27,939 nucleotides of DNA. It comes from an uncultured Thermoprotei archaeon. Its GTDB lineage: Archaea > Thermoproteota > Thermoprotei > Thermofilales > B15-G2. The translations under genes were made by a program, and so were the position numbers. Each line of letters starts with the position of its first letter. The first letter of the stretch is position 1. The notes below the pieces were generated by a model that made no database searches, was not told where the DNA came from, and was given only the letters and a program-made list of their open reading frames with translations. The DNA is taken from positions 1 through 27,939 of the forward strand of contig CBDUKN010000028.1 in the NCBI GenBank assembly GCA_965367815.1, read 5' to 3'. This document shows positions 1-27,939 of the stretch, in pieces.

Positions 1-1
1 C

Positions 2-250
2 ATTAAACTAGCAGACGTATACAACCTAGCAGTAGTAGTAACAAACCAAGTACTAGCAAACCCAGAAGCATTCTTCGCTGCGCCTATGAAACCCGCAGGA
101 GGACATATAGTTGCCCACGGATGTACCTATAGAATTTGGCTAAGAAAAAGCAAAGAAGGTATAAGAATAGCTCGTATCATAGATTCGCCTAAACATCCTG
201 AAATAGAGGCAACCTTTAGAATAACTGAGGAAGGCATAGTCGACGTATAG
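2..250 (+). CDS. radA: DNA repair and recombination protein RadA, C-terminal part (5' truncated by window edge)
   Basis: Not in ORF track. Frame +2 translates to [82 protein letters not shown], with the RadA/Rad51 motifs VVVTNQV, GGH.AH, DSP.P..EA.F.I...GI. Confidence 0.93.
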
Positions 251-283
251 CTTAAGTATCTCGCCTAAGTAAAGTATCACAGT

Positions 284-1375
284 GTGAAGAAACTCGAAGT
301 AATGGAAATACCTAGGTACGTAGTTTTTGGCCCTAGGGCAGTTAGGGAAATAAGCAAAGTATGTTCAGCTTTAGGATTAGGGAGAAAGGTTGTGATAGTT
401 TGTGGTGGAGAAAAAACAACTAAAATAGCTGAAGAAGAAGTTAGACCCTATCTTGAGGAAGAAAACTACGATATTGTTGTTTTCCCTATAGGTTCCGGCT
501 ACCCGACTGTAGAAAAAATTCTTAAAATAGAGGAAAGAATACGTGTATTAAAGAGAGATTTCGTTTTAGCTGTAGGTGGGGGAAGAACAATAGATGCCGC
601 GAAACTGGCAGCTACTTGGGCCGGTATACCCTATATAAGTGTTCCGACAAGTGCTGCAAATGATGGAATATCTTCTCCCGCAATATCTTTCTTGCTCCGA
701 ATGGATGTTAAAGAGAAATTAGGAGAAGGAAAAAGTCGAGCAAAAGCGCCAATTGCCATAGTCGCGGACACTGATATTATTTCAAGAGCGCCTCCTGAAA
801 CAGTTGCCGCGGGCTGTGGCGACATGCTCGCAAAGTTTGTTGCAGTTCGCGACTGGAGGCTCGCTTATAAGCTTAGAGGAGAAGACTTCAGTGAATATGC
901 TGCATCAGTAGCCTTAATGAGTGCTGAGCTAATTGTAAAGAAAGCAGAGTACATTAAGAAGGGGCTTGAAGAAAGTACGAGGCTCTTAGTTAAAGCACTT
1001 ATTGGAAGTGGAGTCGCTATAAGTATAGCCGGAAGTACTAGACCAGCCTCTGGAAGCGAGCATCTCTTCAGCCACGCACTAGATCTTCTTTCGCGCAAAT
1101 ATGGATTTAAGCCAGCTCCACATGGAATGCAGTGCGGAGTAGGAGCCATAATGATGATGTGGCTTCACGGCGGAGACTGGATGACTATTAAAGAAACTCT
1201 CAAAAAAGTAGGTGCACCGACTAATGCTGAAGAACTGGGAATAGAGCCAAAGTACATAATCGAGGCTCTGACTATAGCGCATAAAATAAGACCTGAAAGA
1301 TATACCATACTGGGAGAAAAGGGCCTCAGCAGAGAAGCTGCCATAAGAATGGCTAAAGAAACGGAAGTAATCTAA
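284..1375 (+). CDS. egsA: sn-glycerol-1-phosphate dehydrogenase (archaeal lipid backbone)
   Basis: GGGRTID, PTSAANDGISSP, GCGDMLAK, RPASGSEHLFSHAL, HGMQCGVG and RPERYTIL motifs; GTG start about 25 nt after TATA-like CTTAAGTA (251-258). Confidence 0.95.
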   Translation: MKKLEVMEIPRYVVFGPRAVREISKVCSALGLGRKVVIVCGGEKTTKIAEEEVRPYLEEENYDIVVFPIGSGYPTVEKILKIEERIRVLKRDFVLAVGGGRTIDAAKLAATWAGIPYISVPTSAANDGISSPAISFLLRMDVKEKLGEGKSRAKAPIAIVADTDIISRAPPETVAAGCGDMLAKFVAVRDWRLAYKLRGEDFSEYAASVALMSAELIVKKAEYIKKGLEESTRLLVKALIGSGVAISIAGSTRPASGSEHLFSHALDLLSRKYGFKPAPHGMQCGVGAIMMMWLHGGDWMTIKETLKKVGAPTNAEELGIEPKYIIEALTIAHKIRPERYTILGEKGLSREAAIRMAKETEVI

Positions 1376-1456
1376 GTCTTTTGACAGCATAGGAGCGGCT
1401 GGAGGCTAGGAAAGAGTAAAATATCTGTAAATAGAGACTAGTTTCGGCGAAAGTAG

Positions 1457-2647
1457 ATGAGTAGACCATTCTACATCGCTACTCCGGAAGAAATACTCAA
1501 AGGAGAGGCAACAGACGTATACTACAAGAGAACTCTCGAAATTCTCAAGAAGAAAAACTTAGACAAAACTAAAGTAATAATGGACATGCACTCGTACTCT
1601 TTCCCTAAGAACTACAAGTGGGCTGTATTCGCTGGACTCGAAGAAGTTCTCAGAATACTTGAAGGAAAGCCTGTCAAAGTATGGGCCATGGACGAGGGAA
1701 CTATTATTCGGCCATGGGAACCAGTAATAAGCATTGAGTGCCAGTACGGCGACGTCTGCGTCTACGAGAGCATTTTCCTGGGAATAGTTCGCTTCTACAG
1801 CAGTATAGCGACTAAGGCTGCTAGACTAAAGAAAATAGCAGGCGACAGGAAAGTAGTATTCTTCGGTATAAGAGCACTCCACCCTGCAGTAACTCCAGCA
1901 GCCGATAGAGCCGCTTTCATCGGAGGCTGTGATGCAGTAAGCGGAGTTATAGGGGCTAAGCTTATAGGAGAAAAGCCTGTAGGCACAATGCCTCACGAGC
2001 TGATACTTATTTTTGAAGACCAGCGAAAGGCCTGGAAAGCTTTCGACGAAGTAGTTTCACCTGAAGTGCCGAGAATATGTCTCTGCGACACGTGGTTTGA
2101 TGAAAGAGTAGAAGCAGTCATGGCGGCAGAAACTCTCGGAGAAAAACTCGCGGCAGTAAGATTCGATACACCTGGCTCAAGAAGAGGAAATATGCTAAAA
2201 ATAGTTAAGGAAGCCCGCTGGACACTAGACCTTCTAGGCTACAAACACGTAAAAATAGTTGTAAGCGGAGGTATAGATGAAGAACAAATAGCTGAGCTAA
2301 AAGAGTATGCAGATTTCTTCGGTGTGGGAACAGCTATAGCCTGTCCCCCGCCTGTAGACTTTTCCTTCGACTTAGTAGCTAAGTACGATGAGAAAACAGG
2401 CGAATGGAAGCCAATAAGCAAAAAGGGCAAGCTTCCTGGAAGAAAACAAGTCTACCGCTGCGAAAACTGCTTTGAAGACTACTTAGTTCCTTGGAACAAA
2501 AGTCTAGACAAATGTCCCAAGTGCGGAGGAAAAGTAAAGCCATTACTCAAACTCTATGTAGACAACGGTAAAATAGTAAGAGAGCTTCCTCCTGCCCGCA
2601 AGGTAAGAGAATATGTCTTAGAGCAGTTAAGTAAAGTTGAGCTATAG
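1457..2647 (+). CDS. pncB: Nicotinate phosphoribosyltransferase with C-terminal Zn ribbon
   Basis: TDVYY, FGIR, GTMPH (phospho-His motif), DT, VRFDT, VSGG, FGVGT motifs; CENC...CPKC near the C-terminus. Confidence 0.9.
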   Translation: MSRPFYIATPEEILKGEATDVYYKRTLEILKKKNLDKTKVIMDMHSYSFPKNYKWAVFAGLEEVLRILEGKPVKVWAMDEGTIIRPWEPVISIECQYGDVCVYESIFLGIVRFYSSIATKAARLKKIAGDRKVVFFGIRALHPAVTPAADRAAFIGGCDAVSGVIGAKLIGEKPVGTMPHELILIFEDQRKAWKAFDEVVSPEVPRICLCDTWFDERVEAVMAAETLGEKLAAVRFDTPGSRRGNMLKIVKEARWTLDLLGYKHVKIVVSGGIDEEQIAELKEYADFFGVGTAIACPPPVDFSFDLVAKYDEKTGEWKPISKKGKLPGRKQVYRCENCFEDYLVPWNKSLDKCPKCGGKVKPLLKLYVDNGKIVRELPPARKVREYVLEQLSKVEL

Positions 2648-2691
2648 CAACCACTTAATATTTTAGTCTTCTACTACTATTTCTAGAGCAA

Positions 2692-4935
2692 ATGGCGCTA
2701 GACGAGTTTCTAGAGAGAATAGCCAGAGACAGAGCAAGAAAAATAGTATATGTTCACGTAGAAGAACCCAGGCTCCCCGAATGGGGGTGCTCTGTCGACG
2801 TTCTCCCTGTACCCGAGCCAGTTAAAAATAGCTTAAAAGCAGCGGGCATAACAAGACTGTATAGATTCCAGGAGCAGGCTATCAAGACTATTCTCTCGGG
2901 AAAAGATACTTTAATTCTAGCTGGAACAGGAATGGGTAAAACAGAAGCCTTTCTCGTACCAATTTTAAGCAAAGTAGTAGAAAATCCTTTTGGAGGAGTA
3001 AAAGCCCTCCTAATATACCCTACGAAAGCCCTCGCAAGAGACCAGCTCAAAAGAATACTGAAGTTAACTTCAACAATATTTGGAGCGAGAGTAGCTGTTC
3101 TCGACGGAGATACTCCTGAGAAAGAGCGCAGAAGAATATACTCTAATCCGCCGCCAATACTCATAACAAACCCCGATATGATTCATGTATCACTCCAGCT
3201 TTCGCAGGAATTCAAGCATTTAATAAGCACAGTGGAATACGTCGTCTTAGACGATGTCCACGTATACAACGGTGTTTTAGGAGCACACGTAGCATATGTT
3301 TTAAGAAGACTGCGTAGAGTACTTAAAGAAGAGCCTCTCTTCATAGGTTCCTCAGCAACAATAGGAAATCCTGAATCTTTTGCTAAAAAATTCTTCGGAA
3401 AAGAAGTAGAAGTCATTAGAGCAGGAGAGTCAAAGAAAAGCAGAGTTACTCACGTTCTAGTAAAGCCTTTTGGTAGATCAAAGTACGTAGAAGCACTAGC
3501 TTTACTTAAAGTAAGTTTAGAAAAAGGCAAGAAGACTCTGATATTTGCTGATAGCCATAGAGCAGTAGAGTCCCTTAAAAGATACGCCAACAGATATAGA
3601 GTTCCTCTAAAAGTCCACAGAGCAGGAATCTCCCCGAGCGAGAGAGCGAAAATAGAGGAGCTTTTTAGAAAAGGAATACTTAGAGCCCTCGCCGCAACGC
3701 CTACACTTGAAGTGGGAATAGACATAGGAGACCTTGACGTAGTCATATTACTCAACATACCGCCTACATACACCAGATACGTGCAGAGAACAGGAAGATG
3801 TGGTAGAAGAGGACAAGAAGCCTATGTATTCACTATTCTAGGAGACGACCCTATTAGCGGATACTACGAAAATAATCCTGGAGACTTTTTCAGAAGAGAA
3901 TACGACCCGATGGCAATAGACTTAAGCAACGAGGAAATAGTTAAAACGCATCTCTTAGCAATGGCTAGAGACCAGCCCTATAAACCTACAGACTTAACTC
4001 CTCTTGAGAGACAAATTTTAGCAAAGCTGCTGGTAGAAGGATTAGTCAGAGTAAATAATTATGTCAAGCTCACACGCAAAGGACTGAAGTACCTCAGGAA
4101 ACGAATGAGTCTAAGAGGAACAGGAGACGTAGTCGAAATAGTTGACAGCAGGACAGGTAGAGCTATAGGAAGCAGAGAGTTGCCTATGGCGATTCGGGAA
4201 CTTCATCCCGGAGCGATCTACATGCACGGGGGCGAACTATTCAGAGTAATCGAATATAAGGAAAAAGAAAAGAAAGCATTTGTAGAGAAAATACCAGTAG
4301 ACATTGAGCTTACAACGTACCCTCTCTACTACAGCGAGCCATCAGAAGAGAAAGTGCTTAGCGAGAAAAGAGTCTACAATACACCAGTAGCATACGGCGA
4401 GCTCACTGTGAGACAAGTCGTATGGGGATATGTTGAGAAAAACTTCTTCACAGGAGAAATGCTTTCTGAAAAAGTACTAGACAATGAAGTAAGCTACCTC
4501 TTTAAAAGCAAAGGAATATACTTGTGGATTCCGCCAAATCCCTCTTGGAATATATTTCAGAACGCCGAGGCATTTCATGCAATAGAGCACGCGCTAATAA
4601 CGGCAGCAGAGCTTCTTGTAGGAGCTTCTCCAACAGACTTAGCCGGAATAAGCTTCCCGTCAGGACACATCTACATCTACGACTCTCACGCGGGAGGATC
4701 TGGCATAAGCTATCTGCTTTACGAGAGACTCGAAGAAGCCTTCAAAAGAGCATACAACTTAGTAAAGAAGTGTAAATGCGAAGACGGCTGCCCACGCTGT
4801 ATTTTCTCGCCTTACTGTGGAAACAACAACAAGATACTTTCAAGGAAGAAGGCTCTTCAAGTACTCGAGACGATTATCTACAAGCCTAGAGTAATAGAAG
4901 TTATAGAAGAACGTTACGGAAAACCAATAGTTTAA
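2692..4935 (+). CDS. SF2 helicase of the Hrq1/SftH/MrfA type with C-terminal DUF1998 Zn-binding domain
   Basis: Q motif LYRFQ, Walker A GTGMGKT, YPTKALARDQ, TNPDM, motif II DDVH, SAT, TLEVGIDIG, QRTGRCGR; C-terminal HAIEHAL, IYD..AGGSG, CKCEDGCPRC. Confidence 0.9.
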   Translation: MALDEFLERIARDRARKIVYVHVEEPRLPEWGCSVDVLPVPEPVKNSLKAAGITRLYRFQEQAIKTILSGKDTLILAGTGMGKTEAFLVPILSKVVENPFGGVKALLIYPTKALARDQLKRILKLTSTIFGARVAVLDGDTPEKERRRIYSNPPPILITNPDMIHVSLQLSQEFKHLISTVEYVVLDDVHVYNGVLGAHVAYVLRRLRRVLKEEPLFIGSSATIGNPESFAKKFFGKEVEVIRAGESKKSRVTHVLVKPFGRSKYVEALALLKVSLEKGKKTLIFADSHRAVESLKRYANRYRVPLKVHRAGISPSERAKIEELFRKGILRALAATPTLEVGIDIGDLDVVILLNIPPTYTRYVQRTGRCGRRGQEAYVFTILGDDPISGYYENNPGDFFRREYDPMAIDLSNEEIVKTHLLAMARDQPYKPTDLTPLERQILAKLLVEGLVRVNNYVKLTRKGLKYLRKRMSLRGTGDVVEIVDSRTGRAIGSRELPMAIRELHPGAIYMHGGELFRVIEYKEKEKKAFVEKIPVDIELTTYPLYYSEPSEEKVLSEKRVYNTPVAYGELTVRQVVWGYVEKNFFTGEMLSEKVLDNEVSYLFKSKGIYLWIPPNPSWNIFQNAEAFHAIEHALITAAELLVGASPTDLAGISFPSGHIYIYDSHAGGSGISYLLYERLEEAFKRAYNLVKKCKCEDGCPRCIFSPYCGNNNKILSRKKALQVLETIIYKPRVIEVIEERYGKPIV

Positions 4936-4988
4936 ATTTCATTTAAATGTGGGAAAGTTTATAATGTTCGCACACTTTTCTCCCTTAA

Positions 4989-7900
4989 ATGAGGAAAGCC
5001 AGTATCATCCTAGCTCTAGTAGTAATACTGGGAATAATTATTCCCACGTGTCAATGTACTCCCACAACTGAAGACAGCTATCCTTATGTACTTCGCTTAG
5101 AATGGCGGGTTGATATACCTGCAAGAGTTTCCTGTATTTCAGCTTCAAAAAACTTTGAAACAGTTGCCGCGTTAATTAGAAGCTATCCTTACAGTAAACT
5201 AACACTATTTTACAGAGGAAATCTCTGTACAATAGAGCTTAAAGGCCTACCTATAGACGGAATATGGGTTACAGCTAGAGGAGACTATTTTTTAGCTCAC
5301 TTTACAAACGGGTCGCTCATCCTACTTGACGAAAACTTGAGAAAAGTAGTTCACTTTGGGCAAATGGATGATGCAAGAAACGCTATTTTCTCAGATAACG
5401 GAGAGTACTTCGTAGTATACGGCACTAGAAAGTTGAAATACTATAGTATATGGAAAATATTTCCTATATATGAGACGAGCTACATAAATTCAATACTGAA
5501 AGTAGACGTATCTTCGAGCGGGGAGTACGTCTTAGTAGCAGGTTTCAACACTTTCTGCGGAGCATGTATAAGTGAAGGATTAGTCTATACAAAACTAGCA
5601 AAATCTTCGGGTGAATATGTATCAATATGTGATAAATTTAGCTCAGACTGTATAGGCTACTTAACGCATGTACTTGGACCTAAAGGTATTTCAGCTAGAT
5701 TGAAAGCAGATGTAGGGAGAACGCTACTAGTTTTCTACAACGATGAACTTAAAGTAATAAAGAAAGTGTCATTTCCGTATAAATTCAAGAATTTATGGAA
5801 CTTCAATAGCAAAGCAAGAGTATTGAAAAAAGGCGACAGAGCGATAATAGCTGTAGATAAAGGTGAAGGCGAGTGGATCCTGTATGAAATAGATTTCGAA
5901 AACCTAGACATTAAGTACCCAGGAAATCTTACAGAAGTCAAAGCAGACTTCCTAGACTTCTCTCCATCAAATGTACTTATAGCATGCAGGAAAGTCGAGC
6001 AGAAAATAGTTCTCACAGTAGTAAACATGACTGACAGACAAGTACTAGCAGAAATAGAAAGAGCGCTCCTCGACACACGTGAAGAAGTAAAATCAGTAGA
6101 AATGTCATTGGATGGAAGAAAAGTTCTCTTAATAACTACAAAAGCAATTGAATGCTATTCTCTCCAGAAGAAAAAAGCTATGCCCGAAAAAGAGAAAACT
6201 AGAGTAATATTTCAATTCACTTTAGAAGGAAACCTAACAGACATAAGCTTAGAGCTAATAGATCTTGAAACAAGACAAATAGTTTTCAGCGACACTATCA
6301 ACACCACAACTTTGGAATTATACTTACCTAAGAAAGCTTACCTGCTAAAAGCTCAAGCTGAAGGCTATGTGCCGCAGCAAGTAGTATTTAACTTGACTTT
6401 ATTCAACTACACTACAGTAGTGCCTATATACTTAACCAAAGTGAAGCAAGAAGCTCTCTACAGAAAAGTCTTTGTTCAAGTAGTAGACACTAAAGGATGC
6501 GGGCTACCTACTGCAACAATACTAGTGTACTACAATACTCGCTTAGTGACAGCAAAAATAACTGAAACAAATGGTTCAGCCGCTTTTCTCCTACCTAAAG
6601 GAAATTACTCAATTGAAGTAACAAAGGAAGGCTATTACTCGGCTTACTGCAATATAACTGTAAGCGAAAGCGATGTAACTATATTTGTCACATTAGCAAA
6701 AAGAATAGAAGAATTCACTGCAGTACTCCATGTATTCAACTACACAGGAGAGCCTGTCAAGGAATTCTCGCTCCTCATAATTGAAGCAAATACGTCGAAA
6801 GTCCTCTACAAGACTAAAGTAGAGGGAAATGTGTACACCGCAGTTCTACCCAAAGGAATATACACAGTATTTGTAAACGCGTCTGGGGCACTCCCATTCA
6901 ACAAAACGATATCAGTTTCAACGAACACTACTCTCTACATTACCCTTGGCCCTGTTGAAAGAAAAACACTAATACCGGAAACACTCTACACAGTCTTAAC
7001 CACGCTCTTCTTCTTAATGGCTTTAATTATAGTAATGTTCGTATTAATGCTCACAAACGAGAAAATAGCTCTAAGAATAGTTAAGCATAGAAGAAAAATA
7101 GTTACATTAACACTAATAGTAGTCATAGCCTTTATATTGGCTCTCTCCTCGCTTCCAATGATATATCAGCAGGCTCCTAAACTAGAAGAAAAAGCAGAAC
7201 GCCCCTACGACCTTTCATTTAAGCTAGTCGACGGAACAGCAGCTAGACTAAGCGACTATAGAGGAAAAATACTCATAGTAGAGCTAATGAGCACAGAGTG
7301 TCCAACATGCGAGAAAATAATACCTGTTCTCAAAGAAATATACTCCAAGTACAGAGGAATAGTCGAAATAATTTCGATTAGCATAGATCCCAGGGACACA
7401 GCCGAGATTCTAAAGGCTTATGCCGTAAAGAAAGATATTCCATGGAAAATAGGCTACAATTCTACAGCAGTATACACAGACAAATACTTATCTAAAGTAT
7501 TTGCAGGTACACCTACAATACTAATCATAGACAGAGAAGGCTATGTACGAAAAGTACTATACGGTGCAGTAAGCTACGAACAGTTTAATGAAGCCTTGTC
7601 GGACATACTTAAATCAGTTGAAGTAAGCATAACAAGTCTGCTCATAAGCACACTCGTACTTGGAGTACTATCGAACTTTTCTGTATGCAGCTTCCAGCAA
7701 GCAGTCTTCCTCATAGGCTACCTTACAGGCCTAGAGCACTCTGTTCGCAGAACAATAGCGGTTACGATACTCTATGTCTTAGGCCTGGCAACAATGTTCA
7801 TAGTGATAGGAGTGCTAATATTCCAGATAGGCGCGCTAGCACAAAATAGAAGCCTACTTCTCCTAGTAGGCGGAATAATCACAGTGCTCATAGGTTTGAG

Positions 7901-8345
7901 AATGTTAAACATAATTAAGCCTCCTAAATCAAAGCTCCTTGGAGACCTCTTTAGAAAGTTTAGAGGAGTAGAAGAATCGACAGTAAAGTCGCTTGCAGGC
8001 GCCTACGCACTAGGACTCGCTGTAGGAGCAGGCTTTGCCTGGACACAGTGCCTAGGCTCATTCCTGCCAGCTGTAATGTACGCGCTGTCCTACGGCTTTA
8101 CTGACATAAAGTATGGAATACTAGTGCCACTTATCTACACAATAGGATTTAGTGTAGTCTTTTTAGTAATAGCGCTCGCAATAGAATTCGGCATGGCTAG
8201 ACTAGCTAAGAAGAGTGAGAAGAGACTAGAGCTAATAGAGAAGATCTTCAGCCTCCTAATACTTTTCTTCGGAATCGACATGATTGTAGCAGGATTATTC
8301 AGTACAATGACTATTTTTGAGAGAATAGGCCAGTTAGTAAGATAG
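4989..8345 (+). CDS. Secreted/membrane multidomain redox protein: signal peptide, beta-propeller-like region, three PEGA/carboxypeptidase-regulatory-like repeats, two TM helices, TlpA-like thioredoxin, CcdA/DsbD membrane domain
   Basis: N-terminal basic+hydrophobic leader; three LPK(G/K)xY repeats; LSDYRGK...STECPTC...SISID...GTPTILIIDREG (TlpA/ResA fold); hydrophobic C-terminus with two Cys motifs SNFSVCSF and FAWTQCLG at CcdA-like spacing. Confidence 0.8.
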   Translation: MRKASIILALVVILGIIIPTCQCTPTTEDSYPYVLRLEWRVDIPARVSCISASKNFETVAALIRSYPYSKLTLFYRGNLCTIELKGLPIDGIWVTARGDYFLAHFTNGSLILLDENLRKVVHFGQMDDARNAIFSDNGEYFVVYGTRKLKYYSIWKIFPIYETSYINSILKVDVSSSGEYVLVAGFNTFCGACISEGLVYTKLAKSSGEYVSICDKFSSDCIGYLTHVLGPKGISARLKADVGRTLLVFYNDELKVIKKVSFPYKFKNLWNFNSKARVLKKGDRAIIAVDKGEGEWILYEIDFENLDIKYPGNLTEVKADFLDFSPSNVLIACRKVEQKIVLTVVNMTDRQVLAEIERALLDTREEVKSVEMSLDGRKVLLITTKAIECYSLQKKKAMPEKEKTRVIFQFTLEGNLTDISLELIDLETRQIVFSDTINTTTLELYLPKKAYLLKAQAEGYVPQQVVFNLTLFNYTTVVPIYLTKVKQEALYRKVFVQVVDTKGCGLPTATILVYYNTRLVTAKITETNGSAAFLLPKGNYSIEVTKEGYYSAYCNITVSESDVTIFVTLAKRIEEFTAVLHVFNYTGEPVKEFSLLIIEANTSKVLYKTKVEGNVYTAVLPKGIYTVFVNASGALPFNKTISVSTNTTLYITLGPVERKTLIPETLYTVLTTLFFLMALIIVMFVLMLTNEKIALRIVKHRRKIVTLTLIVVIAFILALSSLPMIYQQAPKLEEKAERPYDLSFKLVDGTAARLSDYRGKILIVELMSTECPTCEKIIPVLKEIYSKYRGIVEIISISIDPRDTAEILKAYAVKKDIPWKIGYNSTAVYTDKYLSKVFAGTPTILIIDREGYVRKVLYGAVSYEQFNEALSDILKSVEVSITSLLISTLVLGVLSNFSVCSFQQAVFLIGYLTGLEHSVRRTIAVTILYVLGLATMFIVIGVLIFQIGALAQNRSLLLLVGGIITVLIGLRMLNIIKPPKSKLLGDLFRKFRGVEESTVKSLAGAYALGLAVGAGFAWTQCLGSFLPAVMYALSYGFTDIKYGILVPLIYTIGFSVVFLVIALAIEFGMARLAKKSEKRLELIEKIFSLLILFFGIDMIVAGLFSTMTIFERIGQLVR

Positions 8346-8348
8346 ATT

Positions 8349-8996
8349 CTACCTAGATATTTTCAATAAAAATATTTTATCGAATATTGTTTTCTTAACT
8401 CCTTCAATTGAGCAAGTAAAACCAAAATCCTTTACAATACTGAGGACTTTCTCTAAGCCTGTAAGAGAAGAGCACGTAATGTAAGCTTCACCTCCTTTTT
8501 TGAGCTTCTCAGAAAGCTCTTCTATAAACTTATAAAATAACTCGAGTTTTCTTCCACAGCAAATAGCTAAGTCGATTTCGTCAAGAGGATCTAACGGTAA
8601 GTAAGGAGGATTGAATACTACGACATTAAGCGAAGAGGCTCTAAAACAAGAAAGACCGTCGGCTACTATGACATCTATTTTGTGGCTATACTTGGCGCAC
8701 ACGATATTCTGTTTAGCGCAACACGCGGTTCTCCACACGACATCGGTTGCAATACCATAGTTTATTTTGTCAGCTAGTGAAATTATGAGCGCGCCGCTAC
8801 CCGACCCTACTTCAACTAACTCATTGAATGTCTTTTCATGTAAGTGCTCTACAAGAAGATCTGTAGAGTATGTTCTTTTGGGATTAAAGACAGAGTCTAA
8901 GTAGAGGCGTATCCCTCTATAGTTAATGTATTTTCCAGTAGAGAGCTTAATGTATGCTCTAAGAAGTTTTCTAACGATTTTTGCTCGAAGACTCAT
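8349..8996 (-). CDS. HemK/Mtq2-like class I SAM-dependent N-methyltransferase
   Basis: EVGSGSG SAM-binding motif and VVFNPPYLP catalytic motif. Confidence 0.85.
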   Translation of the reverse strand: MSLRAKIVRKLLRAYIKLSTGKYINYRGIRLYLDSVFNPKRTYSTDLLVEHLHEKTFNELVEVGSGSGALIISLADKINYGIATDVVWRTACCAKQNIVCAKYSHKIDVIVADGLSCFRASSLNVVVFNPPYLPLDPLDEIDLAICCGRKLELFYKFIEELSEKLKKGGEAYITCSSLTGLEKVLSIVKDFGFTCSIEGVKKTIFDKIFLLKISR

Positions 8997-9238
8997 GGGA
9001 AAACAGTCTTCACTTCTACTTCTTTCACTCCCTCGACTTCACTGACTTTTCTTTCGATCACTAAGGCAAAGTACCTCATCAATGGGCAGAACGGCGAAGT
9101 AGGCCTAAAGTATACCGTCACTTTACCGTCTTCTACTTTAATATCTTTGACCATGCCTGCGTCAACAATATTCATACCTATTTCTGGGTCCATAACTTCT
9201 TTTAGAGCCGACAATACTTTCTCTTTTAACTCTGACAT
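8993..9238 (-). CDS. DUF59 (SufT/MIP18/PaaD-like) Fe-S assembly protein
   Basis: L..VMDPEIGMNIVDAGMV...PTSPFCP signature; its stop overlaps the methyltransferase start (ATGA). Confidence 0.9.
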   Translation of the reverse strand: MSELKEKVLSALKEVMDPEIGMNIVDAGMVKDIKVEDGKVTVYFRPTSPFCPLMRYFALVIERKVSEVEGVKEVEVKTVFP

Positions 9239-9281
9239 AGTGTACTATTACTGTCTGCAAAATATATAGCTTTAAGCAAAC

Positions 9282-9299
9282 TGTTCGCTATAGAGAACA
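9282..9299. promoter_or_regulatory. 18-bp near-perfect palindrome between divergent promoters
   Basis: TGTTCGCTATAGAGAACA; one mismatched pair against its reverse complement. Confidence 0.4.
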
Positions 9300-9363
9300 A
9301 AGAGTAGTCAGAATAACAGCAAAACTTAAAATATTCAATTATTAACTCTACGAGGGGGTCATT

Positions 9364-10656
9364 ATTGAATACCTACCGATAGCCAAACTCCTTTCTTCCC
9401 CAAAAGAGGGAGAAGAAGTAGCTATTAGAGGATGGGTCTACAGAAAAAGAGAACTCAAAACAGGAGTATTCATTCTCGTAAGAGACTCTACTGGAGTAGT
9501 ACAGTGTGTAGTTAAGCCAGCAAATAAGGAAGCTTATCAAAAAGCTCTAGAGCTAGGTATAGAAAGTTCACTTAAATTAAAAGGAGTAGTCAAACTAGAC
9601 AAACGTGCTCCAGGCGGAGTAGAACTCCACGTAACAAAACTTGAGCCAGTTCACGTAAACTCTATTTTCCCAATAACTAAGGACGCTTCACCTGAATACC
9701 TGCTAGACGTTAGACATCTATGGCTAAGAAGCCGTAAAATGAACGCAGTTCTTAAAATAAGGCATACAGTCTTCGGAGCAATACACGAGTATTTCAGAAG
9801 CAAAGGCTTCTACGAAGTACAATGCCCCACATTCATTACGGCTGCATGTGAAGGAGGAGCAACACTATTCTCAGTAGACTACTTCGGAAGAAAAGACGTA
9901 TACTTAACGCAGTCGGCGCAGTTCTACTTAGAAGCACTCATATTCACGCTAGAAAAAGTCTACACAATAGCTCCTTCATTTAGAGCAGAGAAATCGAGAA
10001 CAAGGAGGCATCTAACAGAGTTCTGGCACGCTGAGGCAGAAGTAGCGTGGTGCGGGCTAGAAGATATAATGAAAATTGAAGAAGAGCTAGTAACATATAT
10101 TGTCAGAAAAGTCTTAAATGAAAGACTAGAAGAATTAAGTTTCCTTAAAAGGGATATAAATATGCTAGAAAACGTTAAGCCTCCATTCTACAGAATCACT
10201 TACGATGAAGCTTTAGAAATAATCAACAGAAAGGGATTCAGCCTTAAGTGGGGAGAAGACTTCGGAGCAGACGAAGAAAGAGCTCTGACAAAAGAATTCG
10301 ACAAACCAGTCTTCGTGTACGGCTATCCAGAAGAATGTAAAGCATTTTACCACAAAAACGACCCCAAGAGGCCGGAAGTCACTCTCTCAGTAGACCTACT
10401 GGCGCCAGAAGGCTACGGCGAAATAATAGGCGGAGGAGAAAGAATAGCCGACGAAAAAGAACTCGTCGAGAAAATAAAGAGATTTGGTCTTAGAGCAGAA
10501 GACTATGAATGGTACATAGACTTAAGAAGGTACGGCAGCGTACCTCACGCTGGATTCGGACTAGGAGTAGACAGAACAGTCATGTGGATAGCGGGACTAG
10601 ACCACATAGTAAACGCAATTCCATTCCCCAGAACCATTAGAAGAGTATACCCGTAG
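9364..10656 (+). CDS. asnS: Asparagine--tRNA ligase (full length, probable ATT start; ORF track start at 9739 is truncated)
   Basis: Frame is open from 9346 and encodes the OB-fold anticodon domain (IRGWVYRKR...FILVRDSTG.VQCV, RAPGGVE, LLDVRHLWLRS) ahead of CEGGATLF, YLTQSAQFYLE, FRAEKSRTRRHLTEF, GEIIGGGER, PHAGFGLGVDR. Confidence 0.93.
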   Translation: MEYLPIAKLLSSPKEGEEVAIRGWVYRKRELKTGVFILVRDSTGVVQCVVKPANKEAYQKALELGIESSLKLKGVVKLDKRAPGGVELHVTKLEPVHVNSIFPITKDASPEYLLDVRHLWLRSRKMNAVLKIRHTVFGAIHEYFRSKGFYEVQCPTFITAACEGGATLFSVDYFGRKDVYLTQSAQFYLEALIFTLEKVYTIAPSFRAEKSRTRRHLTEFWHAEAEVAWCGLEDIMKIEEELVTYIVRKVLNERLEELSFLKRDINMLENVKPPFYRITYDEALEIINRKGFSLKWGEDFGADEERALTKEFDKPVFVYGYPEECKAFYHKNDPKRPEVTLSVDLLAPEGYGEIIGGGERIADEKELVEKIKRFGLRAEDYEWYIDLRRYGSVPHAGFGLGVDRTVMWIAGLDHIVNAIPFPRTIRRVYP

Positions 10657-10663
10657 TGATAAA

Positions 10664-12190
10664 ATGCTATCAACAACTATTAAGAAAGCAGCAGAAGTCC
10701 TCTTAAAGTTACCTAAAACTGAAACAGACTATTTCTTAGCCTCAAGATCATTGCCTTATCCAGTACAAAAAGCTTTAGAAAAACACCTTGAAGAAGGAAA
10801 AACAGCCTTAGAGAAAGCCGCAGGATACTCTATCGTAGGAGAGAGAGCAGTAGCACTGATATTAGACAGAGACCTGTACTCAGGTACAAGCACACTTAGC
10901 TCACTTTCTTTCACAGGAATTCGTGGAGGACTTGTAGCAGTAGTACTAGAAATGTTTGATGACATAAGGTTCTTTGCAGAGAAAATAGGTTTACCCTGTG
11001 TAGACTACAATCCCCGAAAGCCTATCATAAAATACGTAAACACAGTTTTAGACTACTCTGAAGCAACGGAACTACCCTTCATACTAAGAGTACCGCTATT
11101 CTCGCTAACTGAAGCACTTATTGGTGAAGACTCTACGAAAAGAGTGCATCCAAGACCTTACTTCAACAAACACTGGCTAAGACCCTACCGTTGGAATATC
11201 ATAGCTAGCAGAAATCTTGAAAAAAGCATAGCAGATCACGAGAGAAACTTAAAAGTACTAGAGAAGCTGAGCACAGAGCTTGAAATCAACGAAGTAGAAG
11301 AAAAGGACTCCAGAAAAGTAGCAGTTATCTCGGCAAGCTGCAGCCAAGAAGCACCAGAAGAAGGAACTACTATTACTCTAGCTTTTATGAACCCCTTCCC
11401 AAGAAAAATACTAGAGAAATATTTTGCTGAAGCCGAAGAAATCACAGTAATTGATTCAGGAAAACTCTATATTAGAGAAAAAATAGGGCTAAATGAAGTC
11501 AAAGTAAAGAAAATCGAGCAAAAGTACGAAAAAATATGCGGAGGCTGCCCCTTCCCCTACTTACTTTACGCAGTAGACAAAGCTCTCAGTGAAGAAGATG
11601 AAGTAGGAGTAGTATGCGTAGACATGAACTGCTACACACTAGTATTCACTACACAGAGACCTTTCCCTGAAAACTACCAAATAAAGTCGACAAGCTTCTT
11701 CCAAAAAGACTTCAGAGATACAGCAGACGTAGTGCTCTCAGAAAATTCTTCAATAAACATAGCTAAAGCAGTAGCCGAAACAGGCTACCAAGATGGACCA
11801 GTAATAGCTATAACAGACCTCCATAAAGCAAAAAGCGCCAAAAACCTACCAGCCAACCTCTATATAATTGCAGTAAACACTCTCGGCGAAAAACACGAGT
11901 TCAGAAAACTACCATCGAATCTAGACGACCTAGTCAGGCAGCTAACTGAAATATTTAAAACAGAAGACAACTGCATAGCAGTACTAGATAAACCGTGTCC
12001 TTTAATAACAGAAAATAGATGCAACTCAATAGAAATAGATGAAGAGTTATGTGACAAATGCGGAGAATGCCTCAAACTTCTATGCGAAGCGCTTACACTA
12101 GAAGGAGGACACATAGTAGTCAAAAAAGAATACTGCAGAAAATGCAGCTACTGCGTCGAAATATGCTCTAGAAACGCTATAAAACTATAG
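10664..12190 (+). CDS. Divergent indolepyruvate:ferredoxin oxidoreductase alpha (IorA)-like protein with C-terminal 2x[4Fe-4S] ferredoxin domain
   Basis: LPFILR, CGGCPF (cf. CPGCPH), DMNCY (cf. DIGCY) and C-terminal CDKCGEC...C / CRKCSYC...C; the TPP-binding GD(S/G) motif is not recognisable. Confidence 0.65.
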   Translation: MLSTTIKKAAEVLLKLPKTETDYFLASRSLPYPVQKALEKHLEEGKTALEKAAGYSIVGERAVALILDRDLYSGTSTLSSLSFTGIRGGLVAVVLEMFDDIRFFAEKIGLPCVDYNPRKPIIKYVNTVLDYSEATELPFILRVPLFSLTEALIGEDSTKRVHPRPYFNKHWLRPYRWNIIASRNLEKSIADHERNLKVLEKLSTELEINEVEEKDSRKVAVISASCSQEAPEEGTTITLAFMNPFPRKILEKYFAEAEEITVIDSGKLYIREKIGLNEVKVKKIEQKYEKICGGCPFPYLLYAVDKALSEEDEVGVVCVDMNCYTLVFTTQRPFPENYQIKSTSFFQKDFRDTADVVLSENSSINIAKAVAETGYQDGPVIAITDLHKAKSAKNLPANLYIIAVNTLGEKHEFRKLPSNLDDLVRQLTEIFKTEDNCIAVLDKPCPLITENRCNSIEIDEELCDKCGECLKLLCEALTLEGGHIVVKKEYCRKCSYCVEICSRNAIKL

Positions 12191-12409
12191 CTACTCTTCT
12201 TTTCTGAGAATAGTCACATTTATTACATGTAGCGCCACTGCTACACCTAAAGCAGCAGCAGACACTAGCGAAATAAGCTTAACACTCTCATAAAGCGGCG
12301 TATACTCGAACGAAGGCAAGAGCACAAAATACAGATAAGCAACGAACATCAAGTACAGCAGTATATTGACGATAGCTAGTGCCTTAGGAAAATCTATCCT
12401 CTTCTTCAC
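12191..12409 (-). CDS. Small two-helix membrane protein of unknown function
   Basis: 72 aa, basic N-terminus, two long hydrophobic segments; TATA-like TTATTAAG upstream on the minus strand. Confidence 0.65.
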   Translation of the reverse strand: MKKRIDFPKALAIVNILLYLMFVAYLYFVLLPSFEYTPLYESVKLISLVSAAALGVAVALHVINVTILRKEE

Positions 12410-12763
12410 ATAGCTCTAATCGCCGTATAAGCTTAATAACCTTTTTCCGTATACTTCCATTAATTTCCAGTGCTACAGTAAGACACTCTATACTTTCTCT
12501 TCGGTATAAAAATTACCTCATTTAAATAAGAATATCACCAAAAGCTCTGCATCTTTTTAGCCTCTTTAGAAATTTTCTCTCGCGATTAACTTGAAGTAGC
12601 TACAGTAATAGCATTTAAACAAATTACAGACTACTATTAATAAATACCTTAAATTCATCTACCTTCAAACTCTTCTTTAAGGTACATTCTGGAAATTTCT
12701 TACATCTAAAAAGATTGATATATTCTAAAACATTACATAACTTTTCATATTTTTTCTATTTTC

Positions 12764-12806
12764 AGTTAAATTATTTAACTTAAGTAGGTCTTTTATTTAA
12801 CTTAAG
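12764..12806. repeat. ATTTAACT motif in three copies (one inverted, two direct)
   Basis: AGTTAAAT-T-ATTTAACT inverted repeat at 12764-12780; TTATTTAACTTAAG directly repeated at 12771-12784 and 12793-12806. Confidence 0.6.
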
Positions 12807-12819
12807 AAATAGCTCAAAT

Positions 12820-12877
12820 CCCTCTCCTAAATGCCTTCTAATCATCAGTCATCGTAACTCTGATCGATCATCGGGCT
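12820..12877 (-). ncRNA. Probable box C/D methylation-guide sRNA with two guides to 23S rRNA H69-H71
   Basis: Minus strand reads AGC-CCGATGA(C)-TCGATCAGAGTTACG-ATGA(D')-CTGATGA(C')-TTAGAAGGCATTTAG-GAGA(D, non-canonical)-GGG. The guides are complementary to GUAACUCUGA and AAAUGCCUU, recalled as neighbouring conserved crenarchaeal 23S segments. Confidence 0.7.
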
Positions 12878-13009
12878 AAAATAAATTCCTTAAAAGAAAA
12901 CTTAAGCTTAACTCTTCTACTCGCAAAAACTAAGGCCAACATTTAGGTACAGAATAACTAAAAGAAAAGAAACAAAATCTAATATTTTGACTCAGAAGGA
13001 GAAGCATTA

Positions 13010-13045
13010 GGCACCAAATTTTTATAAAAATGGAGCTCTATAGTA
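13010..13045. repeat. Left copy of 36-bp palindromic inverted repeat, overlapping the ATPase TATA box
   Basis: GGCACCAAATTTTTATAAAAATGGAGCTCTATAGTA; 28/36 identical to the reverse complement of 14453-14488. Confidence 0.8.
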
Positions 13046-13051
13046 CATACC

Positions 13052-14356
13052 GTGATAGATAAGGAACTTGTAAAAAGATATATTGTCGAGTTTCGTAGAA
13101 GGGATTTCTCTGATGTTAAGAGAAGAGAATTAAAAGTTGAATTTATTAAAGGTAAAGCAATATGTATTGTCGGGCCTAGGAGAGTTGGAAAAACCTATTT
13201 CCTTTACTCATTGATGATGAATCTAGAGAACCAACTTTACGTTGATTTCGAGCACCCAGTCTTCTATAACGTTTCTCCGAGAGATATAATTCATATAATT
13301 GACTCCTATTTCGAGCTATATCCAGAAAGAAAAAATCTCTATGTATTTTTGGACGAGGTTCAAGCAGTAGAAGATTGGGAAAGGATAGTGAGATACCTAC
13401 TAGATAGAGGTTTTTATGTTGCAGTAACAGGGTCTTCGTCTAGATTAATGTCACATGAAATAGCTACACATCTTAGAGGTAGATCCATAACATATTACTT
13501 ACTTACTCTAAGTTTTAGAGAAGCTTTAAATTTTAAAAATATAGAACATAAGGGAGAAAACTTCTATTTAAATTATAGCAAAATTAAAGGACTTATATCG
13601 GAGTACCTGAAATATGGAGGTTACCCAGAGGTTATTCTCTATGATGTAAAGGAGAGGGTCTTAAAAGAATATCTTAACTTAATAATAAGAAGAGATATTA
13701 TTGAAAGATATAATATCAGAAATAAGCATCTAATAAATGAATTAATATACTTTGCAATAAATAATTATTCTAGATACATTTCCTATGATTCGCTTCTTAA
13801 GCTTTTTAAACAAAGACTAAACGTTACTAAAAGAACTATAATTAACTACTTGTCCTACTTTGAGGACTCTATGCTATTCTTCTTTCTAAGGAGATTTGAA
13901 CCGTCTATTAAGTCTAGAATTGTTTCTCCAAGGAAAATTTATCTAATAGATACAGGTTTCGGAATTTTCGGAAATAAAAGCATTTCAAGAGATATGGAAA
14001 ATGCGGTATTCTTAGAATTACTAAGAAGAAAATACTACTTTAATCCATTATGTGAAATATACTACTTTAAGGACTCCCAAGGACATGAAGTAGATTTCGT
14101 AGTGAAAGAAGGTGATAAAGTAAAAGAGTGTATAAATGTGACATATGCTAGTGGCTTTGATGAAATCGATAAAAGGGAATGGAGAAGTTTATTGAAGGCA
14201 AGAGAGGTATTAGGATGTAGTAAGCTAACTATAGTGACATGGGACTACGAGGACAAAAAAGAATTAAGCTGGTTTGGAAGAAGAGGAGAAATAAGTTTTG
14301 TTCCACTATGGAAGTGGCTGCTACAAATTCCTAGTAAAGAAAGAAGAAGATATTGA
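13052..14356 (+). CDS. AAA+ ATPase, COG1373 type (AAA_14 + DUF4143)
   Basis: Walker A GPRRVGKT, Walker B VFLDEVQ, TGSS, YLKYGGYPE, RKIYLIDTG, ENAVFLEL, EVDFVV; visibly more AT-rich than the flanking core genes. Confidence 0.92.
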   Translation: MIDKELVKRYIVEFRRRDFSDVKRRELKVEFIKGKAICIVGPRRVGKTYFLYSLMMNLENQLYVDFEHPVFYNVSPRDIIHIIDSYFELYPERKNLYVFLDEVQAVEDWERIVRYLLDRGFYVAVTGSSSRLMSHEIATHLRGRSITYYLLTLSFREALNFKNIEHKGENFYLNYSKIKGLISEYLKYGGYPEVILYDVKERVLKEYLNLIIRRDIIERYNIRNKHLINELIYFAINNYSRYISYDSLLKLFKQRLNVTKRTIINYLSYFEDSMLFFFLRRFEPSIKSRIVSPRKIYLIDTGFGIFGNKSISRDMENAVFLELLRRKYYFNPLCEIYYFKDSQGHEVDFVVKEGDKVKECINVTYASGFDEIDKREWRSLLKAREVLGCSKLTIVTWDYEDKKELSWFGRRGEISFVPLWKWLLQIPSKERRRY

Positions 14357-14452
14357 ATTTTACGCACATATTAGTGAGATAAATTAGCCTCTTAAGCAGG
14401 TTCACAGTTGTTGGTTTTAGTAAATGCTATATAAGAAGACTGCTATACTGTA

Positions 14453-14488
14453 TACTATGGAGCACCAATTTTTGCAAAAAATGGTGCC
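14453..14488. repeat. Right copy of 36-bp palindromic inverted repeat
   Basis: TACTATGGAGCACCAATTTTTGCAAAAAATGGTGCC; the 26-bp core 14462-14487 is a palindrome with one mismatched pair. Confidence 0.8.
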
Positions 14489-14574
14489 CTATTATTCATG
14501 TCTGCTGGTAAAACCCATAAAAAGAAGTATTTTGCGGAACCTACAGTAAAAATTTATCTTAATAGTATAGCAAC

Positions 14575-14901
14575 TTAAATATCACTAAAAGCTTCTAAGC
14601 TAAAAGGTATAGAGAATGCTTCTATTAAAAGCTCTAAGATTTCTTTCTCAGCGCATTCACTACACCAGCCGAGAACACTATTGTCGGAGAAAAACGCTAA
14701 TGCCACTTTTTCTTCGGTAAGCCTTGTTGCACATGAAGCACAGTAGGCTTCATCTTCGAGAAGAGAAGCGAGTACTGCTAACAGTTTCGGCTTATCTTCC
14801 TGAGGCACTTGAACCAGCTCTCCTTCAACCCATTCAAATACTCTAGGCTTATTGAGAAGCCTTACGAACAAGTAGTCCCAGAATAGTTTCGGCGACCTCA
14901 C
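14575..14901 (-). CDS. Hypothetical protein with a putative Zn finger
   Basis: 108 aa with CASC...WCSEC; divergent from the next gene across a 59-bp TATA-containing spacer. Confidence 0.6.
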   Translation of the reverse strand: MRSPKLFWDYLFVRLLNKPRVFEWVEGELVQVPQEDKPKLLAVLASLLEDEAYCASCATRLTEEKVALAFFSDNSVLGWCSECAEKEILELLIEAFSIPFSLEAFSDI

Positions 14902-14960
14902 TCTCTTTCCCCATAATCTTTTTCTATAAACTATATAAGGGTACGAAGATAAGAGTCACG

Positions 14961-16043
14961 ATGGATGTTATCGTCAAAACCCCTAGAGAAATGGAAAATA
15001 TTGCGGCTTCCCACATAGAAGAAGTACTTGAACATAAGTGCACAGTAAAGCCGAGGCCTTGGGGGCTTCTTGGAATAGTTTTAGTAGACGGTACCGAGGA
15101 CAAGAGGAAAGCTGCGAAACTAATATCAGAAAACGTACCTGAGGCATCACTTGTTCTTGTAGTAGAAGAAGCCGTAGAGCCGCGCCTAGAAGCAATATGT
15201 GAAGCGGCGGCCAGAGTAGCTAAAAAATACTTGAAAGAAGGAGAAACATTTGCTATACGCACAACAAAGAGAGGGAAACATGAATTCTCTACAATAGACG
15301 TAAACGTAGCGGCAGGCAGAGCAGTACAAGAAGCAACAGGAGCAGAAGTCAACTTAGATTACCCAGACAAAGCAATATACATCGAGATCTTCAAGGACGT
15401 GGCAGCTATCTGCGTTATTCCGGGAGCCGAAGAAAGAAAGAAAATGAGGCCGGGAAAGCCAATGGTCTTAAATGTTCTCCGAAGAATCTCAGTTATACAG
15501 ATGCCCTACACAGGTCCACTAGACGGCGTCTACAGAATGGGAGTAAGAATAGGTAGAGCAGTACAGTGCTTTGAGCTAGGAGAACTATACATAGCTCACT
15601 ACAAGCCAGTTTCAGCAGAAGAACTATACACGTTTCTCAAAGGAGTCTTAGAGGGAAGAGACTCAAGATACCAAATACAAGTTAAAAGCTATGGAAGACC
15701 GGTCCACAAAGTGCCAGTATACGTGTATGAGATGTACCAGCTAGTAAGGCACATTAGAGGAAAACCCGTAATAGTCACAGACCCCCGTGGAGAATACTTA
15801 ACCCACGTTAAAGACAAAATAGCGGAGCTTTTCTCGAGAGGAGATAAAGTATACGTCTTCATAGGAGCACGCGAAGGAATACCAGTCGGCATATTCAGGT
15901 TCGCAGACCTAGTAGTAGATTTAATTCCGCAGATAACGATTTCAACAGACTACGCTCCAGTAGCCACAGTCATAGGCTTAATCGCCGCACTAGAAGAGAC
16001 GGGAGCACTACCCAAGTTCACCGGTAAACGTAAACGCAAATAA
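14961..16043 (+). CDS. THUMP domain + SPOUT-class RNA methyltransferase fusion
   Basis: THUMP: TFAIRTTKRGKHEFS...G..V.......VNLDYPD; SPOUT knot-like: VIVTDPRG...VFIGAREGIP....ADLVVDL....TISTD. Confidence 0.82.
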   Translation: MDVIVKTPREMENIAASHIEEVLEHKCTVKPRPWGLLGIVLVDGTEDKRKAAKLISENVPEASLVLVVEEAVEPRLEAICEAAARVAKKYLKEGETFAIRTTKRGKHEFSTIDVNVAAGRAVQEATGAEVNLDYPDKAIYIEIFKDVAAICVIPGAEERKKMRPGKPMVLNVLRRISVIQMPYTGPLDGVYRMGVRIGRAVQCFELGELYIAHYKPVSAEELYTFLKGVLEGRDSRYQIQVKSYGRPVHKVPVYVYEMYQLVRHIRGKPVIVTDPRGEYLTHVKDKIAELFSRGDKVYVFIGAREGIPVGIFRFADLVVDLIPQITISTDYAPVATVIGLIAALEETGALPKFTGKRKRK

Positions 16044-16075
16044 TTTCCTATTAATACTTTCTATGAGGTGTTCGC

Positions 16076-17116
16076 GTGAACACGCCTTTAGAAGACCCCG
16101 TAGTAAAAGCAGATATCTCGCTTATAGTAAAAACGCTTGAAGAAAAAGACTGCGCCAATTTCTTCGAAAACAAAACAGTCTTAATAACAGGTGTAGCAGG
16201 ATTTCTTGGAAGCTGGCTAGCAGACACATTAGCGGCGCTAGACTCTAAGGTAATAGGAGTAGATAATTTAGCTACAGGAAGCCTAAACAATATAAACCAC
16301 TTACTCAAGTCAAACAACTTCAAATTTATTAAAGCAGATGTAACAAAACTAGAGCCGCCAAAAGAGAAACTAGACATAGTCTTACACTTGGCAGCAAGAC
16401 CTTCTCCCGACGATTACTTCAAACACCCCGTAGAAACACTACTCACGAGCAGCGAAGGCACTCTAAAAGCACTAGAAATAGCACGACGCAACGACGCAGT
16501 CTTCCTCTTCACATCTACTTCAGAAGTCTACGGAGACGCCGAAGTAATACCAACACCCGAAACATACTGGGGTAAAGTAAACCCAGTAGGCCCCCGTTCA
16601 TGCTACGACGAAGGAAAACGCTACGCAGAAGCACTCTGCATAGCCTACTTAAGGCAGTACGGACTAGACATTAGAATAAGCCGCATATTCAACACATACG
16701 GGCCTCGACTAGACTGGAGAAACCCAGGCTACGGGCGAGTAGTAGTCAAGTTCATAGTCCAAGCCCTCAAAGGAGAGCCAATAACAGTACACGGAGACGG
16801 CCTACAGACACGAAGCTTCTGCTATGTCTCAGACAACATTGAAGCACACTTACTCTTCCTCGCTAAAAAAGAGCTTAAAGGAGAAATACTCAACATAGGA
16901 AACCCCGAAGAAGTAACCATACTTGATTTAGCTAAAACAGTAATAGAGCTAACAGGCTCCAAGTCAAAAATAGTACATACTCCGCCGAGACCCGACGACC
17001 CCCGCAGAAGAAAACCAGACATAACGAAAGCCGTCAAGCTACTAGACTGGAAGCCTAAAATAAGCCTCAGAGAAGGACTAGCCAAAACCATAGAGTGGAT
17101 CAAACCTAGACTCTAA
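16076..17116 (+). CDS. UDP-glucuronate decarboxylase (UDP-xylose synthase) family SDR
   Basis: GVAGFLG, TSTSEVYGD, YWGKVNPVGPRSCYDEGKR, RIFNTYGPR, GDGLQTRSFCYV, DDPRRRKPDI; SD GAGGTG before GTG. Confidence 0.9.
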   Translation: MNTPLEDPVVKADISLIVKTLEEKDCANFFENKTVLITGVAGFLGSWLADTLAALDSKVIGVDNLATGSLNNINHLLKSNNFKFIKADVTKLEPPKEKLDIVLHLAARPSPDDYFKHPVETLLTSSEGTLKALEIARRNDAVFLFTSTSEVYGDAEVIPTPETYWGKVNPVGPRSCYDEGKRYAEALCIAYLRQYGLDIRISRIFNTYGPRLDWRNPGYGRVVVKFIVQALKGEPITVHGDGLQTRSFCYVSDNIEAHLLFLAKKELKGEILNIGNPEEVTILDLAKTVIELTGSKSKIVHTPPRPDDPRRRKPDITKAVKLLDWKPKISLREGLAKTIEWIKPRL

Positions 17117-17125
17117 AGTGAGAAC

Positions 17126-18460
17126 ATGTACAGGGTATCGATTTTCGGGCTAGGATACGTGGGAACAGTTTTCGCCGCATGCCTAGCATCAAGAGGAATA
17201 AAAGTCATAGGAGTAGACGTAGTCGAAGAAAAAGTAAAAACCATTAACTCCGGCAAAGCACCCTTCTACGAGCCGGGACTAAGCGAACTAATAGAAAAGT
17301 CCGTGAAACAAGGCTTCCTCGAAGCAACAACAGACTACATAAAAGCAGTAACATCAACAGACATATCAGTAATATTCGTCGGCACACCAAGCAAACCAGA
17401 CGGATCAGCAGACCTAAAATACGTTGAAAGCGCAGCCAAAATGATAGGAGAAGGACTCAAAAAGAAAGAAACATGGCACCTAATAGTAGTCAGAAGCACA
17501 GTACCCCCTGGAACAACAGAAGGAGTAGTAAAGCCAACAGTAGAGAAAGTATCCGGTAAAAAAGCTGGAGAAGACTTCGGGCTCTGCATGAACCCCGAGT
17601 TCACTAAAGAAGGTAGCGCAGTACACGACACATTCTATCCATCAAGAATAGTCATAGGAGAATACGATAAGAAAAGCGGAGACACGTTAGAAGAACTCTA
17701 CAGGAAATTCCACGAAAACAAACTCCCGCCGATACTTAGAACAAATATAATTAACGCCGAGCTAATAAAATACGCCTCAAACGCTTTCCTAGCCACTAAA
17801 ATAAGCTTCATAAACACAATAGCAAACATCTGCCAGAAAACACCCGGAGCAGACGTAAACGAAGTAGCAAAAGGAATGGGACTAGACCCCAGAATAAGCC
17901 CCCTCTTCCTGAGAGCAGGCCTAGGCTTCGGAGGAAGCTGCTTCCCCAAAGACCTAAAAGCACTAATAGCCTACGCCAAAAAACTAGGCTACACTCCAAT
18001 ACTACTAGAAGCAGTACTCAAAGTAAACGAAGAACAGCCCCTAAAAGCAGTAGAACTAGCAAAACAAGCCCTAAGAACACTAAAGGGAAAGAATATAGCA
18101 GTACTAGGACTGGCATTTAAGCCGGGAACAGACGACATAAGAGAAGCAGTCTCACTTAAAATAATAGAAGCGCTACTCAAAGAAGGAGCACAAGTAGTAG
18201 CGCATGACCCCAAAGCCATAGAAAACACTCGTAAAATACTAGGAAACAAAATAAAGTACGCCGAAACACCACTAGAATGCATCAAAGATGCGGACTGCGC
18301 AATAATAGTAACAGAGTGGCCTCAATTCAAACAACTAAAGCCAAGCGACTACGAAAAATACATGAAAACACCAGTAGTAATCGACGGAAGAAGACTATAC
18401 AGTCTACAAGAATTCAAAAACACTAAAGTAGTCTACAAAGCAGTAGGTCTAGGAACCTAA
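17126..18460 (+). CDS. ugd: UDP-glucose 6-dehydrogenase (UDP-glucose/GDP-mannose dehydrogenase family)
   Basis: GLGYVG, VGTP, STVPPGT, NPEF, KYASNAFLATKISFIN, catalytic GFGGSCFPKD, GLAFKPGTDDIRE, IDGR. Confidence 0.92.
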   Translation: MYRVSIFGLGYVGTVFAACLASRGIKVIGVDVVEEKVKTINSGKAPFYEPGLSELIEKSVKQGFLEATTDYIKAVTSTDISVIFVGTPSKPDGSADLKYVESAAKMIGEGLKKKETWHLIVVRSTVPPGTTEGVVKPTVEKVSGKKAGEDFGLCMNPEFTKEGSAVHDTFYPSRIVIGEYDKKSGDTLEELYRKFHENKLPPILRTNIINAELIKYASNAFLATKISFINTIANICQKTPGADVNEVAKGMGLDPRISPLFLRAGLGFGGSCFPKDLKALIAYAKKLGYTPILLEAVLKVNEEQPLKAVELAKQALRTLKGKNIAVLGLAFKPGTDDIREAVSLKIIEALLKEGAQVVAHDPKAIENTRKILGNKIKYAETPLECIKDADCAIIVTEWPQFKQLKPSDYEKYMKTPVVIDGRRLYSLQEFKNTKVVYKAVGLGT

Positions 18461-18523
18461 ACCACAAAATTAAAGTCTCTCTCAAATTCGCCGTACATAT
18501 TTACCTAAGTAGAGATTTTCAAA

Positions 18524-19285
18524 CTATGTTTCCTTCAACGCTGGCTTAATAACAACACTCAGTGTTCTAGCGCTATCCCATGCACTAAAGTCGATGAATC
18601 CTCCTATAATTACTAGTTTCGGCTTAACACCGCATGTTTTCTCATAAAGCACACCTAGCCTATATAGCTCAGCGACATCGCTTCTAGAAACCCTCGACTT
18701 AACTTCAACTAAAATATGTTCTTTGTCTCTGACTACTACGTCGACTTCTACTTCAGCTGGATGACCATAAACAATACCCTCATCGTCGCGCAACCTAACT
18801 CTACTCACCTCACCTACACCTAAAGCTTCTTCAACAACATACTTCATAGCTTCACGAAAAGCAGACTCAGTAATAACACCAAATCTATGGGCAATTACAG
18901 TGACAACTCTTCTCAAATCTCTGACTTCAACCATAAGTTCATTAAATCTCTCTTCCAGCTTCTGTTGCCGTTCCTCCAACCTTTGTTGCCGTTCTTCGAG
19001 TCTAGCAAACCGTTCTTCTAGCTTAGCAAATCTCTCTTCAAGTTTCTGTTGTCTTTCTTCGATTCTAGCAAATCTTTCTTCTAGTCTCTGCTGTCTCTCT
19101 TCTAGTTTTTGTTGCCGTTCTTCTAGTTTCTGTTGTCTTTCTTCTAGCTTTTGTTGTCTTTCTTCGAGTCTAGTGAATCTTTCTAAAAGCTCACTCATAC
19201 CAAGTAAACCCATTACAGCGTACCGAAATTCACGATCCTTTTCAAGAAGATCTAGGAGCTGTTTTTTCAGTACTGCTGTCTCCAT
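18524..19285 (-). CDS. Coiled-coil heptad-repeat protein with C-terminal PD-(D/E)XK nuclease-like domain (DUF3782/COG5493-like)
   Basis: DREFRYAVMGLLG N-terminus, 11 LEER heptads, then E..FRE and EVDVVVRDKEHILVEVKS (D...ExK). Confidence 0.8.
   Translation of the reverse strand: METAVLKKQLLDLLEKDREFRYAVMGLLGMSELLERFTRLEERQQKLEERQQKLEERQQKLEERQQRLEERFARIEERQQKLEERFAKLEERFARLEERQQRLEERQQKLEERFNELMVEVRDLRRVVTVIAHRFGVITESAFREAMKYVVEEALGVGEVSRVRLRDDEGIVYGHPAEVEVDVVVRDKEHILVEVKSRVSRSDVAELYRLGVLYEKTCGVKPKLVIIGGFIDFSAWDSARTLSVVIKPALKET
18938..19168 (-). repeat. 11 x 21-bp coding tandem repeat (LEERQQK / LEERFAR heptads)
   Basis: Counted from the translation; the DNA units differ at synonymous positions. 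Confidence 0.9.
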
Positions 19286-19291
19286 TTCAGT

Positions 19292-19330
19292 TCACCATAA
19301 ACTAGTTCCAACAACTATATAAACTTAGCA
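19292..19330 (-). promoter_or_regulatory. Promoter + SD block, copy 1
   Basis: Minus strand TGCTAAGTTTATATAGTTGTTGGAACTAGTTTATGGTGA: TATA box TTTATATA and SD GGTGA 6 nt before ATG; 37/39 identical to 20263-20301. Confidence 0.75.
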
Positions 19331-19474
19331 GTCGATAAACATATAGAAAGCTTCAATTATTTCAATAAATTAACTTTAAACATAAAGAAAATAGCTAGCA
19401 TTAAAAATATAATGCAGTTATTTAATTGAAGTAAATATGAATAAACTACACTAGCAAGTAGCAGTAAGCTGTAC

Positions 19475-20257
19475 TCAATATTCTTTCCCAACATATAGCT
19501 CGACGCCGTCTTCAGCTGCCCGCCGCCTCATTTCTTGGATAACTCTGCGAGGCCCAGAAAGCACTACTAAGAAACTTACAGCAGGTTTCCTACAGTACTT
19601 CTTCTCAACAGCCTTAAGCTTCCTCAAAAACTTCTCGTATTCCTCCATAGAGTCGGCGTGAGCAGTGACTTCTCCTACAATAAGAGGATTATCATAGAAA
19701 ATATTGATTTCCTCGCCCTCGATAACCGTGCTCCTCAGCTCCGCTCTCTCAGGGATAACCCCTTCAGAAATAAAGATCTTAGTGAAAAGCCTCCTAACGA
19801 ATTCTTCGAAAGAAACTCCAGCGAATACTCTAACTTGATTAAATCCGTAGAGCACAGCGCCCCAAAGCCTATCAACCCTACTCTCAAGCCTTCCATGGCT
19901 CTTCTCTAGAGACTCGATACGTTTAAGCATTTTATTAAAATCTGCGCGCAGATCCCGTACCTCTTTCACAAGCTCATTGAACCGCTCTTCCAGCTTCTGT
20001 TGCCGCTCCTCTAATTTCAACTGCCTTTCCTCTAGCCTAGCAAATCTTTCATCAAGTTTAGCAAACCTCTCCTCTAATTTCTGTTGTCTTTCCTCTAGTC
20101 TAGCAAACCTTTCTTCCAGCCTCTGTTGGCGCTCTTCTAGTCTGCTAAACCTCTCTAAAAGCTCACTCATACCAAGTAAACCCATTACAGCATAACGAAA
20201 CTCACGGTCCTCTTCAATAAGCCTCAAAATCTCTTTCTTCAACATAGTAGACTTCAT
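19475..20257 (-). CDS. Coiled-coil heptad-repeat paralog with a different, degenerate nuclease-like C-terminal domain
   Basis: Same N-terminus and 8 heptads; C-terminus FEEFVR...EINIFYDNPLIVGEVT. Start placed at ATG 20257 by SD spacing and alignment with the paralog (track start 20269). Confidence 0.75.
   Translation of the reverse strand: MKSTMLKKEILRLIEEDREFRYAVMGLLGMSELLERFSRLEERQQRLEERFARLEERQQKLEERFAKLDERFARLEERQLKLEERQQKLEERFNELVKEVRDLRADFNKMLKRIESLEKSHGRLESRVDRLWGAVLYGFNQVRVFAGVSFEEFVRRLFTKIFISEGVIPERAELRSTVIEGEEINIFYDNPLIVGEVTAHADSMEEYEKFLRKLKAVEKKYCRKPAVSFLVVLSGPRRVIQEMRRRAAEDGVELYVGKEY
19973..20140 (-). repeat. 8 x 21-bp coding tandem repeat (LEER heptads)
   Basis: Counted from the translation. 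Confidence 0.9.
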
Positions 20258-20262
20258 TCCAG

Positions 20263-20301
20263 TCACCATAAACTAGGGCCAACAACTATATAAACTTAGC
20301 A
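20263..20301 (-). promoter_or_regulatory. Promoter + SD block, copy 2
   Basis: 37/39 identical to 19292-19330. Confidence 0.75.
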
Positions 20302-20489
20302 ACAGCCAAACATTAAACAGTACGCTTAAGAGAATTGAACTCTTAGCAAATAAGCTTGGTTACATGGCTTCATCAGATTTAGAAATTATAGCTAATAAAA
20401 TGCTTAGATCAAATTCCGTAAGAAGCTAAAGCACCTAGGTCTTTTTAAAAATAAAATCTTCTCCACTTAGCGTTCCCTTTTATACACAA

Positions 20490-21398
20490 CTACTCGGGCT
20501 TCTTGTACTTCAAGCTGAGTACCTCTAAGTAGAAACCAAGCCTCATGGCAAAAGCTCTCAGAGGAATAAGTGTCATCAACGGAATAATCGTAGAAGGGTC
20601 TCTCTTCGCACGAGCTAAAAAACGTCTATACTTCGAGAAAAGCCTCGCTCCCTCTTGGCTACCGGAAGCAAAATACTTGTAAAAAACTCTACTACGAACA
20701 CCTTTAAGCTTCCACACAACTCTAGCAGTACCTACACCGATATAGTATCTCTTCAATAAAACAGATCTGAGTGAAATAACTTCGTCGTGAAGTAAATAAG
20801 CGTCCTTAATCAAAGGTAATTCACCCAGCTTAATGCCAGCGACCTCCATTCTATAAAAGAAATCTAAGTCCTCGACATACGGAATACGAGGATCCTGTAA
20901 ACCAACCCTACTAAAAACACTTCTCTCGAAAAGCCTGTAGTGTGCAACCCTATACCCCCTAGGATACTTAATAATATTCTCAGCTCTAGCCAAAGCACTC
21001 TTCTTAAACACAGGAACCTCAGGTATCCTCAAAGCTCCAACTCCTCTCTCTTCAGCATAGTTAACAGCTACTTCGAGTAGCCTAGGAAGCATATATTGAT
21101 CACTATCGAGGAAAAACACCCACTTTCCACACGAAGCCTTAACACCAATATTCCTCTTAATAGCCTGAAATCTGTAAGGAACATCAATATACTTGTGTCT
21201 ACTAGGATCAGTAGACTTAATCCACTTTAAAGCAACTTCCCTCGTGGAATCACGGCTCAAACCATCAACAATAATCACCTCATAGTCATCAAGCGTCTGC
21301 TTCTCAACACTCTCAAGACACTTAGCAAGAGTCCTAGCAGAATTATACGTAGGAATAATAATTGAAACAAGCACATCGCCCCCCACAGAGACCCTCAA
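20490..21398 (-). CDS. Glycosyltransferase family 2
   Basis: VSIIIPTYN, IIVDGLSRDST, RNIG, FFLDSD, EDLD motifs; the true start may be the GTG of VLVSII. Confidence 0.9.
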   Translation of the reverse strand: MRVSVGGDVLVSIIIPTYNSARTLAKCLESVEKQTLDDYEVIIVDGLSRDSTREVALKWIKSTDPSRHKYIDVPYRFQAIKRNIGVKASCGKWVFFLDSDQYMLPRLLEVAVNYAEERGVGALRIPEVPVFKKSALARAENIIKYPRGYRVAHYRLFERSVFSRVGLQDPRIPYVEDLDFFYRMEVAGIKLGELPLIKDAYLLHDEVISLRSVLLKRYYIGVGTARVVWKLKGVRSRVFYKYFASGSQEGARLFSKYRRFLARAKRDPSTIIPLMTLIPLRAFAMRLGFYLEVLSLKYKKPE

Positions 21399-21454
21399 TT
21401 GAATTAACTTCGATTAAAATATACTTTTAGCCGTATCAGGACAGTGCCACTAAA

Positions 21455-22831
21455 CTAATTTTTTACACCTAGCTTTCTACGAGCCCTCTTAATTGCAGCC
21501 AAACGCTCACTAAACTTCCTTAAAGAATAAACTTCCTTCAAGTGACCGTGAATAAGTTCAAGAAGCTCTTCAGCTACATCCCTATGCTCCTCCACAACAT
21601 TACACTTCTCCAAAGGATCTTTATCCAAATTATACAGCTCAAGCTCCTCAACTCCACGCAGCCTACTGTATATCAGCTTCCAAGAACCATGAATCACCGA
21701 CACAGCGAATCTAGAAACATCATACCTAAAGTTCTCTAAATCAGGAAAAGCAGTCTCAGCAAAAACAGGGCGAAAAGCCTCCTTTCCACCAGCCGAACCC
21801 CTCAAACTCTTACCTCTAAAAGTAGGCGGAGAACGGCCTCCTACTAAATCTACTATTGTTGGTGCTAGATCTAGCAACTGAGCTACGCAGGTCTCAAGAT
21901 TTATGTTTTCTACAATACTCCCACACAGTATCAAAGGTACTTTAAGTACTTCGTTATAGAGAATATAGTATTCATGACCGTACTTCCCGTGCTCTTTAAA
22001 AGCCTCCCCGTGATCTGACGCAATAATCAATAAGGAATTTTCTAAGAACCTCGTATTTTCAAGCTTCTCAAGTAATTCTATAATACTGTCTGTGACATAT
22101 CTAGCGCAAGCACTGTATAGTTTCATTAAACTACGTAGCTTCTCTCCACTTACTTTTTCTAACTTCTCTGCATAGTTAGTAAGATAGGCTTCCTTCCTGC
22201 TAGAGAACCCTATATCCGATAAATATTCCTCAGGTGGAACATAAGGAAAATGAGTATCCATGTAATGAATCCATAGAAAAACCTTCCTGTCACTACTGTA
22301 GTTTTCCTTAACCCATTTCAGAACATAGCTATTGAGTTTCCTAGCCTCGACATATGGTAGCTGTAGCCCCCTAAACCCAAACTTAATGCTCCACATTAAA
22401 TTACGTAGCCATCTATTACGCTTAAGAACACTTTTCACAAACCCGACAGTACTCTCTACAACACTCTCTTTCTTTCTCTCCTTAAAGGGATGATAATATA
22501 AAAGATCATGGTACTCATGAAAACCGCGATCCCATCCAAAAAGCTTAGATAAAAACGGATTAGTATTAAACCCCACCGTATAGTACCCATACTTACTCAA
22601 CACTTCACTAAGACAAGGAATACCATACCTAAGCCTAAGCCCCCCGTGAACTAGAAAAGAAGTAGAAGACATAATCGAAGGAAAACTCTGAGTAGTGCCA
22701 GGACCATTACTGTAAGCACACAGAGAAACTCCTCCAGACCTACTACAAATCCTCGAAGCTAAGTAAGAACTATAATCGTAACGCAGAGAATCAATAGTCA
22801 ACAACAATATATTCCTAGGAGCCTCGCTCAT
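21455..22831 (-). CDS. Alkaline-phosphatase-superfamily sulfatase-like hydrolase/transferase (Thr at the nucleophile position)
   Basis: NILLLTIDSLR, GPGTTQSFPS, HYMDTHFPY, ASDHGE, VPLI, DLAPTI, ELYNLDKDPLE. Confidence 0.85.
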   Translation of the reverse strand: MSEAPRNILLLTIDSLRYDYSSYLASRICSRSGGVSLCAYSNGPGTTQSFPSIMSSTSFLVHGGLRLRYGIPCLSEVLSKYGYYTVGFNTNPFLSKLFGWDRGFHEYHDLLYYHPFKERKKESVVESTVGFVKSVLKRNRWLRNLMWSIKFGFRGLQLPYVEARKLNSYVLKWVKENYSSDRKVFLWIHYMDTHFPYVPPEEYLSDIGFSSRKEAYLTNYAEKLEKVSGEKLRSLMKLYSACARYVTDSIIELLEKLENTRFLENSLLIIASDHGEAFKEHGKYGHEYYILYNEVLKVPLILCGSIVENINLETCVAQLLDLAPTIVDLVGGRSPPTFRGKSLRGSAGGKEAFRPVFAETAFPDLENFRYDVSRFAVSVIHGSWKLIYSRLRGVEELELYNLDKDPLEKCNVVEEHRDVAEELLELIHGHLKEVYSLRKFSERLAAIKRARRKLGVKN

Positions 22832-22925
22832 TCACCGCAACTACATTCATACAGATATATATGCCTTGCTAAGTAAACACCTATTAAACAATATCTTAAA
22901 TACCGTGCTTTATTTACTGAAAGTA

Positions 22926-23957
22926 GTGGCTCAAGAAAAAAGTCTACCAAAAATCTCTGTAATCATACCAACACGTGACAGACCCAAAGATCTAGCAGAA
23001 GTACTCCTATCGATATTAAACCAAGAATACCTACCCCACGAAGTAATAATAGTAGACGGCTCCCCTCGAAAAACAGCAAAATCAGTATACGAGGCATATG
23101 TCCAAAAATTCGAGAAAGCAAATAGCAAACTAAAGTACATAGAAGAAGGAGGCATAGGACTAACCACTGGAAGAAACCTCGGCATAAGAGCAGCCGAAGG
23201 AGACGCAGTACTCTTCCTAGACGACGACGTAGTCCTAGAAAAAGACACCATCCTCACACTAGCCAAATTCCTCAAAGAAAACCCTAAAGCACTAGGCATA
23301 CAGCCTAGAATAATTACCACAAAAGAAAAAACAGGCAAAAAACTCTCAGAGAGAATAATTAACGCTGTCCGCAAAACACTAATGCTTTCATACCGCGAAG
23401 AAAACAAACTAGCAGTACGCAGATCAGGAGCAAGCATATACCCATACCCCCACACAAAAACAATACAAGCACAAAGACTATCCGGCTGCTGCAGCTGCTT
23501 CAGAAAAGAAGTATTCAAGACAATGAAATTCGACACAAAGCTAAAGCGGTGGAGCTACATGGAAGACCTAGACTTCTCCTACAGACTACATAAAAGAAAC
23601 CCTGGAACACTCTACGCAATCCCCTACACCAAAATAGTACACAAAGAGTCCGGTGAAGCAAGACTCCCTTCGAAAACACAAACATACATGAAAACAGTCT
23701 ACTGGTACTACATATTCTTCAAAGACATCTACGAAGGATCCCTACTAAACCTAATAGCGTTCCTCTGGGCACAAGCAGGAACACTATTCCTCGTACTAGC
23801 CAACACCATAGCTAAACGAAAAAACAAAAACTACAGAAAAACCCTCATCTATTTAATCGAATCACACATCTACGCCCTAAAAAACCTAAAAAACATAGTA
23901 GCACAAAACCTAGAATTCTTCAACAAAAAACTACTTCAAGCAAAGAAACCCAGCTAA
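22926..23957 (+). CDS. Glycosyltransferase family 2
   Basis: ISVIIPTRDR, IIVDGS, RNLG, LFLDDD, MEDLDFSYR. ORF is open from TTG 22866; GTG 22926 is the more plausible start. Confidence 0.9.
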   Translation: MAQEKSLPKISVIIPTRDRPKDLAEVLLSILNQEYLPHEVIIVDGSPRKTAKSVYEAYVQKFEKANSKLKYIEEGGIGLTTGRNLGIRAAEGDAVLFLDDDVVLEKDTILTLAKFLKENPKALGIQPRIITTKEKTGKKLSERIINAVRKTLMLSYREENKLAVRRSGASIYPYPHTKTIQAQRLSGCCSCFRKEVFKTMKFDTKLKRWSYMEDLDFSYRLHKRNPGTLYAIPYTKIVHKESGEARLPSKTQTYMKTVYWYYIFFKDIYEGSLLNLIAFLWAQAGTLFLVLANTIAKRKNKNYRKTLIYLIESHIYALKNLKNIVAQNLEFFNKKLLQAKKPS

Positions 23958-25436
23958 CCTCCCCCGAGCCAGCCTCCAAGCCCTAAACGCGAGTCCTCGA
24001 GCATAGTTATCTACAGCAAGCACTAACACAAAATACACAGCAGCACCCAAAGCAATATACACTAAGAGCTTAGGTATCAAATCCATAATTCTCACCTCAA
24101 TAACACTCCCGGCACCCAGCAAGAAAAGAACAACACCCATAACTAAACTAGCTGACAAATACTTAAACGCGGAGCCAAGCGGCACCCTATAGTCAATAAT
24201 TTTCTTAGAGTAAACATACTCCCACGCCAAAAACAGCGCCTTACCCAAAGCAAAAGCAGCAGCCCAAAGCAAAGCAATATCAGCTAAACGCAAAACAAGA
24301 AAAACTACAAGAATAGCTAAGTAAATGCACTGAAACAGAGACTTAGCAGTAGGAAACACAAAGAGCCTACTTTTCAAGTACTCATCGAAACCAGCCTTCT
24401 CCCTAGCATCCACTTCCTCAGTACCAAGAATAACAACCTCAAGCACCCTAGTCAAACTAGCCAAAAAGAGAGCAAAAGCCATAACAGGCAAAACAGCAGA
24501 TGCAGACAAGTACTTCACGCCGAAAATACAGAGTAGAGAAGGAGCCATCACCACAAGCCCCACACTCATAGGAAAAGCAAACATAAAAGTAAGCCTCAAA
24601 GTCTCCTCAATATCCCCACTAGACTTCTTGGCCAAAATCCTAGGGTAAAGCGCCTGAGAAAAAGCAGAAGAATAAAGCACAGTTTGGGCGAGAACTTGAG
24701 CAACCCTAAACATAGCGACAGGCAAAGTAGATCCAGCAAAATAAACCACAATATATACGTCAACTGCTCCAATAAAATCCGTCAGCTGATAATACAGAGG
24801 AATCCAAGCCAGCCTCAAATACCGCTTCACATGCTCAAACTCGAAGCTACTTTCCTTAACCATAGGAAAAGTGGCGGCAAGTAAGTAAACCATCTTAGCT
24901 AGCTGAGCAGCCATGACAGCCACAAGAGCACCTAAAAGCCGCCACCCACCAGTAACCACAATTAAGTAAGCTGCAGCTACCTTGATGATCTCAAACAAGA
25001 GAAAAGAGTACCCGATATACTGAGGTGCATATCCCTGACTAACACCTTCTAATGCGGTCGAAACACATGAAAGAAAAACATGGGGGGAAAAAACCAGAAA
25101 ATAAAAGAAGTCTAAGTGTAGAGAGTGGCACAGAAAATTAGACAAAATAACATATCCGATAGTGGCTAATGTACCTGTGATAATAGAAAAAACTAGAGTA
25201 GATTTTGCAACGTTTTCTCCTCGAGCAATAAAACGCGGCGCCCAATATCTTACAATATTAACAGTTAAAACAAAGTAAGTAACAGTAATCGAGATAACTT
25301 GCCACAAACCAAAATCGAGCGACGAAAGCTTCCTCGTAACAATAATCGTAAAAGCCAATCCAGTCAAAACACTAAACAACATAGACGAAAACGAAACAAA
25401 CCCAGCATAACGCAACCTAACTTTAGCACCAAACAC
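23931..25436 (-). CDS. Wzx/RfbX-type (MOP superfamily) oligosaccharide flippase
   Basis: 501 aa with many hydrophobic helices, TRKLSSLDFG N-terminal motif, located among glycosyltransferases; 3' end overlaps the convergent GT2 by 27 bp. Confidence 0.8.
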   Translation of the reverse strand: MFGAKVRLRYAGFVSFSSMLFSVLTGLAFTIIVTRKLSSLDFGLWQVISITVTYFVLTVNIVRYWAPRFIARGENVAKSTLVFSIITGTLATIGYVILSNFLCHSLHLDFFYFLVFSPHVFLSCVSTALEGVSQGYAPQYIGYSFLLFEIIKVAAAYLIVVTGGWRLLGALVAVMAAQLAKMVYLLAATFPMVKESSFEFEHVKRYLRLAWIPLYYQLTDFIGAVDVYIVVYFAGSTLPVAMFRVAQVLAQTVLYSSAFSQALYPRILAKKSSGDIEETLRLTFMFAFPMSVGLVVMAPSLLCIFGVKYLSASAVLPVMAFALFLASLTRVLEVVILGTEEVDAREKAGFDEYLKSRLFVFPTAKSLFQCIYLAILVVFLVLRLADIALLWAAAFALGKALFLAWEYVYSKKIIDYRVPLGSAFKYLSASLVMGVVLFLLGAGSVIEVRIMDLIPKLLVYIALGAAVYFVLVLAVDNYARGLAFRAWRLARGRLAGFLCLK

Positions 25437-25588
25437 ACAGTATGATTGACTAAAAATATAAAAACTCTCCTCTATAAAATTGCCAATTCACTTAGATGAA
25501 ACTTCTTCTCGCCCCCTTATGACAAGGAGAACTTTACTTTAACTACTTTCTACAACAATATTTCAATATTGATGTACTATGGCGCATA

Positions 25589-26623
25589 TTATAAAATTTT
25601 TTTATAGACCTCAATATATTCTTTTACGGTTTTTCCCCAACAAAAATATTTGGCTCTCTCAATACTTCTTTTTGACTGTTTATAATATTCTTCCTCGTCA
25701 TCAATTAAACTCTCTATTTTATCTGCTAAATCAAAGCTATCTCCTGGATAAAATGTTAAGGACTGTGGGCCTGCAACCTCATAAGCTCCACCAGCTCTCG
25801 GCACAATAACAGGTAACCCGGAGCCCATAGCCTCTAGTACAGAAAATCCAAAAGGCTCTGCAGAAGCTGTGTGAACATAAATAGACGCTATTCTATAAAG
25901 CTTAATTACATCATAGAAAGGCATTCTTTTAAGAAACCGCACTTTATTTTCTAGCCCCATCTTTTTAACAAGTTTCAAAATCTTAAATCTTAAAGGCCCA
26001 TCTCCACGTATGATTACTTTAAATAATTTTCTTCCTCTAACTAGTTTCAATGCATGTAAAAAGACTTCAGGCTCTTTTGCGGGAACAAACCTACCTATCC
26101 ATAAAAGTACATGTCTTTTTCTAGGAACCCGAGGAACATTTACTCTAAATTCATCTAAGAGACCGTGATAAATCACCTTTGTAGCTTTTACACCTAAATA
26201 CTTATAGAGCATTGTACTGGTATAATTACTTATCGCAATTATAGGAACGCCTATGCTATAGAGTACTTCTAAACACTTCATTTCTTTAATATAGTAAGGT
26301 TTTTTCGAAAATGTCTCTACCCAAATATTAGGATATCCATGCTCCGTTAAGATAATTTTCTCAAAATTACTTATACTGCAACCATCTATGGCTGAATTAA
26401 CATGAAAAACATCATACTCCAAACATGAAGCAATTTTTTCCAAAAAAATACTTCTAGTAAATAAGTTTATATATGGGAGACGAGTTTTCGGTAAGAAAAG
26501 AAATCTAATACCGTCAATGTTATATTTTTTATCAGAAATTAAAATAACAATGTGATTTTTCTTCAGTTCATTAAGCATGCCAATAGTATAATGTTCTACG
26601 TGAGGAGTAAAAGCTATTTTCAC
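25589..26623 (-). CDS. Glycosyltransferase family 4
   Basis: IGRFVPAK, RGDGP, EPFGFSVLEAMGSGLPVI (EX7E). Confidence 0.92.
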   Translation of the reverse strand: MKIAFTPHVEHYTIGMLNELKKNHIVILISDKKYNIDGIRFLFLPKTRLPYINLFTRSIFLEKIASCLEYDVFHVNSAIDGCSISNFEKIILTEHGYPNIWVETFSKKPYYIKEMKCLEVLYSIGVPIIAISNYTSTMLYKYLGVKATKVIYHGLLDEFRVNVPRVPRKRHVLLWIGRFVPAKEPEVFLHALKLVRGRKLFKVIIRGDGPLRFKILKLVKKMGLENKVRFLKRMPFYDVIKLYRIASIYVHTASAEPFGFSVLEAMGSGLPVIVPRAGGAYEVAGPQSLTFYPGDSFDLADKIESLIDDEEEYYKQSKRSIERAKYFCWGKTVKEYIEVYKKIL

Positions 26624-26637
26624 GAAGGTAGTATATT

Positions 26638-26657
26638 CAGATGTTATATAAAATCTG
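26638..26657. promoter_or_regulatory. 20-bp palindrome centred on a TATA box
   Basis: CAGATGTTATATAAAATCTG, one mismatched pair; TTATATAA lies 21-28 nt upstream of the GT4 start at 26623. Confidence 0.4.
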
Positions 26658-26757
26658 CTTCAGAACTCACAGCCCCGTTAAAGACATTTACCAACATTAG
26701 TATAGGAACATATCTTTATATCAACGTTTCTCAATAGATTTGAGGTCTAAGAGCCAG

Positions 26758-27939
26758 GTGATTAACATTAAAATAGTAGTTGCAAACTATGCGTGGAACC
26801 ATCTAGGCGGGGCAACTTTAGTTTGTGCTCATGCAGCAAAAGCTTTTCTCGATAAAGGTTTCGACGTCATAGCAGTCTCACTGACCAACTTCAATAAAAA
26901 TGAATATTTAAAAGAATATGGTATAGATTTAAAAAATATTAAAGTATACTCGCTAATTTCAAAAGATCCCTCAGCTTTTAGTCTCTACTATAGACTCATA
27001 TACTGGATTCCTTTAATGAAAGCAATTAAAAAAGAAAAACCTCAAGTACTTTTCACAGACGTAGAACTTTACAAACCTGTACTAAAACTCAAAAAGAAGA
27101 TCGGTTTCAAAATACTAGAATATATACACTTTCCCTATGTAGTAGAAAAAGATAAGATAAATGAACTACCGATAGAATACATAAAAGCTCTAAAGGAATA
27201 CTTAGGAGAACTAAAAACTCAATACAAGAAATACGAAAAACATCTTTGGAAATACTACTATAAATTCTGGCTAAAACTTTACAAAAAAGTAGCTAGAGAA
27301 AACCCCTTCCACTACGCTGACGTAGTAATGTCCAACTCAAAGTACACTGCTAGGTTATCGAAAATAGTGTGGGGTAGAGAGCCAATAGTTCTAAATCCTC
27401 CCGTTAAAATAAAAGATTTCACTAAATATTCTACAAAATCAATTGATCAAAGAGAAAATGCTGTTGTTATGATAAGTAGAATATCTCCAGAAAAAAGAAT
27501 AGAGGAAGCAATAGATGCAATAGCATTAACCAAAACAAAACCACTACTTAGAGTAATAGGAAGAATATCACCATATAATATAAAGTATAAAAAATACTTA
27601 GAGAGAAAGGCTAAAGAAAAAAACATTAAAATAGAATTTCAGTGTGATGTTCCTAGAGAAAAATTAGTAGAACTTATAGCGAGGTCGAAAATATTCATAC
27701 ACACTACAAGAGGAGAACACTTCGGGATAGCAGTAGTTGAAGCAATGGCTGCGGGACTGCCAGTTATTGTCCATAAAAGTGGAGGCCCCTATGAAGATAT
27801 AATAGACTATGGAAAATACGGAATGTTCTACGAAAATTTAGTTGACCTTTCTCAAAAAATAGATGAATTATTAAAAGATTCAAAATTATGGACAGAATAT
27901 CATAAAAAATCCATAGAAAGGGCAAAAGATTTCGATGAG
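26758..27939 (+). CDS. Glycosyltransferase family 4, ALG11-like (3' truncated by window edge)
   Basis: Not in ORF track. Frame +1 is open to the window end: KIVVANY...GGA, EYIHFP, SNSKYT, LNPPV, SRISPEKR, GEHFGIAVVEAMAAGLPVIVHKSGGPYEDII. Confidence 0.9.
   Translation, partial: MINIKIVVANYAWNHLGGATLVCAHAAKAFLDKGFDVIAVSLTNFNKNEYLKEYGIDLKNIKVYSLISKDPSAFSLYYRLIYWIPLMKAIKKEKPQVLFTDVELYKPVLKLKKKIGFKILEYIHFPYVVEKDKINELPIEYIKALKEYLGELKTQYKKYEKHLWKYYYKFWLKLYKKVARENPFHYADVVMSNSKYTARLSKIVWGREPIVLNPPVKIKDFTKYSTKSIDQRENAVVMISRISPEKRIEEAIDAIALTKTKPLLRVIGRISPYNIKYKKYLERKAKEKNIKIEFQCDVPREKLVELIARSKIFIHTTRGEHFGIAVVEAMAAGLPVIVHKSGGPYEDIIDYGKYGMFYENLVDLSQKIDELLKDSKLWTEYHKKSIERAKDFDE

Follow-up and report, generated by a model that had tools for sequence, protein, structure and literature searches.

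The window analysed here is a stretch of 27,939 nucleotides, contig C28 of a draft assembly of 2.45 Mb (37 contigs, about 39% G+C, 99.4% complete by marker genes) from an uncultured Thermoprotei archaeon. Between positions 12410 and 13051 it holds no open reading frame (ORF) of at least 40 amino acids. The neighbouring ORFs encode a 508-aa protein with C-terminal 4Fe-4S motifs (10664-12190, plus strand) and a 434-aa ATPase of the AAA_14/DUF4143 type (13052-14356, plus strand), the latter matching AAA_14/DUF4143 with E values of 6e-32 and 4e-20. Next to the first of these, a 72-aa ORF on the minus strand (12191-12409) gave zero Pfam matches and may not be a real gene. On its minus strand, the intergenic segment reads from position 12880 downward UUUAGCCCGAUGAUCGAUCAGAGUUACGAUGACUGAUGAUUAGAAGGCAUUUAGGAGAGGGAUUU. 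Judging from this sequence and its relatives, the part from about 12876 to 12820 is very probably an archaeal dual-guide box C/D sRNA gene with two adenosines of 23S rRNA as predicted targets. Its parts are given in Table 1.

Table 1. Parts of the predicted box C/D sRNA gene in the window, in 5' to 3' order.
Feature	Position	Strand	Remark
TATA-like CTTAAG, putative promoter element	12901-12906	minus	-30 to -25 from G12876; -35 to -30 from the C-box start
Whole predicted box C/D sRNA, about 57 nt	12820-12876	minus	ends deduced from the terminal stem
5' terminal stem CCC	12873-12875	minus	pairs with GGG 12822-12820
Bulge G	12872	minus	between the 5' stem and the C box
C box AUGAUCG	12865-12871	minus	U2, G3 and A4 form the k-turn core; UGA invariant in 19/19
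D' guide AUCAGAGUUACG, 12 nt	12853-12864	minus	U12857 is position 5, predicted to face the H69 adenosine
D' box AUGA	12849-12852	minus	UGA invariant
D'-C' linker CUG, 3 nt	12846-12848	minus	family range 3-11 nt among the matches listed
C' box AUGAUUA	12839-12845	minus	UGA invariant; U6 pairs with A1 of D'
D guide GAAGGCAUUUAG, 12 nt	12827-12838	minus	U12831 is position 5, predicted to face the H71 adenosine
D box GAGA	12823-12826	minus	GA core retained, invariant in 19
3' terminal stem GGG	12820-12822	minus	partner of CCC

A dual-guide box C/D sRNA had been proposed at this place in a sequence-only reading of the window, and the proposal is upheld by the architecture of the locus, its conservation, its covariation and the match of the guides to the 23S rRNA of relatives. 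The strings from which it was built are all present on the minus strand, namely CCGAUGA (12874-12868), AUGA (12852-12849), CUGAUGA (12848-12842) and GAGA (12826-12823), and so are the CCC/GGG ends (12875-12873 and 12822-12820) and the two plus-strand strings within the spacers (12854-12863 and 12829-12837). The alignments described below show that the boxes are better parsed 3 nt further 3' than in that reading, and this shift gives canonical 12-nt spacers and a D'-C' linker of 3 nt. About 12 nt is the usual spacer length in archaeal box C/D sRNAs. Under the shifted register, the C-G pair between C6 and D1, the U-A pair between C'6 and D'1 and the CCC/GGG stem all form in the window. The weak points of the sRNA are that C and C' deviate from RUGAUGA in their last three letters, that the D box is GAGA, and that the stem has only 3 bp.

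We searched the genome of 2.45 Mb with a regular expression for this architecture, in which the 3-bp stem and both box pairs were required, and found 3 loci genome-wide; 12820-12876 is the only one of them in which a guide is complementary to the 23S rRNA of a relative over 9 nt or more. The features of the sRNA are far beyond chance expectation. The search for archaeal sR families in Rfam that the sequence-only reading had called for came out negative, with 0 families at gathering score over the whole window, and the sRNA thus lies outside any curated Rfam CD-box family. A permissive Rfam scan of 12600-13100 gave two CD-box matches below threshold, sR58 with 13.8 bits and snoZ103 with 14.2 bits. 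The sR58 family (RF01308) has a similar box layout, but its gathering score is 55 bits and its guides differ, so that the window sRNA is no member of it.

To describe the conservation of the locus, we searched 41 genomes, the source genome and 40 relatives, by BLAST with a 141-nt query spanning the site. A genome of the same genus matched at 89% identity over query positions 7-105 (E 3e-30), a span that begins in the promoter-like region and ends at 12816, shortly after the 3' stem, and 16 further genomes of the same order, belonging to several families, matched at E < 0.01 over the sRNA core alone (query about 49-98). The window and 18 extracted homologues, all of the same order, were aligned. 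The results showed that the columns invariant in these 19 sequences were three UGA triplets, the terminal GA, UCAGAGUU (the core of the D' guide) and AGG.AUU (the core of the D guide). These columns are exactly those in which a C/D sRNA would have its box cores and its two guide cores, and this supports the register given in Table 1. C6 and D1 were paired in all 19 sequences (CG 7, UA 7, AU 3, GC 2), D'1 and C'6 in 17, and each of the three box-proximal stem pairs in 16, with changes on both sides. Over the terminal stem and the box-box pairs of the 19 sequences, the covariation was 0.569 compared to 0.194 +/- 0.034 in shuffled alignments; none of 500 shuffles reached the observed value, and slid controls stayed at or below 0.245.

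A pattern of the invariant letters was then scanned over one genome per prokaryote species and matched at least 118 stretches, 80 of which are listed, and all 80 share the same box and guide layout. Pooled with the first 19, they gave 99 sequences, with 85 distinct cores among the matches listed. Because the search pattern fixed the guide cores and the TGA and GA box cores, the conservation of these letters in the 80 scan loci follows from the search itself; the pattern put no constraint on the box-pair and stem positions. At these unconstrained positions, C6-D1 was paired in 84 of the 85 cores among the matches listed, C'6-D'1 in 75, and the three box-proximal stem pairs in 79-82, again with changes on both sides. 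The covariation of the whole structure over these 85 rows, among the matches listed, was 0.604 compared to 0.184 +/- 0.015, with none of 500 shuffles reaching it and slid controls at or below 0.187.

The targets of the two guides were taken from relatives, since the source assembly has only the 3' end of its 23S rRNA gene. A search with RF02540 gave no match for the H69-H71 region in the source genome, and motif scans found only the 23S 3' end, with its sarcin-ricin loop motif, at positions 1 to about 420 of contig C4, where that contig starts; the 16S motif was not found in the motif scan of the source assembly. The 10-nt H69 target string occurs in six copies in the source genome, none of them within rRNA. 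In the 23S rRNA of three relatives (G004, G005 and G012), both target strings are present 25 nt apart, and the three sequences do not differ in this region. With the 23S rRNA of G004, the D' guide has an unbroken run of 10 Watson-Crick pairs at guide positions 2-11, position 5 included; of 20,000 shuffled guides, 36 performed as well. For the D guide, the run is 9 pairs long and covers positions 3-11, again with position 5; position 1 is paired too, whereas position 2 is mismatched. A run of 9 nt was reached by 309 of 20,000 shuffled guides. By the N+5 rule, the predicted target of the D' guide is the second A of GUAAC in H69, and that of the D guide is the third A of AAAU in H71. The expectation that this rule would place both targets on adenosines therefore agrees with the 23S rRNA of the relatives. 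It had been based on a crenarchaeal 23S sequence of which the two target strings match the relatives and the flanking letters are slightly different.

Among the 33 predicted tRNAs of the source genome, the best runs of complementarity were 7 nt and 5 nt, and tRNA targets were rejected. Two further observations concern the target sequences. The 23S rRNA of another relative, G002 (L030, contig C37), departs from the other three between the two target sites; in its match, 1,551 model positions are stretched over about 2,900 nt, which suggests one or more insertions, for example rRNA introns, including one between the H69 and H71 targets. The same contig bears the sRNA. A copy of the 10-nt H69 target string also lies in L003 (G000:C24, about 26880-27120), a stretch with stops in all six frames and several UGA/CUGA-like motifs, which may be another small RNA.

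We take the E. coli equivalents of the H69 and H71 targets to be A1913 and A1938. The alignment numbering in PMC4644070, where E. coli A1912 is position A2178, agrees with this. For yeast 25S rRNA, the table of PMC5699541 gives Am2256 (snR63), pseudouridines 2258, 2260, 2264 and 2266, m5C2278, Am2280/2281 (snR13) and Gm2288. Counted from the first target A, the archaeal sequence has U at +2, +4, +8 and +10, C at +22, A at +24 and +25, and G at +32. All the yeast modifications listed in that table thus fall on the right letter, indicating that the second archaeal target (+25) corresponds to A2281, and the proposed equivalence of the two targets to yeast Am2256 and Am2281 is supported by the 25-nt offset together with the matching letters at the other modified sites in the table. 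Yeast snR63 and snR13 share with the window sRNA the two rRNA positions and the type of guide RNP, but they are two separate snoRNAs, and the comparison is one of target position. The human counterparts of snR63 and snR13 are SNORD46 and SNORD15.

Guides to both sites have been listed in other archaea, and helices 68, 69 and 71 are described as methylation hotspots by Dennis et al. 2015 (PMC4644070). In Additional file 1 of that paper, sR91 of Ignicoccus hospitalis and sR113 of Sulfolobus acidocaldarius carry the same H69 guide core, CAGAGUUAC, with 23S A2179 as the predicted target. A2179 is the equivalent of A1913, since E. coli A1912 is given there as A2178. In these two sRNAs, the H69 guide precedes the D box, and its partner guide is directed to G2211 in I. 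hospitalis and has no predicted target in S. acidocaldarius (PMC4644070), whereas in the window sRNA the H69 guide precedes D' and is partnered by the H71 guide. The same supplement lists I. hospitalis sR109 and S. acidocaldarius sR125 with the same H71 core, AGGCAUU, and the target 23S A2204, 25 nt after A2179; here the H71 guide is partnered with a guide to G2172. In both species, the two guides accordingly stand on different sRNAs in the supplement of PMC4644070. The sR40 family of Pyrobaculum has the H71 core AGGCAUU as a 10-nt D' guide next to a different D guide (PMC6009581, Supplementary Table S1), and the H69 guide string has 0 occurrences in the Pyrobaculum supplement of that paper.

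As far as these supplements go, both sites, both guide modules and the type of RNA are already known. The suggestion that one archaeal sRNA covers two eukaryote-type sites holds in that both guides are on one RNA. The window sRNA is not alone in covering these sites, however, since the same guides are already listed in the supplement for S. acidocaldarius and I. hospitalis. In the literature searched, in two supplements and in Rfam, we found no description of the two guides together on one RNA or of the breadth of that arrangement; the supplements of PMC7994747 may list more sRNAs for these sites. A literature search, mostly at the level of abstracts, gave no experimental mapping of both sites in archaea.

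The source genome encodes the partner proteins of such an RNA. A fibrillarin gene (PF01269, E 2e-103) is adjoined by a Nop5 gene (PF01798, E 4e-75) on contig C4, and two genes belong to the L7Ae family (PF01248). Tandem G.A pairs, a uridine of box C and the stem II pairs are named in PMC7994747 as three features for L7Ae binding. In the 19 aligned sequences, U2, G3 and A4 of C and G3 and A4 of D are invariant and C6 and D1 are paired, as in a k-turn. The other hallmarks of a C/D sRNA, a terminal stem, C' and D' with a short loop, spacers of about 12 nt, complementarity at position 5 and partner proteins, are found as well. In the mechanism that we propose, after the established L7Ae-Nop5-fibrillarin sRNP, the CCC/GGG stem would close the C and D boxes into a k-turn, while the C' and D' boxes would form a k-loop, and L7Ae, Nop5 and fibrillarin would assemble on both motifs. 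Each 12-nt spacer would base-pair with 23S rRNA, and fibrillarin would 2'-O-methylate the nucleotide that faces guide position 5, counted upstream from D' or D. The D' guide would thereby direct the modification to the second A of GUAAC in H69 (E. coli A1913, yeast A2256) and the D guide to the third A of AAAU in H71 (E. coli A1938, yeast A2281). We infer that transcription, RNP assembly and methylation take place in the source organism.

The same pairings could serve another purpose. With targets only 25 nt apart, the sRNA might act mainly as an rRNA folding chaperone that holds the H69 and H71 strands of nascent 23S rRNA, methylation being secondary or dispensable. About 45% of the Pyrobaculum sRNAs aim both guides at close sites, which PMC6009581 reports under a folding-chaperone heading, and the idea also appears in PMC7994747. 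Position 5 is paired for both guides in all 85 cores among the matches listed under the 12-nt parse, but it lies within the letters that the pattern fixed in the 80 scan loci. A chaperone role is compatible with a role as a methylation guide; as the main function of the RNA, we consider it improbable, and we prefer the dual methylation guide.

The parse of the first reading can be judged against the same alignments. It took CCGAUGA as box C and CUGAUGA as box C', with 15-nt spacers, no loop between D' and C', and a weak or decaying D guide. Both strings do exist in the window, GAUGA precedes the spacer in 44 of the 85 family members among the matches listed, and in two Bathyarchaeia-labelled members (L052 and L058) a canonical C-box motif and stem seem, by eye, to lie 3 nt upstream. 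A 15-nt spacer therefore exists in the family, but rarely: among the matches listed, a parse based on UGA gives 12 nt for both spacers in all 85 cores, and 83 of the 85 fit the 12-nt register. In the register of the first reading, the GA of the C box varies, being AA or AG in G033, G010 and G027, whereas in the shifted register G010 and G027 read GUGAUGU and GUGAUGA. In the window, the first register leaves no terminal stem and sets G against G at C6 and D1 and G against A at C'6 and D'1; the shift brings in the stem and both pairs, all of which covary, with C6-D1 paired in 19/19 and, among the matches listed, in 84/85. We therefore regard the first parse as very unlikely to be right and retain the 12-nt register, in which the invariant UGA triplets of the C and C' boxes are positions 2-4 of AUGAUCG and AUGAUUA. 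The 15-nt spacers and the loop of zero length are replaced by conserved lengths of 12 nt and 3 nt; among the matches listed, 44 of 85 cores have a D'-C' linker of 3 nt, within a range of 3 to 11 nt.

The idea of a second guide in decay, tied in that parse to the atypical D box, is not borne out either. The D guide core is invariant in the 19 sequences of the alignment of BLAST-found homologues, and C6 and U5 of the C box provide pairing partners for G1 and A2 of GAGA. Since the C6-D1 pairing covaries across the family, the GAGA box is compensated rather than decaying. The D boxes of the 85 cores, among the matches listed, are CUGA (49), UUGA (10), AUGA (7), GCGA (6), AGGA (5) and GUGA (3), and more rarely GAGA (2), CCGA (2) and UGGA (1).

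Upstream of the sRNA, the TATA-like CTTAAG that had been noted is present at 12906-12901, and the homologue from the same genus has TTTAAG in its place. The A+T fraction upstream of the 85 family members, among the matches listed, is 0.71-0.88 at about -39 to -30 from the C box and about 0.55 further upstream. Such a peak would be expected of an archaeal TATA box lying some 25-30 nt ahead of the transcript, if transcription begins at the terminal stem. TATA hexamers, counted crudely, say less (28 of 85 among the matches listed). Most likely, the sRNA gene has its own promoter, with the TATA-like CTTAAG 30 nt upstream as the predicted element. That the locus is a chance match or a dead relic no longer transcribed in the source genome, as the short terminal stem and the unusual D box might hint, is hardly credible in view of the 89% identity that the same-genus homologue shows from the promoter-like region through the sRNA, up to just past the 3' stem, the family-model score of 65.9 bits for the window sequence and the intact compensating pairs U5-A2 and C6-G1.

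To follow the family beyond the order, we considered the titles of the genomes hit by the pattern scan. Among the matches listed, they include Nitrososphaeria/Thaumarchaeota, Caldarchaeales/Aigarchaeota, Bathyarchaeia, Thermofilales/Thermofilaceae/Infirmifilum, Nezhaarchaeales, Methanomethylicia, Culexmicrobium, Wolframiiraptor and unclassified Thermoprotei. Some titles among the matches listed are odd, namely one "bacterium", one Anstonellales and two plain "archaeon", and there are hints that the odd-titled carriers are mislabelled or contaminated bins. The genomes titled Anstonellales and Methanomethylicia (L081 and L091) have identical sRNA cores, and the MAG titled "bacterium" has an sRNA near-identical to one from a Thermoprotei MAG (L046/L061). 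When the phylum was sampled evenly, 47 of 401 genomes, belonging to 32 of 158 genera, had the exact pattern, and a reversed-pattern control gave 0 in every row listed. Our statements on distribution refer to the phylum Thermoproteota only.

A covariance model of the family (R1) gave one match in the source genome, at 12814-12880 on the minus strand, with 65.9 bits and E 1e-13. Within the class, it matched 43 of 74 genomes at E <= 0.01, 36 of them with E below 1e-8; these 36 comprise 26 of the 28 genomes of the order, with the source genome counted, and all 10 genomes of five other families. In one family of the class the matches were weak (7 of 12 genomes, 25-32 bits), and in another family R1 found none in 24 genomes, many of them complete. 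The latter result would agree with the absence of the H69 guide string from the Pyrobaculum supplement, if that family is the Pyrobaculum lineage. The sRNA family occurs in several classes of Thermoproteota.

The finding is solid but fairly ordinary, the type of RNA and both target sites being known already. It changes no mechanism and opens no long-standing question, and it stands out in one respect, that the gene is retained whole throughout the phylum. The guide sets of archaeal sRNAs are described in PMC7994747 as turning over fast, with no site common to all seven species studied there; a whole dual-guide gene retained across several classes is one of the exceptions to this rapid turnover. 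Its predicted targets lie in the intersubunit-bridge region of H69 and H71, at two sites that are methylated in yeast too. In the widest reading, the gene would have been kept intact across much of Thermoproteota, its two guides unchanged in kind and order, and would stem from the ancestor of the phylum, the separate guides of Sulfolobales and Desulfurococcales and the sR40 of Pyrobaculum would be products of later reshuffling, and snR63 and snR13 would come from the same ancient guide modules. We hold this scenario to be doubtful. If it were true, the sRNA would be one of very few archaeal methylation guides retained as a whole gene. The dual-guide gene could be a marker for the evolution of guides towards eukaryotic snoRNAs. 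For annotation, the gain is an RNA gene that had not been annotated and a usable covariance model for a C/D sRNA family outside Rfam.

The surroundings of the gene gave several minor observations. The orthologous sRNA of G004 (L009:1410-1494) starts a few nucleotides from the 3' end of a tRNA-Leu(CAG) gene, and that of G034 (L013:1414-1489) a few nucleotides from the 3' end of a tRNA-Phe(GAA) gene, which suggests co-transcription of tRNA and sRNA in these two genomes; the window has no tRNA nearby and has a TATA-like element of its own instead. This CTTAAG is overlapped by a palindrome, GTTAAGCTTAAC (12895-12918, core 12901-12912), which could be a candidate binding site for a regulator. Between 14 and 49 nt downstream of the sRNA 3' end, a perfect 14-nt direct repeat, TTATTTAACTTAAG, occurs on the plus strand at 12771-12784 and 12793-12806 with a spacing of 22 nt, and it too includes the hexamer CTTAAG.

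Follow-up and report, generated by a model that had tools for sequence, protein, structure and literature searches.

Why should an archaeal ATPase gene lie between two similar palindromes? The question is raised by a locus of an uncultured Thermoprotei archaeon (GenBank assembly GCA_965367815.1, contig CBDUKN010000028.1, positions 1 to 27,939); this whole stretch of 27,939 nucleotides, as analysed here, is referred to as the window. A sequence-only reading had proposed that the gene is packaged between the two sites as a self-contained cassette, its protein perhaps binding them either for autoregulation with looping or as the ends of a transposase-less mobile or defence module. The features concerned are the following.

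12915 to 14593, no strand: variable segment of 1,679 bp, made up of the ATPase gene, both palindromes and 95 and 105 bp of extra flank
13010 to 13037, forward strand: left palindrome (L), GCACCA-N14-TGGAGC, 18 of 28 positions self-complementary; proposed operator
13021 to 13028, forward strand: TATA box of the ATPase gene, TTTATAAA, inside L, placed by archaeal promoter geometry
13052 to 14356, forward strand: gene for an AAA_14 and DUF4143 ATPase of 434 aa (COG1373; PADLOC candidate PDC-S01), assigned by Pfam, PADLOC and AlphaFold2
14461 to 14488, no strand: right palindrome (R), GCACCA-N14-TGGTGC, 24 of 28 positions self-complementary; putative second operator copy
14498 to 14578, forward strand: 26-codon ORF that starts with ATG 9 nt after R, possibly meaningless

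A solitary ATPase with a nuclease-like domain

The domains first proposed for the protein (AAA_14 and DUF4143, a winged helix and a PD-(D/E)XK-like C-terminus) were correct according to Pfam, the AlphaFold2 model and fold matches alike. Pfam places AAA_14 (PF13173) at residues 34-159 (E 5.9e-32) and DUF4143 (PF13635) at residues 213-357 (E 3.6e-20), and residues 33-425 match positions 26-408 of the 412 in the PADLOC PDC-S01 profile PDLC04787 (E 1.4e-94). The layout comprises an AAA+ core (about 36-160), a helical lid (about 171-218), a winged helix (about 225-298) and a PD-(D/E)XK-like domain (about 311-418); in the AlphaFold2 model (pLDDT 90.8) the last two appear as a helix-turn-helix-wing, with helices at 225-272 plus the wing, and an alpha/beta domain at 311-418. 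The Walker A and B residues G41, G46, K47, D101 and E102 are invariant across 24 sequences, as are E316 and D348 of the nuclease-like domain. The third motif of PD-(D/E)XK nucleases is canonically (D/E)xK; here it is (Q/N)-V-T. The top fold matches are the archaeal AAA+ ATPases 2qen and 2fna, the DNA-bound Orc1/Cdc6 structures 2qby and 2v1u, STAND NTPases and the Can2 nuclease, and NLR, CED-4 and Avs4 are also among the matches. A PDB sequence search gave no match to any solved structure, no NCBIfam family was matched, and a homodimer prediction score of 0.00 speaks neither for nor against a dimer. The modelled protein resembles Orc1 and STAND AAA+ ATPases, with a winged helix and, at its C-terminus, a PD-(D/E)XK-like domain.

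The gene is more AT-rich than its neighbours, as had been noticed (31.7% GC against 39.5-44.7%), and lies at the 2.3rd percentile among 1,066 ORFs of at least 250 aa. Its family is patchy, occurring in 15 of the 41 genomes of the order and in 56 of the 251 in a phylum sample. The closest relatives of the ATPase are in other orders, two paralogs lie in the same genome (on C32 and C10), and no relative was found on viral contigs. In the accessible part of one report, PDC-S01 ranks fourth in frequency among the defence candidates of prokaryotes, with enrichment in Archaea, and is described as an ATPase fused to a PD-(D/E)XK domain, not experimentally validated (PMC12988326). The accessible parts of published work on DUF4143, COG1373 and PDC-S01 yielded nothing on promoter or regulation, and PDC-S01 and DUF4143 are absent from the main text of a 2024 'guilt-by-embedding' preprint. 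Judged by its sequence, the gene is best described as a solitary member of the AAA_14/DUF4143 (COG1373, PDC-S01) family, a candidate defence ATPase-nuclease.

Two palindromes with one spacing

Both the reported match (28 of 36 positions between 13010-13045 and the reverse complement of 14453-14488) and the dyad symmetry of each site were reproduced. GCACCA-N14-TGG(A/T)GC is common to L and R with identical spacing, and in a repeat search the arms of R extend to 14457-14474 and 14475-14492 (83% complementary). The TATA box does sit within L, forming its centre 28.5 nt upstream of the GTG start, and because of this position the ATPase mRNA would be leaderless or near-leaderless. R begins 104 nt past the ATPase stop codon (earlier put at about 100 bp) and 86 nt past the stop of a convergent 108-aa gene; its centre, TTTTTGCAAAAAA, is a poor TATA box. 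Were R a promoter, the 26-codon ORF beyond it would be the leaderless product.

A scan of the genome for further copies upheld the pair itself and gave nothing more: with L as a 28-nt query, at most 8 mismatches and both strands of the whole 2.45-Mb genome, the only match other than L was R, 1.45 kb away with 7 mismatches. With R as the query, 11 other places were found at 7-8 mismatches, two of them at 7. The local alignment of L with R scores 32, against 19.3 +/- 2.5 (maximum 30) for 300 shuffles, and this score exceeds all 2,450 non-cognate pairings of upstream and downstream sequence among 50 homologous loci (maximum 31). The L/R pair is more than chance. The sequence match alone appears modest, and its significance seems to be carried by proximity and shared spacing. 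R is identical in a metagenome contig of 99.6% identity, and in a diverged strain its sole difference is at position 14460, just outside the core.

The ATAGTA tail had been thought to fix the two sites as inverted, but a direct alignment of 13011-13048 with 14462-14499 is just as good (29 of 38). The core matches at 21 of 28 positions whichever way it is turned, the tails at 8 of 12 (direct) versus 9 of 12 (inverted), and the flanks beyond the core have no significant likeness in any orientation (shuffle fractions 0.46, 0.75, 0.058 and 0.84). The relative orientation of L and R cannot be established. The z scores of the RNA folds predicted for L and R range from 0.0 to -2.0, and Rfam returned only three matches, all with E of at least 0.68 and far under the gathering scores.

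The palindromes do not bound a mobile element

The same-genus genome G001 has 17 unrelated nt in place of the 1,679-bp segment: window positions 12816-12914 align to 1501-1598 of its locus L013, and 14594-14772 to 1616-1794. An AT-rich segment of 1.68 kb thus varies between species of one genus. An allele without the segment exists, but its breakpoints are not near the repeats; the junctions, 12914/12915 and 14593/14594, both spanned by contigs of the diverged strain, are found 95 bp beyond the outer edge of L and 105 bp beyond that of R. As first reported, there is no target-site duplication: the junctions share only the 6-nt CTTCTA, and G001, with its unrelated nucleotides, does not offer a clean empty site. 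No transposase or recombinase was found in the segment, whose ORFs of at least 20 aa are the ATPase and short unsupported frames. The genome has no further copy of the sites (other than L and R) or of the segment flanks, and no joints were found in the covered parts of four metagenome DNA runs. The convergent 108-aa neighbour is confined to the genus (2 of the 41 genomes).

If L and R were terminal inverted repeats or XerA-type recombinase sites bounding a transposase-less mobile cassette, one could readily account for a gene that is AT-rich, absent from a sister species, most closely related to genes of other orders and flanked by the two sites. However, the breakpoints are outside the sites, there is neither target duplication nor transposase, and no second copy exists; because of this the palindromes are not mobile-element ends. 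The idea is further weakened by the lack of joints in the four runs and of a recombinase in the segment, by homologs that lack paired sites (see below) and by a repeat orientation that cannot be established. I regard it as highly improbable, and it fails by the tests that the sequence-only reading had itself set for it. A dif-like resemblance had also been mentioned, and nothing speaks in its favour: the segment is dispensable in the sister species, where it is missing with both sites, and the arm of L travels with the ATPase promoter and is conserved only there. A tRNA or att site was also rejected, there being no tRNA in the window; a near-match of GGTGCC on C18 falls at the 3' terminus of a sequence resembling a tRNA and is taken as chance.

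Palindromes around the TATA box across the family

Palindromes were scored between -90 and +3 of the start codon, with 600 promoters of this one genome as controls. In 26 same-order homologous loci, counted although related loci are not independent of one another, the median best score is 10, against 6 in the controls, and 16 of the 26 reach at least 9, as do 3% of the controls (Mann-Whitney p 5e-14). An independent set from the phylum has 11 of 28 loci with at least 9 and 16 of 28 with at least 8, several of its rule-assigned start codons probably being wrong. Among non-redundant archaeal loci, 35 of 51 score at least 8, versus 9% of control promoters. In these 35 the dyad or paired repeats have their centres at a median of -27.5 (IQR -33 to -26) relative to the start codon, with a strict TATA-like word at mid-repeat in 22, and two further metagenome loci have the same promoter layout. 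L is itself a weak palindrome; its score of 7 is below the control 95th percentile of 8.

From my reading of the alignments, the repeat sequences appear to follow the protein clades. In clade A, five of five loci have TGTGGA..TCCACA twice; all five of clade B have GTTGTTCT..AGAACAAC; and clade C (10 rows together with L014) has TATAGGGAAA..TTTCCCTATA. Singletons, this gene included, each have private repeat arms. Three operator types occur side by side in this genome, those of the present gene, the C32 paralog and the C10 paralog. Clade-specific operators could partly reflect shared descent.

The half-sites of L can be followed to a 61%-identical ortholog from another order (L045), whose promoter keeps GCACCAAA, the TATA core, TGG and TAGTACA, with GCACCA-N14-TGG intact; this is the one ortholog on which half-site conservation rests, the upstream region of a 72% ortholog (L038) being cut by a contig end. 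The downstream partner is another matter. Paired palindromes flanking homologs had been named as a test, but none of the 26 loci has a convincing pair, no other operator copy was matched downstream in the 50 loci, and R is missing downstream of both the 72% and the 61% ortholog, the two closest. Because no homolog carries a downstream operator copy, any function of R would not be a property of the family.

A proposed operator for autorepression

The account that I favour, at slightly better than even confidence, is that of a solitary PDC-S01 gene in which L is the operator for repression by the gene's own protein and R an auxiliary site, neither being a mobile end. With its half-sites GCACCA and TGGAGC set 14 nt from each other on either side of the TATA box, L would keep out TBP and TFB when occupied by a protein. 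L is probably the operator through which the gene's own winged helix represses the promoter. Such negative autoregulation would be a sensible control for a horizontally moving, nuclease-bearing gene. For the left site, the autoregulation suggested at the outset is genuinely supported by comparison: TATA-centred repeats are family-wide and clade-specific, a conserved partner gene is lacking, and the left arm is kept in the 61% ortholog.

Could the operator be real and yet be bound by a transcription factor encoded elsewhere? Winged helices of STAND and AAA+ proteins are often structural rather than DNA-binding, and the fold matches to NLR, CED-4 and Avs4 fit such a role. A crude, phylogenetically uncontrolled screen for class-specific residues also gave 12 positions, of which residue 279 is the sole one within the winged helix; the stretch 221-260 has none. 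However, the arms differ among paralogs of one genome, so each class would require a separate unlinked factor, moving together with a solitary gene. Moreover, the 90 ORFs flanking 50 loci are heterogeneous, the commonest being KaiC (n=3), with HTH proteins at n=2, and no partner or regulator gene is conserved beside these loci. An unlinked factor seems to me unlikely, and repression by the ATPase itself remains the preferred reading of L. A regulon search with loose half-site pairs returned mostly chance matches.

R would be a second operator copy, more symmetric, devoid of a TATA centre and specific to this locus. Its most likely role, and the least certain step of the account, is that of an auxiliary site for the same protein, which might form a loop with L or act as a roadblock to antisense read-through from the convergent gene. 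Another origin is conceivable: R may be what is left, in decay and without present function, of the promoter or operator of a second gene copy that stood in tandem or inverted orientation and has been lost. The family does form tandem arrays with relics, as in the metagenome locus L041, where a 21-codon C-terminal relic precedes two complete genes, both of which have palindromes in their promoters, and an ATG stands 9 nt past R. However, R is the better palindrome (24 of 28 against 18 of 28 for L), the reverse of what decay would give; its surroundings show no significant likeness to the 5' end of the gene, direct or inverted, and the 26-aa ORF does not resemble family N-termini (shuffle fractions: best score 0.50, summed score 0.06). 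With the flanks dissimilar past the core, a remnant 5' gene end after R was rejected, and a lost copy is a doubtful explanation.

Nor is it likely that R is a hairpin/oligo-T bidirectional terminator whose likeness to L is incidental. Its place past the stop codons of both the ATPase gene and its convergent 108-aa neighbour would suit a terminator, as would its T-runs (T5 and T6 on opposite strands) beside a GC-rich stem, but the RNA folds are unremarkable (z -1.5 and -1.7), a terminator scan found none, and T-runs occur earlier, before R, on both strands. A chance likeness would also leave unexplained why R is the single best genomic match of L and has the same N14 spacing. An auxiliary operator is the reading of R retained here.

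A bolder extension of the autorepression account can be imagined, which I consider quite unlikely. Each PDC-S01 protein would be a sequence-specific, Orc1-like DNA-binding ATPase-nuclease with private winged-helix specificity, its promoter palindrome serving both to switch the gene off and to reveal the DNA word at which the nuclease is aimed or from which it is excluded. The many paralogs of a genome would then be orthogonal self-silencing sensors, and here the two operators would loop the gene into a closed unit, kept silent as long as infection has neither titrated nor remodelled the protein.

For this locus, the analysis disposes of an attractive but mistaken idea, namely that it is a new mobile cassette without a transposase. 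More generally, few defence candidates in prokaryotes, and above all in Archaea, are as abundant as PDC-S01, according to the accessible part of its description (PMC12988326). A clade-specific operator around the TATA box raises a question that is concrete and cheap to address, namely whether the protein binds to its own promoter and how specific that binding is. The promoter sequences hint that the winged helix reads DNA sequence, which, if true, would constrain models of how the ATPase-nuclease recognises its target.

Comparison with known systems

The match to PDC-S01 covers the full profile and both Pfam domains, here in a solitary gene of patchy distribution. The closest regulatory parallels are perhaps the C-proteins of restriction-modification systems and the archaeal TATA/BRE repressors, in which a dyad operator lies over the core promoter and operators are private to lineages. 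Like such autoregulated nuclease genes, the present gene is of a horizontally moving, nuclease type with a proposed dyad operator over its core promoter; in those systems, however, the regulator is a separate small protein, whereas here the presumed DNA-binding domain is within the ATPase-nuclease. MITE-like and TIR cassettes and dif-type Xer sites likewise place two similar palindromic sites around one gene, but here the insertion boundaries are not at the sites, and target duplication, multiplicity and a recombinase are all lacking.

With Orc1/Cdc6 the ATPase shares the order of AAA+ core, lid and winged helix, 2qby and 2v1u being among its top fold matches. In the ORB layout of Orc1/Cdc6, inverted repeats flank an AT-rich centre beside the initiator's own gene, and the same could be said of this locus. 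However, the AT-rich centre here is 14 nt long and is a TATA box rather than a long unwinding element, the ATPase has an extra nuclease-like domain, and its gene is dispensable in a sister species. The Pfam domains are AAA_14 and DUF4143, with none of Cdc6; given these and the 14-nt spacer, an Orc1/Cdc6-ORB origin was rejected, the likeness being at the level of architecture only.

The best structural matches (TM 0.40-0.49) are Arch_ATPase/DUF234 proteins, SSO1545 (2fna) and PABY2304 (2qen), which are archaeal, multi-copy and of unknown function, but belong to another Pfam family (PF01637/PF03008) at 13-16% identity. In one homologous locus (L026), an Arch_ATPase/DUF234 gene adjoins the family member.

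A related pair of palindromes around the ATPase gene

The ATPase gene lies in a 2.45-Mb archaeal genome of 38.6% GC, on a 27,939-bp contig that makes up the entire window, and the gene has a palindrome on either side.

13010-13037: L, left palindrome, on the TATA box of the ATPase promoter
13052-14356, plus strand: ATPase ORF, GTG start, 434 aa, AAA_14 and DUF4143 domains
14461-14488: R, right palindrome, 104 nt past the ATPase stop

Recomputing the inverted match of 13010-13045 with the reverse complement of 14453-14488 returned the 28/36 positions claimed in a sequence-only reading, and each site is palindromic as claimed there (18/28 self-complementary positions in L and 24/28 in R, whose arms reach 18 nt at 83% complementarity in a repeat search). 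The two share GCACCA-N14-TGG(A/T)GC. With the 28-nt L as query and up to 8 mismatches, both strands of the genome yield only L and R, and R holds the genome's single GCACC-N16-GGTGC. Their local alignment scores 32 against 19.3 +/- 2.5 for shuffles, and the cognate promoter/downstream pair at the ATPase locus exceeds all 2,450 non-cognate pairs from 50 homologous loci. Given the unique genome match, the alignment score and the cognate-pair test, the L/R pair is beyond chance, and the observation of paired palindromes is real. The ATAGTA tail was said to fix an inverted orientation, but a direct alignment is equally good (29/38): the core matches at 21/28 in both orientations, and the tails at 8/12 (direct) versus 9/12 (inverted). 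None of the flanks compared beyond the core exceeds shuffles.

Promoter repeats across the family

Two paralogs in the same genome (38-40% identity) carry dyads on their TATA boxes, with arms that differ from those of L. In a first set of homologs with flanks (26 loci, from 15 of the 41 genomes of the order), nearly all promoters have inverted repeats or a doubled small palindrome around the TATA box. Taking the best palindrome in -90..+3, the median score is 10 in this set versus 6 for 600 promoters picked at random upstream of ORFs of 200 aa or longer, all in the source genome, and 16/26 loci versus 3% of controls score at least 9, the loci being mutually related and their start codons set by rule. 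A further 28 loci were drawn from the 56 genomes with matches in a 251-genome sample of the phylum; of these, 11/28 reach 9 or above and 16/28 reach 8 or above. Pooled, with the near-duplicates L022, L047 and L052 left out, 35 of 51 loci score at least 8; their repeats centre at a median of -27.5 nt from the start codon, with a strict TATA-like word mid-repeat in 22 of the 35. Two metagenome loci share this architecture. One metagenome contig, L041, holds a tandem array of the family (1003-3664), in which a 21-codon C-terminal relic precedes two full-length genes at 1129-2352 and 2378-3664, each with its own upstream palindromes around a TATA-like word.

When promoter repeats of the first set were assigned by reading to clades of a maximum-likelihood tree, their sequences tracked the protein clades. 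Clade A (5 rows) has TGTGGA..TCCACA in two copies, clade B (5 rows) has arms GTTGTTCT..AGAACAAC, clade C (10 rows) together with locus L014 has TATAGGGAAA..TTTCCCTATA, and long-branch singletons, the ATPase gene included, have private arms. The operators of the full-length paralogs, on contigs C32 and C10, belong to class C. No conserved partner emerged among 90 flanking ORFs of 50 loci (KaiC appears 3 times, HTH proteins twice). Of the orthologs, only L045 (61% identity, the closest complete one) has its upstream region intact; it aligns through the ATPase promoter and retains GCACCAAA, the TATA core, TAGTACA and, at the same 14-nt spacing, TGG. About 40-90 nt into this gene (genome G066) a frame change is required near the N-terminus, the first ~22 codons matching the ATPase in one frame and the remainder in another, so the gene has either decayed to a pseudogene or been misassembled.

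The ATPase protein

The protein matches the PADLOC profile PDC-S01 (E 1.4e-94); neither an NCBIfam name nor a solved structure related by sequence was found. AlphaFold2, run with 24 homologs, gave a confident model (pLDDT 90.8), in which an AAA+ core is followed by a helical lid, then by a bundle of three helices plus wing (~225-298) and an alpha/beta domain (311-418). By Foldseek it most resembles the archaeal AAA+ ATPases 2qen and 2fna, DNA-bound Orc1/Cdc6, STAND NTPases and the Can2 nuclease. Walker A/B, E316 and D348 are invariant in 24 sequences, and the third nuclease motif, (Q/N)-V-T, departs from the canonical (D/E)xK.

The source genome contains ten matches to the ATPase, C32:3345-4610, C10:20581-21855 and seven weaker ones among them. 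The ATPase gene is AT-rich (31.7% GC, 2.3rd percentile), but this is insufficient by itself as proof of recent import, because the two full-length paralogs are AT-rich too (1.9th and 4.2nd percentiles).

L as a putative operator

From the family-wide repeats, the clade-following arms and the conservation in L045, I conclude that L is a putative functional operator on the core promoter, despite its weak dyad (score 7 on the same palindrome scale), the kinship of the loci and the rule-assigned starts. The most economical choice of binder would be the ATPase's own winged helix, although a crude residue screen places only 1/12 class-specific positions there. The earlier idea of autoregulation gains real comparative support at the left site; the orientation argument and the cassette reading that accompanied it are unsupported.

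PMC12988326 ranks PDC-S01 fourth in frequency among prokaryotic defence candidates and describes it as Archaea-enriched and unvalidated. Published work on DUF4143, COG1373 or PDC-S01 is thin in the portions of the literature available. The promoter comparison points to a family-wide regulatory architecture, unpublished as far as those portions go, in an abundant, uncharacterised defence candidate.

A variable segment and the reading of R

The genus has just one further genome, G001 (85% complete); it retains the gene neighbourhood, and no ATPase ortholog was found in it at E 1e-40 or better. Window positions 12816-12914 and 14594-14772 align to it with 17 unrelated nt between them, so that segment 12915-14593 measures 1,679 nt in the window versus 17 nt in G001. 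The ends of this alignment place the left junction 95 bp outside L and the right one 105 bp outside R. No target duplication was found at the junctions, only a CTTCTA hexamer at both; nor were further genome copies of the segment flanks, other notable coding content in the segment, or a tRNA in the window. A metagenome contig 99.6% identical has L and R both unchanged, contigs of a more diverged strain span both junctions, and no metagenome run showed a joint across the segment. No outgroup has the neighbouring 108-aa gene. In the 40 other genomes of the order no relative of the ATPase exceeds 46% identity; another order has one of 61%, and an unplaced archaeal MAG one of 72%, a phyletic pattern that suggests acquisition.

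A convincing downstream operator copy was found at none of the 26 first-set loci, and the 72% ortholog has an Alba-like gene downstream without any R-like site. A downstream copy is therefore not a family trait, and R is a feature of the ATPase locus. The only other high cognate score, at L045, came from an unrelated 24-mer within the next gene.

R is more symmetric than L, has no TATA centre and is situated where two genes converge, between their stop codons. In the favoured reading, R is an auxiliary operator that the binder of L would also occupy, either forming a loop or serving as a roadblock to antisense read-through. Next in rank, R could be the relic of a lost copy's promoter, as tandem arrays with relics are known in the family (L041), but similarity does not extend past the L/R core. 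A terminator hairpin is less probable still, for the RNA folds are unremarkable and a terminator scan found no such site. Least probable is an end of a mobile element, the role that the cassette gave to both palindromes: the breakpoints, lying outside L and R, contradict it.

A TATA-like word, TATATAAG (14426-14438, plus strand), is a good match ~25-30 nt upstream of the start of R, so a short transcript could begin with R. Two overlapping ORFs are near R:

14424-14549: ORF, 41 aa
14498-14578: ORF, 26 aa

Other features of the window

Upstream of the ATPase gene is an unusually long AT-rich stretch (12410-13009, ~600 bp, 28-33% GC) without a supported ORF. It includes the first of these features:

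~12826-12876, minus strand: sRNA-like element (conserved block 12816-12914), ~40 nt from the left segment junction
9739-10656, plus strand: aaRS-core protein, 305 aa, tRNA-synt_2 profile positions 18-307

The sRNA-like element is 89% identical to G001, above the flanking coding DNA, and its 46-nt core occurs once each in 18/41 genomes of the order. C/C'-box-like (GATGA) and D-box-like (xTGA) words surround two conserved 12-13-nt stretches, the termini are complementary, and the minus-strand fold has a z of -2.8; an Rfam search did not report it. Judging by the box-like words and terminal complementarity, the element resembles a box C/D sRNA. The 305-aa protein is a class II aaRS catalytic core alone, without an anticodon-binding domain, and could be an asparagine-synthetase-like paralog.
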